From positions 17,322 to 81,321 of the forward strand of contig DCIT01000054.1 in NCBI GenBank assembly GCA_002317145.1: a stretch of 64,000 nt of DNA. Reading direction: 5' to 3'. Below, piece by piece: positions 1 through 64,000 of this stretch. The stretch is from Bacillales bacterium UBA1719 (GTDB taxonomy: Bacteria; Bacillota_I; Bacilli_A; RFN20; CAG-826). The position numbers and the translations under genes were made by a program. The notes under the pieces are model-generated. The model had not been told where the DNA came from, made no database searches, and saw only the letters and a list, made by a program, of their open reading frames with translations. Within the stretch, counting starts at the first letter, position 1. Each line of letters opens with the position of its first letter.

Positions 1-777
1 CTTCAAATTAAATCAGCATTTAATAAATGGGTTATCGCTAATCAAGGACACGGAAGTGCTGAACTTCTTAAAGGTTCCTTCCAGTTTGTTATTTATATAT
101 TAGTATTCCTATTAATTATTGGATTTGTTGTCTTCATTGAATTAAGTAAACGTAAGATTCCAGTTCAACACGCTGGTAGAGGTGGCGCTAATCCAAGTAT
201 GGCAAAAGCGACATACTTACCAATTAAGATTAACTCTGCTGGAGTTATTCCAGTTATCTTCGCTAGCTCAATCATGTTAGCACCTTCAGTTATTGCATCA
301 TTTATTTCTGCAGATGCTGCTAAAGCCGAATGGTTAAAAATATTCTCATATTCTGAATTCACTAATATGCCTGGAGGATGGAAATTCCCATGGGGATTAT
401 TTATCTATTTAACCCTCACAGTATTATTCTGTTTCTTCTATGCATCAATTCAAATATCTCCTCAACAATTAGCAGAAAATTTCCAAAAATCTGGATCTTA
501 CATTCCTGGAATTAGACCAGGTAATGAAACTGAAAGATATGTCGCTAAAGTATTAAATAGAGTTACATGCTTAGGCGCTATATCTTTAGCCTTTATTGCT
601 GGATTACCAGTTATATTAACTTTATCTGGTGTATTCGGTAGTGATACTTCTTTATCACTTGGTGGCACTAGCTTAATCATTGTAGTTGGTGTTGCTATTG
701 AGCTCAATGCTCAAATTGATGGTTTACTTGCAGGTAAATCATTTGAAGAAGTTCAAGCAGCGGGAGCAAATAATTAA
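1..777 (+). CDS. secY: Preprotein translocase subunit SecY, C-terminal part (5' end outside window)
   Basis: Frame 1 is open from base 1. The translation ...KIPVQHAGRGGANPSMAKATYLPIKINSAGVIPVIFASS... is typical of SecY. It occupies the canonical position before adk-map-infA. Confidence 0.93.
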   Translation, partial: LQIKSAFNKWVIANQGHGSAELLKGSFQFVIYILVFLLIIGFVVFIELSKRKIPVQHAGRGGANPSMAKATYLPIKINSAGVIPVIFASSIMLAPSVIASFISADAAKAEWLKIFSYSEFTNMPGGWKFPWGLFIYLTLTVLFCFFYASIQISPQQLAENFQKSGSYIPGIRPGNETERYVAKVLNRVTCLGAISLAFIAGLPVILTLSGVFGSDTSLSLGGTSLIIVVGVAIELNAQIDGLLAGKSFEEVQAAGANN

Positions 778-779
778 TT

Positions 780-1430
780 ATGAAATCTAATATTATCCTT
801 ATGGGACCTCCTGGTGCAGGTAAAGGCACCTTAGCTAAACGTCTTATCGCAAAATATAAAATCCCTCACATTTCAACGGGAGATATGTTTCGCGAAGCGA
901 TAAAAGCGAATACCAAGTTAGGGTTACTCGCTAAAGACTACATGACACGCGGAGACTTAGTACCTGATGATGTCACAATCGGCATTGTCAATGAACGTCT
1001 TGCTAAAGACGATTGTAGTCATGGTTATCTTCTTGATGGTTTCCCAAGAACATTAGCTCAAGCAGAAGCTTTAAAGAAGTTAACCGAAAATCTTAAACGC
1101 GATGTGAATTTAGTCATTAACATCGATTGCGATCAAGAAGAACTTGTGAAGAGAATTTCTGGTCGTAGAGTTTGTAAGAATTGTGGTGCGCCATATCACG
1201 TACTCTTTGTAAAACCAAAAGTTGAAGGTGTATGCGATATATGTGGTGGACCATTATTCCAAAGAAGCGATGATAATGAAGAGTCACTTAAAGTGCGTTT
1301 ATCTAACTACTACAACATGACTAAACCATTAATCTCATTCTATGAGAAGAGTGGGAATCTAGTCAATTTAGATGGCATTAAGGGTAGCGATTATGTCTAT
1401 TCTGAAGCTATCAAATTAATAGGAGAGTAA
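780..1430 (+). CDS. adk: Adenylate kinase
   Basis: P-loop GPPGAGKGT and a zinc lid (CKNCG...CDICG). Follows secY. Confidence 0.96.
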   Translation: MKSNIILMGPPGAGKGTLAKRLIAKYKIPHISTGDMFREAIKANTKLGLLAKDYMTRGDLVPDDVTIGIVNERLAKDDCSHGYLLDGFPRTLAQAEALKKLTENLKRDVNLVINIDCDQEELVKRISGRRVCKNCGAPYHVLFVKPKVEGVCDICGGPLFQRSDDNEESLKVRLSNYYNMTKPLISFYEKSGNLVNLDGIKGSDYVYSEAIKLIGE

Positions 1431-1436
1431 GTAGTA

Positions 1437-2198
1437 GTGATCTCTCTAAAATCTTCTCGAGAAATCTCTTTAATGAGAAAAGCTGGAGAAGTAGTTGCTA
1501 AAGTCTTCACCAAAGTTGGTCCACTTTGTGTCCCTGGTATATCAACTTTACAGTTAGCAAATAAAGCAGAAGAAGTAATTAGAAAAGAAGGAGCCATTCC
1601 AACATTTCTAAATTACAACGGCTATCCAGGTGCCATATGTATTTCAGTAAATGATACTTTAGTACATGGCATACCTAGTGAAAAGATTATCCTTAAAGAT
1701 GGAGATATCGTTTCATTGGATGTTGGTGCAACATTGGATGGATATTGCGCTGATGCTTGTAGGACTTATTTAGTGGGCATTTGTAAAGAGAATGCAAAGA
1801 GGTTAGTAAAAATAACTGAAGAATGTTTCTTTAAAGGTGTATCATTAATAAAGCCCGGAATTCATTTAGGTGATGTGTGTCATGCCATTGAAACTCACGC
1901 AATTAAGCATGGTTACTCAGTTCCAAGAGAATTCACAGGACACGGAATTGGCTCTCATTTACATGAGGATCCATATATTCCAAATTATGGAAAAGAAGGA
2001 TCAGGTCCAATTTTAGTGGAAGGGATGACTCTAGCAATCGAGCCGATGATAGCGGAAGGAAAACCTCAAGTTAGAATCTTATCTGATGGCTGGACAGCAA
2101 AAATGAAAGATGGTAAACTATCTTCTCATTACGAAAACACTTTAGTGGTAACTAAAGAAGGTTATGAAATATTAACCTTAGAAAAGGAGATTAAGTAG
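1437..2198 (+). CDS. map: Methionine aminopeptidase type I (GTG start)
   Basis: MetAP metal-ligand blocks ([21 protein letters not shown]). Conserved position after adk. Confidence 0.94.
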
Positions 2199-2202
2199 TA
2201 AA

Positions 2203-2424
2203 ATGTCTAAACAAGACGTAATTACAGTAGACGCAACCGTCGTTGAGAATTTACCTAACACTATGTTTAGGGTTAAATTAGATAACGATGTCGTGATTAT
2301 GGCATCCGTTTCTGGAAAAATTCGAATGAATTACATTCGTATTCTCCCAGGTGATAAAGTCACAGTTGAAATCTCCCCCTACGATTTAACACGGGGCCGA
2401 ATAACATTTAGGCATAAAGCCTAA
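2203..2424 (+). CDS. infA: Translation initiation factor IF-1
   Basis: 73 aa S1-like protein with a conserved IF-1 sequence (...[12 protein letters not shown]...[16 protein letters not shown]...). Confidence 0.96.
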
Positions 2425-2456
2425 TAAAAGTGCAAATAGCACGAGGAGAATTTTAT

Positions 2457-2570
2457 ATGAAAGTAAGAACCTCAGTCAAACCTATTTGCGATAAGTGCAA
2501 GGTCATCAAACGCCATGGCAAAGTCATGGTTATTTGTGAGAATCCTAAGCACAAGCAAAGACAAGGTTAA
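2457..2570 (+). CDS. rpmJ: 50S ribosomal protein L36
   Basis: Not in the ORF track (37 aa). Hand translation gives [37 protein letters not shown]. Lies between infA and rpsM as expected. Confidence 0.93.
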
Positions 2571-2585
2571 GGAGGAAATTTATCA

Positions 2586-2966
2586 ATGGCACGTATAGTT
2601 GGTGTTGATATACCTAATGAAAAACGTGTAGTCGTATCTCTTACCTATATTTATGGTATTGGTGATACAACTGCGAAAAAAATCTGTAAAGGCGCTAAAG
2701 TATCTGAAGATACTCGCGTTAAAGATTTAAAAGACGAAGAATTATCTGCTATTAGAGCAGAAATTGCTAAGTATCGTGTTGAAGGTGATCTTCGTAGAGA
2801 GACCGCTTTAAACATTAAAAGATTAACTGAAATTGGTTGCTATCGCGGTATTCGTCATAAGAAGAACTTACCAGTCAGAGGACAACGCACAAGAACAAAT
2901 GCGCGTACTCGTAAAGGACCACGTAAGACTATTGCGAATAAGAAAGAAGCAAAACAACAAGGTTAA
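2586..2966 (+). CDS. rpsM: 30S ribosomal protein S13
   Basis: [15 protein letters not shown]... Strong AAGGAGG RBS upstream. Confidence 0.97.
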
Positions 2967-2979
2967 AAGGAGTTAGTTT

Positions 2980-3369
2980 ATGGCAAAAACGAATACAACT
3001 CGTAAAAAGAAAATTAAACGCTCCTTTACTAAAGGTGTTGCTCATATTCATTCAACATTTAATAACACAATTGTTACTATTACTGATGATCAAGGCAATG
3101 CTATTAGTTGGGCTAGCGCAGGAACCCTTGGATTTAAAGGCGCAAAGAAATCAACTCCATTTGCTGCTCAAGTAGCAAGTGAAGCTGCAGCTAAAGCGGC
3201 ATTTAACCAAGGATTACGTCAATTAGACGTCAATGTAAAGGGTCCAGGTCCAGGAAGAGAATCTGCTATCCGCGCACTTGTTGCGGCAGGTATGCAATTA
3301 CTCTCAATTGTTGACACAACCCCAGTTCCACACAATGGTTGTCGTCCAGAAAAAAGACCACGTGGATAA
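2980..3369 (+). CDS. rpsK: 30S ribosomal protein S11
   Basis: [18 protein letters not shown]...[12 protein letters not shown] is typical of S11. Confidence 0.97.
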
Positions 3370-3405
3370 TCTATATTATTTATATTTGAAAGGAGAAAAA
3401 TATTT

Positions 3406-4392
3406 ATGAATAATTTACCAAAAGCATTTAAAAAAATTAATTTCAAAGTTGACGTACTTAACGAAGAGACAAACTATGGCAAGTTTGTTATTGAACCATT
3501 AGAGAGAGGCTTCGGTCTTACTATTGGTAATGCCTTAAGAAGAGTTTTATTATCTGCTCTTCCAGGTGCATCTATCTACGCTGTAGAAATTGATGGCGCT
3601 CGTCATGAATTCTCAAGTTTAGATGGTGTTCAAGAAGACGTTATGTCTATCGTTTTAAATTTAAAAGATTTAATCTTAAAAATTGATGATGATAGCGAAG
3701 AAACAAAAAGATTAGAAATTGATAAGAAAGGACCATGCACTGTTTATGCTAAGGATATCGAATGTCCTGGTTTAGTCAGCGTCATTAATCCAGACTTAGA
3801 GATTGCCCATTTAGCGAAAGATGGACGTTTACATATGTCCTTATTTGCTAGATGCGGAAGAGGCTATGTTACTAGTGAAAGTAACAAAGCAAACAACGAT
3901 CATCCAAATCAAATTGGACGTATCGATACTGACTCAAATTATAGCCCAGTCACAAAGACTAGCTATGAAGTCGAACCAACTCGTGTTAAACATGATCCTA
4001 GATTCGATCGTTTAACAATTGAAGTTTGGACAAATGGTTCTATTAAACCTACTGATGCTATCGCTAATGCTGCAAATATTTTAATTGCTCATTTTGAGGA
4101 ATTTGCAAACATTGCTGAGAACATTAAGAAGATTGAATTTGAAGAACCACCAGTGGAAGTTAAAGAAGACAATAAAGTCAATGAGACTCCAATCGAAGAT
4201 CTTGATTTATCTGTCCGTTCTTATAACTGCTTAAAAAGAGCGAACATCACAACTGTTTATGAATTAACTCAAAGAACAGAAGATGAAATGATGAAAGTTC
4301 GTAACTTAGGCAAGAAGAGCTTAAAAGAAGTAAAAGAAAAATTACAATCTTTAGGTTTATCTTTCCGCGACTACTCATTGGAGAATAAATAA
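3406..4392 (+). CDS. rpoA: DNA-directed RNA polymerase alpha subunit
   Basis: N-terminal dimerisation domain (GFGLTIGNALRRVLLS) and C-terminal domain (LDLSVRSYNCLKRANI). Confidence 0.96.
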   Translation: MNNLPKAFKKINFKVDVLNEETNYGKFVIEPLERGFGLTIGNALRRVLLSALPGASIYAVEIDGARHEFSSLDGVQEDVMSIVLNLKDLILKIDDDSEETKRLEIDKKGPCTVYAKDIECPGLVSVINPDLEIAHLAKDGRLHMSLFARCGRGYVTSESNKANNDHPNQIGRIDTDSNYSPVTKTSYEVEPTRVKHDPRFDRLTIEVWTNGSIKPTDAIANAANILIAHFEEFANIAENIKKIEFEEPPVEVKEDNKVNETPIEDLDLSVRSYNCLKRANITTVYELTQRTEDEMMKVRNLGKKSLKEVKEKLQSLGLSFRDYSLENK

Positions 4393-4394
4393 TT

Positions 4395-4793
4395 ATGGCC
4401 GCACAAGGAAGAAAGAACGTCCATGGTAAGACTGGTGTTCGTTTCAAGACTGGCTGGACCGCAACTCGCGAAAAAGCTACTCAAAGAAACGTTGTAACTG
4501 AACTTATCATTCACGAAAAAGTTACTGTTACTAGTGGAGTAACAAAACAATTAATTAAAAATATTGATCATTTAATTACATTAGCCAAGAAAGATACTGT
4601 TGCTGCTCGTAGAGAAGCCAGTAAAATTCTTCGCAATGAAAAAGATGAGAATGGTGCAAAAGCCATTAACAAATTATTCAAAGTTTTAGGTCCACGCTTT
4701 AAAGATCGCAAAGGTGGTTACACCCATCAATTTAAGATGGTTGAACGCCGTGGTGATGGTGCTAAACGCACAATCGTTGCCTTCGTTGAATAA
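4395..4793 (+). CDS. rplQ: 50S ribosomal protein L17
   Basis: Follows rpoA. The ending ...RKGGYTHQFKMVERRGDGA... is typical of L17. Confidence 0.94.
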   Translation: MAAQGRKNVHGKTGVRFKTGWTATREKATQRNVVTELIIHEKVTVTSGVTKQLIKNIDHLITLAKKDTVAARREASKILRNEKDENGAKAINKLFKVLGPRFKDRKGGYTHQFKMVERRGDGAKRTIVAFVE

Positions 4794-4810
4794 TTAAATT
4801 ATTTAATAGA

Positions 4811-4841
4811 AAAAGAACGCATCTCGGTGCGTTCTTTTTTC
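4811..4841 (+). terminator. Rho-independent terminator after rplQ
   Basis: Stem GAACGCA (4815-4821) pairs with TGCGTTC (4828-4834), followed by T6 at 4835-4840. Confidence 0.8.
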
Positions 4842-4859
4842 ATTAAAATTAATTGCAAC

Positions 4860-4878
4860 TTACATATAATATATGTAA
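4860..4878. promoter_or_regulatory. Perfect 19-nt palindrome, candidate operator in the permease promoter region
   Basis: TTACATATA-A-TATATGTAA contains a TATAAT hexamer and lies about 30 nt upstream of the permease start. Confidence 0.35.
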
Positions 4879-4906
4879 AATATTATAAATTAAATAGGAG
4901 GGTGTT

Positions 4907-6763
4907 ATGCCTACTAATAAATTAGTTTACGACTTAAATGATCGTCCAAAGTTCTCGAAACTTATTCTTTATTCTTTCCAAATGTTGCTTGCTATTTTAG
5001 CAGCGACAATTGCAGTTCCAACTATCATTGGATTACCTGCGCAAATCCCTGCGGCAATTTTAGGCGCAGGTGTTGGAACGCTTATTTATGTGGCGTTCAC
5101 TAAAGGCAAATCTCCAGTTATGTTGTCTAGTTCATTTGCGTTCCTATCCGCGTTCCCAACTGCAATTGCTTTTGGATATATGGGTATTGTACTTGGTGGT
5201 TTATTTGCTGGGACAATTTATGTAATAATTGCTTTAGTAATTAAATTTGTTGGTACGAAATGGTTAGATAAATTATTACCTCCAGTTATTATTGGTCCAG
5301 TAGTTGCTCTTATTGGTCTATCTTTAGCGGGTTCAGCGATGGGAGATATTACTAAAGCTAGTGGATCAGGTCAAACATATAACTTATTAGGATTACTTTG
5401 TGGTTTAGTAGCATTCTTTGTTATTGTTGTTATTTCTAATCAACAAAAGAAACCAGGATTAAAGTTAATTCCTTTTGTTATTGGTATTGCTGCAGGTTAT
5501 GCTTTAGCGAGTATCTTTACAGCTTTTGGTAATGCTTATAATGTTGATTATTTAAAGATTATTAATTGGGATCCGTTAGTGAGTAATTTCTCTCCAGTTA
5601 GATTACAATCATTTTTAGATTATCCTCGTATATCATTAGTTGAAGCGATTAACGAACTTAGAACTGGTCAGATTAGTGATTCAATTGTTTTAGCGCATGC
5701 AGTAAACTTTAAAACTGAATTAGCGAAAGTTGGTGTTATTGATTTAACTGCTGCGAATATTACTGCGATTAGAGCAGGATTAGCTGAAATAGGTGCTATG
5801 CCTCAAGCGCTTTCTGGTGTTGGTGTTGCACAAGTTGCAATAGCATTCTGTCCAATAGCATTTGTTACTTTAGCGGAGCATATTGCTGATCATAAGAATA
5901 TTTCTAGAATCGTTAATAAAGACTTATTAAAAGAACCAGGATTACATAGAACTTTATTAGGTGATGGTGTTGGTTCGATTGGTGGTACGGCATTAGGTAT
6001 TTGTCCTAATACTACTTATGGAGAATCAGTGGCGTGTGTTGCATTAACACGTAATGCTTCAGTTATTACCACAATTTCTACAGCGATTATGTGTATTATC
6101 TTAGCGTTCTTAACTCCATTTAATAAATTATTAGCGACTATTCCAAGTTGTGTTATGGGTGGTGTATGTTTAACACTTTATGGATTTATAGCTGTTTCAG
6201 GATTAAGAATGTTTAAAGATATTGATTTAGATAATAACGTGAATTTAATGACAGTATCTTCGATATTAATTGCTGGTATTGGTGGATTAATTATTGCTAT
6301 TCCATATGGAAAAGATAATAAAGGAGTGTTGTTAACAATTGATATTACCGCGATTGCAACAGCGTTAATTTTAGGTATAGCGACATATCAAATTGCTAGT
6401 AAGATTTCTAAAAGAGGCAAGAGCACTGTTAAAGAAATTAACTATGAAGTTAAAGAAGAAGACTTATTCCGTCATTATTTAAAAACTTTAAATGTTGATA
6501 TATTAGCCAAAGCATTATTAACATTCGGATTCATCCATGAAAACGTTGATTTCACTGCTGGACAATTATCTAACTACATGAGAAGCGATAGAATATTAAA
6601 TACATGCACAGAAAAAGAATTAAAAGAATTAATTAAGTTACTTGAGTTTAGTAAGAATCCTTCTAAATTAAAGAAAGCTCAATGCATTGATTTAATTAAA
6701 AAGAGTGTTGCTAAAATTGAATCTACCGTAAGTAAACAAATTACTGCTCAAGAAATTCGTTAA
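4907..6763 (+). CDS. Nucleobase:cation symporter (NCS2, uracil/xanthine permease family) with an internal insertion and a long C-terminal soluble extension
   Basis: Multi-TM protein with NCS2-like blocks (...LAEHIADH..., ...NTTYGESVA...). At 618 aa it is longer than the roughly 430 aa typical of this family. Confidence 0.8.
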   Translation: MPTNKLVYDLNDRPKFSKLILYSFQMLLAILAATIAVPTIIGLPAQIPAAILGAGVGTLIYVAFTKGKSPVMLSSSFAFLSAFPTAIAFGYMGIVLGGLFAGTIYVIIALVIKFVGTKWLDKLLPPVIIGPVVALIGLSLAGSAMGDITKASGSGQTYNLLGLLCGLVAFFVIVVISNQQKKPGLKLIPFVIGIAAGYALASIFTAFGNAYNVDYLKIINWDPLVSNFSPVRLQSFLDYPRISLVEAINELRTGQISDSIVLAHAVNFKTELAKVGVIDLTAANITAIRAGLAEIGAMPQALSGVGVAQVAIAFCPIAFVTLAEHIADHKNISRIVNKDLLKEPGLHRTLLGDGVGSIGGTALGICPNTTYGESVACVALTRNASVITTISTAIMCIILAFLTPFNKLLATIPSCVMGGVCLTLYGFIAVSGLRMFKDIDLDNNVNLMTVSSILIAGIGGLIIAIPYGKDNKGVLLTIDITAIATALILGIATYQIASKISKRGKSTVKEINYEVKEEDLFRHYLKTLNVDILAKALLTFGFIHENVDFTAGQLSNYMRSDRILNTCTEKELKELIKLLEFSKNPSKLKKAQCIDLIKKSVAKIESTVSKQITAQEIR

Positions 6764-6776
6764 TTAACTGATGTGT

Positions 6777-6812
6777 AAAAACTCTAGAAATTAAAAATTC
6801 TAGAGTTTTTTA
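6777..6812 (+). terminator. Rho-independent terminator after the permease gene
   Basis: Stem ACTCTAGAA (6781-6789) pairs with TTCTAGAGT (6798-6806), followed by a T-run to 6811. Confidence 0.8.
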
Positions 6813-6904
6813 TTTTTATCTATATTTATTAATAAATATAAAAAAATAATTCGTGAATATTTAATGATTTTTAAGCAATTAAATAATAAGGAGGGAATTT
6901 TCAT

Positions 6905-6964
6905 ATGGCGTTCCTTTCGCAAAGATTATTGAAAGCCGACTCTAAGACTATGACTAGGTGGTGA
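6905..6964 (+). CDS. Candidate 19-codon leader ORF (MAFLSQRLLKADSKTMTRW)
   Basis: An ATG lies about 10 nt downstream of AAGGAGGG. The ORF overlaps the 5' arm of alternative pairings in the leader. There is no homology evidence. Confidence 0.2.
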   Translation: MAFLSQRLLKADSKTMTRW

Positions 6965-7139
6965 TCGAGATAATTATCGATAGGCTAATAATTATATTAG
7001 TCTTGTTGGTGCTATTGGCCCTTAACAGGTAGCCAATAAAAAAGCCGGATCATATGCCCGGCTTCACCAACTCATTTATTATAGCATACAATTAGGGAAG
7101 GGAAGTAAAAAAGTCTTGGGCGCTATCAAGGGTAGCGCC
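6943..7139 (+). promoter_or_regulatory. Unclassified structured, GC-richer leader upstream of the ABC/Abi operon
   Basis: Hand-folded helices:
- 6944-6950 pairs with 6998-7004.
- 6964-6968 pairs with 6977-6981.
- A three-way junction spans 7005-7071 (P1 7005-7011/7065-7071, P2 7014-7019/7032-7037, P3 7043-7048/7058-7063).
- A hairpin forms from 7119-7125 and 7133-7139. Confidence 0.3.
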
Positions 7140-7166
7140 TTCTAAAATTTCGATGAGGCTTTTGTT

Positions 7167-9215
7167 ATTTATAAGTTAGAGAATGTCTGTAAATCCTATG
7201 ATAAGAAAGTTAATGTTTTAAATAATATTAATTTATCTTTTCCTAATGTTGGTTTTGTTTCTATACTAGGTAAATCAGGATCAGGTAAATCAACATTATT
7301 AAATTTATTAACTGGTATTGATAAGCCTTCTAAAGGAGAAGTTTATTTTAATAATATTAATCTAAATAAGATTAACGATAAGAAGAAAAAGAAATATCAA
7401 AATAATGATTTAGGTATTTTATTTCAACATTTTAATTTGTTCGATGAATTCACTTGTTTAGATAATATTATTGTTCCGTGTTTAATTAAAGGTGATAAGA
7501 AAAGTGACGCGATTCATAAAGCAAAAGAATTATTACAAAAATATAAATTAGAGTATTTAACTAATCAAAAATTTAAGACTTTATCAGGTGGAGAAAAACA
7601 AAGAGTTGCCTTAATAAGAGCGTTAATAAATTCTCCTAAAGTTATAATAGCTGATGAACCTACTGGAGCATTAGATTCATCTAATAGCGAGATTATAATC
7701 CAAGATTTAAAAGAATTATCTAAAGACCATTTAGTGATTGTAGTTACACATAACGAATCTTTAATTAGAAAATATGAAGATTATCGAATTAATATAGTTG
7801 AAGGTAAAACAAGCGAATTAGAAATCGTTAATAATAAAATTGATCTAAATAATCATAAAAGTAAAGTTAATTTCAATTTAATTAAAACTTTTGTATTTAC
7901 TCATATTAAAAAACATAAAGCTCGTAATTTTATTTCTTTACTAGCGATTTCTTTTTCTACTTTATGTTTGTTGTTATCCTTTGGATATATCAATGGATCA
8001 AGAAATTCAGTTAATGAATATTCGCATAAATCTTTACAATACGGGTCAGCGACAATTGCGAAGAAAACTATTGTTGATGTTCCTGGCTCTCCAATTAAAA
8101 TATCAAAATTATCTAGGCCAGAAGAATCAGAAGTCTATTTTATTAAAGAGAATATTAAAAGTGCTTCAATTGTAAATAATTATCAAATTGCCTTTCCTTC
8201 TTATCCTACATTTCAATTTGATAACAAGACTATTGATGATGTTGAATTTTCTTCAGTCTATGATTTTGATAATTATAAAAATTTATTAATTAAAGGCGGC
8301 ATGCCTAATAATGATGAATTTTTAGAAGTGGTGGTAAATGAAGAATTTGTTAATCTCTATAATTATTCTTTAGACGATATTTTAAATACTCAAATTCAAC
8401 TTAGTTTTAATACTGAAATAAATAATGCTTCGATATCAAATAAAAATATTAAGGATAAAATTGAATACTCAAATATATTAAAAATTAAAGGAGTAGTCAA
8501 AGAATTTTCATATTTAAATACTCCGCGAGTTTATTACTCATACTTAGGATTAGATGATTATTTAAACACCATAATTCTTCCGAATTATTCTAAAGAATTA
8601 GGATTTGATATTAGTCTAAAAGAAGTTGTTAGTTATGCAGATAATAAGAATTGCAATAGTGGTTTTTGCTATAACGTATTTATTAATGATTTATCTGAAG
8701 TAGATAAATTATTTAACTATAAAAAGAAATTTGATGTCAGCAATGAGTTTGATATTTCTTCAACTTGTTATTCAGTAATTGATTCATATTCTTCGATGAC
8801 AAGCATTATTTCTAGTTCATTAATTATTTTTATTGTTATCGCCTTATTAGGAACGATATTCATTGTCTCAATTTCTTCGTATTCAAATTACACAATAAAT
8901 AAAAAAGAATCTGCGATTTTATCAATCTTAGGTTTAGAAAGAAGAAAATTATTTTTAATATTTGTCGTAGAAAATATTTTGTTATCAATTATAAGTTTAT
9001 CTATTTCGTTTATGCTTTCTAAACCTTTAGAAATTCTTTTTAATTTATTGCTTAACAAGAATTTTCATTTAGAAAATCTTATATCTATTCCTTTTTTATC
9101 TTTAGTGACTTTATTAGTAATTATCGCAGTTATTTTAATAAGCGCATTATCAACGTTTATACCGTTTATCTTCTATGAGAAGAATTTTATTGTGAATGAG
9201 TTAAAAGACGAATGA
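7167..9215 (+). CDS. Fused ABC ATPase / FtsX-type (MacB-like) permease, paralog 1; start codon uncertain (candidate ATT)
   Basis: The frame is open from the stop at 7143. Walker A GKSGSGKST begins at 7269, upstream of the TTG at 7437 used by the ORF track. The signature is LSGGEKQR. The C-terminus has 4 TM segments in FtsX style. GAGG at 7155-7158 lies 8 nt before ATT at 7167. Confidence 0.75.
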   Translation: MYKLENVCKSYDKKVNVLNNINLSFPNVGFVSILGKSGSGKSTLLNLLTGIDKPSKGEVYFNNINLNKINDKKKKKYQNNDLGILFQHFNLFDEFTCLDNIIVPCLIKGDKKSDAIHKAKELLQKYKLEYLTNQKFKTLSGGEKQRVALIRALINSPKVIIADEPTGALDSSNSEIIIQDLKELSKDHLVIVVTHNESLIRKYEDYRINIVEGKTSELEIVNNKIDLNNHKSKVNFNLIKTFVFTHIKKHKARNFISLLAISFSTLCLLLSFGYINGSRNSVNEYSHKSLQYGSATIAKKTIVDVPGSPIKISKLSRPEESEVYFIKENIKSASIVNNYQIAFPSYPTFQFDNKTIDDVEFSSVYDFDNYKNLLIKGGMPNNDEFLEVVVNEEFVNLYNYSLDDILNTQIQLSFNTEINNASISNKNIKDKIEYSNILKIKGVVKEFSYLNTPRVYYSYLGLDDYLNTIILPNYSKELGFDISLKEVVSYADNKNCNSGFCYNVFINDLSEVDKLFNYKKKFDVSNEFDISSTCYSVIDSYSSMTSIISSSLIIFIVIALLGTIFIVSISSYSNYTINKKESAILSILGLERRKLFLIFVVENILLSIISLSISFMLSKPLEILFNLLLNKNFHLENLISIPFLSLVTLLVIIAVILISALSTFIPFIFYEKNFIVNELKDE

Positions 9216-11968
9216 TTAAGCTAAAGAATATTTCTAAGAGTTTTAAAGTAGAGGTAATTAAGGATATTAATTACACTTTTAAGAATACTGGTTTATATTC
9301 GATTGTTGGACATTCTGGATCTGGTAAATCAACTTTATTAAATATCATCAGTGGTCTAGATAATTCTTATAAAGGAGAGTTATTAATTGATGATGTTAAT
9401 TTAAAATATTCTTCATTAGAAGAAAGAAGTAAATTTCGTTTAAGCAATATTGGATACATCTTTCAAGACTTCTCCTTAATACATCTTTTATCAGTGCATG
9501 ATAATGTCATATTTAATATTGATTCTATTTCAACTTTATCAAGTAGAAAAAAAGAGATATTAGTAAATAAAGCTTTATCGTTAGTAGGTTTGCTTGATAA
9601 AAAGAAATGTGTGGTAAATAAATTATCTGGAGGAGAACAACAAAGAGTAGCGTTCGCTAGAGCAATAATTACTTCTCCTAAATATTTATTATGCGATGAA
9701 CCGACTGGTAATCTAGATGATAAAAATAGTGAGATTATATTTTCTTTGTTAAAGAAATATAGCAAAAATCACACTGTTATAGTTGTAAGTCATGATGAAG
9801 AAAAGGTTAATAAATATTCAGATGAAATAATAAAAATTAAAGATGGAGTTATTGAAAATACAAGATGTATTTTAGAAGAAAATGAAATAAATAAACCTAG
9901 AATAAAACTCCCTTTAAAAGAAAAGCCATCATTATCTTTTCCACTTAGATTAAAAAGTGGATTAATGAAAATTAAAGAAAAGAAATTTAGGTCTATATTC
10001 ACTAATTTTATTTCCTCTATTTCATTAGTGGCGTTAGGAATAGGAATAGTTGTTACAACATCATTACAAAATCAAATTGTAGATTCGTTTTCTAATCTTA
10101 TAAACGCGAATCAATTAATTGTAAGTAAAAAGACTAATAATCCGAATCCTTATACTTCTTATATCGCTGCAAGTGAAGATATTGTCGATGAAATTTATAA
10201 AGACTATTCTACTTATATTCATGATTACGGAGTTACATATTTAACAGATTTTAATTCGTTCTTTAAAGATAGAAATCAAGTTTATTTATTACAAGGAAGC
10301 AAGAAAATTATTCTTGATTCATTCTCAGCAGAAAAATTTAATTCTTATGTCTGGCCTGAGGAAAAAGTAGAGACACCCTTTTATCCTAAGATAGAAAAAA
10401 TATTAAGTCCTAATGATATAGTCCTAGGATTAACTTATGTTGATATGGTTAACTTATGTATTTCACTTCAACTCGAAAGAAGTTTTGAATCTCTAGGATC
10501 ATATATTGAGACTCATGAAATGCGATTATTTCTTGGAATAGATAACTTAGATTGGGGATATGATAACGATATTGAATTTAACCTTGTCAGTGTTTATCCT
10601 TCTTCAAAAAGTGAAATATATCATACTGAAAGATTCTTTAATTCATATGTATTTGAAATAGAAGGGCATTTACCAACCACAGATGAAATAGAATCTAACC
10701 CTAAAGATCCTTGGACATTAAAGAAAGTATTTAATTTTCACGCGGTCGAATCTCCAACTTATTTAATTGAAGAAGTGATATTAAATTCTAAATACGATGA
10801 TGTTTTGCTAGAGAATGCTCACAATTTTTTAGATGATCATTGCATTGTTGAAGAAACATGTTTTAAGAATTTAATATTTGTATTTTCTATAGATAAAAAC
10901 ACAATAAATATTTCGGATATTAAAAGTTTTAAGAAAATATCTTCTTCAATTAATAGTTATTATCTTTCTTCAAATTCTGGATATCAGATGCATTCAAGCG
11001 GAATGATTGAAGGATTCTCAAACAATATAGGATTCTCTTTTAACGAAGAAAAGATAATCGAAGTTGGAGATTATCTATCAAAAGAAATTGAAGGAGAAAT
11101 GATGGAGTTTGATGAAGTTGGATTAGGATCAATTACTAGGTTTAATAAAAATGCAGTTTTATTTTCTAGTGATTTAAGCAATGTTTCAAAAGGAGAAAAG
11201 CCTAAAAATTATAATGAGATTGTTATATCTACTGGATTAGCGACTTATCTTAAAAAATCTAATCCATTATATGAAGAATTATTTTATTGTTACTACTCTA
11301 AATCACTAGATTCAACAATTATTAATCACTTTAAAGTTGTAGGAATAGTGGAAGAAGAGAAAAACTACATTTATCATAATCCATTATTTTCTATTTCATT
11401 TTTTCGCGATCGATTAGGAATATCTTCCTTTAATGTTATGCCGACGAATATGGTTTTAAATTTGAATGAAGGATGCGATATTAACTTACTAATTAATAAT
11501 TTATCAAGTAGCTTTAAAGAATATAATTTTGTTTGTCCTTTAGATCAAATTAATCAAACTGTTAATGAAGTTATGGATTATGTTGTAGTGATTGCTGTAG
11601 CTTTTTCATCAGTCTCTTTGATTATTAGTATTTTGCTATTAGCGCTTTCTTCTTATCTCACAATTGTAGAGAGCAAAAATGAAATAAAGATGCTTAAAAA
11701 GATAGGACATTCAAATAAAACAATTAGAGAATATGTAGTCTCTCATACATTTGTTTTAGGTGTTATATCTACATTACTTGCACTTATTGAATTATTTATT
11801 TTTCAAATTATATTATCAGTATTTTTAAATAGTTATTTCTCTAGTAGTGGAGGTATTTCAATTTCATTCTTACCGTTTTTAATTGTTATATTAGTAGGAA
11901 TTATCATTCCTGTTGTTGTCTCTACAATAATATCAATCATTGTTTTACATAATAAAAAGGAGGGTTAA
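9212..11968 (+). CDS. Fused ABC ATPase / large extracytoplasmic domain / FtsX-type permease, paralog 2
   Basis: Walker A GHSGSGKST, signature LSGGEQQR, Walker B LLCDEPTG. One TM segment, then a roughly 560-aa loop, then a C-terminal FtsX-like TM bundle. ATGA overlap with the upstream gene. Confidence 0.85.
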   Translation: MIKLKNISKSFKVEVIKDINYTFKNTGLYSIVGHSGSGKSTLLNIISGLDNSYKGELLIDDVNLKYSSLEERSKFRLSNIGYIFQDFSLIHLLSVHDNVIFNIDSISTLSSRKKEILVNKALSLVGLLDKKKCVVNKLSGGEQQRVAFARAIITSPKYLLCDEPTGNLDDKNSEIIFSLLKKYSKNHTVIVVSHDEEKVNKYSDEIIKIKDGVIENTRCILEENEINKPRIKLPLKEKPSLSFPLRLKSGLMKIKEKKFRSIFTNFISSISLVALGIGIVVTTSLQNQIVDSFSNLINANQLIVSKKTNNPNPYTSYIAASEDIVDEIYKDYSTYIHDYGVTYLTDFNSFFKDRNQVYLLQGSKKIILDSFSAEKFNSYVWPEEKVETPFYPKIEKILSPNDIVLGLTYVDMVNLCISLQLERSFESLGSYIETHEMRLFLGIDNLDWGYDNDIEFNLVSVYPSSKSEIYHTERFFNSYVFEIEGHLPTTDEIESNPKDPWTLKKVFNFHAVESPTYLIEEVILNSKYDDVLLENAHNFLDDHCIVEETCFKNLIFVFSIDKNTINISDIKSFKKISSSINSYYLSSNSGYQMHSSGMIEGFSNNIGFSFNEEKIIEVGDYLSKEIEGEMMEFDEVGLGSITRFNKNAVLFSSDLSNVSKGEKPKNYNEIVISTGLATYLKKSNPLYEELFYCYYSKSLDSTIINHFKVVGIVEEEKNYIYHNPLFSISFFRDRLGISSFNVMPTNMVLNLNEGCDINLLINNLSSSFKEYNFVCPLDQINQTVNEVMDYVVVIAVAFSSVSLIISILLLALSSYLTIVESKNEIKMLKKIGHSNKTIREYVVSHTFVLGVISTLLALIELFIFQIILSVFLNSYFSSSGGISISFLPFLIVILVGIIIPVVVSTIISIIVLHNKKEG

Positions 11969-11970
11969 AA

Positions 11971-12816
11971 ATGTTAAATTTAATTAGGAAAGATTATCCA
12001 GAAATGTCATCAAATGATTTAAAGCTTATTGATGCGTTCATTTGGAACAAATGCAGTGAATATTATTTTATAGATTATCTTAGATGTACAAACGGAAACG
12101 CACTAGACTCAATTGAATTTTATAAATTTGATGAAGATTTAAGAGCGATTTTAACGAATTTTATTATTAGATTTGAAATACAACTTAAAACAGATTTTGT
12201 TAAAAAACTATATGTGACAACTAATTCGGAACATTTTTTTAAAGATAAATCTTTCTATTTAAAAAGCGCCCTTTCTCGAAATAATAAATTTAGTGAATCA
12301 ACTTTTGAATTTATTGTTGCGAAAATTGAAAATGAATACAAGAGATATAAATTTAAAACACCGGGTCCTTTAAATTATGTAGCTTTATCGTTTTGCTCTT
12401 TTGGATCTTTCCAATCACTATTTAAATTTATAAATATTTCTTATAAAAAAGAATTTATAAATATGTATACTAGGAATCTTCCTAGACATGATTTTAAAAT
12501 TTTGAATATGTATATTAGTGCAATAAGAATGATAAGAAACAGATGCGCACATGGGAATCATGTCGTAACCTTAAAAATGAAAAATCAGTTAGAAAAACTA
12601 TCATTTATTACTAAAACTGAAAATTTATATATCGATTTGAAAATAAAAGTGTTCGAAGCTGTATTAATTTTTTTACTAAATCACTTGGAATGTTCAAACG
12701 AATATGAAGAGAGAATGTCAAAATTAATAAATAAATATAAAAAATTGATAACAAAATATTACGGTTTCCACGTCTTTTCTTACAATATATTTAAAATATT
12801 TAACATCATTGATTAA
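11971..12816 (+). CDS. Abi_2 family (AbiD/AbiD1/AbiF-like) abortive-infection-type protein
   Basis: Family blocks seen by eye: FDEDLRAILTNFIIRFEIQLK, SFGSFQSLF and MIRNRCAHGNHV. Starts 2 nt after the ABC2 stop, with its AGGAGGG RBS inside the last ABC2 codons. Confidence 0.7.
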   Translation: MLNLIRKDYPEMSSNDLKLIDAFIWNKCSEYYFIDYLRCTNGNALDSIEFYKFDEDLRAILTNFIIRFEIQLKTDFVKKLYVTTNSEHFFKDKSFYLKSALSRNNKFSESTFEFIVAKIENEYKRYKFKTPGPLNYVALSFCSFGSFQSLFKFINISYKKEFINMYTRNLPRHDFKILNMYISAIRMIRNRCAHGNHVVTLKMKNQLEKLSFITKTENLYIDLKIKVFEAVLIFLLNHLECSNEYEERMSKLINKYKKLITKYYGFHVFSYNIFKIFNIID

Positions 12817-12839
12817 TTTGGGGTATTATATTTGTAGAG

Positions 12840-12880
12840 ACGTGGAGTACTTACCACGTGCCGGGTAACCGGCTTTTTTA
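12840..12880 (+). terminator. Tandem hairpins / intrinsic terminator ending the ABC-Abi operon
   Basis: ACGTGG(12840-45)/CCACGT(12854-59), then GCCGG(12860-64)-GTAA-CCGGC(12869-73), followed by T6. Confidence 0.8.
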
Positions 12881-12925
12881 TTTCTTACAAGATAATTATT
12901 ATTTAATTTACTATGAAATAATTAT

Positions 12926-12934
12926 TGATATAAT
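12926..12934 (+). promoter_or_regulatory. Extended -10 promoter (TGaTATAAT) for ychF; probably a leaderless or near-leaderless mRNA
   Basis: TATAAT at 12929-12934 and ATG at 12944, with no Shine-Dalgarno between them. Confidence 0.4.
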
Positions 12935-12943
12935 AATTATCGT

Positions 12944-14050
12944 ATGTCGTTAAAAGCAGGTATTGTTGGTCTTCCAAATGTTGGTAAATCTACCTTGTTT
13001 AACGCGATTACAAATTCACATGTTGAAGCCGCAAATTATCCTTTTGCGACTATTAATCCAAACACCGGAGTAGTCATAGTACCAGATAAAAGATTAGATT
13101 TTCTTTCTAATGCTTTTAAACCTAAAAAAACTATCTATGCAACATTTGAATATTACGATATTGCTGGATTAGTTAAAGGCGCTTCTAAAGGAGAAGGATT
13201 AGGAAATCAATTCTTATCGCATATTAGAGAGTGTGACGCAATCGTCGAAGTTGTGCGTTGTTTTGATAATCCAGATATCATTCACGTTGAAGGTTCAGTT
13301 GATCCTAAAAGAGATATTGAAACAATCAATATAGAACTTGCTATGGCGGATTTAGATACTGTCACTAAACGTATTGGAAAAGTAGAAACAAAAGCTAGAA
13401 CCTCTAAAGATAAACATTCAATATTTGAATTAAACGCTTTAACTAAGGTATCTAGCAAATTGACAAATGGAGAATCAATTAGAAACATTTCTTTAACCAG
13501 TGAAGAATATGAATATTTATTTAAAGAATTACATTTATTATCACTTAAACCAATCATCTATGTTGCGAATGTAAGTGAAGCTGATTACTCAAATATTTCT
13601 AATTGTAAATATCTTAAAGTAGTAGAAGAAATCGCTAGTAAAGAAAATGCTCAAGTTATTCCTGTATCATGTGAAATTGAATATCAAATATCGACATTAG
13701 AAAGCAAAGATAGACAAGAATTCTTATCTAGTTTAAATCAAACTGAATCCGGATTAGATAAATTAGTTAAAGCTTCTTATAAGTTACTTAATTTAGCTAC
13801 GTTCTTTACGGTTGGAGAAGATGAATGTCGTGCTTGGACATTTACTAATGGAATGCTTGCTCCTGATTGTGCAGGAGTTATTCACACCGATTTTAAGAAA
13901 GGATTTATTAAAGCAGAAATTTATAGTTTTGACGATTTTAAAGAATTAGGTTCTGAACTTGCGATAAAAGAAAAAGGAAAACTAAGAATGGAGGGGAAAG
14001 ATTATAAGTTTAAAGATGGCGATGTCGCTTTCTTTAAATTTAATGTTTAA
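12944..14050 (+). CDS. ychF: Ribosome-binding ATPase YchF
   Basis: GIVGLPNVGKSTLFNA G1 motif, a TGS-like C-terminus, and typical length (368 aa). Confidence 0.94.
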   Translation: MSLKAGIVGLPNVGKSTLFNAITNSHVEAANYPFATINPNTGVVIVPDKRLDFLSNAFKPKKTIYATFEYYDIAGLVKGASKGEGLGNQFLSHIRECDAIVEVVRCFDNPDIIHVEGSVDPKRDIETINIELAMADLDTVTKRIGKVETKARTSKDKHSIFELNALTKVSSKLTNGESIRNISLTSEEYEYLFKELHLLSLKPIIYVANVSEADYSNISNCKYLKVVEEIASKENAQVIPVSCEIEYQISTLESKDRQEFLSSLNQTESGLDKLVKASYKLLNLATFFTVGEDECRAWTFTNGMLAPDCAGVIHTDFKKGFIKAEIYSFDDFKELGSELAIKEKGKLRMEGKDYKFKDGDVAFFKFNV

Positions 14051-14053
14051 TTT

Positions 14054-14533
14054 ATGATTCGCATTGGATTTGCAAAAGATATACATGCCTTAAAAAAAGG
14101 AAGAAAATTAATGCTTGCTGGTATTAATATTCCTAGTGAAAAAGGTGAAGTCGCTCATAGTGATGGCGATGTTGTTTTTCACGCCATTAGCGAAGCTATG
14201 CTTGGCGCATTAGCCTTAGGAGATCTTGGTAAATTCTATCCAACGAATGATAAGAAATATAAAGACATTGATTCTAAAATTATTCTTTTAGATGTTTATA
14301 AAAAAGTAAATAAAATGAAATATAAAATTAATAATATTGATATAAGTGTTGAATTAGAAAAACCTAAATTAGCGAAATATATTTTAGATATGAGAAAGAA
14401 CATTTCTAAATTATTAAAAATAAAATTAGATCAAATATCTATTAAAGCGAATACAAATGAAAAAATGGATGCAGTAGGAAAAAACGAAGCAGTCATTGCC
14501 TACTCAGTAGTATTATTAGAGAGCAAAAAATAA
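14054..14533 (+). CDS. ispF: 2-C-methyl-D-erythritol 2,4-cyclodiphosphate synthase
   Basis: IGFAKDIHAL...AHSDGDVVFHAI...ALGDLGKFYP are IspF metal and substrate motifs. Confidence 0.9.
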   Translation: MIRIGFAKDIHALKKGRKLMLAGINIPSEKGEVAHSDGDVVFHAISEAMLGALALGDLGKFYPTNDKKYKDIDSKIILLDVYKKVNKMKYKINNIDISVELEKPKLAKYILDMRKNISKLLKIKLDQISIKANTNEKMDAVGKNEAVIAYSVVLLESKK

Positions 14534-14535
14534 TT

Positions 14536-16158
14536 ATGGCTATTGAAATTACTTTAAAAGAAAAAATTGTTGAAGCATTAAATAAACTTGGTGTTTCTTT
14601 TGATATTGCTAATGTAAATATTGACCATTCAAAAGATCCAAGTCATGGAGATTATGCTTCAAATATTGCTTTTAAAGTAAATTCAAAAATTGGTCCAAAT
14701 CCAGTTGAAACTGCAAATAAAATTGTCGATGCTATTGATAAATCAATCTTCAAAAAAATTGAAGTCGCTAAACCTGGATTTATTAATTTCTTTTTAAAGT
14801 CTGATTCTATTTCTTCTATCATTCAAGAAATTGTTAACGCAAAAGAAAATTATGGAAGAGGAGAAAAGATTAAAAAGAAAATTAATGTTGAATTTGTTAG
14901 CGCAAATCCAACAGGACATCTGCATGTAGGACATGCGCGTTGTGCAGCTTATGGTGATTCTTTAAGTAGAATTTTATCTTTTGCAGGATATGATGTAACA
15001 CGCGAATATTATATTAATGATGCCGGCAATCAAATTAAGAATTTAGGAGAATCTTTATATCAAAGATATCTTGAATTATTCGGTAATAAAGCAGTTATTC
15101 CTGCTGATGGATATCAAGGTGAAGATGTTATTGAAATTGCTAAAGAATTAAAAAATAAATATGGCGATAAATTATTAGAGAGAACAGATTCTAATTTAGA
15201 GCTAATTACTAATTTTGGTAAACAAGAAGAATTAGAAAATATTAAAAAAGATTTAAAAAGATTTGGAGTAGTCTTTGATGTTTATTCAAGCGAAACAGAA
15301 ATTAGAAAATCTGGAGCAATTGAAAAAGCGTTAGAAGAATTAAAACCACATATTTATGAATCAGAAGGTGCGAAATTTTTAAAGACTACTGATTATCTAG
15401 ATGATAAAGATAGAACAATAATTAAGAGTAACGGAGATTACACTTATTTCTTACCTGATATTGCTTATCACTATAACAAGATGAGCAGAGGTTTTGATTT
15501 ACTAGTAGATGTTTTAGGTGCGGATCATCATGGTTATATTAATAGAATGAAATCAGCATTAATGATGAAAGGATATTCTAAAGATAGTTTAGAGATTCCT
15601 TTAATTCAAGTTGTTAGATTGATGGATAATGGTGTTGAAGTAAAAATGTCTAAAAGAACCGGAAATGCTATTACTTTAAAAGAACTTTGCGATGAAGTTG
15701 GAGTAGAAGCAGTTAGATATTTCTTTGTTGCAAGAAGTAACACTTCTCATTTAGATTTTGATTTTAATTTAGCAAAGTCTCACACTAATGATAATCCAGT
15801 GTATTATGCAATGTACGCTCATGCTCGTTTAGCGAATGTTATGAAATTAGCGGGTGATATAAAACCAGTCTATTCTGGAGAACTATTAAAAGAAAAAATT
15901 GAACTAGATTTACTTAAAGCAATTCAAGAATTCCCAAATGTAGTTAAGTCTATCGCTAAAACGTTTGAAGTTCATAAAATGGGAATTTATATACATTCTG
16001 TAGCAACTTTAATTCATTCATTCTATAATGAATGTCGGATAGTTGACAAAAGTAATCTAAATTTGACCGCTAATCGACTAGGATTAGTTGAAGCTTGTAA
16101 GATTACTTTGTATAATGCTTTAGACCTTATTGGTATAAAAGCACCTGATAAAATGTAA
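14536..16158 (+). CDS. argS: Arginine--tRNA ligase
   Basis: Class I HIGH-type motif (ANPTGHLHVGH) and an MSKRTG (KMSK-like) motif. 540 aa. Confidence 0.94.
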   Translation: MAIEITLKEKIVEALNKLGVSFDIANVNIDHSKDPSHGDYASNIAFKVNSKIGPNPVETANKIVDAIDKSIFKKIEVAKPGFINFFLKSDSISSIIQEIVNAKENYGRGEKIKKKINVEFVSANPTGHLHVGHARCAAYGDSLSRILSFAGYDVTREYYINDAGNQIKNLGESLYQRYLELFGNKAVIPADGYQGEDVIEIAKELKNKYGDKLLERTDSNLELITNFGKQEELENIKKDLKRFGVVFDVYSSETEIRKSGAIEKALEELKPHIYESEGAKFLKTTDYLDDKDRTIIKSNGDYTYFLPDIAYHYNKMSRGFDLLVDVLGADHHGYINRMKSALMMKGYSKDSLEIPLIQVVRLMDNGVEVKMSKRTGNAITLKELCDEVGVEAVRYFFVARSNTSHLDFDFNLAKSHTNDNPVYYAMYAHARLANVMKLAGDIKPVYSGELLKEKIELDLLKAIQEFPNVVKSIAKTFEVHKMGIYIHSVATLIHSFYNECRIVDKSNLNLTANRLGLVEACKITLYNALDLIGIKAPDKM

Positions 16159-16169
16159 GGAGGAAAATT

Positions 16170-16523
16170 ATGTCAAATAATAAAGCTATGTTAGAAATTG
16201 CCTTAGAGGTAATGAAGGATAAAAAGTCCGTTGCGTTCTCAACAATTTGGACTGCAGTCTGCAAAGAATTAGAACTTTCTGATGAAGAGAAGAAATCCAA
16301 AGTTGGAAACTTCTATACTCAATTATCTTTAGATGGACGTTTTGTTGCCTTAGGAGGCAATAAATGGTCCCTCAGAGATCGTTTACCATATGATAAAATC
16401 CATGTTGATTTAAGTGAAGTCTATAACGATATGGAAAGTGAAAGTGATGACGATGAAGAGGAAGAAGAGAACGAGAAAAAAGATAAAGTTACTCCTCAAC
16501 AAGAGGATTCAACTAATATTTAA
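16170..16523 (+). CDS. rpoE: RNA polymerase delta subunit
   Basis: HARE-HTH-like N-terminus (FYTQLSLDGRFVALGGNKWSLRD) plus an acidic D/E tail. Confidence 0.85.
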   Translation: MSNNKAMLEIALEVMKDKKSVAFSTIWTAVCKELELSDEEKKSKVGNFYTQLSLDGRFVALGGNKWSLRDRLPYDKIHVDLSEVYNDMESESDDDEEEEENEKKDKVTPQQEDSTNI

Positions 16524-16549
16524 TCATTATATTTAGGAGGTAAAAATAT

Positions 16550-17440
16550 ATGGGATTAAAAGATTTATTTAACAAGGGACCTAAACTTGTTAACATGACT
16601 GAAATGCTTAACAAAGCAAGAGATGGCCATTATGCTGTTGGTCAATTCAATATTAATAACGTTGAATGGGTTGGCGCTATCTTAGATAAATGCCAAGAAT
16701 TAGCAACACCAGTTATTTTAGGTGTCTCTGAAGGAGCTATGAAATATAACGGTGGTTGGAACACAATCGTTGGTATGGTCAAAGGTTATATGAAAGATAA
16801 GAACATTACAGTTCCTGTCGCCTTACACTTAGACCATGGTTCAAGTTTTGAAGCTTGTAAAGCTGCTATTGATGCAGGTTTCTCAAGCGTAATGATTGAT
16901 GCTTCTCATCATCCATTAGAAGAGAATATCGCAACTGTTAAAAAAGTTGTTGAATATGCTCATAAGCGTCATGTTTCAGTTGAAGCTGAATTAGGACATG
17001 TCGGTGGACAAGAAGATAATGTTGTCTCTCAAGGTGTCTTATATGCTGATCCTGCGGAATGTGTTAAATTAGTAAAAGAAACTGGTATTGATTGTTTAGC
17101 ACCAGCTTTAGGTAGTGTCCATGGTCCATATCATGGTGAACCAAAATTAGGCTTTGATGAAATGGCTAAAATCAATCAATTATGTGGAATACCATTAGTA
17201 TTACATGGTGGCTCAGGAATTCCTGATGAACAAATCCGTAAAGCTATTGATCGTGGTACCGCAAAAATTAACGTCAATACTGAATGCCAACAAGAATGGG
17301 CAAAGATTGTCCGTGAAGTTCTTGCTAAAGATGCTAAAGTCTATGATCCACGTAAAGTCATCGGACCTGGTAAGAAAGGTATTGCAAACGTTGTCGTTGC
17401 TAAATGCCAAATCTTTGGATGCATTAATAGAGCAAAATAA
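16550..17440 (+). CDS. fba: Fructose-bisphosphate aldolase, class II
   Basis: Class II FBA blocks ([25 protein letters not shown]). Confidence 0.93.
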
Positions 17441-18219
17441 TGTGGGAAAAACAATTAGCAGCAGCCATTAAAGCTGGTGAGCTAGCTAAAAGAACAATTC
17501 TCGAAATTTATAAAAAACCTTTTGACGTGGAGATTAAGAAAGATAAATCTCCCGTCACAGAGGCTGATAAAAAATCAGACAAAATAATCCGCGAATTTTT
17601 AAAAAAGGAATTCCCGGATTATTCTTTTTTAACTGAAGAAAGCGTTGATAATAAATCGCGTTTAAAAAATGATTATGTTTGGATTATTGATCCATTAGAT
17701 GGAACGTGTGATTTTATTGCTAAAAATGATCAATTCACTGTTAATATCGCCTTAGCTTATAAGAAGAAAATTGTTGTAGGTGTAATTATTGTACCTGTCA
17801 CAAACGAGATTTATTATGCGACAAGTCATGGTGGAGCTTTCTATTCTAAAGCGGGAACAGTTAAAGAAATTAATGTAAGTAGAAGAAGTAAAGATCTACG
17901 TGTATTAACTTCTATTTCGCATCACGGTAAACCAGAAGAAGAAAGATTTAAGAAATATGGTAATTTAATTGAAAGTAAGAAACCTGTTGGAGCTGCAATT
18001 AAAGGTTGCTTAATCGCAAGAGGTGAAGCGGAATTATCAATTAGATTAAATAATAAAACTAAAGAATGGGATACTGCTGCCCAACAAATAATTATTAAAG
18101 AAGCAAACGGAGTATTCGTTGATCCTGTTACTAAATTACCTTTAATATATAACCGCGAAGATGTCGTTAATCAAAACGGATATATAATCGCTAATAAAAA
18201 GAAAAATATTATTTTTTAG
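17440..18219 (+). CDS. Inositol monophosphatase / CysQ family phosphatase
   Basis: Metal-binding motifs FLTEES, WIIDPLDGT and WDTAA. Confidence 0.85.
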   Translation: MWEKQLAAAIKAGELAKRTILEIYKKPFDVEIKKDKSPVTEADKKSDKIIREFLKKEFPDYSFLTEESVDNKSRLKNDYVWIIDPLDGTCDFIAKNDQFTVNIALAYKKKIVVGVIIVPVTNEIYYATSHGGAFYSKAGTVKEINVSRRSKDLRVLTSISHHGKPEEERFKKYGNLIESKKPVGAAIKGCLIARGEAELSIRLNNKTKEWDTAAQQIIIKEANGVFVDPVTKLPLIYNREDVVNQNGYIIANKKKNIIF

Positions 18220-18583
18220 TGTGCTTCTCAAAGGCTCTTAGAGTCTTATCACTTATAACGTGTTCAATCTTACAACAATCACTCTCAGAGGTGATTCTAT
18301 CAATTCCTAAAGACATTAGGAATTTTTTTATTATTGTATGGCGATGATATATTTCTTTAGCAATATTTCTACCTTGGTATGTAAAAAATATTGATCCATA
18401 AAGCTTTTGATCGATATATTTAAGTTCAATTAAACGCTTCATTGCTTTAGTGCATGCTGGTTTAGAAACCTGAAGTTTATTTGCTACAGAAGTGGTGTGT
18501 AATGGTTTATCCTCTAGCTCTAAAATATAAAGAGCTTCTAGATAATCTTCTAAGGCTTTTGATACTTTTCTCATCGTTTTCAT
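18209..18583 (-). CDS. DtxR/MntR-family metal-dependent transcriptional repressor (short, DNA-binding plus dimerisation part)
   Basis: EDYLEALYIL...TTSVANKLQVSKPACTKAMKRL is a winged HTH typical of DtxR/MntR. Divergent from feoAB. Confidence 0.85.
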   Translation of the reverse strand: MKTMRKVSKALEDYLEALYILELEDKPLHTTSVANKLQVSKPACTKAMKRLIELKYIDQKLYGSIFFTYQGRNIAKEIYHRHTIIKKFLMSLGIDRITSESDCCKIEHVISDKTLRAFEKHTKK

Positions 18584-18648
18584 AATACAACATATTTAGA
18601 TAAATGCAATTTCATTGACTAATAAAAATATATGATTAAAATATTAAT

Positions 18649-18666
18649 AGTTAACTATGGTTAACT
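18649..18666. promoter_or_regulatory. Inverted repeat AGTTAAC-TATG-GTTAACT, candidate DtxR-family operator in the feoA promoter
   Basis: Perfect 7+7 inverted repeat, 10 nt upstream of the feoA ATG, in the divergent intergenic region shared with the repressor gene. Confidence 0.45.
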
Positions 18667-18675
18667 TTAACAATT

Positions 18676-18945
18676 ATGAAAAAGAATAAAAAAGTTTTAT
18701 TAACAAAAGGACAAGAAGGACATCTATCTGATTTACGTCGTGGACAGAAAGCTGTTGTTTTAGATTTTCATAATGATAACGCTGCATTAAGAAGAAGATT
18801 ATTAGATATGGGTATTACAAAAGGAGTAGTAATTGAAATAAAAAAGATTGCTCCTTTAGGAGATCCTATTGATATATCTTTAAGAGGATATGAACTCTGT
18901 ATTCGTAAGATAGACATGGAAGGAATTGATATCAAAGTTATATGA
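18676..18945 (+). CDS. feoA: Ferrous iron transport protein A (FeoA domain)
   Basis: SH3-like FeoA pattern (LSDLRRGQKAVV...RRRLLDMGITKG...). Overlaps the feoB start. Confidence 0.88.
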   Translation: MKKNKKVLLTKGQEGHLSDLRRGQKAVVLDFHNDNAALRRRLLDMGITKGVVIEIKKIAPLGDPIDISLRGYELCIRKIDMEGIDIKVI

Positions 18946-20999
18946 AATTAGCATTAATTGGTAATCAAAACTCTGGTAAAACTTCTTTGTTTAATGCTTT
19001 AACAGGCTCAAATCAAAAAGTTGGTAACTGGCCTGGTGTTACTATTGATAGAGTAGAAGGTAGTATAAAAAAATATCACTCTACAATCGTTGACTTACCT
19101 GGTATTTATTCTTTATCTCCATATACCGCTGAAGAAGAAGTATCACGTCAATTTATATTAAACGAAGATTTAGATTTATTAATCAATATTGTTGATGCTA
19201 CTTCTTTAGAAAGAAGCCTATATTTAACCACTCAATTATTAGAATTAAATGTTGACGTAGTCATAGCATTTAACATGTATGACCTAGTCGAAAAGAAAGG
19301 AATTAAAATCGATATTAAAAAATTATCAAATGAATTAGGTGCAACAATTATTCCTATCTCTGCTAAAACCGGAAAAGGATTAGATGAATTAAAAGAAACA
19401 ATTTTCAAAAAGAAATATTTAAAGAATAAACATAAAAAGATTTACCCAAGTGATATTGAGAAATTTATAGATGATACGATTAAATTTTATAATCACCCTT
19501 GGAAACATAAGTTTCACAAACGTTTCGAAGCAATAAAAGTCTTCGAAGAAGACCGTGATTATAAAATTTTACTCGGCGATAAATTAAAAGCAGAGCATTT
19601 ATTAATTGAAAAGAAATATGCGATGGATGGAGAACAACTTATCGCCTCTTTAAGGTATGACTATATTGAGAAAGTTCGCGATAAATGTGTCACATATCCG
19701 CCTGTTAAAGAAACTAAATCAGATAAACTAGATAAAATTTTCTTACATAAAATTTGGGCTATTCCAATTTTTATTGTAATCATGGGATTAGTTTATTTCT
19801 TATCTATTTCTATTGTTGGTGGATTAACTAATAATTTAATTTCAGCTTTATTTAATGGTTCGGAATCTGTTAAGTTTACTATTGGTTCATTTAGTTGGAA
19901 TGCTCCTATTAAATTAGAAGGATTAGGTCCTTTAATTGCAAGAAGTCTAGGAAATATTGGAGCATCTAAATGGGCAATGTCATTAGTACAAACTGGTGTT
20001 ATTTCTGGTTTAGCAATTGTTGTATCATTTGTACCTCAATTAATTTGTTTATTCCTTTGTTTAGCGATTTTAGAGACAACTGGATATATGTCAAGAATAG
20101 CGTTCTTCTTAGATCGCATATTCCATAAATTAGGATTATCTGGTAAATCATTAATTCCATTTATTGTTGGCGCGGGTTGCACTGTTCCAGGGATAATGTC
20201 TACTCGTACTGTTGAAGATGAAAATGAAAAGAGAGTAACAATTGCATTAGTACCATTTATACCTTGTAATGCGAAGTTAACTATTATCTCTTTAATCTCG
20301 GCAGCGTTCTTTAAACAAATTGGATTCTTAGTTGCATTATCATTCTATTTCTTAGCGATAGTAATTATTATTCTTTCAGCGTTATTTATTAAAAAAGTTT
20401 TAAAAAGAAAAGAACATACGACATTTATTTCTGAGTTACCAGAATATAAATCTCCTAATCCTATATATATAGGTAGAGATGTTTGGGATAAAACTATTGC
20501 TTTCTTTAAACGCGCAGCAACTGTAGTTGTTTTCTTCTCTGTTATTGTTTGGACTTTATCTTCATTTACTCCTTCCTTCCAATATATTGATGGAAGCAAA
20601 TTCACAATTGAACAATCACAATTAAAATATTTAGGTGATGGTATTTCATGGTTCTTCTATTTTATTTTAGGATGTCGATTAGATTGGGCAGCATCAGTGT
20701 CAGCTTTACAAGGATTAATTGCTAAAGAACAAGTTATATCTTCAATGGAAGTTATTGCTAGAACTTCTGGAGCAGCATCAATATTCGCTCCTGGTTCTCC
20801 ATTTGCTTACTTTAATCCAATTACTGCATTTGCATTTGCATCATTTAATTTATTCTCTATCCCTTGTGTTGGATCATTAAGTGCAATGCGTCATGAATTA
20901 AAATCAGCGAAGAAAATGTTTATTGTTATTGCTTGTGAACTTTTATTTGCGTGGTTATTAGCAAGTCTAATTGGTATATGGGGAGTATTTATCAAATGA
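18942..20999 (+). CDS. feoB: Ferrous iron transporter FeoB
   Basis: N-terminal G-domain GNQNSGKTSLFNALTG...DLPGIYSL plus a polytopic membrane domain. Confidence 0.95.
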   Translation: MKLALIGNQNSGKTSLFNALTGSNQKVGNWPGVTIDRVEGSIKKYHSTIVDLPGIYSLSPYTAEEEVSRQFILNEDLDLLINIVDATSLERSLYLTTQLLELNVDVVIAFNMYDLVEKKGIKIDIKKLSNELGATIIPISAKTGKGLDELKETIFKKKYLKNKHKKIYPSDIEKFIDDTIKFYNHPWKHKFHKRFEAIKVFEEDRDYKILLGDKLKAEHLLIEKKYAMDGEQLIASLRYDYIEKVRDKCVTYPPVKETKSDKLDKIFLHKIWAIPIFIVIMGLVYFLSISIVGGLTNNLISALFNGSESVKFTIGSFSWNAPIKLEGLGPLIARSLGNIGASKWAMSLVQTGVISGLAIVVSFVPQLICLFLCLAILETTGYMSRIAFFLDRIFHKLGLSGKSLIPFIVGAGCTVPGIMSTRTVEDENEKRVTIALVPFIPCNAKLTIISLISAAFFKQIGFLVALSFYFLAIVIIILSALFIKKVLKRKEHTTFISELPEYKSPNPIYIGRDVWDKTIAFFKRAATVVVFFSVIVWTLSSFTPSFQYIDGSKFTIEQSQLKYLGDGISWFFYFILGCRLDWAASVSALQGLIAKEQVISSMEVIARTSGAASIFAPGSPFAYFNPITAFAFASFNLFSIPCVGSLSAMRHELKSAKKMFIVIACELLFAWLLASLIGIWGVFIK

Positions 21000-21181
21000 G
21001 TGGTGCAGATATTTTAGTCTTAGTATTAGTCATAGTTTTAATGCTCTTAATTATCTTCTTTAGTTTTGTTATTCCTTTAATTAAAAACAAAGGTAAACCT
21101 CAAAAATGTAAATCTTGTCCAATTAGAGAAGATAAAAAAATAAAACGCGCATTTAAAGATTATAAAAAGAATAGAAAATAA
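20996..21181 (+). CDS. FeoB-associated Cys-rich small membrane protein
   Basis: ATGA overlap with the feoB stop. One TM segment followed by CKSCP. The longer ORF-track start (20951) lies inside feoB. Confidence 0.6.
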   Translation: MSGADILVLVLVIVLMLLIIFFSFVIPLIKNKGKPQKCKSCPIREDKKIKRAFKDYKKNRK

Positions 21182-21199
21182 ACTATATAATAGTTAGGT

Positions 21200-21790
21200 A
21201 TGAATAAAAGAATACTCACTCCTTTATTTCTATTAACTTGTTTATCTTTTTCTGCGTGTGGTAAAAAAACCGTTAAAGTAACCTTAAAAGGTGATGATCA
21301 TTTAACTTGGGAAAAAACAGAAGACAAAGCAGAAGTTAGTAAGGATTATGTAGTGAAAGCTATTCCTGAAAAAGGTTATTTACAATATGAAGATACTTTA
21401 ACTATTTATTCAGGTACCACTCCATTATCATTAGATGCCAAACAATATAAATTCGATGAGTCTTCTCAAACATTAACAATATATAAAGGAAATATTTTTG
21501 GAGATCTCTCAATTGAAAGTCAATCAGAAGAAGGCAATTATACAATAAGTTATGTTTATAGCACTGATTATTATCAAGATTTTGGAACAACCGATTATGT
21601 AACTATTACTCATCCAAATATAGAAAAAATAATTAAACCTATTTCTGGCAAAACAATAAAAACTGAAGATGTGCATGTTTCTCCTGAAAATGTTAAATAT
21701 AGCTATACAAAGGACGGCGATAACGGAAAACTAGTTATTAATAAATCTGAATTTTATCGCAATATAACGATTACATTACCTAATTTATAA
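21200..21790 (+). CDS. Putative lipoprotein, function unknown
   Basis: Signal peptide with a lipobox-like LSFSAC-G. Confidence 0.6.
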   Translation: MNKRILTPLFLLTCLSFSACGKKTVKVTLKGDDHLTWEKTEDKAEVSKDYVVKAIPEKGYLQYEDTLTIYSGTTPLSLDAKQYKFDESSQTLTIYKGNIFGDLSIESQSEEGNYTISYVYSTDYYQDFGTTDYVTITHPNIEKIIKPISGKTIKTEDVHVSPENVKYSYTKDGDNGKLVINKSEFYRNITITLPNL

Positions 21791-21792
21791 TT

Positions 21793-22719
21793 ATGAATAA
21801 AAACAAACAAAGATTTAATCATCGTCATAGACAATCACCAATTTTATTTTCATTTAAAATAAAACAAGAAGATCGTTTATTAAAATTTTTATACGAAAGA
21901 ATAAAAGTAATTCCAAAAGGAAAAATAAAATCTATGCTTGAACATCATCAAGTATTAGTTAATGGAGTTGCGATTACTCGCTTTGATTATTTACTAAGTA
22001 AAGATGATGAAGTTAACATAGTTAAAACAGCATTTAAAGATCATCGAAATATGAAATTACCATTCGATATTCTTTATGAAGATAATGAATTTATAGTTAT
22101 CAACAAACCTAGTGGATTACTCTCCGTCGCAAGTGATAAAGAAACGAGAAGAACTGCATATCGCTATGTTTCTGATTACGTCTATAACAAAGATAAACAT
22201 AATCGTATTTATGTTGTTCATCGTTTAGACGAAGATACTTCAGGAGTATTAATTTTTTCAAAAGATTCTCGTTTAAAAGATGAACTACAATCGCATTGGA
22301 ATGAGATAGTAAAGAAAAGAGGATATTATGCGATTGTGATGGGAAGAATGAATAAAAAAGAAGATACTTTAGTGCATTATTTAAAGAAGAGCTCAGTTAA
22401 TTTAGTTTACATTACTGGTGATCGTAAGAATGGTAAAAAAGCTATAACGCATTATAAAGTTATTAACGAAAATAAAAATTATTCTTTGCTAAATGTGTTG
22501 ATTGATACTGGTAGACAAAATCAGATTAGAGTTCAATTAGGATCTATTAATCATTTTGTTTTAGGTGATGATAAATATGGCGAACCTGATAATCCATTAA
22601 ATAGATTAGCGTTGCATGCTTATCTATTAGAATTTGTTCATCCTCGTACGCATAAAGTTATTAGATTTAATTCTCCAATTCCTAAAGAATTTAGATCTTT
22701 ATTTCCAATAAATAATTAA
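21793..22719 (+). CDS. RluA-family 23S rRNA pseudouridine synthase (S4 domain plus catalytic domain)
   Basis: Catalytic motif HRLDEDTSGVLIFSK. GRQNQIRVQL near the C-terminus. Confidence 0.9.
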   Translation: MNKNKQRFNHRHRQSPILFSFKIKQEDRLLKFLYERIKVIPKGKIKSMLEHHQVLVNGVAITRFDYLLSKDDEVNIVKTAFKDHRNMKLPFDILYEDNEFIVINKPSGLLSVASDKETRRTAYRYVSDYVYNKDKHNRIYVVHRLDEDTSGVLIFSKDSRLKDELQSHWNEIVKKRGYYAIVMGRMNKKEDTLVHYLKKSSVNLVYITGDRKNGKKAITHYKVINENKNYSLLNVLIDTGRQNQIRVQLGSINHFVLGDDKYGEPDNPLNRLALHAYLLEFVHPRTHKVIRFNSPIPKEFRSLFPINN

Positions 22720-22761
22720 ATATTAGTGCATTTATATTAGAAATACTCTAATATATTAGAC

Positions 22762-24339
22762 ATGAAAGAATGGGGCAAAACATTTCTTAACGCTTTATTA
22801 TCGACTCTTCCTGTAGTCGTTATTATTGCTATTTTACATTTCACAAATGTTACTTCATTAAGTGTTGCAGGTGGAACTTTAAATGGACAAGGTGTTCCTT
22901 TATTTGCGATTGGTGCTGTTTTCTTGTTTGTTGGCATTGCTTTATTCTCAATTGGTACTGATAATGCGATGAGTAAAATTGGTAGACACGTTGGTGCTTC
23001 GATGACTGCGCATAAGAATTTAATTGGATTAATTGTTATTGTCTTTTTACTTGGTGTATTTGTTACTATTGCTGAACCTGATTTAGCGGTGTTATCTAAT
23101 CGTTTATTTAATAATGACGTTGTTATGTATTATGTCTTTATTGGTTTAGTTGGATTAGGTGTTGGTGTATTTTTAGTTATTGGTGTTCTTCGTATTTTAT
23201 TTCAAAAGAGTTTAAAAGTATGGTTATTAGCTTTCTATGCTTTATTATTTGCTTTAGCTATATTAGTTGATGAATCGTTTATTCCTGTAGCCTTTGACTC
23301 AGGCGGAGTTACGACAGGTCCTGTTACAGTTCCATTTATTATTGCTTTAGGTGTTGGTATTGCGACTAGCCGTGGTGGTAAATCCAGTAACGCTGACTCA
23401 TTTGGATTAACAGCATTTTGTTCAATTGGACCTTTAATTGTTGTAATGATTTATGGATTAGCTTCTAAACAATTGGAGACTCAATATATTATGGATCCAA
23501 TTCCTTCTGCTTATGAAAGATTCTTACATGCATTTTTATTGTGTTGTCGTAATGTTGGAATAGCAATGGCGCCTGTTATAATATTCTTCTTTATTTATAA
23601 TGCGGTTGTTATTCATTTACCAAAGAAAGAAATATTAAAGATTATAGTTGGATTAATTTATACCTTCATTGGATTAGTAGTTTTCTTAACTGGTGTTGAA
23701 GGTGGATTTACTCCGATAGCGGATTATATTGGTCAAACATTAGTGGATAAACAAGATTTAATATTTATCTTATATTTAGTAGCGGCATTAATTGGATTAG
23801 TGGTTGTATTATGTGAACCTGCGGTTCAAGTATTAGGTAAACAAGTTGAAGTAATTTCTGATGGTATGATTAAGAAAAGAAGTATGATGATTGCTTTATC
23901 TATTGGTATAGGTATCGCTGTTGCTTTAGCAGTTGTTCGTGTTATTTATAAATTCTCAATATTCTATTATTTAGTCCCAGGATATATTCTTGCTTTAGCT
24001 TTAACATTTGTTGTTCCAGATATTTATGTTGGTGTTGCCTTTGACTCAGGTGGAGTTGCTTCTGGTCCGATGACTAGTGCATTTATTTTGCCTTTCACTT
24101 TAGGTGTTGGACATAAATTCTATGAGATTAATAAAGAAACATTAGCATCAGAAATGAGCGAAGGAACATTCCTAGCTAAACAAGCTTTTGGTACAGTGGC
24201 TTTAGTTGCAATGATGCCTTTAATTGTTATTCAATTATTAGGATTAAATGCTAGCTTAATGCAACATCGTTCAATGGTTGCTGCTCGTAAGAGAGTTATG
24301 GATGAAAATGATAATCAAATCATTAATTTTGGAGCGTAA
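22762..24339 (+). CDS. Membrane protein with two DUF1538-like repeats
   Basis: Internal duplication with AFDSGGVTTGPVTVPFIIALGVG and AFDSGGVASGPMTSAFILPFTLGVG. About 12 or more TM segments. Confidence 0.65.
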   Translation: MKEWGKTFLNALLSTLPVVVIIAILHFTNVTSLSVAGGTLNGQGVPLFAIGAVFLFVGIALFSIGTDNAMSKIGRHVGASMTAHKNLIGLIVIVFLLGVFVTIAEPDLAVLSNRLFNNDVVMYYVFIGLVGLGVGVFLVIGVLRILFQKSLKVWLLAFYALLFALAILVDESFIPVAFDSGGVTTGPVTVPFIIALGVGIATSRGGKSSNADSFGLTAFCSIGPLIVVMIYGLASKQLETQYIMDPIPSAYERFLHAFLLCCRNVGIAMAPVIIFFFIYNAVVIHLPKKEILKIIVGLIYTFIGLVVFLTGVEGGFTPIADYIGQTLVDKQDLIFILYLVAALIGLVVVLCEPAVQVLGKQVEVISDGMIKKRSMMIALSIGIGIAVALAVVRVIYKFSIFYYLVPGYILALALTFVVPDIYVGVAFDSGGVASGPMTSAFILPFTLGVGHKFYEINKETLASEMSEGTFLAKQAFGTVALVAMMPLIVIQLLGLNASLMQHRSMVAARKRVMDENDNQIINFGA

Positions 24340-24341
24340 TT

Positions 24342-24743
24342 ATGTCTGAGAAAGTAGAAAATGTAAAACAATTCGCACCTAAGAATTTAGAGAAATTAAA
24401 ATATCTTATTGTCGTGGTTAAAAAAGGACATGGTTTAGCGGTTAATCAATTGTTATTAACTAATGGAGCAGCGATGTCCACATTACTTTATGCTGAAGGA
24501 ACAAAAGATAAATATGTTGCAGATATTTTAGGTGGAGAAGAATCTTCTAAAGAATGTGTCTTAGCTTTAGTAAATGAAAAATATTATCCAAATATTAAAC
24601 ATTTATTAGATTTAAGATTTACTGTATCTGCGGCAAGCAAAGGAATATTAATAACGTTTGATGTTGCATCAATGGCTGGTGTATTAGCGTATAAATTTAG
24701 TGCAGATTTTGAAGGAGCAAGAAATTATGGTAGAGAAAACTAA
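24342..24743 (+). CDS. P-II-like protein 1 (divergent)
   Basis: Small alpha/beta protein starting 2 nt after the DUF1538 gene. The P-II-like pattern is weaker than in the next gene. Confidence 0.5.
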   Translation: MSEKVENVKQFAPKNLEKLKYLIVVVKKGHGLAVNQLLLTNGAAMSTLLYAEGTKDKYVADILGGEESSKECVLALVNEKYYPNIKHLLDLRFTVSAASKGILITFDVASMAGVLAYKFSADFEGARNYGREN

Positions 24744-25074
24744 AGAAAATTTAAATGCGATTTTCTGTATTATCAACAGAGGATTCGTCGATTTAGTAAT
24801 GGTAGCAGCTAAGAAAGCTGGCGCTGGTGGTGGAACTGTTATTCATGCTCGTGGGACCGGAAATAAAGACATGGAAAAATTCTATGGCATTACTGTTTCT
24901 CCTGAAAAAGAAATTGTTATTATCGTTGTTAAAAAAGAGATTACTGAAAAAGTGTTATTAGCAATAAATACAGAAGCTGGATTATCTTCACCAGGTCAAG
25001 GCATTGCCTTTGCATTACCTGTTAGTGATTATCTTGGAATTAATTTAAATCCATCAAGTGGACTAAAGAAATAA
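24727..25074 (+). CDS. P-II-like protein 2
   Basis: NAIFCIINRGFVDLVMVAAKKAGAGGGTVIHARGTG...EKEIVIIVV follows the P-II fold pattern with a T-loop-like ARGTGNKD. The ATG at 24727 is preceded by GGAG. The ORF-track start at 24700 is less likely. Confidence 0.6.
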   Translation: MVEKTKENLNAIFCIINRGFVDLVMVAAKKAGAGGGTVIHARGTGNKDMEKFYGITVSPEKEIVIIVVKKEITEKVLLAINTEAGLSSPGQGIAFALPVSDYLGINLNPSSGLKK

Positions 25075-25926
25075 TTAATTTCTGTGATATAAAGAATAAA
25101 TTTTATTCTTAGGCAAGTTGAGCAATTCACTTGCCTTTTTTATTGCATCCTTAGTAGACATGCCCATATTTTCAAAGTTACGAATTAAATTAACAATATC
25201 TTTTTCTTCAGGCATTTTACTTATCTCTTCGCTGTTACCTTCAACAACAATAACCATTTCACCTTTTAATGATTCTTTATCTAATGATAAAAATTCTTCT
25301 AAATTACCGCGAATATATTCTTCATGTATTTTAGTTAATTCTCTAGCAATGCAAGCTCTTCTAGATCCTAAAATATCAAATAAACTTTTTAATGTTTTAT
25401 CAATGCGATGAGGCGCTTCATAAAATATTAATGTTTCTTTTCTTTTATATAAGTTTCTTAATTCTTCTTTTCTCACGCTTTCTTTTGCATCTAAAAATCC
25501 ATGAAAATAGAAATGTTCAGTATCAAGTCCACTGGCGATTAAAGCATTTAACGCAGCATTAGGACCACTAATAGAAGATATATTAATATCGCTTAATAAA
25601 CAGTCTTTCACTAAAATAGAACCTGGATCAGAGATACAAGGCATTCCAGCATCAGACATATATGCTACTTTATATCCTTCTTTTAATAATTTAATTGCTT
25701 CTTTACTTGCAATTTTCTCATTATGTTCATGACAAGAAACAATATGTTTTTTTATTCCTAATAAATTTAATAATTTACCTGCAACTCTTGTATCTTCGGC
25801 AAAAACATAATCTACTTCTTTTAATACATTTAAAGTACGTGTAGAAACATCTTCTAAGTTTCCAATTGGAGTTGGAATTAAATATAGAATTGGTTTGTTA
25901 CTTTTAAAAGAAGAATTTCTATTCAT
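25075..25926 (-). CDS. rsmI: 16S rRNA (cytidine1402-2'-O)-methyltransferase
   Basis: LYLIPTPIGNLEDVS tetrapyrrole-methylase fold. Last gene of the conserved dnaX...yabC-type cluster. Confidence 0.9.
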   Translation of the reverse strand: MNRNSSFKSNKPILYLIPTPIGNLEDVSTRTLNVLKEVDYVFAEDTRVAGKLLNLLGIKKHIVSCHEHNEKIASKEAIKLLKEGYKVAYMSDAGMPCISDPGSILVKDCLLSDINISSISGPNAALNALIASGLDTEHFYFHGFLDAKESVRKEELRNLYKRKETLIFYEAPHRIDKTLKSLFDILGSRRACIARELTKIHEEYIRGNLEEFLSLDKESLKGEMVIVVEGNSEEISKMPEEKDIVNLIRNFENMGMSTKDAIKKASELLNLPKNKIYSLYHRN

Positions 25927-26723
25927 TATTTTTTAAGCTCTTTTAACGGGATAAATGTTAATCCATCAGGACCTTCACATTTAACAACGCGAGAAACAAT
26001 ATTAAATCCTAATACTTTATAAGTATTTTTATCTTTTTTAATAATTGATCCAACAGGTGGGAAATCTTTTGATTCTCTTGTATATGTTTCATCTTCAAAA
26101 TTTAAACAGCACATTAATTTTCCACAAGATCCAGATAACTTAGCATTATTTAAAGATAGTTGTTGATTCTTGGCTTTATTAATTGATATGCCATCAAAAT
26201 TTTTTAAGAAAGATAAACAACACATTTCTCTTCCGCAAGGTCCAATACCTCCGGTAACACGAGCTTTATCTCTTGCACCAATTTGATGGAAATCAATGCG
26301 TGTATGTAAAAGTTGTGGAAGTACTTTTAATAATTCACGGAAATCAACTCTTCCATCTGCGGTATAAATCAAAGTAACTTTACTACCGTCTAAAACATAT
26401 TCTGCTTCAAGGAAGTTCATATTAAGTTTTAATTTGTTTGCTTCTTCTTCAGCAATTTTAATAGCTTCTTTCGCTCTCTTTTTATTATCTTCATAAATAT
26501 GAATTTCGGTTTTTGTTGGACGACCAATAATTGTAGAAGTTTCTAATTTACTAGTGAATGATTCGATGTTGGTAGATTTAGAAGCAATAGTGCCCATTTC
26601 TTCTCCGCGATCAGTATTAATTAAAACGTATTCTCCTAACTTTAAATCATCGATATCAGTCGCAAATAAAGAAGGTTTTTCATATTTAGAATATTTAACT
26701 TGTACAAGATATTTTTTAACCAT
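25926..26723 (-). CDS. PSP1-domain protein (YaaT/RicT-like)
   Basis: PSP1 C-terminal pattern with CGREMCC and CGKLMCC cysteine motifs. Downstream of holB, as in Bacillus. Confidence 0.85.
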   Translation of the reverse strand: MVKKYLVQVKYSKYEKPSLFATDIDDLKLGEYVLINTDRGEEMGTIASKSTNIESFTSKLETSTIIGRPTKTEIHIYEDNKKRAKEAIKIAEEEANKLKLNMNFLEAEYVLDGSKVTLIYTADGRVDFRELLKVLPQLLHTRIDFHQIGARDKARVTGGIGPCGREMCCLSFLKNFDGISINKAKNQQLSLNNAKLSGSCGKLMCCLNFEDETYTRESKDFPPVGSIIKKDKNTYKVLGFNIVSRVVKCEGPDGLTFIPLKELKK

Positions 26724-26725
26724 AA

Positions 26726-27700
26726 TTACTCCTTAAGTAGATATATAGATAGATGTTCAAATATTGAGGCAATGCTAATATTTAAATCTATTTTACTTTT
26801 TAAACTTATTATTTCTAATAGACTAGATTCAATATGCGGTAAGGCATTTGATAAATCCTTAATTATCTTATCATAAGAAGTTAAGAATATGTGTTCGTTG
26901 TTCTTTATGCGAATCGCGTCTTCAAAGAAACTCGCTAATAAATCTATAAATAATTTTGCGGTTTCTTTGCTATTAATTTTTTCTAATAAATTAGATTCAA
27001 CGAAATACAAAACGTCATCAACATTTGAAAGAGTCTTTAAATAATTTATTAAAGTTTCTTTTAAATCAGGATAAGTCTCATCTTGAATTTTATCTTTGAT
27101 ATTATCAACATTGTTATAAACAAAAGATAATAATTCAGCATCTTCTTTATTAATATTATTTTTAATTGCTTCCTCAATAACATCTTCTCTTTTAGTTAAT
27201 TTTAAAAAGAGCCTTTGACTTCTAGAGATAATTGTTGAGAGTACTCTAGATTCATTTTCTGTGGTTAAAAATGCATATGTATTTTTACCAGGTTCTTCTA
27301 AAAATTTTAATAAAGCATTTATCGCTTGTGCGGTCATGTTTTCCACTAAGTGAATGATATAAATTACTTTGCCTTTAATTTCAATTGCAGTTTTTGAGAA
27401 TGTTGATGTAATATGATCAACATCTTCTTTTTTTATTGTTCCTTTTGAACCGTCTTCAATAATAATATCGGCATATTGATTATTATCGATTCTTAAACAG
27501 GTAATGCAGTTTTCACATGCTAAAGGATTTGGTGAATCACATAATAAAGACTTTGCTAAATATATAGCAGTTTCTTTTAGTGGTGTGCCATAATCTCCAA
27601 CAATTAAATATGCATGTGATAATTGATTAGTGCTTATGGCATTAGAAAAGGTTTTATATATTGATGGTTGTTTATCTTTTAAGTAATCCTTTATATGCAT
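26726..27700 (-). CDS. holB: DNA polymerase III delta' subunit
   Basis: SHAYLIVG clamp-loader N-terminus and a Cys cluster. Position tmk-holB-yaaT. Confidence 0.85.
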   Translation of the reverse strand: MHIKDYLKDKQPSIYKTFSNAISTNQLSHAYLIVGDYGTPLKETAIYLAKSLLCDSPNPLACENCITCLRIDNNQYADIIIEDGSKGTIKKEDVDHITSTFSKTAIEIKGKVIYIIHLVENMTAQAINALLKFLEEPGKNTYAFLTTENESRVLSTIISRSQRLFLKLTKREDVIEEAIKNNINKEDAELLSFVYNNVDNIKDKIQDETYPDLKETLINYLKTLSNVDDVLYFVESNLLEKINSKETAKLFIDLLASFFEDAIRIKNNEHIFLTSYDKIIKDLSNALPHIESSLLEIISLKSKIDLNISIASIFEHLSIYLLKE

Positions 27701-28317
27701 TATTTCTTAATCTTCTTTTTAATAATCTTATAAACTTCTTTCACAATTTCATCACTTGATTTGCTTGCATCGATAACGACATATCTATTTTTATATTGCT
27801 TTGCTAATTTTAAAAATGCTGCACGAACCTTCAAATGGAAATCCATCTTTTCGTTATCTAAGCGATCATCAACGCGATGATTTTTATGAATTCTTGCTAA
27901 GCCAATTTCAGGTTTTAAATCAAATAAGAAAGTTATATCTGGCCAAGTATTTTCAGTCGCAAATAAATTAACTTTTAAAACATCTTCTACTTTAGTATTT
28001 CTCGCTCCACCTTGATAGGCTAAAGAAGAATCTAAATAACGATCACAAACAACTATTTTGCCTTCTTTTAATGCTGGCCATATTTTTTGTACTAAGTGTT
28101 GTCTACGAGAAGCTGCGAATAATAAAATTTCTGTTCTTTTATCCATGGCAGTATTCTTTTTATCTAAGATAACATTGCGAATATCTTCACTTATTGGAGT
28201 GCCACCTGGTTCACGAGTTAATAAAACGTCATAACCATCTTTCACTAATAATTCTTTTATCTTTTTAATAGCAGTGGATTTTCCGCTTCCTTCTCCACCT
28301 TCAAATGTTATAAACAT
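27700..28317 (-). CDS. tmk: Thymidylate kinase
   Basis: FITFEGGEGSGKST P-loop and a DRY motif (CDRYLDSS). Confidence 0.94.
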   Translation of the reverse strand: MFITFEGGEGSGKSTAIKKIKELLVKDGYDVLLTREPGGTPISEDIRNVILDKKNTAMDKRTEILLFAASRRQHLVQKIWPALKEGKIVVCDRYLDSSLAYQGGARNTKVEDVLKVNLFATENTWPDITFLFDLKPEIGLARIHKNHRVDDRLDNEKMDFHLKVRAAFLKLAKQYKNRYVVIDASKSSDEIVKEVYKIIKKKIKK

Positions 28318-28319
28318 AA

Positions 28320-28916
28320 TTAAATTTTCTTCCTCCCTTCCAGAGCTTTAGAAATTGTAAGAGAATCAACATAATCGATTTGTCCGCCCATTGGAAGACC
28401 ATAAGCTAAACGTGTAACAACAACATTTTTCTTCTCTAATAATTTTGCTAAATATAAAGCAGTAGTCTCTCCTTCAATAGTAGGATCAGTAGCAATTATT
28501 ACTTCTTCAATCTTCTCTTCTAAAATACGCTTAAAAAGCGAATCAACATTTAAATCGTTGATTCCAATTCCTTTAATCGCGCTTATCTGTCCATTAAGGA
28601 CATGATAAACTCCATTATAGGAATTGAGTTTTTCAAATGAATAAACATCTTTAGCGTAGGCTAAAACAATAACGGTTTTATGGTCACGCGTTTTATCTTT
28701 ACATATTTCACATTTATCTTCTTCTGTGTTTAAACCACATATTGGGCATGGATGAACTTTTTCTTTGATGTTAAGTAAAGCGTTAGAGAATTCTTTTACA
28801 TCATCATTATCCATGTTTAATATAGCATACGCCATACGTTCTGCTGATTTTCTTCCTACACTTGGTAGGCGAGAAAAAGAATCTATTAATCTGTTAATTG
28901 ATTCTAAATCTTTCAT
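28320..28916 (-). CDS. recR: Recombination protein RecR
   Basis: HhH N-terminus, a C4 zinc finger (CPICG...CEIC) and a Toprim domain. Confidence 0.94.
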   Translation of the reverse strand: MKDLESINRLIDSFSRLPSVGRKSAERMAYAILNMDNDDVKEFSNALLNIKEKVHPCPICGLNTEEDKCEICKDKTRDHKTVIVLAYAKDVYSFEKLNSYNGVYHVLNGQISAIKGIGINDLNVDSLFKRILEEKIEEVIIATDPTIEGETTALYLAKLLEKKNVVVTRLAYGLPMGGQIDYVDSLTISKALEGRKKI

Positions 28917-29218
28917 TACATTCCGATTCCTTCTTTTCTACCGGTGATTTTTTCGTTAATCTCTTCGTTAGCTTTATCAATTTGTTCCATTGCTTCATTG
29001 ATTGCTAATCCCATAGATTCTTCAACCATCTCTTTATCTTCTTTATTCATGGCGTCTTCTTCAATAACTATTTCTTGAATGGTTTTATCACCTAAGACTA
29101 CAACTTTAACTACTCCACCTTTAGTGACAGTAAATTCTTTGTTTGCTAATTCTTCTTTAGCTTTGTTTAATTCTCTTTGCATTTTTTGTGCTTGCATAAG
29201 CATGGCTTGCATGTTCAT
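28916..29218 (-). CDS. Nucleoid-associated protein YbaB/EbfC
   Basis: 100 aa with a MQAMLMQAQKMQ... coiled N-terminus. Lies between dnaX and recR. Confidence 0.9.
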   Translation of the reverse strand: MNMQAMLMQAQKMQRELNKAKEELANKEFTVTKGGVVKVVVLGDKTIQEIVIEEDAMNKEDKEMVEESMGLAINEAMEQIDKANEEINEKITGRKEGIGM

Positions 29219-29220
29219 AG

Positions 29221-30813
29221 TTAATTCTCCTTAATTTCAATTTCTTCTTTATTTGGTAATTTATTAATTTGTCTTAAATTTAAGAATAGTTTTCTTAAAC
29301 GTAGTTCCTCAGATCTAGATAAGGCATAAACAAAGACATGACGTTTAAGAATGGATTCTAATAATTTAGATAAATTAATTTGATTAGATTTGATGTTTAC
29401 TTTATTCGCGAGTCTTTCAAAATCATAATTTAAGATTAAGACATTTTTAGTGATGATGTACGGAGTAGCGTCAAGTAATAATGATGCATATTTACCTAGT
29501 TTAGGATCAGCAGAGAATTGCGAAATAGAACGAGTCCATTTTTCTACTAAAGAAACTCTTTCATCTTTGTTACCGCTGACCATTAATTTAATAATAGTGT
29601 CATCATCTAAGTGATTAGATTCTCCTTCTAGTTCTAATGGTTTAATGTCTTCTTTAACTTCTATTTTTTCTTCAACTTTAGTTTCGTTAATAGGAGTTTC
29701 AATTTTCTTTTCGATTACTTTTTCAACTTTCTTTTTATTATTTAAAGTTACTAGTTTAAGTAAGGTAATTTCAAATAATGAACGCGGATTAGATACAACT
29801 TTAAAATCAGATTCAGCTTTAATTAATATTTCAATCATTTCATTTATTTCTTCAATAGAGAAAGAATTCTCTAGTTGATGTAATTCTTTTTCTTTTAATG
29901 TAGTCATGAGATTAACTTCATGAGTAGTGTGATAGACTAATAAATCTTTTAAGATATCTAATAAAGAAATAGTTAAGCGTTTGATATCCACTCCACCTTC
30001 TAAGAAGAAAGAAGCACGTGATAATACTCCGTTAGTATTCTTGCTAGCGATATCATTTAATAAATCAACTTTCTCTTCTAAAGAGGCGATACCAAATAAA
30101 TCTAATACATCCTTTTCTGTTATCTTTTTATTTGAATACGATAATACTTGATCTAGCATCATTAAAGCATCACGCATTCCTCCATCAGCAATGCTTACAA
30201 TAGGAAGCAATGCTTTAGAATCATACTCAACACCTTCTTTATCTAAAACATCCATTAAATAATCAGCAATTGCATTTTCATCAATCTTAGAAAAATCATA
30301 TCTTTGACATCTAGAAAGAATAGTTGGTAATACTTTATGAGGTTCTGTTGTCGCTAGAATAAAAATAACATGTGCTGGAGGTTCTTCTAACGTCTTAAGT
30401 AAAGCGTTAAATGCTCCTGGAGTCATCATATGAACTTCATCGATAATATAAACTTTATATTTTCCTTTTATTGGAGCGAATTTAACTTTATCAATTAAAT
30501 TACGTACTTCATCAACGCCATTATTACTAGCAGCATCTATTTCAATAATATCTGGATGAGCATTCTTATTTGCACTCAAACAGTTATCACATTCATTACA
30601 TATTTCTCCATTACCTTTTTCACAGTTAATAGCTTTCGCAAATAATTTAGCGGTAGTGGTCTTACCTGTTCCTCTAGGACCAGTAAATAAGTAAGCATGA
30701 GAAATCTTATTCGACTTTAAAGCGTTGCTTAAAGTTTGAATAATAGCCTTTTGACCTGCTACTTCATTAAAAGCCTTCGGGCGGTATTTACGATATAATA
30801 CTTTATACGACAT
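29221..30813 (-). CDS. dnaX: DNA polymerase III gamma/tau subunit
   Basis: GPRGTGKTT Walker A, a zinc module (CEKGNGEICNECDNC) and an SRC motif (LSRCQRY). Confidence 0.94.
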   Translation of the reverse strand: MSYKVLYRKYRPKAFNEVAGQKAIIQTLSNALKSNKISHAYLFTGPRGTGKTTTAKLFAKAINCEKGNGEICNECDNCLSANKNAHPDIIEIDAASNNGVDEVRNLIDKVKFAPIKGKYKVYIIDEVHMMTPGAFNALLKTLEEPPAHVIFILATTEPHKVLPTILSRCQRYDFSKIDENAIADYLMDVLDKEGVEYDSKALLPIVSIADGGMRDALMMLDQVLSYSNKKITEKDVLDLFGIASLEEKVDLLNDIASKNTNGVLSRASFFLEGGVDIKRLTISLLDILKDLLVYHTTHEVNLMTTLKEKELHQLENSFSIEEINEMIEILIKAESDFKVVSNPRSLFEITLLKLVTLNNKKKVEKVIEKKIETPINETKVEEKIEVKEDIKPLELEGESNHLDDDTIIKLMVSGNKDERVSLVEKWTRSISQFSADPKLGKYASLLLDATPYIITKNVLILNYDFERLANKVNIKSNQINLSKLLESILKRHVFVYALSRSEELRLRKLFLNLRQINKLPNKEEIEIKEN

Positions 30814-30955
30814 AGAATAATCTTAATTATTCTACCAAAATATAAGCTAACTTGTTTGATTAATTTATTTAATGCGATAAAGTGTATCTAATTTATCCAT
30901 AAATAAAATAATTACTATTAAATTAGACATTCTATTGTTTATATATAAAATATAT

Positions 30956-31777
30956 ATGCTTATGAAAAACTTAGTAATTAAAAACTTACATGTAAACGTT
31001 GAAGGAAAAGAAATCCTTAAAGGAGTTAATCTAACCATTAATGAAGGCGATAATGTTGCCTTATTAGGACCTAATGGACATGGTAAATCTACTTTATTTA
31101 TGGCCATTATGGGACATCCTAAATATAAGATCACTGAAGGCTCTATTACTTTTGATAATAAAGATATATTAAATATGTCTACTGATGAAAGAAGTAAATT
31201 AGGATTATTCTTAGGATTACAAAATCCAAGTGAAGTCCCTGGAGTAAATAATTCTGATTTCTTAAAAAACATTATGAATGTCAGAAGAGAAAAACCAATG
31301 ACATTATTTACATTCTATAAAGAATTAGAAAACTCTTATAAAGAAATGGGAATTCCATTTGAAATGGCGAATCGTAACTTAAATGAAGGATTTTCAGGCG
31401 GAGAAAAAAAGAGAAACGAAATCCTTCAAATGAACTTACTTAATCCATCTTTATCAATGCTAGATGAAATAGATTCTGGATTAGATGTTGATGCGATTAA
31501 TGTTGTCGCTAATGCAATAAATAAAAAACATCAAAATGGTATGAGTCTATTAGTAATATCTCACTACGCTAGATTATTTGATCTCATTCATCCTAATCGA
31601 GCAGTCATCATGGTAAATGGAAAAATAGTTTTAGATGGCGATGCTACTTTAATTAAAAGAGTAGATAAAGAAGGATATGAATGGATTAAAAATGAACTAG
31701 GAATAGAAATAACTAAACCCGAGATAAATAAAAAATCAATAGGAGTATGCGCTACTAAAGTAGCAATGAAAAAATAA
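30956..31777 (+). CDS. sufC: Fe-S cluster assembly ATPase SufC
   Basis: LGPNGHGKST, FSGGEKKR and LDEIDSGLD. Start taken at the first ATG (30956), though 30962 is also possible. The ORF-track TTG at 30935 is less likely. Confidence 0.92.
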   Translation: MLMKNLVIKNLHVNVEGKEILKGVNLTINEGDNVALLGPNGHGKSTLFMAIMGHPKYKITEGSITFDNKDILNMSTDERSKLGLFLGLQNPSEVPGVNNSDFLKNIMNVRREKPMTLFTFYKELENSYKEMGIPFEMANRNLNEGFSGGEKKRNEILQMNLLNPSLSMLDEIDSGLDVDAINVVANAINKKHQNGMSLLVISHYARLFDLIHPNRAVIMVNGKIVLDGDATLIKRVDKEGYEWIKNELGIEITKPEINKKSIGVCATKVAMKK

Positions 31778-32481
31778 TGAATATTTTAGTAAAAGCAAAT
31801 GAAATAAAAGAACTATTAATAACTGATAATTCTTCAGTTAATTTTGTTATTGAAAATAACGGTTCGCTTTTACTAAAATATGCTATGTTTTTGGACTCCA
31901 AAAACATTGATATTAGCGGTTCGCTAAATAAGAACTCAACATTAAAAACTGTTGTAGCAGATTTTTCAAATGGAGTAGGTAAAATACACGCTAATATCGA
32001 ATTAAATGAAGAAGGTGCGAATGCTACTTGGGATCTAGCAAGTCTAGCGACAAATAAAGATAAAAAAGAATTTGATATATCTTTTATACATAATAAAAAT
32101 AATACTTTTGCGAATATGAATAATTATGGTGTAGCACTTAATTCTTCTAGATTAGTGTTCTCAGGTATTAATCATATTAAAAAGAATGCAAAGAAATCTA
32201 ATACAAATCAGAATGCAAAGATTATTGTTTTTGATAAGGATGCATCTGGTAAAGCTAATCCAATATTAAAGATTGATGAGAATGATGTATTAGCAAGTCA
32301 TGCTGCGATTGTAGGTAGATTAAATGATGAACATTTATTCTATTTAAAATCGAGAGGATTAACTGAAATAGAAGCAAAAGCATTGATTGTAGAAGGATAT
32401 TTAAAACCAATCGCAAATTACTTTAATGATGATATTAAAGAATCTATAAATAATAAGATAATGGAGAAATGTCATGTTTGA
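31777..32481 (+). CDS. sufD: SufD-like Fe-S assembly protein (short form)
   Basis: C-terminal SufB/D beta-helix pattern (...SHAAIVGRLNDEHLFYLKSRGL...). At 234 aa it is shorter than classical SufD. Confidence 0.75.
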   Translation: MNILVKANEIKELLITDNSSVNFVIENNGSLLLKYAMFLDSKNIDISGSLNKNSTLKTVVADFSNGVGKIHANIELNEEGANATWDLASLATNKDKKEFDISFIHNKNNTFANMNNYGVALNSSRLVFSGINHIKKNAKKSNTNQNAKIIVFDKDASGKANPILKIDENDVLASHAAIVGRLNDEHLFYLKSRGLTEIEAKALIVEGYLKPIANYFNDDIKESINNKIMEKCHV

Positions 32482-33700
32482 TGTAAATAATATTCGTAAA
32501 GATTTTCCGATGTTAAAGCAAAGAATGCAGAAACATCCTTTAGTATTTTTAGATAATGCTTCGACTACTTTTAAACCTAAATCAGTAGTGGATGCTATTA
32601 ATAATTATTATTTAAAAGAGACTAGTAACTCTCATCGTGGAGATTATGATTTATGCTTTAACGCTGATCAAAAATTATTAGAGACTAGAGGAGTTGTCGC
32701 TAAATTTATTAATGCTAAAAGAGAAGAAATAGTATTTACTTCTGGGGCGAGTATGTCCATTAATTTAGTAGCGTATGGTTATGCTTCTAAATTCTTAAAA
32801 AAGAATGATGAAATATTATTAACAGAAGCTGAACATGCTTCTAATGTTTTACCTTGGTATAAAGTAAGTGAATTAACTGGAGCGAAAGTTAAATTTATTC
32901 CTTTAAATAAAGAAGGAAGATTAACTCTTAATAATGTAAAAAAATCAATTAATAAAAATACTAAGATTATTGCAATAGCCGAAGTTAGCAATGTATTAGG
33001 ATTTATCGCACCAATTAAGGAAATATGTAAAGAAGCTCATAAGCGTAATATTATTGTTGTTTGTGATGGTGCTCAATCAGTGCCACACCGTAAAACCGAT
33101 GTAAAAGATTCTGATGTTGATTTCTTATCTTTCTCTTCTCATAAAATGTGTGGTCCAACTGGAATAGGAATCTTATATGGTAAATTTGATTTGCTAAAGA
33201 AAATGGATCCATTAATGAGTGGTGGAGGAATGAACGCTAAATTTGATATGTGTGGAGATGTTGAATATCTTTTACCACCAGTAAGATTTGAAGCAGGTAC
33301 TTTAAATTTAGCAGGAGTCTATGGATTAAAAGCCGCTATAGAATATATCAATAAAATTGGTATAGAAAATATTAATAAATATGAACAACAATTAAGAGAA
33401 TACGCAATTAATAAATTAAAGAAAAATAAAGACATCATTATATATAACGAAACTGCTGAAAGTGGAATTATAACTATTAATAAGAAAAAAGTTTTTGCAC
33501 AAGACGAAGCAACATTTTTAAACAGTCAAGGAATCGCAGTAAGAAGTGGGCAACACTGCGCAAAAATATTAAATGATTTCTTAAAGACTCCAGCGACTAT
33601 TCGTATCTCTATTTATTTCTATAATACTAAAGAAGAAATTGATAAATTAATTGAAGCACTAAATAAGGAGGATTATCTCGATGCCTATTTCCTTAACTAA
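32474..33700 (+). CDS. sufS: Cysteine desulfurase SufS
   Basis: Class V aminotransferase with PLP-Lys context SFSSHKMCGP and catalytic Cys context RSGQHCA. Confidence 0.93.
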   Translation: MFDVNNIRKDFPMLKQRMQKHPLVFLDNASTTFKPKSVVDAINNYYLKETSNSHRGDYDLCFNADQKLLETRGVVAKFINAKREEIVFTSGASMSINLVAYGYASKFLKKNDEILLTEAEHASNVLPWYKVSELTGAKVKFIPLNKEGRLTLNNVKKSINKNTKIIAIAEVSNVLGFIAPIKEICKEAHKRNIIVVCDGAQSVPHRKTDVKDSDVDFLSFSSHKMCGPTGIGILYGKFDLLKKMDPLMSGGGMNAKFDMCGDVEYLLPPVRFEAGTLNLAGVYGLKAAIEYINKIGIENINKYEQQLREYAINKLKKNKDIIIYNETAESGIITINKKKVFAQDEATFLNSQGIAVRSGQHCAKILNDFLKTPATIRISIYFYNTKEEIDKLIEALNKEDYLDAYFLN

Positions 33701-34115
33701 CGATATGATGAGACAAATCATCATGGATCATTATCAAAATCCAATACATAAAAAAACACCTAAAAGTGGATATACATCTATTCATTCAAAAAGTGAAAAT
33801 TGTATTGATGATATTCACGTATATTTAAAACTTGAAAATAAAATCGTTAAAGATTGTTTATGGGATGGAATAGCATGCGCTATTTCTACCGCGAGCACAG
33901 ATATTATGTGTGAGCTAGTAATTAATAAAAGCGAAAAAGAAGCGCGTTACATAATTGAACAATATTTCAAAATGATTCATGAAGAAAAGTTTGATGAAGA
34001 GGCACTTGGAGAAGCAATCGCTTTTATTAATACCGCTAAACAAGCTGCCCGTATTAAATGCGCATGCATCGGTTATCACGCATTAGAGGATTTATTAAAT
34101 AAACATGGCAAATAA
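33681..34115 (+). CDS. sufU: Fe-S scaffold / sulfur acceptor SufU
   Basis: NifU N-terminal-like protein with conserved Cys/Asp positions ([18 protein letters not shown]). Confidence 0.88.
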
Positions 34116-35502
34116 AATCAATTTAGATAAAGAATATAAATATGGTTTTAAAGATGAAGATACATCTATTTTAAAAACGCCTAAAGGTTTATCTGAAGAT
34201 ATTATTAGAGAGATCTCTAAATTAAAAAATGAACCTGAATGGATGCTTAATTTTAGGCTTAAATCTTATGAGGCTTTTAAAAGATTATCTATGCCATCTT
34301 TTGGGCCTGATTTATCTAAATTAGATTTTGATAGTTATACCTATTTTATTCGACCATCTGATAAGGTTGAAAGAAAATGGGAAGATGTTCCTGAGACTAT
34401 TAGAAATACATTTAAAAAGATTGGAATTCCTGAAGCAGAACAAAAATATTTAGCAGGAGTTACTACTCAATACGATAGTGAAGCCGTTTATCATAATATG
34501 CTTAAAGAAGTAGAAGAAAAAGGAGTTATCTTTTTATCTACTGATCAAGCATTACAGATGTGTCCAGATATCATGAAAAAATATTTTAATACGGTTGTTC
34601 CTTATACTGATAATAAATTTGCTGCATTAAACGGAGCCGTCTGGTCTGGTGGATCATTTATTTATGTTCCTAAAGGAGTGAAATTAGAAAAACCACTTCA
34701 ATCATATTTTAGAATTAATAACGAAAAATCTGGTCAATTTGAAAGAACATTAATTATTGTTGATGAAGGTGCAGATGTTCACTATATTGAAGGCTGCACT
34801 GCTCCGATATATTCTAAAGATTCTTTACATTCTGCAGTAGTAGAAATAGTAATATTAAAAAATGGTAGATGTCGTTATTCGACAGTTCAAAACTGGTCTA
34901 CTAATATTGTTAACTTAGTCACTAAAAGAGCATCCGTAGATGAAAACGGAAGTATGGAATGGATAGATGGAAATATTGGTAGTTTAGTCAATATGAAATA
35001 TCCAGCATGTATATTAAAAGGAAGAGGCGCAAGAGGAACATGTATATCAATTGCCGTTGCTTCTAAAGGACAATACCAAGATGCTGGAGCAAGAATGATC
35101 CATTTAGCACCTGACACTCACTCAACTATTATTTCTAAATCAGTTGTAAGTAGTGGAGGTATCGCTAATTATCGTGGAACAGTAAGACACACTAAATTAG
35201 CAGAAAACTCTTCTTCTCACGTTGAATGTGACACATTAATTTTAGATGATATTTCTAAATCAGATACTATACCTAATAATGAAGTTATCAATAATACTTC
35301 TTATATTGAACACGAAGCAACTGTATCTAAAATTAATGAAGATCAATTATTTTATTTAATGAGTAAAGGAATGAGTAAAAAAGACGCGACTCAATATATT
35401 ATTATGGGATTTATTGCTCCATTCTCCAGAGAACTTCCTATGGAATATGCTGTAGAATTAAATCAATTAATTAAACTTGATATGGATGGAAGCATTGGAT
35501 AA
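34105..35502 (+). CDS. sufB: Fe-S cluster assembly protein SufB
   Basis: 465 aa with SufB blocks ([36 protein letters not shown]). Confidence 0.95.
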
Positions 35503-35506
35503 AAAT

Positions 35507-37375
35507 ATGAACAAAACATTTGATGTAATAGTAGTAGGTGGTGGTCATGCCGGAGTAGAAGCAGCCTTAGTTTCTGCACGTATGGGCATGAAAACTTTAC
35601 TATGCACATTAAATATTAAAAAGATGTCTAATATGCCTTGTAATCCTTCTATAGGAGGATCCGCTAAAGGAATAGTTGTAAGAGAAATTGATGCTTTAGG
35701 TGGTATGATGGGCGTCGGCGCTGATCATACCTACTTACAAATGAAAATGCTAAATACTGGTAAAGGTCCTGGGGTTCAATGTTTAAGAGCGCAATGTGAT
35801 AAATATGAATATCCGCATTTCATGCAACAAGCATGTTTAAAACAAAAGAATTTAACTGTTAAAGAATGTGAAGTTAAATCTCTTATCTATGATAGAAAGA
35901 AAGTAAGCGGAGTAATTTTAACTAAAAATATAAAGATAAAATCTAAAGCTGTAATTATCACAACCGGAACATTTATGGATGCCTTCATTTATCACGGCAA
36001 AAATAAAATAAGTGCCGGTCCTGATGGAGAAAAGCCATCAATTGGATTAAGTGATTGTTTAAGAGAAATGGGATTAAAAGTTCTTAGATTAAAAACTGGA
36101 ACTCCTCCAAGAATCAAACATAGTTCGATTGATTTTACTAAAACTGAAATTCAACCTGGAAGTAAAGGTAATTTAGCATTTTCTTATCTCACAAATAAAT
36201 TTATTCCTGTTGAAAAACAAATACCTTGTTACTTAATTTATACTAATGAAACAACTCATAAAATAATTAGATCTCATCTAGATGAATCTGCTCAATATAA
36301 TGGAACAGTATCTGCTATAGGACCACGTTATTGCCCTTCTATTGAAGGAAAAGTTATGACCTTTAAAGATAAGAAGAGACATCAGTTATTTTTAGAACCA
36401 GAATATAAAGATTATGAATCTGTATATTTGCAAGGATTCTCTACTTCAATGTCTCATAAAGTCCAAGAACAAATGGTCCATTCTTTAAAGGGTTTAGAAC
36501 ATGCTGAATTCTTAAAATACGCTTACGCTATTGAATATGATTTACTTGATCCATTAGAGTTTGATTTAAGTTTACATGTTAAAAAATATCAAGGATTATA
36601 TGGTGCTGGTCAAATATGTGGCACTAGTGGTTATGAAGAAGCTGCTGGCTTAGGATTAATGGCAGGTATTAATGCTTGTTTATGGATTAAGAAAAAGAAA
36701 CCATTTATTTTAAAAAGAAATGAATCTTATATCGGAGTAATGATAGATGATATCGTTACAAAAGGAATAAGTGAACCATATCGTTTATTATCTTCTCGCG
36801 CTGAATATCGCTTATTACTTAGACACGATAATGCCGATATAAGATTGACTCCTTATGGAAAGAAATTAGGAATAATTTCAAACGAAAGATGGAATCAATT
36901 TAAGAAAAAAGAAACTCAAATTAAAAAAGCTATCTCTATCTTAAATAAAACAAGATTTGGATCTAAATCAACTGTTAATAAATATTTAAAATCATTAGGC
37001 TATGATGGATTAAACGCTGGAACATCAGCATTAGAATTACTTAGACGTCCTAATGTTAAACTAATTGATTTATATCCATATGTTAAAGGTTTAAAAGAAT
37101 TAAAGTTATCTGAGATAGCGATATTCCAAATTGAAGTAAGTATTAAATATGAAGGATATATTAAAAAGCAACTAAAAGAAGCGAGCGAATTTAATAAGAT
37201 TGAAGATACTTTAATTCCAAGTAATATTGATTACTTACATATGGATGGCTTAGCCTTAGAGGCTCGCCAAAAAATGGATAAGATTCGTCCTCATTCAATT
37301 GGCCAAGCATCACGTATTTCTGGTGTTAATCCTTCGGATATTGCTATACTAGTATTAAATATAAAGAAGAAATAA
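35507..37375 (+). CDS. mnmG: tRNA uridine 5-carboxymethylaminomethyl modification enzyme MnmG (GidA)
   Basis: FDVIVVGGGHAGVEAA FAD motif. The ATG at 35507 lies just after the sufB stop. The ORF-track start at 35477 overlaps sufB. Confidence 0.94.
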   Translation: MNKTFDVIVVGGGHAGVEAALVSARMGMKTLLCTLNIKKMSNMPCNPSIGGSAKGIVVREIDALGGMMGVGADHTYLQMKMLNTGKGPGVQCLRAQCDKYEYPHFMQQACLKQKNLTVKECEVKSLIYDRKKVSGVILTKNIKIKSKAVIITTGTFMDAFIYHGKNKISAGPDGEKPSIGLSDCLREMGLKVLRLKTGTPPRIKHSSIDFTKTEIQPGSKGNLAFSYLTNKFIPVEKQIPCYLIYTNETTHKIIRSHLDESAQYNGTVSAIGPRYCPSIEGKVMTFKDKKRHQLFLEPEYKDYESVYLQGFSTSMSHKVQEQMVHSLKGLEHAEFLKYAYAIEYDLLDPLEFDLSLHVKKYQGLYGAGQICGTSGYEEAAGLGLMAGINACLWIKKKKPFILKRNESYIGVMIDDIVTKGISEPYRLLSSRAEYRLLLRHDNADIRLTPYGKKLGIISNERWNQFKKKETQIKKAISILNKTRFGSKSTVNKYLKSLGYDGLNAGTSALELLRRPNVKLIDLYPYVKGLKELKLSEIAIFQIEVSIKYEGYIKKQLKEASEFNKIEDTLIPSNIDYLHMDGLALEARQKMDKIRPHSIGQASRISGVNPSDIAILVLNIKKK

Positions 37376-37377
37376 AT

Positions 37378-38052
37378 ATGGATTACAACACTCTTAAATT
37401 ACAATTTGATGTAGATACACATAAGATTGATTTATTTTTGGAATATCTTATTAAAACAAATGAGAATATTAATTTAACTGCAATAACTAAGAAAGATGAA
37501 ATGGTTGAAAAACATATTTATGATTCCTTATTAATTAGCAAGGATATTTCATTTGAAAACAAATTAGTTTTAGATGTTGGAAGTGGCGGGGGATTCCCTG
37601 GAATTCCTTTAGCAATTCTTTATCCAACTGCTAAATTTGTTTTACTTGATTCAACAGGGAAAAAAGTTAGTTATCTAAATGAAGTATTAAAATATTTGAA
37701 CTTAAAAAATGTTGAGACAAAATGTGCTCGTGTTGAATCGTTAAAAGAAAATGAAAAATATGATATTGTTATTTCTCGTGCTTTTTCTGATTTATCAATT
37801 TATTTAGAGCTAGTCGCTTATTTAGCTAAAGTCGGTGGACAAATTGTTGCAATGAAAGGACCTAAGGGAAATGAAGAATATTTTAAAGCGAAAAATGCGA
37901 TTAAAAAATTAAATTTAGATTCCGGAAAAGTTTACACACACGAATTACCAAGTGATAAAGCAACTAGATTAAATATTGTATTTACCAAGAAAAAATCAAC
38001 TGATAAAAAATATCCGCGCAATTACGCAGATATACTAAAAAAACCTTTGTAA
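37378..38052 (+). CDS. rsmG: 16S rRNA m7G527 methyltransferase RsmG (GidB)
   Basis: SAM-binding motif DVGSGGGFPGIPLAI. Follows mnmG. Confidence 0.92.
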   Translation: MDYNTLKLQFDVDTHKIDLFLEYLIKTNENINLTAITKKDEMVEKHIYDSLLISKDISFENKLVLDVGSGGGFPGIPLAILYPTAKFVLLDSTGKKVSYLNEVLKYLNLKNVETKCARVESLKENEKYDIVISRAFSDLSIYLELVAYLAKVGGQIVAMKGPKGNEEYFKAKNAIKKLNLDSGKVYTHELPSDKATRLNIVFTKKKSTDKKYPRNYADILKKPL

Positions 38053-38886
38053 TTATTTTGTTTTTACAGCTTTAATAAAACTTTGTTTTTCTTCTTCGCT
38101 ATTAAATTTTATTATCAATTGTTTATCTTTTTCGTTTAATAAACATTTATATTTCTTCAATAAAGTAGAGTGAGTTTCTAAGTCTTCACTATTTTTATAT
38201 TTTTTTACAATTGATTCGGTTTCTCTAACAGATAAGTTATCTTGATAAATTTTCTTAACTAAATTTTCAATTTTAGTTTCTGGCAAAGATGCAATTGCTT
38301 TTGCGTGTCCATAAGATAATTTATTGATAGATAAATCATCAATAATATGTTGAGGTAAATTTAACATTCTTAATATATTTGTTATTTGCGAACGCGATTG
38401 ATGTGCTACTTCGGATAATGTCTTTTGTGAATAATTGAATTTCTTAGATAAACTATCTAGAATTAATGCCATTTCAATAATGTTTCCATCACGTTGTTCG
38501 CGGTTATCCGCGAGTAACATTAATAACATTTCTTCATCAGATACATTAATGATTACTACTGGCGCTTTAGCGATTTTAAATTTCTTACACGCTAATAATC
38601 TTTTACGTCCAAATATAATTTCATAATAATCTTTTTTTGGACGGACGACTAATGGATTTGTTAATCCTGTTTTAATAATAGAATCAGCAACTTCTTTTAA
38701 TGTGTTATCTTTTAATTTTGCGCTCTTAATAATTCCGTTATCGTCAATATCATTCACTAATAATTCTTTGCTATTAGCTTGACGGAGATTTCTCTCCATT
38801 TCTTCAATAACATAGCTCTTAGAAAAACGATTAACTAATTTTGATAATTGATTTTTATTTAATAGTCTTTTATTTACGGTTTTCAT
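38053..38886 (-). CDS. parB: ParB/Spo0J-family partition protein
   Basis: ParB N-terminal box (PLVVRP...YEIIFGRKRLLA) and an HTH (SQKTLSEVAHQSRSQITN). Overlaps the parA end. Confidence 0.85.
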   Translation of the reverse strand: MKTVNKRLLNKNQLSKLVNRFSKSYVIEEMERNLRQANSKELLVNDIDDNGIIKSAKLKDNTLKEVADSIIKTGLTNPLVVRPKKDYYEIIFGRKRLLACKKFKIAKAPVVIINVSDEEMLLMLLADNREQRDGNIIEMALILDSLSKKFNYSQKTLSEVAHQSRSQITNILRMLNLPQHIIDDLSINKLSYGHAKAIASLPETKIENLVKKIYQDNLSVRETESIVKKYKNSEDLETHSTLLKKYKCLLNEKDKQLIIKFNSEEEKQSFIKAVKTK

Positions 38887-39643
38887 GATCTAATAATTCT
38901 TTTGCTAAAGATGCATATGATAAAGATCCAGCGCTGGTTGGACGATATTCACTTACTGGCATTAATTTAGCAGTAGCTTCTGGAATAGATACATTTCTAG
39001 GAATAACAGAAATGAATGTATTTTCTTTAAATAAAGATCTAACTTGTTGAGCAATTTCAGTAGATAAATTTGTATGAGTATCAAACATTGTTAATACAAA
39101 TCCTTCTATCTCTAAATTTGGATTATGTAATCTTTTAACTTCGCTGATTGTACCAAGAATTTGCGCTAAAGCTTCCATCGCAAAGTATTCACATTGAACA
39201 GGAATTAAAATACTATTTGATGCAGTTAAAGCGTTAATAGTTAACAATCCAAGTGATGGTGGGCAATCAATTAAAATATAATCATATTCTTTCTTGATTT
39301 CTTTAATTACTCTTTTTAAACAATCAGAGATTTCTTCTTGGACATTACTTATAGTAGGACCAAAATTAGCGAGTGTTAAATTAGATGGCAAAACATCGAT
39401 ATTTTTAAACGATGTAGTTTTAATAATTTGATTAACATCTTCTAATTTAACTAAAGCTTCAAATAATGTTTTCTTTAATGAAACGATATCTAATCCAATT
39501 CCACGAGATGAATTACCTTGTGGATCCATATCAACGATTAATACTTGTTTATTTAAGTTTGCTAAAGCAGCAGCTAAATTAATAGTGGTCGTAGTTTTAC
39601 CAACTCCGCCTTTTTGATTAGCGATAGAAATAATTTTACTCAT
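38870..39643 (-). CDS. parA: ParA/Soj chromosome-partitioning ATPase
   Basis: Deviant Walker A NQKGGVGKTTT and DCPPSLG. Confidence 0.93.
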   Translation of the reverse strand: MSKIISIANQKGGVGKTTTTINLAAALANLNKQVLIVDMDPQGNSSRGIGLDIVSLKKTLFEALVKLEDVNQIIKTTSFKNIDVLPSNLTLANFGPTISNVQEEISDCLKRVIKEIKKEYDYILIDCPPSLGLLTINALTASNSILIPVQCEYFAMEALAQILGTISEVKRLHNPNLEIEGFVLTMFDTHTNLSTEIAQQVRSLFKENTFISVIPRNVSIPEATAKLMPVSEYRPTSAGSLSYASLAKELLDHENRK

Positions 39644-39658
39644 GAAAATATAATAATA

Positions 39659-39678
39659 TGTTTCACGGAAAGTTTCAC
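39659..39678. promoter_or_regulatory. Degenerate parS-like site (TGTTTCACG-GAAAGTTTCAC)
   Basis: The first 9 nt equal the left half of the consensus parS TGTTTCACGTGAAACA. The right half is imperfect. Lies 16 nt upstream of the parA start. Confidence 0.35.
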
Positions 39679-39685
39679 AGATAAA

Positions 39686-40588
39686 TTATTTATTGAATTT
39701 AATTGAGCTATCAATTGCAGTTTTAATACCCATCGCAATTGTGTCAGGTTCGACAAAAATTATTTTCTTATCGTAGCCTAATAAAGTAACACCGCCACTA
39801 GTTAACTTCTCATCAATTTGTAAATGGAATGAAGAAATCATGCTTTTAAACATCGCGGAGAAAATCTTATATCCAACGTTTTTATTAATTTGTTTTTTAA
39901 TAAACGAATCATATGTTTCAATTGCACCACGAATGCTTTGAATAGCGGTCTGACATGTTTTAGCATCGCATAATAAAATATCGGTATTAGCAGTGTAGAA
40001 ATCTTTTGGATTTAATATTCCTTCATAGTCTTTATCATTTTTAAATTGATTAATTAAATTGTTGTTTGACTTAGAGGTTAGATATTTAAACTTAGTAGAA
40101 GAGAAGTTGTAGACATCATTTGCATAATCTTTTAATTCTAATAAATAAGAAGATAAATCGTTTTCTGTAGGATTATCGTTAAAACCTAAATCTCCAAAGA
40201 TTGTGCACTTATGTGATTCAAAGTTTGCATAACTTGCTACTAACATTGGAGAACTCTTCTTAACAAAATATTTATCTATATAAGGTTTTAGAGTCTCTAA
40301 TGAATCATATGAAATAAATGATTTATAGTGATCTCTTTTTAACAAAGATAATAGAATTTGAATATTTCTTTCTTTAATATTTTTATATTCAGATTCAATC
40401 TCAATATCATTAGTATCTGTTTGAGCTATCACAATATTCTTGTGTCTATGAATGGTAACAGTATCATTAGAATCTCCAATAACAGTTATCTCATAATCTT
40501 TGTTTTTGCTTAAGAAAATCTTTAACCCAAGAATAGCGTTTTGGTTTTTCTCTTTTAATGCACTTATATCTAATAGTATTTTATTCAT
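39686..40588 (-). CDS. Divergent PlsX-like protein (probable pseudoenzyme)
   Basis: By-eye colinearity with PlsX (ITVIGD; GDLGFNDN compared with DVGANVD; SGGVTLLGY compared with GGA.LLG). The N-terminal DAMGGD-type motif is replaced by DISALKEKN. Confidence 0.45.
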   Translation of the reverse strand: MNKILLDISALKEKNQNAILGLKIFLSKNKDYEITVIGDSNDTVTIHRHKNIVIAQTDTNDIEIESEYKNIKERNIQILLSLLKRDHYKSFISYDSLETLKPYIDKYFVKKSSPMLVASYANFESHKCTIFGDLGFNDNPTENDLSSYLLELKDYANDVYNFSSTKFKYLTSKSNNNLINQFKNDKDYEGILNPKDFYTANTDILLCDAKTCQTAIQSIRGAIETYDSFIKKQINKNVGYKIFSAMFKSMISSFHLQIDEKLTSGGVTLLGYDKKIIFVEPDTIAMGIKTAIDSSIKFNK

Positions 40589-40632
40589 GCTATTAATATA
40601 GTAATAAATTTCAATATTTTTTGTTAAATTTC

Positions 40633-40661
40633 TTGATATTTAACTATCTATAAAGTATTAT
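40633..40661 (+). promoter_or_regulatory. Sigma-A-type promoter of the sugar ABC operon
   Basis: -35 TTGATA (40633-38), 17-nt spacer, -10 TATTAT (40656-61). Confidence 0.45.
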
Positions 40662-40667
40662 ATTAAA

Positions 40668-40681
40668 TGTAACCGCTTACA
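40668..40681. promoter_or_regulatory. cre-like / LacI-family operator TGTAACCGCTTACA
   Basis: Matches the cre consensus TGWAANCGNTNWCA at every specified position. Lies just downstream of the -10. Confidence 0.55.
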
Positions 40682-40699
40682 TATTAAAAGGAGATAATC

Positions 40700-42100
40700 A
40701 TGAAAAAAGGCTTATTATTGATTCCTTTAGCTGGCGCAGTAGCTACTTTTATTGCGCTTGGTGCAATGTCCTCATATCAATGGAAATGGAGTGACACTGG
40801 AAGTAAGAGAAAAATAAACTATTGTTTATTGATTGGTCAAACTGACCATAACGATTCCGCAGCTAGAACTGGTGGAATTCGTGAAGCTTTAAATACAAGA
40901 AGAGCTTCAACTGATCCAGGCTATAACGAACATAACCCAAATGCTGAAACTCCTATTCAAGGGCACCTTGATTTAGAAGTTAAAAGTGGCAAAACAGAAA
41001 CTTTTGAAGTTAACGAAATGAGCTCAAGAGTCTGTGTTAACTACTCCGGCGCAACATGGGATCAAGAAACAGCAGTTACCCAATGTAATACTTGGTACAC
41101 CAAGTACAAAAAAGAAATTACAATGATTATTTCTAATAATGATGGTATGGCGGAAGGAGCAACATTTGCTAATAATAGACCTGATGGTATGCCAATATTT
41201 GGATACGATTCAAACGGTTCTACATTAAACTTAATTAATAAAGGATTAATCGCAGGTACTATTAATAGTAATGCACCTGCTCAAGCATTAATTATGAATG
41301 TTTTGGCATCTAGAATGCTTGACATGATGAATGGAAAACTTTCGGAAAAAGAATACAAGGCTAAATTATTTGCTGGTATGAGTGGTGTTGAATATTCATA
41401 TACCGAAGGAACAAAAACTATCAAAGAAAGCGCGAAAGCAGCGAGTGATGATGCTTATTTAGAAGATGGCAAATTTATTCAAGATTATTTAGGCGAAGGC
41501 GCCTTAAAAATCTCTTATAATGAAGAACAGAAAGCTATTTTAGTTGGTTCAAATATTGTTAATCGAAAAAATATTAAAGATTATTTAAAACTTGATAGCG
41601 CAGCAAACCAATTAGGCGTTCAACCAATGAAGAAAGCTAAAAAGGGATACGATTTTTATCAATGCTGTTATAGTATGACAGATACTTATTTGCAATCAAC
41701 AATGGTACCTTTACTAAAAGTAGCAAGAACTCAATTCGGACTCGATGATCCAAACTGTGGTTCTATTTTCTATGGTAATGGTAATGATGAAGATAAGATT
41801 ATTAATGACATTAATGTTAAAGATAAGAAACAAGCTTATTTAATTAATATGATTAAAACGGAAAATGGTAACAAGTATATTGAAGCTATTAAATCAAAAA
41901 CTGGTACTGATTTCGAACATACTCCAATTATTTTCTATAATAGACAACCTACTAATAAAACAACTGGTGCAGTTGATACTGAACTTATGAAAGCTAACCC
42001 ATATACATTCTATGTTGGATTTGATGCTAAAGCTGGCGCAGAAGAGCAAGGCAAAATGATTGTTGATTGGGTTAAAGACCAAGCTAAGGCAAATGATTAA
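40700..42100 (+). CDS. Sugar ABC transporter substrate-binding protein (membrane-anchored, periplasmic-binding-protein type I)
   Basis: N-terminal TM anchor. MglB/RbsB-like blocks (ISNNDGMAEGA, FGYDSN). First gene of the SBP-ATPase-permease operon. Confidence 0.75.
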   Translation: MKKGLLLIPLAGAVATFIALGAMSSYQWKWSDTGSKRKINYCLLIGQTDHNDSAARTGGIREALNTRRASTDPGYNEHNPNAETPIQGHLDLEVKSGKTETFEVNEMSSRVCVNYSGATWDQETAVTQCNTWYTKYKKEITMIISNNDGMAEGATFANNRPDGMPIFGYDSNGSTLNLINKGLIAGTINSNAPAQALIMNVLASRMLDMMNGKLSEKEYKAKLFAGMSGVEYSYTEGTKTIKESAKAASDDAYLEDGKFIQDYLGEGALKISYNEEQKAILVGSNIVNRKNIKDYLKLDSAANQLGVQPMKKAKKGYDFYQCCYSMTDTYLQSTMVPLLKVARTQFGLDDPNCGSIFYGNGNDEDKIINDINVKDKKQAYLINMIKTENGNKYIEAIKSKTGTDFEHTPIIFYNRQPTNKTTGAVDTELMKANPYTFYVGFDAKAGAEEQGKMIVDWVKDQAKAND

Positions 42101-42112
42101 TGGAGGTAGACA

Positions 42113-43612
42113 ATGAGCAATAAAATATTATTATCAATTAAAAACGTCTCCAAATCATTTGGAACAAACCAAGTTTTAAAAGACGTTAGTTTTAATATTA
42201 AAGAAGGCCATGTATGTGGATTCATGGGCGAGAATGGTGCAGGAAAATCCACATTAATGAAATGCTTATTCGGAATGTATTCTGTTAGTAGTGGATCATT
42301 TGAATTATTAGGAAAAGAAATTTCATTTAAAAATTCTAAAGAAGCGTTAGAGAATGGTATCGCAATGGTTCACCAAGAATTAAATCAATGCTTAGATAGA
42401 ACTGTCGCAGATAACTTATTCTTAGGTAGATACATTGCTTTTAATGGAATTGTTAATGACAAAATAATGCAAGAGAAGGCATTATTGTTATTACAAAAGA
42501 ATGGATTATATGGAATTAATCCTACTGATAAAATGAGAAACTTATCAGTTTCAAAAAGACAGATGGTAGAAATAGCTAAAGCTATTAGCTATGATGCAAA
42601 ATTAATTGTTCTTGATGAACCAACATCTTCTTTATCAGAAAAAGAAACTGAAATGTTATACAAGATGATTGAAAGATTAAAGAACCAAGGAATCAGTTTT
42701 GTCTTTATTTCTCATAAGATGGATGAAATCTTTAGAATTTGTGATGATATCGTTGTCCTTAGAGATGGTGTTGTTACAATGAATCAAGAAATTAAGAAAA
42801 CAAGTCTTGATGATATTGTTAAAGCAATGGTCGGTAGATCATTATCTTCTCGTTTCCCACCTTTAACAAATAAACCAGGACCAGTTGTCTTAGATGTTAA
42901 AAGATTAGAGACTAAATTTAATCCTCAATTAAAAGATGTAACATTCCAATTACATGCAGGTGAAATATTAGGTATCTATGGCTTAGTCGGAAGTGGTAGA
43001 ACTCGTTTACTCAATTCTTTATTTGGAATGATGAGTTTATCTGAATCTCAAGTTTATTATAAGGGAGAAAGAATTTTATTTAAGTCTCCTAAAGAAGCGA
43101 TGGATTATGGATTTGCTTATATTACAGAAGAAAGAAAAGTAACTGGAATGTTCCCAAAAGAAACATTATTATTTAACACCGCAATTACAAACTTAGATAA
43201 AGCTCATAATGGTTTAGTTGTTGATAAACGCAAGATGAGAGAAATGACTGATAAGCATATCAAAGGTTTAAAAGTTAAATGTCAAAACAAGAAAGATAAA
43301 ATTGGATCCTTATCTGGTGGTAATCAACAAAAAATTATTATTGGTAAATGGCTTGAAAGAATGCCAGATGTATTCTTAATGGACGAACCAACTCGTGGTA
43401 TTGATATTGTTGCTAAATATCAAATTTATGAATTAATGATTAAATTAGCCATGATGGGTAAATCAATCATTATATGTTCATCAGAAATGCCTGAAATATT
43501 AGGTGTCACTAATAGAGTTATGGTTATGAGTAATCGTCATTTAGCAGGTATCTTAGATACTGAAAAGGCTACTCAAGAAAAGATCATGCAATTATGTTCT
43601 AAATATATTTAA
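42113..43612 (+). CDS. Sugar ABC transporter ATP-binding protein (duplicated NBD, MglA/RbsA type)
   Basis: Two ABC cassettes: GENGAGKST...LDEPTS, and LSGGNQQK...MDEPTRGID. Confidence 0.92.
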   Translation: MSNKILLSIKNVSKSFGTNQVLKDVSFNIKEGHVCGFMGENGAGKSTLMKCLFGMYSVSSGSFELLGKEISFKNSKEALENGIAMVHQELNQCLDRTVADNLFLGRYIAFNGIVNDKIMQEKALLLLQKNGLYGINPTDKMRNLSVSKRQMVEIAKAISYDAKLIVLDEPTSSLSEKETEMLYKMIERLKNQGISFVFISHKMDEIFRICDDIVVLRDGVVTMNQEIKKTSLDDIVKAMVGRSLSSRFPPLTNKPGPVVLDVKRLETKFNPQLKDVTFQLHAGEILGIYGLVGSGRTRLLNSLFGMMSLSESQVYYKGERILFKSPKEAMDYGFAYITEERKVTGMFPKETLLFNTAITNLDKAHNGLVVDKRKMREMTDKHIKGLKVKCQNKKDKIGSLSGGNQQKIIIGKWLERMPDVFLMDEPTRGIDIVAKYQIYELMIKLAMMGKSIIICSSEMPEILGVTNRVMVMSNRHLAGILDTEKATQEKIMQLCSKYI

Positions 43613-43623
43613 GGAGAATAAAT

Positions 43624-45306
43624 ATGAAGAAAAATGTCGCAAAGAAAGCAACTAAGAAAACAGTAGTGGTTGAGAAAAAGAAAACTCCTACAACTGCCTA
43701 TGAGAAAGCAGTCGCTCTTTATGAAGGTAAAGAATATCAAGATGCTTTAAAACAATTAGACGCTCTTAGAAAAGAAGGTGCTTGGAAAATCTTAAGAATT
43801 AAAGATGAAAACATTAACGTTAAGATTAATAAGCAATTAAATAAACAAGCTAAGAAAAAACTTCTTGATATGAACAATGAGGAAATGGCTGCTGCGAAAG
43901 GTGTTGCTAATCAAAACAAAGAACGCATTAATGATATTGTAAATGTCATTGCTGCTAAATCTAAAGCTGAGTTCACTCCAATTTATGAACAAGCATGTGA
44001 AGAAAAGAAGAACGCAATAGAAGCTGCAAAGAAAGAATATGCTGAAGCAGTTGCTAAAGCAAAAGAAGAACATCATAAAGATTTAGAAAAGATTAAATCT
44101 TCATCTTCTAAAGATAAAAAGATCGAATTAAAAGCTGCGAAAATTTCTTATGCTTCAAAAATTAATGCTGCTAACAATGCAAAGTTTGCCGCTATTGATA
44201 AAGCAAAAGAAGAAAAATATTTAACTTATCAAACAAGTTATGAATATTTATCTAAATTACGTTTAAATAAACACACTCAAGGTGAGTCAACTAAGTACGG
44301 CATTGAAACTTATGTTCGCAACTTCAACTTAGTGAACTGGTTAACAAAGAATGCTTTATTATTAATAGTCTTAACATTCTTCTTAATCTTACTCATTGTA
44401 TCTAAAGGTAAGATTTTAGCTCCAGATTTTGTCTTAACATCATTATCACAAATCGCTCCTAAGATATTCTTCGCCCTAGGTGTTGCGGGATTAATCTTAC
44501 TTGGCGGTACCGACTTATCGATTGGTCGATTAACGGCAGTTGGCGCATCCTTTACCTTAATGATATTAACAATGGGTAAAGCTAATGACTTATCATGGTT
44601 CAAGTTCATGATAAATGTTCCATTAGGTGGTAAAGTAGTGGTTGCTATCTTATTCTCAGTATTTATATGTACACTCTTTACATTTATTTCTGGTTTCTTT
44701 ACTGCGAAATTTAAAATGCATCCATTCATTTCTACATTAGCAGTTCAATTAATTGTCTATGGTTTCTTCCAAGCGTTCTTTAGCTCAGTTGCAGCTTTTA
44801 CAATTGATCCAGATGTTCAACTAAAACTTGGTGGTTCTAATGGATGGTTATTAGTAATATATGCTATCGTTGCAATTGCAGTTGTTTGGTTTATTTGGAA
44901 CAAAACTAAATTTGGTAAACACTTATATGCTGTTGGTGGTAACCCAGAAGCCGCAGCTGTCTCTGGTATTAACCCAATGAAGATTACAATCTTAGCCTTC
45001 GTTATGGCTGGTGTTCTTTATGGATTAGGTGGATTCGTCCAAGCTATCCAAGGTGGATCTGCAAACTTTAACTCTTATAATGGAACTGAAACCGATGCTA
45101 TCGCAGCATGCGTTATCGGTGGTGTATCCTTCTCTGGTGGCGTTGGTACCATCGGTGGTGTTGTTGGTGGAACAATCATCCTAGGATTCTTAACATCATG
45201 CTTCTCATATCTTGAACTTGATGCGAATATTCAATTCGTTATTAAAGGTATTATCATCTTAACCGCTGTTACTCTTGACTGTATTAAATACATTCGTAAG
45301 AAGTAA
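43624..45306 (+). CDS. Sugar ABC transporter permease (RbsC/MglC type) with a roughly 235-aa Lys/Ala-rich N-terminal extension
   Basis: The C-terminal 320 aa form a typical BPD_transp_2 permease (YAVGGNPEAAAVSGI). The N-terminus is a K/A/E-rich, predicted helical region. Confidence 0.85.
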   Translation: MKKNVAKKATKKTVVVEKKKTPTTAYEKAVALYEGKEYQDALKQLDALRKEGAWKILRIKDENINVKINKQLNKQAKKKLLDMNNEEMAAAKGVANQNKERINDIVNVIAAKSKAEFTPIYEQACEEKKNAIEAAKKEYAEAVAKAKEEHHKDLEKIKSSSSKDKKIELKAAKISYASKINAANNAKFAAIDKAKEEKYLTYQTSYEYLSKLRLNKHTQGESTKYGIETYVRNFNLVNWLTKNALLLIVLTFFLILLIVSKGKILAPDFVLTSLSQIAPKIFFALGVAGLILLGGTDLSIGRLTAVGASFTLMILTMGKANDLSWFKFMINVPLGGKVVVAILFSVFICTLFTFISGFFTAKFKMHPFISTLAVQLIVYGFFQAFFSSVAAFTIDPDVQLKLGGSNGWLLVIYAIVAIAVVWFIWNKTKFGKHLYAVGGNPEAAAVSGINPMKITILAFVMAGVLYGLGGFVQAIQGGSANFNSYNGTETDAIAACVIGGVSFSGGVGTIGGVVGGTIILGFLTSCFSYLELDANIQFVIKGIIILTAVTLDCIKYIRKK

Positions 45307-45324
45307 TTATTTAACTAAATTATT

Positions 45325-45352
45325 AAAGGGATGTCTCGTGCATCCCTTTTTA
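45325..45352 (+). terminator. Rho-independent terminator after the sugar ABC operon
   Basis: AAAGGGATG(45325-33)/CATCCCTTT(45341-49), then a T-run. Confidence 0.8.
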
Positions 45353-45372
45353 ATTTCATATATAATATTTAC

Positions 45373-45891
45373 ATGAAAAAATTGAAGTTATTATCCTTAT
45401 TATTATTTGCTCCATTCTTTGGTTTAACTGCCTGTAATAAAGAAGAACCTTATAAAAATATTGTTAAAGATAGTACTCAATTAATTGCTAAAAATAGTGT
45501 TACTGAATATAAGTCTGGTACTACTTTAGATGTTACTAAAATTGAAGTAACTTTTAATGGTAACAAAGTTGATTATGAAGGTAGCGAAGATAACCCTGTA
45601 GTAGGAAAATTCTTTATTACTAAATCTAATATATCTCCAACTAGAAATAGAGTAAAACAAGGAAGTCTCCAACTTAAAATATCTGAGGAAAAGAAAGAGC
45701 AAATATTTTATGTAGCATTATTAACTGGTACTGGCGTTTATGATCCTGTTCATGTATCTAGCGAATTAAAAGTTTTAATTACTAATGATAAGGGTATGAA
45801 AACCTGGGTATATTGGGTTGTTGGTCCGACAGTTATTGTTGGAGCATCTTTACTAGTATTTTTAACTAAAAAATATAAAGATAAACATTAA
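45373..45891 (+). CDS. Putative lipoprotein with C-terminal TM anchor, function unknown
   Basis: MKKLKLLSLLLFAPFFGLTAC lipobox. TATAAT (45361-66) lies 6 nt before the ATG. The ORF-track start at 45331 lies inside the terminator. Confidence 0.6.
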   Translation: MKKLKLLSLLLFAPFFGLTACNKEEPYKNIVKDSTQLIAKNSVTEYKSGTTLDVTKIEVTFNGNKVDYEGSEDNPVVGKFFITKSNISPTRNRVKQGSLQLKISEEKKEQIFYVALLTGTGVYDPVHVSSELKVLITNDKGMKTWVYWVVGPTVIVGASLLVFLTKKYKDKH

Positions 45892-46004
45892 AAATATAAT
45901 TAAATCATCGTGTGCACCATAGATAGTTTTTCTTGTGTTAAAATAAAATAGTTCGTTTCCTAAATATCGTATAAATTCTTGTTTGTTCGAACGTTATTTT
46001 TAAT

Positions 46005-46496
46005 ATGGAAATCGTTGAAATCAAAAAAGAATACATTGATGAATTAAGAAAAAGTTTTTCGCATGTAATGATTAATAAAGGTGAATTTAGCATACATTCA
46101 AGGAAGTATATCGGAATAATTCTAAGTATTAAAAAATATAATTATTACGCACCTTTTTCTTCTCCAAAATTTTACGATTATTATAATTGTGGAATTCCAA
46201 AAGAAAGTTCTAAGTATGTTATTAGAATGACAGAATTAGATGGTGGGTATAAAAAAATATTAGGCAAGATTGTTTTAAATTGCATGATTCCTGTTCCACA
46301 AAAATATGTTGTTAAATTTAACATTAATAAAATATACGATAAACAATATAGAGATTTACTTATATCTGAATATATATGGATTAACAAAAATAAAAGTCTT
46401 ATAAAACAATATGCAAAAATAGTATATAAATCTAATGATAAAATCGTTTTGCCGTTTAGAAAAATTGAAAAATATATTAATAAAAAATACTTATAG
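46005..46496 (+). CDS. ToxN/AbiQ-family type III toxin-antitoxin toxin (endoribonuclease-like)
   Basis: By-eye match to ToxN/AbiQ blocks: KEYIDELRK; RKYIGIILSIKKYNYYAPFSSPK; VLNCMIPVP; YRDLLISEYIWINKNKSLI. Size of 163 aa is typical. Confidence 0.75.
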   Translation: MEIVEIKKEYIDELRKSFSHVMINKGEFSIHSRKYIGIILSIKKYNYYAPFSSPKFYDYYNCGIPKESSKYVIRMTELDGGYKKILGKIVLNCMIPVPQKYVVKFNINKIYDKQYRDLLISEYIWINKNKSLIKQYAKIVYKSNDKIVLPFRKIEKYINKKYL

Positions 46497-46539
46497 ATAT
46501 TTATTGCTAATTTATTTATATTATGAAATAATAACTATA

Positions 46540-46618
46540 CCGAAAGGTCAGTGATCCTCAGCTGTAAATGCGGGAAGCTTAATAAAGGTGTGCTCCGCCG
46601 AAATGGAGCTTTTCTTTT
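46540..46618 (+). ncRNA. Unclassified GC-richer element ending in an intrinsic terminator (candidate small RNA or toxN 3' UTR)
   Basis: CCGAAAGGTCAGTGATCCTCAGCTG...GGGAAGC..., then stem GCTCC(46592-96)/GGAGC(46605-09) followed by TTTTCTTTT. Confidence 0.25.
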
Positions 46619-46694
46619 GTAACAATTTATTGCATAAAAAATAACTATGTTATATATTATTAAGGCACGCTTTTAAGTAGTGCGTTATTTTTAT

Positions 46695-46771
46695 GGGCCT
46701 TTAGCTCAGCTGGTTAGAGCGTACCCCTGATAAGGGTAAGGTCGATAGTTCAAGTCTATTAAGGCCCACCA
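46695..46771 (+). tRNA. tRNA-Ile (anticodon GAU), CCA encoded
   Basis: Hand-folded cloverleaf with acceptor GGGCCTT/AAGGCCC, anticodon loop CTGATAA and T-loop TTCAAGT. Confidence 0.9.
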
Positions 46772-46797
46772 TTTAAAAATAATAGTCAACTGAACTT

Positions 46798-46873
46798 GGG
46801 CACATAGCTCAGTTGGGAGAGCGTTTCCTTCACACGGAAGAGGTCGTAGGTTCGATCCCTACTGCGCCCACCA
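46798..46873 (+). tRNA. tRNA-Val (anticodon CAC), CCA encoded
   Basis: Hand-folded cloverleaf with anticodon loop TTCACAC and T-arm GTAGG-TTCGATC-CCTAC. There is one A5:C68 mismatch in the acceptor stem. Confidence 0.85.
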
Positions 46874-46877
46874 TATT

Positions 46878-46953
46878 GCCGACTTAGCTCAATTGGTAGA
46901 GCAACTGATTTGTAATCAGTAGGTTGAAGGTTCGAGTCCCTTAGTCGGCACCA
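46878..46953 (+). tRNA. tRNA-Thr (anticodon UGU), CCA encoded
   Basis: Acceptor GCCGACT/AGTCGGC, anticodon stem ACTGA/TCAGT with loop TTTGTAA, T-loop TTCGAGT. Confidence 0.9.
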
Positions 46954-46970
46954 AAATTTATATTTTATTA

Positions 46971-46993
46971 AGAGCTAAAAATAGCTCTTTTTT
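46971..46993 (+). terminator. Rho-independent terminator after the tRNA cluster
   Basis: AGAGCTA(46971-77)-AAAA-TAGCTCT(46982-88), then a T-run. Confidence 0.8.
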
Positions 46994-47027
46994 ATTTGCA
47001 CAAAAATATAAATTTATATATAAATCA

Positions 47028-47057
47028 TTGATTTATTTATAAAAAATTAGATATAAT
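47028..47057 (+). promoter_or_regulatory. Promoter of the STAS-phosphatase operon; predicted leaderless mRNA
   Basis: -35 TTGATT (47028-33), 18-nt spacer, -10 TATAAT (47052-57). The ATG at 47064 is only 6 nt downstream, with no Shine-Dalgarno. Confidence 0.45.
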
Positions 47058-47063
47058 TTAAAC

Positions 47064-47363
47064 ATGGAAATTAATATTAAAGAAAAAACTGAGGGGTTTT
47101 TAGTCGAACTTTCCGGTAGATTAGATTCTAGCACTTCAGGTGCTTTAGAAACTAAATTAACAGGACTTGTTAATAAAAAGAAAAACGTCGTTTTAGATTT
47201 TAAACGTGTTGAATATGTATCAAGTGCTGCATTAAGAGCTTTGTTAACTATTCAAAAAAGCTTAAAAGCTTCTAATAATGCTCTTTCTGCTATTAATGCG
47301 AATGAAGTTGTTAAAGAAGTTTTTGATATTACAGGATTTTCTTCGATAATCGAAATTAAATAA
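47064..47363 (+). CDS. STAS-domain anti-sigma-factor antagonist (SpoIIAA/RsbV-like)
   Basis: 99 aa. ...VVLDFKRVEYVSSAALRALL... carries the conserved phosphorylatable Ser context. Confidence 0.88.
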   Translation: MEINIKEKTEGFLVELSGRLDSSTSGALETKLTGLVNKKKNVVLDFKRVEYVSSAALRALLTIQKSLKASNNALSAINANEVVKEVFDITGFSSIIEIK

Positions 47364-49594
47364 TGGCTATTCTAAGTTGGCAAAGTTATTTAACATTACT
47401 TGCTTGTTGCTTATCTCCAGCGATTATTGCAATAATATTGCATTATTTTTTAAAACGTTGGAAATGGTTTAATAGTCTTAATTATTGGATTAGACAAGTA
47501 TCTATTGGTCTAATCTTTTCTGGTTTAGCTTTATGTTCATTTTACTTTGGTGTTGAATATTCAACTATTGATCCAAGTGGATTATATAAAGATGTTGTAG
47601 GTAATTTTGGTAGCGCGAATGCTTCCCCATTAATTGCTGGATTAGTATTTGGTGGTCCATCAGGATTTATTGCTGGATTTGCTGCTGGCATATATCGTTT
47701 AGTTATTTATCCGTTTGGTAGTGGAGATTATTTAAGAGCGGCTGAATGTATAACTGTTTTAGCCTCTGGTGGATTAGCTTGGTTACTTAGAGCAACGTTG
47801 TTTGATAACAAGAAACCTAGATGGTTTTATGGATTGATTATTGGAATGCTTATTGAAACATTCCATATGTTATTAATATTTACTGTATCAATTGCCCAAG
47901 TAGATTCTGTATATGCTTATGGAATTATTAGAGTATGTGATATCCCTTGCTTTGTTACTGTAGGTCTTTCTGTTGCTCTAACGTTAATAGGAATATCATT
48001 ATTAGAAAAAGAAAAACTAATTAATAAAGTTAAAGGTGGCGATAAACGAATTGCGACAAAGATCCAAAGATGGATGGGATTAACTTTTGTTATCGCAATT
48101 ATTGTTACTTTCTCTTTTACATATTGGGGCAATTATCAAAAAACAGCATATGATATATCGCAGAATTTAAATAATGCAAATTATGATGCTAGAGTAAAAA
48201 TTCAATGCGATGAAAATGTTAAGGTATTTAGTGATTTTGTTGATTCATCAAAAGATTATTTAAAGGCTGCTAAAGATTCAGGAACATATCAAGTTTGTAA
48301 ATATCAAAGAATTGGAAAAATGGGATATACTGTCCTTCTTGATTATGATAGTAAAAGAATTGTTTCTATCCCATATGAAACACTTGAAAAACCAACAACA
48401 TATGATAATAAAATAGGTGTTGAATTCCCTGTTGATACAATTTATCCAGACTCAAAAACTGCTCATTTAAGAGAAGTTGAAGGAGTTATGTATTATTTAA
48501 AGTGGGAAGAAATTAAATTAAATAAAACTTATGATGGTAAATCACATGAACTTCATTATATCGCTGTTGCTCTTATCTCTCGTTCAGAGGCTAGATTAGA
48601 ATTAGGTATAGTAGTTAGATTAACATCCTACTTAGAATTATTAGTATTAATTGGAATATTCGCAGTTATTTATATATTCATTAAGAAAGTAGTTGTTAAG
48701 AATGTTTATAAGATAAATGATTCATTAGATAAGATTACTGGCGGCAATTTAAATACTAAAGTTAATGTTAGATCTAATAAAGAGTTCTCAGATTTATCTG
48801 ATGATATTAACCAGACTGTTGATTCTTTAAAACACTTTATTGATGAAGCAAATAAACGTATTGATGATGAATTAAAATACGCAAAAGAAATACAACAAAG
48901 CGCCTTACCATTAACATTCCCAACAACAAATTTATATGATTTACATGCTTGCATGCATACTGCTAAACAAGTAGGTGGAGACTTCTATGATTTCTTTAAT
49001 ATTGATAAGAAACATGTCTTTATCTCTATGGCCGATGTCTCTGGTAAAGGTATTCCAGCCGCAATGTTTATGATGAGAGCTAAAACATTAGTGAAATCAT
49101 TAATTGAAGCTAATGAATTAAAGCTAGATCATGTTATTAACATGGTTAATGAAGAACTTAATAAAGATAATAAGACAGGTATGTTTGTTACGGCATGGTT
49201 TGGTATTTTAAATACTGAAACAGGAGTAGTTGAATTTGTTAACTGTGGACACTGCAATCCATTAGTAGGTAAATCTCCAAGATTCAATTATCTCAAGATG
49301 GAAAAGAATTGTGTCTTAGGTGTTATTCCTAATATGAAATATAAGTTAGAGAAAGTTACTTTAAAATCCAATGATTCAATAATCTTATACACAGATGGAG
49401 TAACAGAAGCGACGAGTAAGAATAAGAAATTATTCGGAGAAGCTAAACTAAAAGAAGTAGTGAATAAAGCTAAAACTATTACTTCGAAAGAATTATTAGA
49501 TGTCATCCATAAAGAAGTCGATAAGTTCCAACACGGCGCTGAACAAGCAGATGATATAACTATGTTAATGATTAAATTTAAAGGTAAGAAATAA
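47363..49594 (+). CDS. Membrane sensor PP2C phosphatase (5TM-LytS-like N-domain, extracytoplasmic domain, HAMP, SpoIIE/RsbU-type PPM), paralog 1
   Basis: N-terminal TM bundle with LIAGLVFGGPSGFIAGFAAGIYR. PPM motifs GGDFYDF, ADVSGKGIPAAMFM, YTDGVTEA and DDITM. TAATG overlap with the STAS gene. Confidence 0.85.
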   Translation: MAILSWQSYLTLLACCLSPAIIAIILHYFLKRWKWFNSLNYWIRQVSIGLIFSGLALCSFYFGVEYSTIDPSGLYKDVVGNFGSANASPLIAGLVFGGPSGFIAGFAAGIYRLVIYPFGSGDYLRAAECITVLASGGLAWLLRATLFDNKKPRWFYGLIIGMLIETFHMLLIFTVSIAQVDSVYAYGIIRVCDIPCFVTVGLSVALTLIGISLLEKEKLINKVKGGDKRIATKIQRWMGLTFVIAIIVTFSFTYWGNYQKTAYDISQNLNNANYDARVKIQCDENVKVFSDFVDSSKDYLKAAKDSGTYQVCKYQRIGKMGYTVLLDYDSKRIVSIPYETLEKPTTYDNKIGVEFPVDTIYPDSKTAHLREVEGVMYYLKWEEIKLNKTYDGKSHELHYIAVALISRSEARLELGIVVRLTSYLELLVLIGIFAVIYIFIKKVVVKNVYKINDSLDKITGGNLNTKVNVRSNKEFSDLSDDINQTVDSLKHFIDEANKRIDDELKYAKEIQQSALPLTFPTTNLYDLHACMHTAKQVGGDFYDFFNIDKKHVFISMADVSGKGIPAAMFMMRAKTLVKSLIEANELKLDHVINMVNEELNKDNKTGMFVTAWFGILNTETGVVEFVNCGHCNPLVGKSPRFNYLKMEKNCVLGVIPNMKYKLEKVTLKSNDSIILYTDGVTEATSKNKKLFGEAKLKEVVNKAKTITSKELLDVIHKEVDKFQHGAEQADDITMLMIKFKGKK

Positions 49595-51885
49595 TGGCAA
49601 TATTACAGTGGCAGAGTTATTTAATATTACTTGCTACAGCGTTAATTCCTGCTGCCGCAGCAATTTTAATGTATCACATTAATAAACGATGGAAATGGTT
49701 TCAAAAACGAAATTATTGGATTCAACAAGTATTAATCGGACTAGTATTTTCTTTGTTCGCTTTAAGCGCATTTTATTTTGGCGTTGACTATTCATCTATA
49801 ACTTCATTTGGAGCATATAAAAATGTTGTTGGTAATTTTTCTAGCACAAATGCAGTTCCTTTAGTTGCTGGATTAGTATTTGGTGGTCCTGCTGGATTTA
49901 TTTCTGGAACAGCTGCTGCTATCTATCGTTTATTTATTTATCCATTTGGTAGTGGTGATTATTTAAGAGCTGCAGAATGTATAACAGTTTTCCTCGCAGG
50001 TGGATTTGCGTGGGTATTAAGAGTTTGGTTATTTGATAACAAGAAACCTAGATGGTTTTATGGTCTCATTATAGGTTTATCTATTGAGACTATTCATATG
50101 TTACTCATCTTTACAGTAGCCATAGCTCAAACTGATGCTCTTTATGCTTATGGTATAATTCGTGCTTGTGATATTTATTGTTTCTTGAATGTCGGGTTAT
50201 CAATAATACTTGCTTTAATAGGTGTAACGTTATTAGAAAAAGAAAAACTATTTAATAGAATTAAAGGTGGCGATAAAAGAATTGCTACTAAAATTCAAAA
50301 GTGGTTAGCGGTAACTTTTGCAGTTGGTATTGTTGTAACATTTACTTTTACTTTCTTTGGTAATTATCAAAAGTCCACTTATGAAACTGAAAAAAGTTTA
50401 TCAGATTCTAATAATGATTTAGCTGATTTAGTTAAGAAAAACGGAAGAATATATTCTCCTATTATTTATCCTGATGTAGGAACATTAACACCTATTGTTG
50501 AAATAGATCAAGATAGTGGAGCATACTATTTAGCTTGTTCGCATAGAGTTGGTAGAGAAGGGTATGCCATTGTATTAGATTATGAATCACAAAAAATATT
50601 ATCTTTACCAACAGATTTTGGTACAGATTTTAACTCTGATGAGCTTATAGGATTGCAGTTTACTTTAGATGGCAAACGTAGTGGTAATACTCTAAAAAAA
50701 CATGGTTATCGCGAAAATACGATATATCAAATAAAATTACCTGAATATGGTGGAAATAAATCATATGTATGCTTTATGAGATATACTCGTGTAAAAATAG
50801 AACGTAGTGTACCATCTGGGCAAGAAGAGAAATGGAAATCTCCTGATTTTATGATTGTTTCATTTTTATCTAAAACTGAAGCTACTATTAACACAGGAAT
50901 AGTTATCAGGCTAACTTCTTATATTGAATTATTAATCTTTATTTTAATATTTGGAGTCATCTATGTATTCATCAAGAAAGTTGTCGTAGTTAATGTTCAT
51001 AAGATAAATGCTTCGTTAGATAAGATTACTGGTGGTAACTTAAACGTTCGTGTTAATGTTAGATCAAATAAAGAATTCTCAGATTTATCTGATGATATTA
51101 ACCAGACAGTAGATACATTAAAACACTTTATTGATGAAGCGAATAAACGCATTGATGATGAATTAAAGTATGCAAAACAAATACAACAAAGTTCATTACC
51201 AATTATCTTCCCAACGACAACTGCTTTTGACTTATATGCAAGTATGCAAACTGCAAAACAAGTAGGTGGAGACTTCTATGATTTCTTCCCAATTGATAAT
51301 GATCACTTATTCTTCATGATTGCCGATGTTTCTGGTAAAGGTATACCAGCAGCAATGTTTATGATGAGAGCAAAAACGTTAGTTAAATCATTAGTTGAAA
51401 CTAATGAATTAGACTTAAATAATGTTATTGAAGAAGCAAATAATGAATTAGCAATTGATAACTCTAGCGGAATGTTTGTTACTGCTTGGTTTGCGATTTT
51501 AAATGTTAAGACTGGAGAGATTGATTATGTTAATGCTGGTCACTGTCGTCCGTTAATAGGCAAGAATAAATCATTCAAATATTTAAGTATGGATACTAAC
51601 CAAGTATTAGGAGTCCTTCCTGATGTTCCTTATAAACAAGGCAAGATTAAATTAAGAAAAGATGAAGGCATATTCTTATACACTGATGGAGTAACTGAAG
51701 CCACTGATAAGAAAAAGAAATTATATGGAGAAGAAAGATTAATTAATTATATTAATTCTATTGATGTTAAGACATCTATAGAAACTATATCTAGCGTTAA
51801 TAGTGAGATTCAATTATTCCAGAAAGATACCGAGCAAGCAGATGATATTACAATGATGATGCTTATCTATAAGAAAAAGAAATAA
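49594..51885 (+). CDS. Membrane sensor PP2C phosphatase, paralog 2 (tandem duplicate)
   Basis: Same architecture as paralog 1, with long near-identical stretches (e.g. NKEFSDLSDDINQTVD.LKHFIDEANKRIDDELKYAK). TAATG overlap with paralog 1. Confidence 0.85.
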   Translation: MAILQWQSYLILLATALIPAAAAILMYHINKRWKWFQKRNYWIQQVLIGLVFSLFALSAFYFGVDYSSITSFGAYKNVVGNFSSTNAVPLVAGLVFGGPAGFISGTAAAIYRLFIYPFGSGDYLRAAECITVFLAGGFAWVLRVWLFDNKKPRWFYGLIIGLSIETIHMLLIFTVAIAQTDALYAYGIIRACDIYCFLNVGLSIILALIGVTLLEKEKLFNRIKGGDKRIATKIQKWLAVTFAVGIVVTFTFTFFGNYQKSTYETEKSLSDSNNDLADLVKKNGRIYSPIIYPDVGTLTPIVEIDQDSGAYYLACSHRVGREGYAIVLDYESQKILSLPTDFGTDFNSDELIGLQFTLDGKRSGNTLKKHGYRENTIYQIKLPEYGGNKSYVCFMRYTRVKIERSVPSGQEEKWKSPDFMIVSFLSKTEATINTGIVIRLTSYIELLIFILIFGVIYVFIKKVVVVNVHKINASLDKITGGNLNVRVNVRSNKEFSDLSDDINQTVDTLKHFIDEANKRIDDELKYAKQIQQSSLPIIFPTTTAFDLYASMQTAKQVGGDFYDFFPIDNDHLFFMIADVSGKGIPAAMFMMRAKTLVKSLVETNELDLNNVIEEANNELAIDNSSGMFVTAWFAILNVKTGEIDYVNAGHCRPLIGKNKSFKYLSMDTNQVLGVLPDVPYKQGKIKLRKDEGIFLYTDGVTEATDKKKKLYGEERLINYINSIDVKTSIETISSVNSEIQLFQKDTEQADDITMMMLIYKKKK

Positions 51886-51916
51886 TATAATTATTGTGGT
51901 AAGATAATAAAGTTAT

Positions 51917-52936
51917 ATGAGAAGAACAAGATTAATAAATGTTATAGCTATATTTGTAAATTTAGCGATTGTTGGATGTTTTTTTGTTGGATTTTATTTT
52001 AAATTTTTAGAAGCATGCGTTAAAGATTTTCAACAAATAAATAATTTAGGTAAACAAATTTTATCTGCCTTAACTAACTTCATATTCTTAACAGCAATAG
52101 TGAACTTCATAACATCTTTAATTATGATGTTTGTCAATGGCAAATCCGCAAAAGCAATGAGAGATAGAACTCCACGTGGTATCTTTATTTTAAGATATAT
52201 CGCTATGGGTATGTCGGCAGTTAGTTTATTCGCTGTTATATTAGCGTTATTCACTACTCCAGATGCTACAGCTAAAGCAGAATTATTTACTAAAGGTGCT
52301 AACTTATACTTTAATTTATTAATGCCTTTATTATCAGTATTATTATTTGCATTCTTAGAGTTAGAACAAAAGAATCATTTTGCTTATAACTTTATTCCGT
52401 TAGCAGCATTTACTATATATGTCGGTGGCATATTTACCTATATGCTTATGTTAAAAGGTAAAGGCAACTTAGAAGCCGCTGCGAAATTCGCTCCACATCC
52501 ATTCTTCTTAATTACTGAAGAATTAGTTAACGCTTCAGGTTTAGCTAGTGATGTTACTCCATCAGTAGCAAGATCTATTTTAGTAACCTTAATAGCCTTA
52601 TCCTTTGGATTACCAACATTGTTATGGTTACTTAATCGCTTTATGTGCTCTGTTATTATTGGATATGAATATGTTGAGATTGATAATAAAGATAAAGTTA
52701 TTAGACCTATTAGTTATAAAGCCTTACCTACATCTCATAAAAAAGGTGCACCTATCTATCATGTATCAATGTATAAACGTAAATTAGATAACTATCAAGT
52801 TAAAACTCCTAAAAACGAAATCAAAATATTCGCAACTAAAGAAGAGGCAATTGATTACGCTTCTATGTTAGCGAAAAAACAAAAAGGTTCTGTCCGTGTC
52901 CATAAATTCTTAGGACGCTTTAAATATAATCATTAA
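51917..52936 (+). CDS. Polytopic membrane protein with C-terminal DUF2188-like domain
   Basis: About 7 TM segments, then YHVSMYKRKLDNYQVKTPKNEIKIFATKEEAIDYASMLAKKQKGSVRVH, which fits the DUF2188 pattern. Confidence 0.5.
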   Translation: MRRTRLINVIAIFVNLAIVGCFFVGFYFKFLEACVKDFQQINNLGKQILSALTNFIFLTAIVNFITSLIMMFVNGKSAKAMRDRTPRGIFILRYIAMGMSAVSLFAVILALFTTPDATAKAELFTKGANLYFNLLMPLLSVLLFAFLELEQKNHFAYNFIPLAAFTIYVGGIFTYMLMLKGKGNLEAAAKFAPHPFFLITEELVNASGLASDVTPSVARSILVTLIALSFGLPTLLWLLNRFMCSVIIGYEYVEIDNKDKVIRPISYKALPTSHKKGAPIYHVSMYKRKLDNYQVKTPKNEIKIFATKEEAIDYASMLAKKQKGSVRVHKFLGRFKYNH

Positions 52937-53724
52937 TAATTAATATAAGTATCTTTAATATCTTCTATATTACCTGAGTCTACTAACTCAGTAATTGAAG
53001 GATTTATTGGAATTCTACCTAATATAGGTAAATTATATTTTTTAGATAACATATCGACATGAGATTTACCAAATACGTCGATATGTTTTTTGCAATCAGG
53101 ACATTCTAAATATGACATGTTCTCTATGATACCTAATACTTTTACATTCATCTTGTTCGCCATCTCAATAGCTTTAGATACTATTTCACTTACTAAATCT
53201 TGAGGAGTAGTAACAATAATAATTCCATCAATATTTATTGATTGAAATACAGTTAAAGAAACATCTCCAGTTCCTGGAGGCATATCAATAAATAAATAAT
53301 CTAAATCGCCATAATTAACTTCAGAATAAAATTGTTTAACCATGTTTGCAATTAATGGTCCTCTCCAAAGAATAGGCTCAGAATTATCATCTAATAAACT
53401 AGAAGCAGAGACAATCTTAATTCCTTTCTTACTTTCTAATGGAGTAATAAGATTATTCTCAGCATACAAAGGTCCTTTTGTATTAAATGCTTTAGGAATA
53501 GATGGTCCAGTTATATCAGCATCTAATATTCCTACTTTATACCCTTCTTTATTTTTCTTAATCGCACATAAAGAAGTAACTAAGGATTTACCTACTCCTC
53601 CTTTTGCACTTACAATACCTATCGTGTTTTTAATAATAGTTCCTTTAGCAGTATCAATCTTAGTGATTCTACTACCACAATCTTTTTGAGAACAATTACT
53701 ACAATTATGATTACAATCTGACAT
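52933..53724 (-). CDS. Mrp/NBP35 (ApbC) family Fe-S cluster carrier ATPase
   Basis: VSAKGGVGKS P-loop, CPDC motif, and a Cys-rich N-terminus. Confidence 0.88.
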   Translation of the reverse strand: MSDCNHNCSNCSQKDCGSRITKIDTAKGTIIKNTIGIVSAKGGVGKSLVTSLCAIKKNKEGYKVGILDADITGPSIPKAFNTKGPLYAENNLITPLESKKGIKIVSASSLLDDNSEPILWRGPLIANMVKQFYSEVNYGDLDYLFIDMPPGTGDVSLTVFQSINIDGIIIVTTPQDLVSEIVSKAIEMANKMNVKVLGIIENMSYLECPDCKKHIDVFGKSHVDMLSKKYNLPILGRIPINPSITELVDSGNIEDIKDTYINY

Positions 53725-53816
53725 AGAACTATATTATAAAACTTTAATCTATTTAATACATAATCAAATAAATATTTTATTTGATAATGATATAATCATT
53801 AACGAGGTAATTATTT

Positions 53817-55058
53817 ATGGATAAAAAAACATTAAAAGAAATAGATAACGAAGTATATAAAGAAATTGAAAATGAAACGAATAGACAAAGAAATAATATT
53901 GAATTAATAGCATCCGAAAACTATGTGTCTTTAGCTGTATTAGAGGCTCAAGGAAGTGTATTAACTAATAAGTATGCTGAAGGCTATCCAGGAAAAAGAT
54001 ATTATGGTGGATGTGAATTTGTTGATAATGTTGAAAGACTCGCAATTAATAGATTATGTAAATTATTTAATGTTAAATACGCCAATGTCCAAGCACATAG
54101 TGGATCATCTGCAAATATGGCAGTATATAAAGCCTTAGTTAATAATGGTGATACAGTTCTAGGTATGAGTCTAGATGCTGGTGGACATTTAACTCACGGA
54201 TATAAATTATCTTTCTCTGGTAAAGATTTTAAAGCTGTTACTTATGGAGTTAATAAAGATGGATTTATTGACTATGAAGAAGTAAGAAGAATCGCAAAAG
54301 AATGTAAACCTAAGATGATAATTGCTGGTGCCTCTGCATACTCTCGTATTATTGATTTTAAAAAGTTTAGAGAAATATGTGATGAAGTAGGAGCGTATTT
54401 ATTTGTTGATATGGCGCATATCGCTGGATTAATTGCCGCAGGACTTCATCCTAATCCATGTGATGTTGCTGATGTTGTATCATCCACAACACATAAAACT
54501 TTAAGAGGTCCTAGAGGAGGAATTATTCTCACTAATAGAGAAGATGTTATTAAAAAGATTAATTCATCTATCTTCCCAGGATGCCAAGGTGGACCATTAG
54601 AGCATATCATCGCTGCTAAAGCAGTGGCATTTAAAGAAGCTCTAACTCCAGAATTTAAAGAATATCAAAAACAAATAGTTAAGAATGCTTATGCTATGGC
54701 AGAAGAATTTAAGAAACTTGGATATAAGATTGTCTCTAACGGAACAGATAATCATTTATTTACAGTTATAGTTACCTCGGCAGGACTAAATGGATTAGAG
54801 GCAGAAACCTTATTACATAAATGCAATATAACATTAAATAAAAATGCTATTCCTAACGATCCATTACCACCATTTATTTCTAGTGGAGTACGTATCGGAT
54901 CTCCAGCAATGACCACAAGAGGATTTAAAGAAGAAGAAATGAAAGAGACTGCTCGTATCATTGATCAAATATTTAAGAATAAAGATAATGAAGCAGTATT
55001 AAATAAACTTAAAGCGGAGGTTAAAGGTTTATTAGATAAATATCCTTTACCATATTAA
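53817..55058 (+). CDS. glyA: Serine hydroxymethyltransferase
   Basis: SHMT blocks ([23 protein letters not shown]) and PLP-Lys context [12 protein letters not shown]. Confidence 0.96.
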
Positions 55059-55061
55059 TTG

Positions 55062-57200
55062 ATGATTAAAAAAGTATATTCGATTACCGGCTTTGACTGC
55101 GCAAACTGCGCAGCGAAAACCGAATCATTTTTAAATCATAACGAACATATTGAATATGCTCGTATTGATTTTGCCGGGAATCGTTTATACATTACTTATA
55201 AAGATAAAGAATTATCATTAGAAGAAATTAAAAATTTAATTAAAGAAGTTGAGCCTAATGATATTGAAGTATCAACATCTACTAGTAAAGTTAAATCAGA
55301 AAAACTCTTAACTAAGAGAATGATTATTTTATTAGCAAGAATATTAGTTACAACAATATTAATGTTAGTGGCTAGATTTGCAGTAGATCAATCTTCTTAT
55401 ATTGCTTTAGGATTATATATTTCTTCGATATTAATTATTGGTTATGATGTCTTTTATAAAGTAGTTTATAAAATTATTAAATTACAAAATCCGATTAATG
55501 AATTCTTATTAATTACATTAGCAGTTCTTGGTGTAGTAATTCTTTCAATTGCCTTTCCATCAAAAGAAAGATTTGAAGAATACTTTGAAGCAACGATGGT
55601 AATTCTTTTATTTCAAATAGGTCAAGTAGTGGAGCATTATGCTTCTAATAAATCTAGAAATGCCATATCTACTGCCGTAGATCTTAGAAGCGATAATGCT
55701 ACACTATTTGATGGTGTTGATACAAAAGTTGTTAAATCCGATACATTAAAAATAGGCGATTTAATTATTGTTAAAGTTGGAGAAATTATTCCTGTTGATT
55801 GTGTTGTTATAGAAGGAACAGGAACATTAGATGTTTCTAGTTTAACTGGTGAGTATGTTCCTAAAGTAGTGAATCCTAATGATGAAGCATTATCAGGATG
55901 TTTACTTAAATCAGGAACACTTACATTGCAAGTAAAAGCAACATATCAAAACTCTACTGTTAGTAAGATATTAGAACTTGTTGCTAGTAGTGGAGAGCAC
56001 AAGGCTAAAGCTGAGAATTTTATTTCTAAATTTGCGAAATGGTATACTCCAGCAGTAATTATATTCTCAACAATATTTGCAGTTATTTATGGTCCAGTTA
56101 CTAATAATTGGCAAGCAGCAATTAAGAAAGCTTTAGAGTTTATTGTTATTGCTTGTCCATGCGCAATATTAATATCAGTACCTTTATCTTATTTTGCTGG
56201 TATTGGACTAGCGAGCAAAAACGGAATTATTGTTAAAGGAGCGAATATTTTAGATGAATTATGTAATCTTAAAAAGTTAGTCTCAGATAAAACTGGAACA
56301 TTAACTCATGGATCTTTTATGATTACATCAATTCATCCTTTAAATATAAAAGAAGAAGAATTTTTAGATTATTTATATGCAAGTGAATGTTTATCAACTC
56401 ATCCAATTGGTAAAGCAATTATGCATAACGCAAATAAAAAGAATTATATAAACAAGGTAAAGAATTATATTGAGGAAGCAGGACTTGGTGTGTCTTGTTT
56501 ATATAATTCTCATTATTTAATTGCCGGGACTAGAAATTATTTATCTAAAAATAATGTTGAGGCTCCTTTAGCAGAAGAAGTTGGTAGTATCGTTTATTTA
56601 TCTCTAGATAAAAAATATATTGGATATGTTGTGTTAAGTGATGAGTTAAAGAAAGATGCTCAACCGATGGTGAATCTATTACATCATGCTGGAGTGGAGA
56701 TAGTTTTATTAACAGGCGATAAAGAAGAGATTGCATCTTCTACTTGTAAAGAATTAGGTATTGATCGTTGGCATTCAGAATTATTACCTAGCGAGAAGAC
56801 TAAGTATTTAGAAATGGAGATGAATGATTCTAAAAAGAAAGTAGCGTTTATTGGAGACGGAATTAATGATGCTCCTTCTATTAAGCGTAGTGATATAGGT
56901 ATAGCGATGGGTGGAGTTGGAAGTGATGCAGCGGTTAGTAATGCTGATGTAGTTATTATGAATGATAATCCTGCGAAGGTTTATGATGCTTATAAGATTG
57001 CAAGAATGACTAGAAATAGAGCATGGTTCTGTGTGTTATTTTCTTTACTTGTTAAAGTATCAGTAACTATTGCTGCAGCAGTAACTGAATTGCCTATGTT
57101 TGTAGCAGTCTTAGCAGACACTGGTTTAACAGTGTTAATGATTGTATGCGCTTTCATACTTTTATATCAAAAAGTATATAGACCAAAACACATTAAATAA
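55062..57200 (+). CDS. Heavy-metal translocating P1B-type ATPase (Cd/Zn/Co-type)
   Basis: HMA domain GFDCANCAAK, plus CPC (ACPCAI), DKTGTLT and GDGINDAP. ATG at 55062; a TTG at 55059 is also in frame. Confidence 0.9.
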   Translation: MIKKVYSITGFDCANCAAKTESFLNHNEHIEYARIDFAGNRLYITYKDKELSLEEIKNLIKEVEPNDIEVSTSTSKVKSEKLLTKRMIILLARILVTTILMLVARFAVDQSSYIALGLYISSILIIGYDVFYKVVYKIIKLQNPINEFLLITLAVLGVVILSIAFPSKERFEEYFEATMVILLFQIGQVVEHYASNKSRNAISTAVDLRSDNATLFDGVDTKVVKSDTLKIGDLIIVKVGEIIPVDCVVIEGTGTLDVSSLTGEYVPKVVNPNDEALSGCLLKSGTLTLQVKATYQNSTVSKILELVASSGEHKAKAENFISKFAKWYTPAVIIFSTIFAVIYGPVTNNWQAAIKKALEFIVIACPCAILISVPLSYFAGIGLASKNGIIVKGANILDELCNLKKLVSDKTGTLTHGSFMITSIHPLNIKEEEFLDYLYASECLSTHPIGKAIMHNANKKNYINKVKNYIEEAGLGVSCLYNSHYLIAGTRNYLSKNNVEAPLAEEVGSIVYLSLDKKYIGYVVLSDELKKDAQPMVNLLHHAGVEIVLLTGDKEEIASSTCKELGIDRWHSELLPSEKTKYLEMEMNDSKKKVAFIGDGINDAPSIKRSDIGIAMGGVGSDAAVSNADVVIMNDNPAKVYDAYKIARMTRNRAWFCVLFSLLVKVSVTIAAAVTELPMFVAVLADTGLTVLMIVCAFILLYQKVYRPKHIK

Positions 57201-57222
57201 TGTATAATTAATTCATTCATTT

Positions 57223-57804
57223 ATGAAAGAATTAGAAAACAAAATTCTTACAGAAGGAAAAGTAATCGATAATAGTATCTTAAAAGTAGATTCTTTTTTT
57301 AACTATTGTATTGATATTTCTATGTTAAGATCAGTGGGTAAATTTATTGCCTCACACTTTAAAAATGTTGATAAAGTTTTAACTATTGAAGCGAGTGGAA
57401 TTGCCTTTGCAGTTGCAGTTGCATTTGAATTAGGTAATGTACCTGTTATTTTTGCAAAAAAATCAAAAACAGCAGTGACATCTACTGATGAAAATTATAT
57501 TGCAATGGTTCATTCATTTACACACGGAATTGATAACAATATTTATGTTAGTAAACGTTTCTTAAATGAAAATGACAATGTTTTAATCGTTGATGATTTC
57601 TTAGCGAATGGTGCGGCATCAATTGGATTAGTACAAATCTGCCAACAAGCAAAAGCTAATGTTGTTGGAGTAGGTATTGGAATTGAAAAAGAATTCCAGG
57701 GTGGAAGAAAGAAATTACAAGACTTAGGATGCAAGATTGTATCAGCAGCTAGAATAACAGCATTTGAAAATAATAAGCCTATATTTTCTACGGAGAAATA
57801 TTAA
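57223..57804 (+). CDS. xpt: Xanthine phosphoribosyltransferase
   Basis: MKELENKILTEGKV... is typical of Xpt. PRPP motif VLIVDDFLANGAA. Confidence 0.9.
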   Translation: MKELENKILTEGKVIDNSILKVDSFFNYCIDISMLRSVGKFIASHFKNVDKVLTIEASGIAFAVAVAFELGNVPVIFAKKSKTAVTSTDENYIAMVHSFTHGIDNNIYVSKRFLNENDNVLIVDDFLANGAASIGLVQICQQAKANVVGVGIGIEKEFQGGRKKLQDLGCKIVSAARITAFENNKPIFSTEKY

Positions 57805-58376
57805 TGAATAAAATAGTAATGTCTCATGATGAGATACTTAAAGCCTCTAAAAAAATTGGTAAATCAATTAGTAAAGAATTAAGTAAAGAAAAAAGAATAC
57901 CTGTTGTTGTCGGAGTTATGAAAGGCGCAACAAACTTTATGATGGATTTAATTAAATACATTACTCCTAATATTTATATTGATTATATTCAAGTATCTTC
58001 TTATAACGGAACTACTACGACTGGTAAAGTTATCTTACAAAAAGATTTAACTTTTGATATAAAAAATAGGACTGTTGTATTAGTAGAAGACGTTGTTGAT
58101 ACTGGTATATCTATGAGCTATCTATTAGATTTCTTAAAAGATAGATATAAACCTAAGAGAATTATTTTAGTCGCCTTATTTGATAAGAAATTTCGTAGAA
58201 AGAAAAAAGTTAAAATAGATTACGCTGGTAAAGTATTAACTGGCGATGATTTCTTATATGGTTACGGTTTAGACTATATGGAAGTCGGACGTAATTTACC
58301 AGATGTTTATGCTCTTAATGAAAAAGATGTGTGTGAACTAAATAAAAAAATTAAAGCTGCTGAATTAATCAAATAA
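57804..58376 (+). CDS. hpt: Hypoxanthine-guanine phosphoribosyltransferase
   Basis: PRPP motif VVLVEDVVDTGISM and a GYGLDY C-terminal block. Confidence 0.92.
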   Translation: MNKIVMSHDEILKASKKIGKSISKELSKEKRIPVVVGVMKGATNFMMDLIKYITPNIYIDYIQVSSYNGTTTTGKVILQKDLTFDIKNRTVVLVEDVVDTGISMSYLLDFLKDRYKPKRIILVALFDKKFRRKKKVKIDYAGKVLTGDDFLYGYGLDYMEVGRNLPDVYALNEKDVCELNKKIKAAELIK

Positions 58377-59133
58377 ACATTAGCATTACTGCTAAAACAA
58401 ATTGCGCAACATAATATGTTCCGTGATTAGCAATAATATATAAACGAGATTCTGGATTTACTAAAGCATTTTTGCTCAAGTATTTATCTTTCTCACTGAA
58501 GTAAGTAAATGAAAGAATTAAGTCAGAGACTAAGAAGAACATTGATCCAATAAATCTTAAGATGTTAGCAAGAGTCATTTTATCAAGCATAACGATTAAA
58601 GAAATGATTCCGAAGTTAGTTAATAAGAAACAATAAAGTAGTGAAGGAACTAAAAATTTACCAAAATGTAAGTGACTCATTTTACCTGCTCCAAAGACAA
58701 TTAAACAGCTAGCAGCAACAGCACCTAAACTTGAATAAAGTAAATTCATTAAATGATTTGGATTAAGAATTAAAACACCAGTGATATAAAGAATATGTCC
58801 AACTGCGAATGCTCCCATACCAATATAGGTAACAAAATCACTGTCTTTCATATTATTTGGATATCTTAAAGATTTAAAATAAACTTTAAAATCTAAAGTA
58901 AAATCACCGAATAATCCGAACAATAATCCAACAACCATTAAAATAATGAATGTCTTTTTAGCGACATCAAATTTGCCATCATTATTCATAACTGCAACTA
59001 AAGCAGTAACGATAAAGAAAATAGATGTTAAGGTCTTTAAACAAATTGCTAATGGAGATGATTTTTTATCTCTAAAAATCAAAAACGCAATCATGGTTAA
59101 GGCACCTAAACCAACAAATAAATAAGTAATCAT
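58369..59133 (-). CDS. YhhN-family membrane protein (lysoplasmalogenase-like)
   Basis: 8 TM segments. GDFTLD and LVSDLIL motifs are typical of YhhN/TMEM86. Confidence 0.7.
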   Translation of the reverse strand: MITYLFVGLGALTMIAFLIFRDKKSSPLAICLKTLTSIFFIVTALVAVMNNDGKFDVAKKTFIILMVVGLLFGLFGDFTLDFKVYFKSLRYPNNMKDSDFVTYIGMGAFAVGHILYITGVLILNPNHLMNLLYSSLGAVAASCLIVFGAGKMSHLHFGKFLVPSLLYCFLLTNFGIISLIVMLDKMTLANILRFIGSMFFLVSDLILSFTYFSEKDKYLSKNALVNPESRLYIIANHGTYYVAQFVLAVMLMFI

Positions 59134-59229
59134 ATAAATCCTCTCTACGTATTATTTTAACTTGAAAAGATGCTAATTTGCTTAAAATTCTATTTTATTT
59201 TCAAAAAATAAATTTATAATATTTATGAT

Positions 59230-60012
59230 ATGGCTCCATTCTTGATAGACTTTATCAATCCATTTAGTACCACAAATTCAATTATTGATTTTGTCTTAGC
59301 AATCTTGTTATTAGGATTAATAATATTCTTATCAATTAAATTTAAATTTAATAAATTTTCAATAATTTTATTAACTAGTTTATCTACAGCTTTAATTATT
59401 ACTTGTTTATTTCAGTTCACAATTTCATCTTATTTCTTATTTGTCTTAGAAGTTGCTTTAGTATTCGTTTTAAGTTTAACTCATACTGGAGCGATTAGAA
59501 CTTTCTTCTCTAAAATCGCTCAACCTAAATCAGTCGTTAAAAAGACAAATCCAGATAAGATCATTGATCACGAAGCTTTATATAATGAGATATACGAAAC
59601 TGTTGCAGCATGTTCAAATCAGAAGATTGGTGCACTTATTACTTTTGAAAAACATGATAATTTAAAGAACTTAACTAAAAACGGAACGGTTATTAACGCT
59701 CCTGTTACACACGAATTATTAATGACTATTTTCTATCCTGGTACTCGTTTACATGATGGTGCAGTTATTATTAAAGATAATATGATTTATGCCGCCAGTG
59801 TTTATTACACACCAACAACAAAAGCTTTAAGTGGTAAATATGGTTCAAGACATAGAGCAGCAATTGGTATCTCAGAAATGAGTGATGCTGTTACTGTTGT
59901 CGTTAGCGAAGAAACTGGACGTATATCCATCTCTCAACGTGGAGATATTGAACCAGTCGCCTTAGATGATTTCATTCGTGTATTGAATGAAAAAATGACT
60001 GAAGGCGAATAA
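59230..60012 (+). CDS. cdaA: Diadenylate cyclase CdaA (membrane-anchored DisA_N)
   Basis: 3 N-terminal TM segments. DAC motifs GALITFE, RLHDGAVII, GSRHRAAIGISE and VVVSEETGRIS. Confidence 0.93.
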   Translation: MAPFLIDFINPFSTTNSIIDFVLAILLLGLIIFLSIKFKFNKFSIILLTSLSTALIITCLFQFTISSYFLFVLEVALVFVLSLTHTGAIRTFFSKIAQPKSVVKKTNPDKIIDHEALYNEIYETVAACSNQKIGALITFEKHDNLKNLTKNGTVINAPVTHELLMTIFYPGTRLHDGAVIIKDNMIYAASVYYTPTTKALSGKYGSRHRAAIGISEMSDAVTVVVSEETGRISISQRGDIEPVALDDFIRVLNEKMTEGE

Positions 60013-60014
60013 TA

Positions 60015-60386
60015 TTAATAATCGATTCTAATTAATTTAATAGATAATTTCTCGAAGTCCTCTTCGAGATTTTTTGAATTCTTAATTAACTTATTTATAT
60101 TTACTTTATTTTGATATAAAAACATGATGTCTTTAATTTCGTAATAAACAGTTTTGTTTTTTAATTTACATACGCCTTCTTTAAATGGATATGTATAAAC
60201 TCTTCTATAAATAATAGGAAAATAAAATGTAAATTTACGATTTTCTATTTTATGAAATTTACGATTCTTTTCAATAATAGAAACATAATTATCTTTTGTA
60301 TAAATTACTCCCGTTAATAAGAAAACAAAGATTGCAAAGACAATTGCTAATACGAGGATTAAAACAAATTCTACAAAATTTACCAT
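60015..60386 (-). CDS. Small membrane-anchored hypothetical protein
   Basis: One N-terminal TM segment. Weak resemblance to the start of SPFH/band-7 proteins only. Confidence 0.4.
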   Translation of the reverse strand: MVNFVEFVLILVLAIVFAIFVFLLTGVIYTKDNYVSIIEKNRKFHKIENRKFTFYFPIIYRRVYTYPFKEGVCKLKNKTVYYEIKDIMFLYQNKVNINKLIKNSKNLEEDFEKLSIKLIRIDY

Positions 60387-60410
60387 GTAAATATTTTATA
60401 ATTATCGCGT

Positions 60411-61016
60411 ATGAAAAATAAAGAATTTTACGATTTTTTAATAAAAGTGCAGTCCATCGCTAAGATGGGATTAGTATATTCTAAAGATCCATATGCGATA
60501 GATAATTACAATGAAATTAATGATTTAACTAAGAAGATGTTAGAGAAATTTCAAGATGTAAAATTTGATCGTAATAATTACTTTACTAAAGAAGTTTATC
60601 CTACTCCTAATATATCTGTTAGAACAGTAGTCTATAACAAAAAAGGTGAAATTTTATTAGTTAGAGAGAAGGTTGATGGTGGATATTCTATTCCAGGTGG
60701 TTGGTGTGATTTATATGAATCCTCTAGCGAGACCGCAAAAAAAGAAGTAATGCAAGAAGCGGGTATTAAAGTTAAAAATTTAAGATTAGTAGGATTTTTT
60801 CATCAAGTTCCATTTCGTGATAATGTAACAGTACCAGCCTTTGTAGTTGTCTATACCGCTGATTTTGTATCACAAAAGAAAGAACATAGTTATGAGACTA
60901 CTGATGTTAATTTCTTCTCACTAAAAAAACTTCCAAAGCTATCTTATAAAGTAACAAAAAGAGAATTAGATTTAATGATAAAAGCTTCTAAATCAAAAGA
61001 AGTATTATTCGATTAA
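60411..61016 (+). CDS. NUDIX hydrolase with N-terminal NUDIX-associated domain
   Basis: Nudix box GGWCDLYESSSETAKKEVMQEAGI. Confidence 0.85.
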   Translation: MKNKEFYDFLIKVQSIAKMGLVYSKDPYAIDNYNEINDLTKKMLEKFQDVKFDRNNYFTKEVYPTPNISVRTVVYNKKGEILLVREKVDGGYSIPGGWCDLYESSSETAKKEVMQEAGIKVKNLRLVGFFHQVPFRDNVTVPAFVVVYTADFVSQKKEHSYETTDVNFFSLKKLPKLSYKVTKRELDLMIKASKSKEVLFD

Positions 61017-61039
61017 TTAAATAGTTGTAAAATAAATAC

Positions 61040-61555
61040 ATGGAAGAAGAATTACTAATAAGTGCTAAACCAAGTAGAAGAATTTTTGCTTTCTTGTTTG
61101 ATGCATTTTTAAATTTATTAGTCTCTAGTTTATTAGTTATTCCATGTGTTTTAGCGTTTATTGAAGCGTATCAAAACCCAGGTGATCACTTTAAATTAGT
61201 AGCATTATTTATTTCTAGTTTAATTGCTGGGGCATTAGTAATTTGTTTATATATCTTTTATTTTGTATGTCTTCCAGTTATTAGAGAAGGTCAGACACTA
61301 GGTAAGAAATTATTTAAAATTCGTATTATTTCAGTAGACACTAATGAAGGCCCGAATGCTAAAACAATGTTTCTAAGAGAAGCATTTAGAATTATTATTT
61401 TTGTTATGACTTTTGGATTAAGTGGAATTGCTAGTTTTATATCTTTGTTAGTAAGCGATAAGCATACAACATTCCATGAACAATTATCATCTACTAGAGT
61501 AGTAAATGTTAATATCTTTTCTAAAGAAAAAGTTAGTAAAATTGATGTAAATTAA
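61040..61555 (+). CDS. RDD-family membrane protein
   Basis: SRRIFAFLFDAFL N-terminus, GQTLGKKLFKIRII and 3 TM segments. Confidence 0.7.
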   Translation: MEEELLISAKPSRRIFAFLFDAFLNLLVSSLLVIPCVLAFIEAYQNPGDHFKLVALFISSLIAGALVICLYIFYFVCLPVIREGQTLGKKLFKIRIISVDTNEGPNAKTMFLREAFRIIIFVMTFGLSGIASFISLLVSDKHTTFHEQLSSTRVVNVNIFSKEKVSKIDVN

Positions 61556-62199
61556 TCTTCAGTTCCGAAGATTCTATCGCCAGCATCTCCTAAACCAGGG
61601 AGAATATATTTATTACTATTTAATTGACGATCAAGCGCGCCTATGTATACAGGTACATCTGGGAATACTTTTTCAAATGCTTTAACACCTTCAGGTGCAG
61701 CAACAATACAAATAAAGCTAATCTTTTTAACACCTTTTTTCTTTAATGTTCTAACAGCGTCAATCGCTGATCCACCAGTCGCAAACATTGGATCAATTAA
61801 AAAGACTTCCATGTTCTTAATATTTTTTGGTAATTTGCAGAAATATTCTACAGGTTTTTTTGTTTTAGGATCACGGTATAAACCAATATGTCCAATCTTA
61901 ACTCCAGGAATTAAATCAGTTAATCCATCAACCATTCCTAATCCTGCTCTTAAGATAGGTACAAAGCATAACTTTGAACCATCTACTAATGGTTGAGTAG
62001 TTTTCTCTAATGGAGTAGTGATAACTGTTTTTTTTGTTGAGATATTTCTTAATGCTTCAAATCCTTCAAGCATTGCTATTTCTTTTACAGTATTTCTAAA
62101 AGTTGTTGTACCAGTATTTTTATCTCTTAAAATTGCAATTTTATGAGTTAAAAGAGGATGATTCAATACATGCACATTTTTATAATTAATTTTAGCCAT
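61552..62199 (-). CDS. upp: Uracil phosphoribosyltransferase
   Basis: HPLLTHK..., ILRAGLGM and a PRPP motif FLIDPMFATGGSA. Confidence 0.95.
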   Translation of the reverse strand: MAKINYKNVHVLNHPLLTHKIAILRDKNTGTTTFRNTVKEIAMLEGFEALRNISTKKTVITTPLEKTTQPLVDGSKLCFVPILRAGLGMVDGLTDLIPGVKIGHIGLYRDPKTKKPVEYFCKLPKNIKNMEVFLIDPMFATGGSAIDAVRTLKKKGVKKISFICIVAAPEGVKAFEKVFPDVPVYIGALDRQLNSNKYILPGLGDAGDRIFGTED

Positions 62200-62320
62200 T
62201 TTGTTCTCCTAAATTACTATTGATAATTTTACATAAAATTAATTATCTTGTCTAATAAAATTTATTTAGTTAAAAATTAACCAAAAAATTATGTATCTAA
62301 AGATAGTCTAAAAAATAAAT

Positions 62321-62349
62321 TTGCAATATTTTTCTAGTTTGTGTATGAT
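62321..62349 (+). promoter_or_regulatory. Promoter of the rplK-rplA operon
   Basis: -35 TTGCAA (62321-26), 17-nt spacer, -10 TATGAT (62344-49). Confidence 0.45.
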
Positions 62350-62354
62350 ATAAA

Positions 62355-62460
62355 GCACTGTGCTCTTCTTGTGTGCGTACATGTAAGAGTATTAGATACT
62401 AGCGTGGGAGAGTATATGATCGCTCGCATACCACTGCTAGTAGATTCAATTTAAGGAGGA
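62355..62460 (+). promoter_or_regulatory. Structured rplK leader, candidate L1-binding autoregulatory site
   Basis: Nested helices ACTAGC/GCTAGT and GTGG/CCAC enclose a GGGAGAG...CTCGC core. GC-richer than its flanks. Confidence 0.35.
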
Positions 62461-62466
62461 ATCTAC

Positions 62467-62880
62467 ATGGCAAAAAAGATCGCTAAAGTTGTGAAGATGG
62501 AACTTCCAGGCGGCGCTGCAAAACCAGGTCCTAAACTTGCTTCTGCTGGTGTCATCATGCCTAAGTTTTGTACAGACTTTAACGCCAAAACGGCTGACCG
62601 TAAAGGCGAAACAGTTCCTGTCATCATCACAGCCTATGAAGACAAATCACATAGCTTTGTCATCAAAACAACTCCAACTGCAGAGTTACTATTAAAAGCA
62701 GCGGGGATTAAGAAAGGCACCCCTAATCGTAAGACCACAACTGTTGGTTCGATTAAAAAAGAACAAATTAGAAAAATTGCAGAGTACAAGATGCCTGATC
62801 TTAACTGCAATGATATTGAAGCAGCAATTAAAGTTATCGAAGGTACTGCCTTCAATATTGGCTTAAAGGTGGTTGACTAA
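62467..62880 (+). CDS. rplK: 50S ribosomal protein L11
   Basis: MAKKIAKVVKMELPGGAAKPGPKLASAG... is typical of L11. Confidence 0.96.
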   Translation: MAKKIAKVVKMELPGGAAKPGPKLASAGVIMPKFCTDFNAKTADRKGETVPVIITAYEDKSHSFVIKTTPTAELLLKAAGIKKGTPNRKTTTVGSIKKEQIRKIAEYKMPDLNCNDIEAAIKVIEGTAFNIGLKVVD

Positions 62881-62882
62881 TT

Positions 62883-63572
62883 ATGTTTCGTGGTAAGAAA
62901 TATAAGAAAGCCGCAGAGTTAATCAAAGCTGATAAACTCTATAGCCTAAACGAAGCAAGCGCACTTGTTAAAAAAACTTCGGTAACAAAATTCGATTCGA
63001 CAATCGATTTAAGTGTCAAACTCAATGTTGATACTAAGTTAGCGGATCAAATGATTCGTGGTACATTAGTGCTTCCACATGGTAATGGCAAAACTAAGAA
63101 AGTCTTAGCTATTACTAACAAAGTTGATGATGCTAAAGCTGCTGGCGCAGATTTCGCTGGTGGTAAAGAGATGATTGAAAAAATCACTAAAGAAAATTGG
63201 TTTGGTTTTGATGTCATCGTCGCTACTCCTGATATGATGGGAGAAATCGGTAAGATCGGTCGTATCTTAGGACCTAAAGGCTTAATGCCAAATCCTAAGA
63301 GTGGAACAGTATCTCCTGACATCAAGAAAGCTGTTAAAGAGATTAAAGCTGGTAAAGTTGAATACCGTGTTGATAAAGACGGGAACATCAACTTAAGCAT
63401 TGGTCGCGTTAGCTTTGATGAAAAGAAGATTGCTGAAAACTTACAAGCGATTTGTGACGCTATTGTAAGAAGCAAACCATTAAGTGTGAAAGGACATTAC
63501 ATTACAAATGCTGTCATTCATACGACAATGGGTCCAAGCATTCACATCACGTTTGACGGTCGTGAATTATAA
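62883..63572 (+). CDS. rplA: 50S ribosomal protein L1
   Basis: GTLVLPHGNGKTKKVLA...ATPDMMGEIGKIGRILGPKGLMPNPK. Confidence 0.96.
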   Translation: MFRGKKYKKAAELIKADKLYSLNEASALVKKTSVTKFDSTIDLSVKLNVDTKLADQMIRGTLVLPHGNGKTKKVLAITNKVDDAKAAGADFAGGKEMIEKITKENWFGFDVIVATPDMMGEIGKIGRILGPKGLMPNPKSGTVSPDIKKAVKEIKAGKVEYRVDKDGNINLSIGRVSFDEKKIAENLQAICDAIVRSKPLSVKGHYITNAVIHTTMGPSIHITFDGREL

Positions 63573-63589
63573 TCGTCAATAAAATAAAT

Positions 63590-63700
63590 TGTAAAAGAAG
63601 TAGTACCTAAGAAAGTAACGGCATTAACGCTTAATAATGTTACCGAGGAAACAAACTCTATTCTAGATATTGCATCCTCTACAATGAAAAGTTGAGAAAA
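63590..63700 (+). promoter_or_regulatory. Candidate L10 (rplJ) leader
   Basis: 141-nt untranslated spacer with helix GTAAC(GG...)GTTAC before rplJ. This is the position of the Firmicute L10 leader. Confidence 0.35.
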
Positions 63701-63713
63701 AGGAGGGAAAGGA

Positions 63714-64000
63714 ATGAATCAACAAATTCTCAAAAGCAAGCAAGAGACTGTTAGCAAGATCATTGATGTTGCCAAGAAATCTCAAAGTATTGTTATTGCT
63801 GAATATCGTGGTTTAACTGTTAGTGAGCTCACTGAATTAAGACGTGAATTACTCAAGAACAAAGCAAGCCTCAATGTTTACAAAAATACGCTTGTATCTC
63901 GTGCATTTAAAGAACTTAAACTTTCTTTAGATGAACACCTCACTGGACCAAATGCCTATGTTTTCTCTGAAGAAATTACAGGTGGTCCAAGTGTCTTACA
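63714..64000 (+). CDS. rplJ: 50S ribosomal protein L10 (N-terminal part; 3' end outside window)
   Basis: Hand translation MNQQILKSKQETVSKIIDVAKKSQSIVIAEYRGLTVSELTELRRELLK... AGGAGGG RBS upstream. Confidence 0.9.
   Translation, partial: MNQQILKSKQETVSKIIDVAKKSQSIVIAEYRGLTVSELTELRRELLKNKASLNVYKNTLVSRAFKELKLSLDEHLTGPNAYVFSEEITGGPSVL

Follow-up and report, generated by a model that had tools for sequence, protein, structure and literature searches.

The genome mining rule for type III toxin–antitoxin (TA) systems calls for tandem repeats, then a terminator and then the toxin gene, and the survey of the type III families required both upstream tandem repeats and a terminator (PMC3401426). Reviews describe the repeats as a central trait of type III systems, crucial for antitoxin activity, with ToxI_Pa needing 2.5 repeats and antiQ at least 1.8 in the native context, and in canonical ToxIN the antitoxin and terminator are known to serve also as an attenuator (PMC5086642). 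A single TenpI repeat has been reported not to be antitoxic. As several repeats were needed for ToxI_Pa and antiQ and the single TenpI repeat failed, the natural function of a lone unit is not a given, and full-text searches of a literature library returned no account of naturally single-unit type III antitoxins.

Five described systems come closest to the locus reported here. ToxIN of Bacillus thuringiensis pAW63 (4ATO) has, among solved structures, the toxin nearest to ours (phmmer E=3e-12; Foldseek TM 0.72), with the same HSRxYxG and SPK-type active-site motifs and an RNA unit of 34 nt compared with ~37 nt here, but it carries 2.9 tandem repeats upstream of toxN with the terminator in between (PMC5086642), whereas our locus appears to have one unit, placed downstream and under its own promoter. 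ToxIN of Pectobacterium atrosepticum pECA1039 (2XD0/2XDB) shares the toxin fold, and its ToxI_Pa unit (the repeat used for comparison was checked against pECA1039) starts with (G/A)GUGA as ours does, an H-type pseudoknot being predicted or known for both. ToxI_Pa differs in comprising 5.5 repeats of 36 nt, located upstream as a precursor that ToxN cuts into units; the identity between ToxN_Pa and our toxin is just ~22–25%, and the RNA similarity is suggestive only (z 1.5–2.0). AbiQ/antiQ of Lactococcus lactis (4GLK), itself an anti-phage abortive-infection system, belongs to the same toxin family (PADLOC AbiQ, 1e-26) but has an upstream antiQ of 2.8 repeats of 35 nt, of which at least 1.8 were required for viability (PMC5086642). 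The survey noted one swapped locus, in Lactobacillus jensenii SJ-7A-US, where toxN comes first, with toxI and a terminator downstream under a predicted separate promoter, and the authors called its regulation 'unclear' (PMC3401426). That single case has tandem toxI repeats, by which the locus was detected, while the lineage studied here has one unit per cassette and keeps the toxin-first order in four distinct loci with 1–3 cassettes. Finally, the pseudo-ToxI of phage PhiTE is a very short ToxI-like locus outside a canonical operon (PMC3475682). It is phage-borne, however, and its wild-type 1.5 repeats fall short of a full functional unit and gain activity only by expansion (PMC3475682), whereas the unit found here is complete, with both flanks and with a promoter and terminator of its own.

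The present locus lies within a 64-kb stretch of DNA that was analysed as a whole (64,000 nucleotides, hereafter the window). We consider it probable, at roughly three chances in four, that this is a type III TA locus in which the antitoxin is encoded by a separate small-RNA (sRNA) gene behind toxN (~46538–46618), with its own promoter and a single ToxI-like unit. The single-unit antitoxin and the toxin-first order are its departures from textbook type III TA; it is not a new kind of system, since its toxin, its class of RNA and its presumed logic each follow ToxIN. The tandem array of 34–38-nt repeats that belongs to the ToxIN architecture is absent and the RNA is one unit, nor does the locus show the arrangement of an upstream antitoxin, an intervening terminator and a single promoter. 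The features of the locus are as follows.

45892–46004, plus strand: intergenic 5′ region of toxN, with no antitoxin array, terminator or Shine–Dalgarno sequence
46005–46496, plus strand: toxN, ToxN/AbiQ-family endoribonuclease toxin of 163 aa (Pfam, PADLOC, PDB matches, AF2/Foldseek)
46504–46532, plus strand: promoter of the sRNA cassette (promoter scan; alignment of 7 downstream cassettes)
46538–46618, plus strand: candidate antitoxin sRNA of ~80 nt (5′ hairpin, one ToxI-like unit, A/U-rich linker, terminator)
46549–46586, plus strand: predicted ToxI-like pseudoknot unit of ~37 nt (CAGUGAUCCUCAGCUGUAAAUGCGGGAAGCUUAAUAAA; pair counts, similarity to the L016 repeats)
46592–46618, plus strand: intrinsic terminator of the sRNA cassette (GCUCC-GCCGAAAU-GGAGC and U tract; terminator scan)

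The open reading frame at 46005–46496 encodes a ToxN/AbiQ endoribonuclease. The initial annotation had proposed this assignment from a set of sequence motifs, every one of which is present in the 163-residue product, and had suggested profile-HMM and structural comparisons, both of which bore it out. Pfam ToxN_toxin (PF13958) covers residues 1–144 with 94.3 bits (cutoff 25; E=1.1e-26), PADLOC names the protein AbiQ (E=1.1e-26), and its sequence matches in the PDB are B. thuringiensis ToxN 4ATO (3e-12), Escherichia coli ToxN 7D8O, P. atrosepticum ToxN 2XD0 and AbiQ 4GLK. An AF2 model built from a shallow alignment of 4 sequences (pLDDT 75.7, pTM 0.72) retrieved only ToxN/AbiQ structures from the PDB with Foldseek, the top four hits being 4ATO, 7D8O, 2XD0 and 4GLK at TM 0.66–0.72 and the next hit having E ~1, so that the modelled fold is of the ToxN/Kid-like type. 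The active-site residues of ToxN_Pa are Tyr29, Lys33, Thr52, Ser53 and Lys55 (PMC5086642). R33 in the HSRKY motif and S52, S53 and K55 in APFSSPK align with K33, T52, S53 and K55 of that enzyme, while the position of Tyr29 aligns with I30 in a gapped stretch of low confidence. Because the active-site positions align in this manner, the protein looks like an active ToxN. No second toxN paralogue was found within the window.

The gene sits between an ABC transporter operon and, ~200 nt beyond its 3′ end, genes for tRNA-Ile, tRNA-Val and tRNA-Thr, with a GC content of 22% against 30% for the window, in agreement with the AT-rich patch described initially; no rRNA was found within the 64-kb window. 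Its 5′ neighbour is a lipoprotein-like open reading frame with the lipobox LTAC, which probably has its true start at 45373 (MKKLKLLSLLLFAPFFGLTAC), and the two are separated by the 113 nt (45892–46004) reported before. That this spacer lacks a conventional ToxI array, a hairpin terminator and a Shine–Dalgarno sequence was likewise confirmed. TRF with a minimum score of 30 gave no tandem array in 45000–47500, a terminator scan found none between the lipoprotein gene and toxN, and no Shine–Dalgarno sequence precedes the toxN ATG. The neighbouring lipoprotein and STAS genes also lack a Shine–Dalgarno sequence. Long open reading frames in the window are unbroken under table 11, as with the standard genetic code.

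A degenerate repeat RNA within this 113-nt spacer would occupy the canonical position of a type III antitoxin, and the two short words recurring ~60 nt apart, on which the initial annotation had remarked, are indeed there. They do not rise above chance: in direct self-alignment the spacer scores 15 at best, dinucleotide shuffles average 16.3 (sd 2.5), and 15 or more was reached by 213 of the 300 shuffles. Neither nhmmer with the sRNA profile nor the covariance model run with filters off (best 6.9 bits, E=1) matched the spacer, which also has no terminator to offer such an RNA. Its conservation with the syntenic locus L011 is limited to the promoter-proximal ~60 nt that form the end of the spacer, and the corresponding spacers of L001, L026 and L027 are unrelated to it. 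With TRF, repeat search, nhmmer and unfiltered covariance-model scan all negative and the self-similarity at chance level, the spacer was rejected as the antitoxin, and an antitoxin at this place is extremely unlikely. Judged from the alignment, the conserved ~60 nt before toxN probably carry a weak toxN promoter or leader.

Behind toxN, the sequence composition changes, with a GC content of 47% in the candidate sRNA compared with 22–29% in its flanks. The cassette begins with a promoter having a −35 element TTGCTA (46504–46509), a 17-nt spacer, an extended −10 TG (46524–46525) and a −10 element AATAAT (46527–46532). When the 7 downstream cassettes from this and the related loci are aligned, no copy departs from the others in the −35 TTG, the TG or the −10 core, while the 14 nt that separate the −35 hexamer from the TG are freely variable. 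The predicted transcript would start at ~46537–46540 and end with the terminator (46592–46609) and its U tract, giving a length of ~80 nt. It opens with a 5′ hairpin (46539–46548, A-CC-GAAA-GG-U), continues with the near-invariant core C(A/G)GUGAYCCYCAGCYGYAARUGCRGGA and then passes through an A/U-rich linker (UUUAUAA-like) into the terminator. The element was scored by nhmmer at 83–87 bits and by the covariance model, R1, at 105 bits, the latter value coming from a model whose training set included the window copy. The 64-kb window holds a single occurrence, against 0 expected by chance. The terminator scan gave no site in the interval from the toxN stop codon to the cassette, and by inference the cassette terminator is the sole one available to the toxN mRNA.

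No Rfam family matched the sRNA at the gathering threshold, and at E up to 10 the 198-nt spacer gave only noise (ctRNA_p42d, FopS and similar). The Rfam ToxI model RF02519 did not match the element either, but this is a narrow model of the Bt type that misses even the P. atrosepticum ToxI, and the silence of this model is therefore uninformative. Searches of viral collections found neither the sRNA pattern nor ToxN relatives. We also considered whether the terminator could be a degenerate second 37-nt repeat, with AGTGA at 46550 and GGTGT at 46587, and rejected this, as 34 of 300 shuffles reached or exceeded the score.

The ToxN family has ~1,380 representatives. Relatives with E<1e-50 fall into ~55 protein clusters at 90% identity, and 11 distinct loci were inspected. 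The sRNA adjoins every close ToxN relative that was fetched, with flanking genes varying by locus, and the comparison of orthologous loci that had been suggested initially thus revealed the same RNA beside toxN either upstream or downstream. In the closest relative, P0002 of locus L001 (60% identity), the upstream spacer is short and without repeats, and downstream of the gene, at 2746–2947 of L001, TRF reported a 111-nt unit present 1.8 times, the unit having the same sequence as 46538–46616 of the window. In P0004 and P0005 (42–44% identity) the same element is found once, directly upstream of toxN. The two arrangements were distributed as follows.

RNA upstream of toxN: L003 (identical to L012), L010, L013 (identical to L022), L014, L015, L029–L031 and L036–L038; seven distinct loci with 1 copy each
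RNA downstream of toxN: the window, L001, L026 and L027; four distinct loci with 1, 2, 3 and 1 copies, respectively

The downstream type goes with four distinct short ToxNs of 163–167 aa that are 45–60% identical to one another, and has complete promoter–RNA–terminator cassettes in 1–3 copies with a period of 111–115 nt. JGI 3300001598 (Asian elephant faeces metagenome, PMC4160196) and SRR1221442, a sequencing run, are the sources of all four of these loci, which may represent a single lineage; the host of the window locus is uncultured. In the seven loci of the upstream type the RNA terminator stops at the toxN ATG or no more than a few bases from it, so that the ToxIN architecture of an upstream antitoxin with a terminator is found in L003, L010, L013–L015, L029 and L036. 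Their promoter consists of TTTACA or TTGACC, then 17–18 nt and then TAnATT, equally placed but different from that of the downstream type, and their 5′ hairpin (GCUUA-GAGA-UAAGC) is another sequence at the same position. RNA subtypes track toxin subclades.

According to the initial annotation there was no recognisable ToxI-like antitoxin at this locus, a statement overturned by the ToxI-like RNA at ~46538–46618 and its conservation beside all close ToxN relatives. Of the explanations it offered, an antitoxin RNA of new or degenerate type and one encoded elsewhere (46540–46618) together describe the downstream RNA. The third, that toxN is unguarded or domesticated, found no support in view of the conserved, promoter-bearing and duplicated RNA next to it. 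On that account the downstream element would be a mere terminator of toxN or a leader of the tRNA genes, as the missing upstream array, the ending of the element in a terminator that the toxN mRNA could use, and the tRNA genes that come after the cassette in the window, L001 and L026 might all lead one to think. A terminator needs just the last ~27 nt, however, and the ~50 nt before them are conserved, with stems that covary and 25 bases that hardly change; a conserved promoter goes with every copy, and duplication has involved whole cassettes. A tRNA leader is at odds with the seven loci in which the RNA precedes toxN and tRNA genes are not close by, and with L027, where no tRNA gene follows the cassette. 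As the RNA is, in addition, related to real ToxI arrays (see below), we find an unguarded toxin quite unlikely.

Another explanation would be that the RNA regulates toxN in cis, as a leader or attenuator similar to a riboswitch, rather than being an antitoxin that binds the toxin. The upstream-type loci invite this thought, since their terminator ends at or near the start codon, with a 3′ arm, GGAGC, that also serves as the Shine–Dalgarno sequence of toxN (GGAGCUUUUUUUAUG); with this overlap, read-through transcripts would begin with a sequestered ribosome-binding site, and the element must there also throttle both transcription and translation of toxN. Such a role is impossible in the window, L001, L026 and L027, where the RNA comes after the toxN stop codon and has its own promoter. 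The roles of attenuator and antitoxin are, moreover, compatible, because the antitoxin and terminator of canonical ToxIN perform both, and a leader that is not an antitoxin seems very unlikely to us.

The downstream RNA could also be the relic of an antitoxin-first locus whose own toxN once lay further downstream and was lost by deletion, with the present toxN being adjacent by accident or incidentally protected in trans. Loss of toxN or stand-alone units do occur, as indicated by L021, which holds a full-length copy of the RNA with no toxN within 6 kb and is in that respect comparable to the pseudo-ToxI of PhiTE; with this copy, the linkage of the RNA to toxN is not absolute. The tRNA genes behind the cassette, present in the window, L001 and L026 and missing in L027, are a class of frequent recombination and insertion sites. 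Against a relic stand the four distinct loci that all keep the order of toxN followed by RNA with toxins only 45–60% identical, the lack of any toxN remnant after the RNA in all four, and the dedicated promoter type of the cassettes, which is absent from the upstream-type loci. A relic is, on this evidence, a decidedly improbable origin, and we retain the reading of the downstream RNA as a dedicated antitoxin gene.

For the fold of the RNA, two stems were proposed within the unit, S1 pairing 46549–46552 with 46561–46564 (CAGU/GCUG) and S2 pairing 46556–46558 with 46572–46574 (CCU/GGG). Counted over 15 RNA copies, standard pairs occupied 87% of the pair-sequence cells and both-side changes were seen at six pairs, with a covariation score reached by 0 of 500 shuffles, although these copies are a small set of related sequences, in which few of the covariation events are independent. 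When the partners were slid by 1–3 columns as a control, pairing dropped to 34–46%. S1 and S2 were 81–96% paired, including compensatory changes (in few, related sequences). S1 showed both-side changes at two pairs, namely A-U to G-C between two clades and U-G to A-U in L026a/L026b, and S2 a single change from C-G to U-A in L027. In the terminator all cells were paired and two pairs covary, as in the change from GCUCC/GGAGC to GCCUC/GAGGC in L013. Taken together, the pair counts support, rather than prove, a unit folding as an H-type pseudoknot. Single-sequence folding energies gave the sRNA no more stability than its shuffles (z −0.85 to +0.58). Such unremarkable folding stability is also expected for protein-bound pseudoknots.

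In the ToxIN family the antitoxin RNA binds and neutralises the toxin, and its processing by the toxin leaves a 2′,3′-cyclic phosphate; abortive-infection systems give phage resistance by killing or arresting the infected cell. Transcription of the sRNA, its binding by ToxN, its processing, the neutralisation of the toxin and a role in phage defence are what we infer for the window locus, and the following sequence of events is proposed. The sRNA would be made in excess from its strong, near-consensus extended −10 promoter, with toxN expressed from a weak promoter-like site and without a Shine–Dalgarno sequence. Because no terminator separates the stop codon from the cassette, the toxN mRNA should carry one unit in its 3′ UTR, probably by running into the cassette. 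ToxN would bind the pseudoknot unit and be held inactive with its active site occluded, as in ToxIN complexes, perhaps after trimming the unit in two places, the 5′ hairpin with its A-rich loop and the A/U-rich 3′ linker. With one unit per transcript, assembly would need no cutting of a multimeric precursor. Should sRNA synthesis stop, for example upon a phage-induced shut-off of transcription, the labile RNA would decay and free ToxN would cut cellular as well as phage RNA. Antitoxin dosage would be raised by duplicating whole promoter–RNA–terminator cassettes (1, 2 or 3), not by multiplying 36-nt repeats, and in the lineage of the window an autonomous sRNA promoter would have replaced the terminator-attenuation design.

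On balance we lean towards the wider view that tandem repeats and an antitoxin-first order are perhaps not obligatory in type III TA, with a whole ToxN subfamily using a single, separately terminated pseudoknot sRNA and one lineage having moved this sRNA behind the toxin as an autonomous cassette, its dosage tuned by duplication. If so, single-unit antitoxins have been missed beside many seemingly orphan ToxN/AbiQ genes, assembly can do without the processing of a multimeric precursor, and free-standing units could be anti-toxin decoys, the one of L021 for instance and, perhaps, the marine phage-like element of L018–L020 and L023. Together with its relatives, the locus points to a natural class at variance with both the repeat and the order parts of the mining rule; pipelines that look for repeats cannot see its members and would leave them annotated as lone toxins. 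These loci also provide a clean natural test of two questions from the ToxIN literature, whether complex assembly needs precursor processing, and how the antitoxin-to-toxin ratio is set without terminator attenuation. For re-annotation of the neighbourhoods of ToxN/AbiQ genes in gut metagenomes, R1 could be used.

More distant relatives linked the single unit to conventional ToxI arrays. Upstream of toxN, L016 (a Coprobacillus MAG) has an ordinary array of 38-nt repeats in at least 2.5 copies, L032 has two 38-nt units and L017 (Adlercreutzia) has 2.3 copies of 36 nt. Compared with the L016 repeat (GGTGAYYCTCnnCCnTAAnnGnAGnAG...TTATAAC), the single unit gave z=3.2–4.7, reached by 2–8 of 1000 shuffles. 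R1, which was trained on single-unit RNAs only, gave hits just upstream of toxN in L016, L032 and L034, all three outside its training set, with E from 1.6e-4 to 2e-3. On the L016 similarity and these R1 hits, the candidate antitoxin unit is homologous to the ToxI repeats of related toxins, and it varies with the toxin clade. A resemblance to ToxI_Pa can be seen, but pairwise alignment of the unit was not significant either to ToxI_Pa or to the Bacillus ToxI, here the repeat of L025, a Bacillus cereus relative. In L034, whose toxin is named 'AbiQ' and is 39% identical, inspection by eye revealed a promoter, a 5′ hairpin, one unit, a terminator, a Shine–Dalgarno sequence and toxN, in this order, a single-unit layout matching that of the upstream-type loci.

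In the upstream-type loci, which have a single copy of the ToxI-like small RNA (sRNA) ahead of toxN, the Shine-Dalgarno sequence of toxN was found to be GGAGC, the stretch that also forms the sRNA terminator's 3' arm, at the following positions in the loci fetched for comparison:

L003 4985-5003: 3' terminator arm GGAGC
L010 347-365: the same arm
L013-L015, about 2985-3003: the same arm

The distance from GGAGC to ATG was 8 nt in L010 and L013. Since one motif serves as both terminator arm and Shine-Dalgarno sequence, the terminator hairpin would also mask toxN translation initiation. In two metagenome records the called toxN reading frame extended into the antitoxin RNA itself:

L029 2501-2560: toxN ORF start overlapping the antitoxin RNA
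L032 1501-1545: likewise

As called, these ORFs encode 197 aa (L029) and 192 aa (L032) versus about 180, and in both records the tblastn match begins only downstream of the RNA terminator. The called starts are too early and the ORFs cover the antitoxin RNA, which automatic annotation conceals within a CDS.

Among the downstream-type loci, with promoter-RNA-terminator cassettes after toxN, L026 carries cassettes of two sequence types:

L026 3028-3347: three downstream cassettes, a, b and c

Copies a and b have CAGAGA...CUUCUG and GUAAGAGUGGG, with the S1 pseudoknot stem compensated, and copy c is similar to the window RNA. Because the cassettes fall into two types, antitoxins of differing specificity may lie beside one toxN gene. 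The Bacillus cereus plasmid pFORC47_2 (L025) has two diverged ToxI-like arrays side by side, as the two units matched by the Rfam ToxI model (234-302) differ in phase from a second set of ~34-nt repeats, AAATTTGGAGAG...CCGTAAGTTGGGACCGAT, at 334-435, nearer to toxN.

ToxI-like RNAs were also seen apart from toxN, as on the 437-kb contig of L021:

L021 5862-5998: sRNA, flanked by hsp20 and flavoprotein genes, and second unit

The sRNA (5910-5998) is a full-length copy scoring 81 bits, and ~35 nt ahead of its promoter lies a different ToxI-like unit, GTGATTTGCTACCTAATGCAGG, having an exact 14-mer in common with P. atrosepticum ToxI. No toxN was found within the surrounding 12.9 kb (~6 kb on each side). 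These units could be orphan antitoxins: they may serve as an anti-addiction or decoy locus, or be what was left behind when toxN was lost.

Four marine metagenome contigs, picked out by a pattern scan, carry a ToxI-like core and lack toxN:

L018 213-246: ToxI-like core
L019 4099-4126: ToxI-like core
L020 5440-5473: ToxI-like core
L023 2320-2347: ToxI-like core

All four share a conserved non-coding region of ~180 nt, and short, phage-like ORFs are present. The invariant core of this region, CCCAGTGATCCCCAGCTGTAAGTGCGGGCG, matches the ToxI-like unit, including the proposed stems S1 and S2. In L020, the one marine contig scanned with Rfam, there were 0 matches, and R1, the covariance model built from single-unit RNAs, gave E=0.006. 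The cores may be a phage ToxI mimic or, because the contigs came from a pattern scan, a chance product.

A third toxN relative (L011 666-947), 65% identical and truncated at 93 aa, shares the window's synteny, a lipoprotein-like gene likewise lying upstream of it. Since the contig sequence diverges past the truncation point, this relative is probably a paralogue or orthologue in decay; the contig stops before any downstream sRNA cassette could be visible. In the window, the tRNA cluster is immediately followed by two further genes:

47064-49594: STAS gene and membrane protein gene

The STAS-domain protein is anti-sigma-antagonist-like (99 aa; Pfam STAS 1.4e-15), and the accompanying 743-aa membrane protein was taken, by its sequence alone, for a putative SpoIIE/PP2C-type phosphatase. 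Together they would constitute a partner-switching module, without relation to the ToxN/sRNA finding.

Follow-up and report, generated by a model that had tools for sequence, protein, structure and literature searches.

The operon in the window (the whole 64-kb stretch of DNA analysed here) was found to be the kinase-less input branch of a network of three sensors and two STAS proteins that is encoded at two loci. The operon comprises a single-domain STAS protein (STAS1) and two membrane sensor phosphatases (PPa and PPb); the other locus, on contig C36, encodes a second STAS protein (STAS2) and a third sensor phosphatase fused to a kinase domain (PPK). Overall, the locus is best, and probably correctly, explained as the kinase-less input branch of a two-locus partner switch with an output other than a SigB- or SigF-type sigma factor. 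Most likely, PPa and PPb act as extra input phosphatases on phosphorylated STAS protein (STAS~P), PPK phosphorylates in trans, and the switch acts on something other than an alternative sigma factor. The preliminary description had presented the window as an orphan partner-switching module; the type of module and the lack of a kinase and a sigma factor in the window hold, whereas the orphan status does not, as the second STAS protein, the third sensor phosphatase, and the only RsbW-like domain exist on contig C36.

The three open reading frames are located on the forward strand and encode STAS1 (47064..47363, 99 aa, anti-sigma-factor-antagonist type), PPa (47363..49594, 743 aa, SpoIIE-type PP2C without a kinase domain), and its tandem paralogue PPb (49594..51885, 763 aa). 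Both these frames and their coupling by TAATG at 47363 and 49594, where the stop codon overlaps the next ATG (STAS1/PPa and PPa/PPb), proved to be real based on ORF coordinates and sequence, and the flanking genes are likewise those described before. Upstream, a tRNA-Ile, -Val, -Thr cluster (46695-46953) is followed by a terminator-like hairpin (46970..46989, forward strand) as the operon boundary, and downstream, a gene for a 339-aa DUF2188 membrane protein (51917..52936, forward strand) begins 31 nt past PPb. The window contains neither kinase nor sigma factor, as described, since the only HATPase_c_2 match of the genome is located on contig C36 and its only Sigma70_r2 match on contig C8. 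The genome of this gut bacterium (roughly 1 Mb) is indeed streamlined; its assembly is a MAG of 861,753 bp in 54 contigs with 81.6% completeness, and gene absences are subject to the missing 18%.

A promoter-like site (47028..47057, forward strand) with TTGATT (47028-33), a spacer of 18 nt, and TATAAT (47052-57) is followed by 6 nt and the ATG of STAS1. With 10 of 12 matches it shares the top rank in the region; around the STAS1 start, promoter-like sites were not enriched over shuffles. A Shine-Dalgarno sequence was searched for before this ATG and is absent, ordinary GGAGG sites precede the orthologous STAS genes in relatives, and TATAAT was found 5–8 nt 5' of the start in 23 of 589 long ORFs of the genome versus 6–19 in shifted controls. 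A leaderless mRNA for the operon is plausible.

The domain order described for both phosphatases, i.e., a LytS-like N-terminal domain with five transmembrane (TM) segments, an extracytoplasmic stretch, HAMP, and PP2C, was recovered with Pfam and hydropathy, with HAMP scoring below the gathering score in both proteins. PPa contains 5TM-5TMR_LYT (aa 41-208, E 2.4e-14; nt 47483-47986), HAMP (aa 450-490, E 8e-4; nt 48710-48832), and SpoIIE/PP2C (aa 549-739, E 3e-46; nt 49007-49579), and PPb contains the same domains at aa 37-189 (nt 49702-50160), aa 468-510 (E 6.5e-5; nt 50995-51123), and aa 569-757 (nt 51298-51864), respectively. Hydropathy placed further TM segments at aa 234-252 and at about aa 427-445 (PPa) or 448-466 (PPb). 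The hydrophilic stretch of about 170–195 aa between them (PPa nt ~48119-48640) fits a predicted extracytoplasmic domain. The metal-binding motifs GGDFYD, ADVSGKG, TDGVTE, and DDIT were found in PPa, and all three paralogues (PPa, PPb, PPK) have retained intact PP2C metal-binding motifs. PPa and PPb are 58% identical overall, with 30% identity in the extracytoplasmic (sensor) domain versus 90% in HAMP. Their dN/dS (all values being NG86 estimates) was 0.34 overall and differed between the extracytoplasmic domain (0.63) and HAMP (0.11), compared to 0.06–0.15 between orthologues.

On the minus strand of contig C36, the gene for the single-domain protein STAS2 (5240-5539) is followed 3' by that for PPK (2493-5198, 901 aa), behind which a PTS EIIBC gene is located. 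PPK consists of 5TMR_LYT (aa 47-212), SpoIIE (aa 560-749), and a C-terminal HATPase_c_2 domain (aa 765-887, E 3.8e-21), the only RsbW-type kinase domain of the genome, whose N-box (DELFANV), G1 box (DSGIPFD), and G2 box (GGLGIF) align with those of RsbW and SpoIIAB. Full-length PPK shares 32% identity with PPa and PPb, and all three are paralogous membrane sensors composed of 5TMR-LYT, extracytoplasmic domain, HAMP, and PP2C. The genome encodes two single-domain STAS proteins, STAS1 and STAS2, which share 50% identity. STAS1 matched Pfam STAS (E 1.4e-15) and the anti-sigma-factor antagonist family TIGR00377 of NCBIfam (63 bits, cut-off 53.45). Its residues 49-60 (VEYVSSAALRAL) include YVSSAALR, within which Ser54 is the predicted phospho-acceptor; this serine aligned with the phosphoserines RsbV Ser56 and SpoIIAA Ser58, in line with the phosphorylatable serine context noted before. 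Both serines of the YV/ISS motif were present in all 14 STAS sequences compared (genome and relatives), and the full Y(V/I)SSAGLR in 12 of them.

In the whole-genome search, RpoD alone passed the cut-offs of both Sigma70_r2 and Sigma70_r4, and a divergent SigH-like ORF occupies the canonical cysS-rlmB-sigH position. A SigB/SigF-type (group-3) sigma factor was found neither in this genome nor in the six congeneric genomes; the search covered Pfam regions 2 and 4, and a sigma or anti-sigma factor of strongly diverged sequence could slip past it. Since no such sigma factor was found in the genus, the output of the switch is not a SigB/SigF-type sigma factor. It had been proposed that either the kinase is encoded elsewhere or the output is not a sigma factor; the kinase occurs only as the PPK fusion on contig C36, and both parts of the proposal agree with these searches.

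In the phylogenetic tree, PPa and PPb group as sisters with support of 100/98, which indicates a species-specific tandem duplication, and the sister group of their clade consists of kinase-bearing fusions from other genera. Their clade descended from such fusions and subsequently lost the kinase domain; at the orthologous locus of two congeners (G003, G004) the kinase domain is retained with a degenerate G2 box. The neighbourhood comparison in relatives, suggested earlier, placed several of the other-genus fusions in cassettes of PPK, STAS, HD_4, and STAS-APH genes. These four occurred together on three of four Clostridia-like contigs examined, the fourth having a 195-aa protein with no Pfam match in the HD_4 position, and STAS-APH adjoins the fusion in G030, G026, G048, and G014. 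STAS-APH was absent from all seven genomes of the genus, and a small HD_4 protein was not found in G000, where only full-length Rel was detected. The genus has lost both the small, RelA/SpoT-hydrolase-like HD_4 protein and the STAS-APH kinase fusion of the ancestral cassette, so that the output must have been rewired.

In Bacillus, RsbU and RsbP are input phosphatases that converge on RsbV. The network resembles RsbU/RsbP-RsbV-RsbW-sigmaB and SpoIIE-SpoIIAA-SpoIIAB-sigmaF in having a STAS protein with the aligned serine, SpoIIE-family PP2C, and a GHKL serine kinase, and several input phosphatases probably act on one STAS pool as with RsbU/RsbP; it differs in that no group-3 sigma was found in the genome or genus, the kinase shares one chain with a phosphatase, the sensors span the membrane, and the genes are spread over two loci. 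Rv1364c of Mycobacterium tuberculosis is a cytoplasmic fusion of PAS, PP2C, RsbW-like kinase, and STAS that is linked to SigF. PPK has PP2C and kinase on one chain in the same order, but is a membrane sensor with a separate STAS2. Another comparable system is the sigma-less PPK/STAS/HD_4/STAS-APH cassette found in gut Clostridia and in related Bacilli: over HAMP, PP2C, and kinase, PPK shares 42% identity with the 944-aa fusion of Clostridia, and STAS2 shares 44% with the STAS of the cassette, whereas the genus has extra kinase-less sensor phosphatases instead of STAS-APH and the small HD_4 protein. In HsbR/HsbA (Pseudomonas aeruginosa) and CrsR/CrsA (Shewanella oneidensis), a fused PP2C-kinase acts on a STAS partner, and CrsR was shown to act on RpoS (PMC6482189). 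PPK with its adjacent STAS2 has the same layout of PP2C followed by an RsbW-like kinase/anti-sigma domain; the input, however, comes through the 5TMR-LYT, extracytoplasmic, and HAMP parts of a membrane sensor instead of a receiver domain, no kinase domain is present in PPa and PPb, and equivalents of RpoS and FlgM are absent. Chlamydia trachomatis has a membrane RsbU, RsbV1, RsbV2, and a separate RsbW with evidence for sigma-66 binding (PMC4552016). Shared with it are the reduced genome, a membrane sensor PP2C with extracytoplasmic domain, two STAS paralogues, the scattering of components among several loci, and the lack of a sigma factor dedicated to stress; the fused kinase and three sensor paralogues instead of one are different.

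Under the preferred reading, the PPK kinase domain would phosphorylate Ser54 of STAS2 and, in trans, Ser54 of STAS1. Ligands or membrane signals would act on the divergent extracytoplasmic domains and 5TMR-LYT of each sensor, and HAMP and a helical linker would relay the signal and turn on PP2C, a route that has been put forward for PPM phosphatases linked to HAMP, PAS, and REC; PMC12143880, which also mentions Rv1364c, describes the activation of PPM phosphatases via a linker, with HAMP among the sensor domains. The active phosphatases would dephosphorylate STAS~P, multiple inputs would meet at the STAS pool, and dephosphorylated STAS would bind either the kinase domain of PPK or a different partner. 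As output, we give a non-sigma protein a chance just short of even and RpoD a clearly smaller one, with the remainder unassigned. Candidate non-sigma partners are the DUF2188 membrane protein beside PPb and the PTS EIIBC behind PPK.

If RpoD (sigma-A) were the target, the RsbW-like domain of PPK would sequester it at the membrane and thereby tune global transcription, until dephosphorylated STAS1/STAS2, made upon sensing by PPa, PPb, or PPK, displaced it; such tuning has been proposed for Chlamydia RsbW with sigma-66 and shown for CrsR with RpoS. RpoD being the sole sigma factor passing the Pfam cut-offs, RsbW and SpoIIAB, both anti-sigma factors, being the proteins that the kinase domain resembles most, the control of sigma-66 in the reduced genome of Chlamydia (PMC4552016), and the binding of RpoS, a close relative of RpoD, by CrsR and HsbR (PMC6482189) all speak for such a throttle. 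We nevertheless consider it rather unlikely: holding an essential sigma factor by a membrane protein would be costly, and in related genera the core is located beside the enzymes HD_4 and STAS-APH, not sigma genes, which suggests a non-sigma ancestral output.

Less probable still is that STAS1 is no kinase substrate and constitutively regulates PPa/PPb or the DUF2188 membrane protein, or serves as their adaptor, with other phosphoproteins as targets of PPa/PPb. STAS1 is the most divergent STAS of the genus and has Ala two residues past the serine (SSAALR), where the other 13 aligned STAS and RsbV have Gly (SSAGLR); given both, it may be a poor kinase substrate, and its locus has lost the kinase domain. 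The DUF2188 protein, whose N-terminal multi-TM part resembles Pr6Pr (hhalign against a Pr6Pr protein, probability 95%, E 2.8e-8) and whose DUF2188 domain is C-terminal, may belong to the operon as a candidate partner: a search of the gap between PPb and its gene gave no terminator-like site, a homologue lies 3' of a clade-A phosphatase in all seven genomes of the genus, and a Pr6Pr protein is also close to the Clostridial cassette. This association is weak evidence, as the block probably has common flanking genes across the genus. Against an insulated STAS1, Ser53, Ser54, and the remaining motif are retained, STAS orthologues at this locus in three congeners (G003, G004, G005) have the standard SSAGLR/Q, and the clade-A phosphatases of three others (G001, G002, G006) have no adjacent STAS, with one STAS found per genome, which fits several phosphatases acting on a shared STAS.

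An ordinary split module, in which the unassembled 18% would contain a separate RsbW-type kinase along with a SigB/SigF-like sigma factor, is very improbable despite the incomplete assembly and the adjacent STAS/kinase/sigma triplets in other families of the order (6–12 Sigma70_r2 matches), as a free-standing kinase occurs in none of the six congeneric genomes (completeness up to 90%), the kinase is invariably fused where found, Sigma70_r2 matches number 1–2 in each of the seven genomes of the genus, and the fusion carriers G030 and G048 (both 99% complete) have a single one. A canonical rsbW-sigB pair elsewhere, named before as the finding that would make this module an ordinary one, was not found; the kinase is fused and the sigma-like genes are RpoD and the SigH-like ORF only. 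The module is hence a reduced form of an established signalling switch.

The assembly of Bacillales bacterium UBA1719 (G000; 861,753 bp, 54 contigs, about 30% G+C, 81.6% complete) was assigned to a genome-reduced, Mollicutes-like member of the Bacilli, based on its GlyA, whose best matches were MAGs labelled Anaeroplasma and Acholeplasmatales. The window spans C41:17322-81321 in this assembly. The three-gene layout of the preliminary description was recovered at the same window coordinates, i.e., the STAS antagonist STAS1 (47064-47363, 99 aa) followed by the membrane sensor phosphatases PPa (47363-49594, 743 aa) and PPb (49594-51885, 763 aa), with TAATG overlaps of the kind expected for translational coupling where each stop codon meets the next ATG. 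Pfam and NCBIfam searches bore out the domain description (STAS, 5TM-5TMR_LYT, and SpoIIE/PP2C), with the HAMP matches of PPa and PPb falling slightly under the gathering score. STAS1 matched the Pfam STAS model at an E-value of 1.4e-15 and the NCBIfam anti-sigma-factor-antagonist superfamily model TIGR00377 with 63 bits (cut-off 53.45). Within its residues 49-60 (VEYVSSAALRAL), Ser54 aligns with the phosphoserines RsbV Ser56 and SpoIIAA Ser58 of solved structures and, located at the start of helix 2, is the predicted phospho-acceptor. STAS1 was the most divergent copy among the STAS sequences compared and carries an alanine two residues after the phosphosite, where every other sequence has glycine. 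The SpoIIE/PP2C model PF07228 was matched at 3e-46 (PPa) and 1.5e-44 (PPb), and the metal-binding Asp motifs (GGDFYD, DVSGKG, TDG, DDIT) were intact in both. Hydropathy placed a hydrophilic stretch of about 170-195 aa, flanked by two transmembrane segments, directly before HAMP, and both proteins terminate straight after the PP2C domain without a kinase domain. An AlphaFold2 model of PPa residues 250-432, built from a 6-sequence alignment, reached a mean pLDDT of 51.7 and was too poor for a fold search; from the order of secondary structure elements and GY..VLD-type motifs, we would guess that the extracytoplasmic domain of PPa is Cache/PDC-like. The flanks were as described, with tRNAs upstream and, downstream of PPb, a membrane protein of 339 aa whose C-terminal domain is DUF2188 (window 51917-52936). 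The region upstream of STAS1 comprises a type III toxin-antitoxin gene of the ToxN type (ToxN_toxin, window 46005-46496, just 5' of the tRNA cluster, Pfam E-value 1.1e-26), three tRNAs, and a terminator-like hairpin.

The absence of a kinase from the window was confirmed, as the only HATPase_c_2 (RsbW/SpoIIAB-type) domain in G000 lies on contig C36; the classification of the module as an orphan had to be abandoned. Whole-genome searches identified one STAS gene beyond STAS1 and exactly one HATPase_c_2 domain, both encoded at C36:899-5539 on the minus strand (loci L001 and L003) in the order STAS2, PPK, and a PTS EIIB-EIIC gene. STAS2 (99 aa) is 50% identical to STAS1. PPK (901 aa) has the layout common to PPa and PPb (5TMR-LYT, extracytoplasmic stretch, PP2C), is 32% identical to each over the full length, yielded no HAMP match at E ≤ 0.01, and ends in the kinase domain (E-value 3.8e-21), whose N, G1, and G2 boxes align with those of RsbW and SpoIIAB. 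The PTS gene starts 13 nt 3' of PPK; the same gene order recurs in the congeneric genomes G003 and G004 and in a metagenomic relative (contig L161), where the PPK stop codon and the start of the PTS gene overlap. The network encoded by G000 thus comprises three sensor phosphatases and two STAS proteins with a single kinase domain, and the window module forms one of its branches. The original interpretation is partly supported, in that PPK bears out the expectation of a kinase encoded elsewhere and the output is likely to be other than sigma-B.

The textbook role of partner switching is to control alternative sigma factors. In G000, RpoD (C8) alone passed the cut-offs for Sigma70_r2, r4, and r4_2, and no cognate group-3 alternative sigma factor was found in this 82% complete MAG. 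A 185-aa open reading frame (C2:12869-13426) matched a SigH-type model weakly over the full length (E-value 3e-7, below cut-off) and sits after cysS and rlmB, the canonical position of sigH; G000 probably has no other alternative sigma factor, and SigH-type sigma factors are not known to be RsbW targets. Other weak Sigma70_r4 matches were rejected as YlxM (C22), a LacI-type HTH protein (C49), and a SIS-domain-like protein (C11). Runs of N (X in translation) in cysS (C2:about 11300-11400) and in the LacI-type regulator gene (C49) are masked stretches, not gene breaks. An ordinary split module, in which a canonical free kinase and a sigB-like factor reside elsewhere in the genome, was not found in G000 or in six congeneric genomes: the G000 search returned no free-standing RsbW/SpoIIAB-type kinase, and the congeners had none either (0/6), the kinase domain being fused in five and not found in G005. 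The congeners had 1-2 Sigma70_r2 matches each and two fusion-bearing genomes of related genera (G030 and G048, 99% complete) a single one, whereas in other families of the order STAS, free kinase, and sigma genes stand side by side as triplets and sigma matches number 6-12, so that sigma loss is a property of the lineage rather than an assembly gap. RpoS was absent from G000, and REC-domain, LytS-type histidine kinase, and GGDEF queries had no match in its frames at E ≤ 1 in single-query phmmer searches of limited sensitivity. G000 may be devoid of two-component systems, and the searches hint that PPa, PPb, and PPK make up a large share of the transmembrane signalling of the cell.

In a phylogenetic tree, the phosphatases of the genus fell into two clades, A (window type) and B (PPK type). 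Clade B nearly always bears the kinase, the one exception, G003c, being cut off by the end of its contig ahead of the kinase region. The sister placement of PPa and PPb (support 100/98) points to a species-specific tandem duplication. Clade A as a whole groups as sister to fusions from other genera that bear the kinase, and a kinase domain persists in its deepest members, G003a and G004a. PPa and PPb are therefore descended from bifunctional ancestors, with loss of the kinase domain apparently having taken place inside clade A. The PPa/PPb-type orthologues with a C-terminal kinase-like domain (L059:2808-5621 in G003 and L147:2578-5394 in G004) have a degenerate G2 box (PTIGLL instead of GGLGIF) and are under purifying selection in this domain (dN/dS 0.06), which may act as a pseudokinase or binding domain. 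Identity between PPa and PPb is 72% in the 5TM region, 30% in the extracytoplasmic domain, 90% in HAMP, and 61% in PP2C, with dN/dS of 0.11 in HAMP and 0.63 in the extracytoplasmic domain; this uneven divergence fits two sensors that acquired different ligand specificities and kept the same output. A decaying remnant was ruled out by dN/dS values of 0.06-0.34, intact frames, and intact catalytic motifs, and the values between orthologues (0.06-0.15) indicate that the phosphatase genes are functional. In three congeners (G001, G002, and G006), clade-A phosphatases lack an adjoining STAS gene and one STAS was found per genome, which argues for action on a shared STAS.

The 5TMR-LYT/SpoIIE/HATPase_c_2 architecture was represented by at least 8,000 clusters in public data at E ≤ 1e-10, the named ones being labelled SpoIIE family protein phosphatase or RsbU. 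Four Clostridia-like contigs carry, after the fusion, one or two STAS genes and a 390-aa STAS-APH fusion; in three of these cases, a small RelA/SpoT-hydrolase-like HD_4 protein of about 190 aa separates STAS from STAS-APH. Cassettes of this kind were located in relatives and gut Clostridia (L056:2305-6660; L157:6001-10890; L158; L159; L160). STAS-APH was found in about a dozen relatives and adjoins the fusion in four genomes of the window's own family (G030, G026, G048, and G014). PPK and STAS2 are 42% and 44% identical to the Clostridial cassette proteins, and the C36 locus shares with this sigma-less cassette the membrane PP2C-kinase fusion and the small STAS; it differs in that G000 has neither STAS-APH nor the small HD_4 protein. 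The APH domain was missing from all seven genomes of the genus, G000 included, and the sole HD_4 match in G000 was a full-length 746-aa Rel frame (C42:15806-18043). The genus has thus kept the input machinery of the switch and lost the usual neighbour enzymes. A search of genome contigs with PPa returned matches only at the level of the PP2C domain, in Clostridia, Candidatus Fiminaster, and two Methanobacteriaceae MAGs. The latter domains, on L012 and L016 (Methanobacteriaceae, Methanobrevibacter MAG contigs), are 39-41% identical to PPa and reflect either horizontal transfer or a binning error.

The DUF2188 membrane protein was found directly 3' of a clade-A phosphatase in each of the seven genus genomes. 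Its N-terminal membrane domain shows homology to the Pr6Pr family of membrane proteins (hhalign probability 95%, E-value 2.8e-8), and outside the genus it was matched by the DUF2188 end only, so that the Pr6Pr-DUF2188 fusion appears restricted to this genus. A Pr6Pr gene also occurs a few genes upstream of the Clostridial cassette, and a DUF2188 membrane paralogue in G000 (C32:1416-2387) has no adjoining signalling genes. The literature on DUF2188 yielded nothing informative.

The operon had also been proposed to be leaderless. The ATG of STAS1 is preceded by TTGATT, 18 nt, TATAAT, and 6 nt, with no Shine-Dalgarno sequence, and STAS genes at other loci have ordinary GGAGG or AAGGAG sites. The promoter-like site shares the top score in the region with three others, and such matches were not enriched over shuffles in this AT-rich DNA. 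Across G000, TATAAT was located 5-8 nt before the start without Shine-Dalgarno in 23 of 589 long open reading frames (e.g., on C41, C42, and C50), about twice the rate of shifted controls (6-19 frames). None of the public sequencing runs searched for the stretch contained it. A leaderless STAS1 mRNA is plausible, and leaderless transcripts may be fairly widespread in this organism.

The system is a variant of known partner-switching systems, its closest counterparts being HsbR/CrsR-type fusions and the Chlamydia Rsb network. It resembles the canonical RsbV/RsbW/RsbU-sigmaB and SpoIIAA/AB/E-sigmaF systems in its single-domain STAS antagonist, predicted phosphoserine, and SpoIIE/RsbU-type PPM phosphatase. 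It departs from both, which use a free kinase and a group-3 sigma factor, in that the kinase is fused and encoded on another contig and no group-3 sigma factor was found. HsbR/CrsR-type proteins combine PP2C and an RsbW-like kinase on one chain beside a STAS gene, as do PPK and STAS2 but not PPa and PPb; their input is an N-terminal REC domain fed by a phosphorelay instead of 5TMR-LYT, extracytoplasmic stretch, and HAMP, and their kinase domain binds RpoS, which G000 lacks. With LytS-type sensor proteins, PPa, PPb, and PPK share an N-terminal PF07694 (53.7, 57.1, and 63.9 bits, respectively; gathering cut-off 24.6). Literature searches retrieved no paper linking partner switching or STAS to Mollicutes, and none linking 5TMR-LYT to PP2C.

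The computation establishes the parts with their intact motifs and phylogeny, and also that a group-3 sigma factor is absent. In the mechanism we propose, the kinase domain of PPK would phosphorylate Ser54 of STAS2 and, in trans, Ser54 of STAS1. Upon stimulation of the sensors, the signal would pass through HAMP and a helical linker to PP2C, a route proposed generally for PPM phosphatases (PMC12143880), and the PP2C domains of PPa, PPb, and PPK would dephosphorylate the phosphorylated STAS proteins. Dephosphorylated STAS would then bind the kinase domain or some other partner. That the output is a non-sigma protein seems to us quite possible, if a little short of probable; the Pr6Pr-DUF2188 membrane protein and the PTS EIIBC whose gene follows PPK are candidate partners. 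RpoD as the output, by analogy with Chlamydia (PMC4552016) and CrsR/HsbR (PMC6482189), is considered unlikely.

The three membrane sensors and two STAS proteins occupy about 0.8% of the DNA of an about 1-Mb genome. The organism has not been brought into culture and the individual parts were known before, which limits the practical value. Hundreds of gut anaerobes have the same core together with HD_4 and APH enzymes, both of which are missing from G000. The genus thus offers a stripped-down natural background for asking what a sigma-less STAS switch controls, as well as how a single switch takes input from duplicated sensors whose ligand domains have diverged. In a rather improbable reading, the switch of this genus would have neither a sigma output nor a STAS-APH/small alarmone-type hydrolase output, and the STAS proteins would gate a membrane function directly (Pr6Pr-DUF2188 or PTS EIIBC). 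If true, the STAS switch would act post-translationally on transport or envelope physiology and, as no two-component system was detected, would be the main transmembrane signalling device of the cell.
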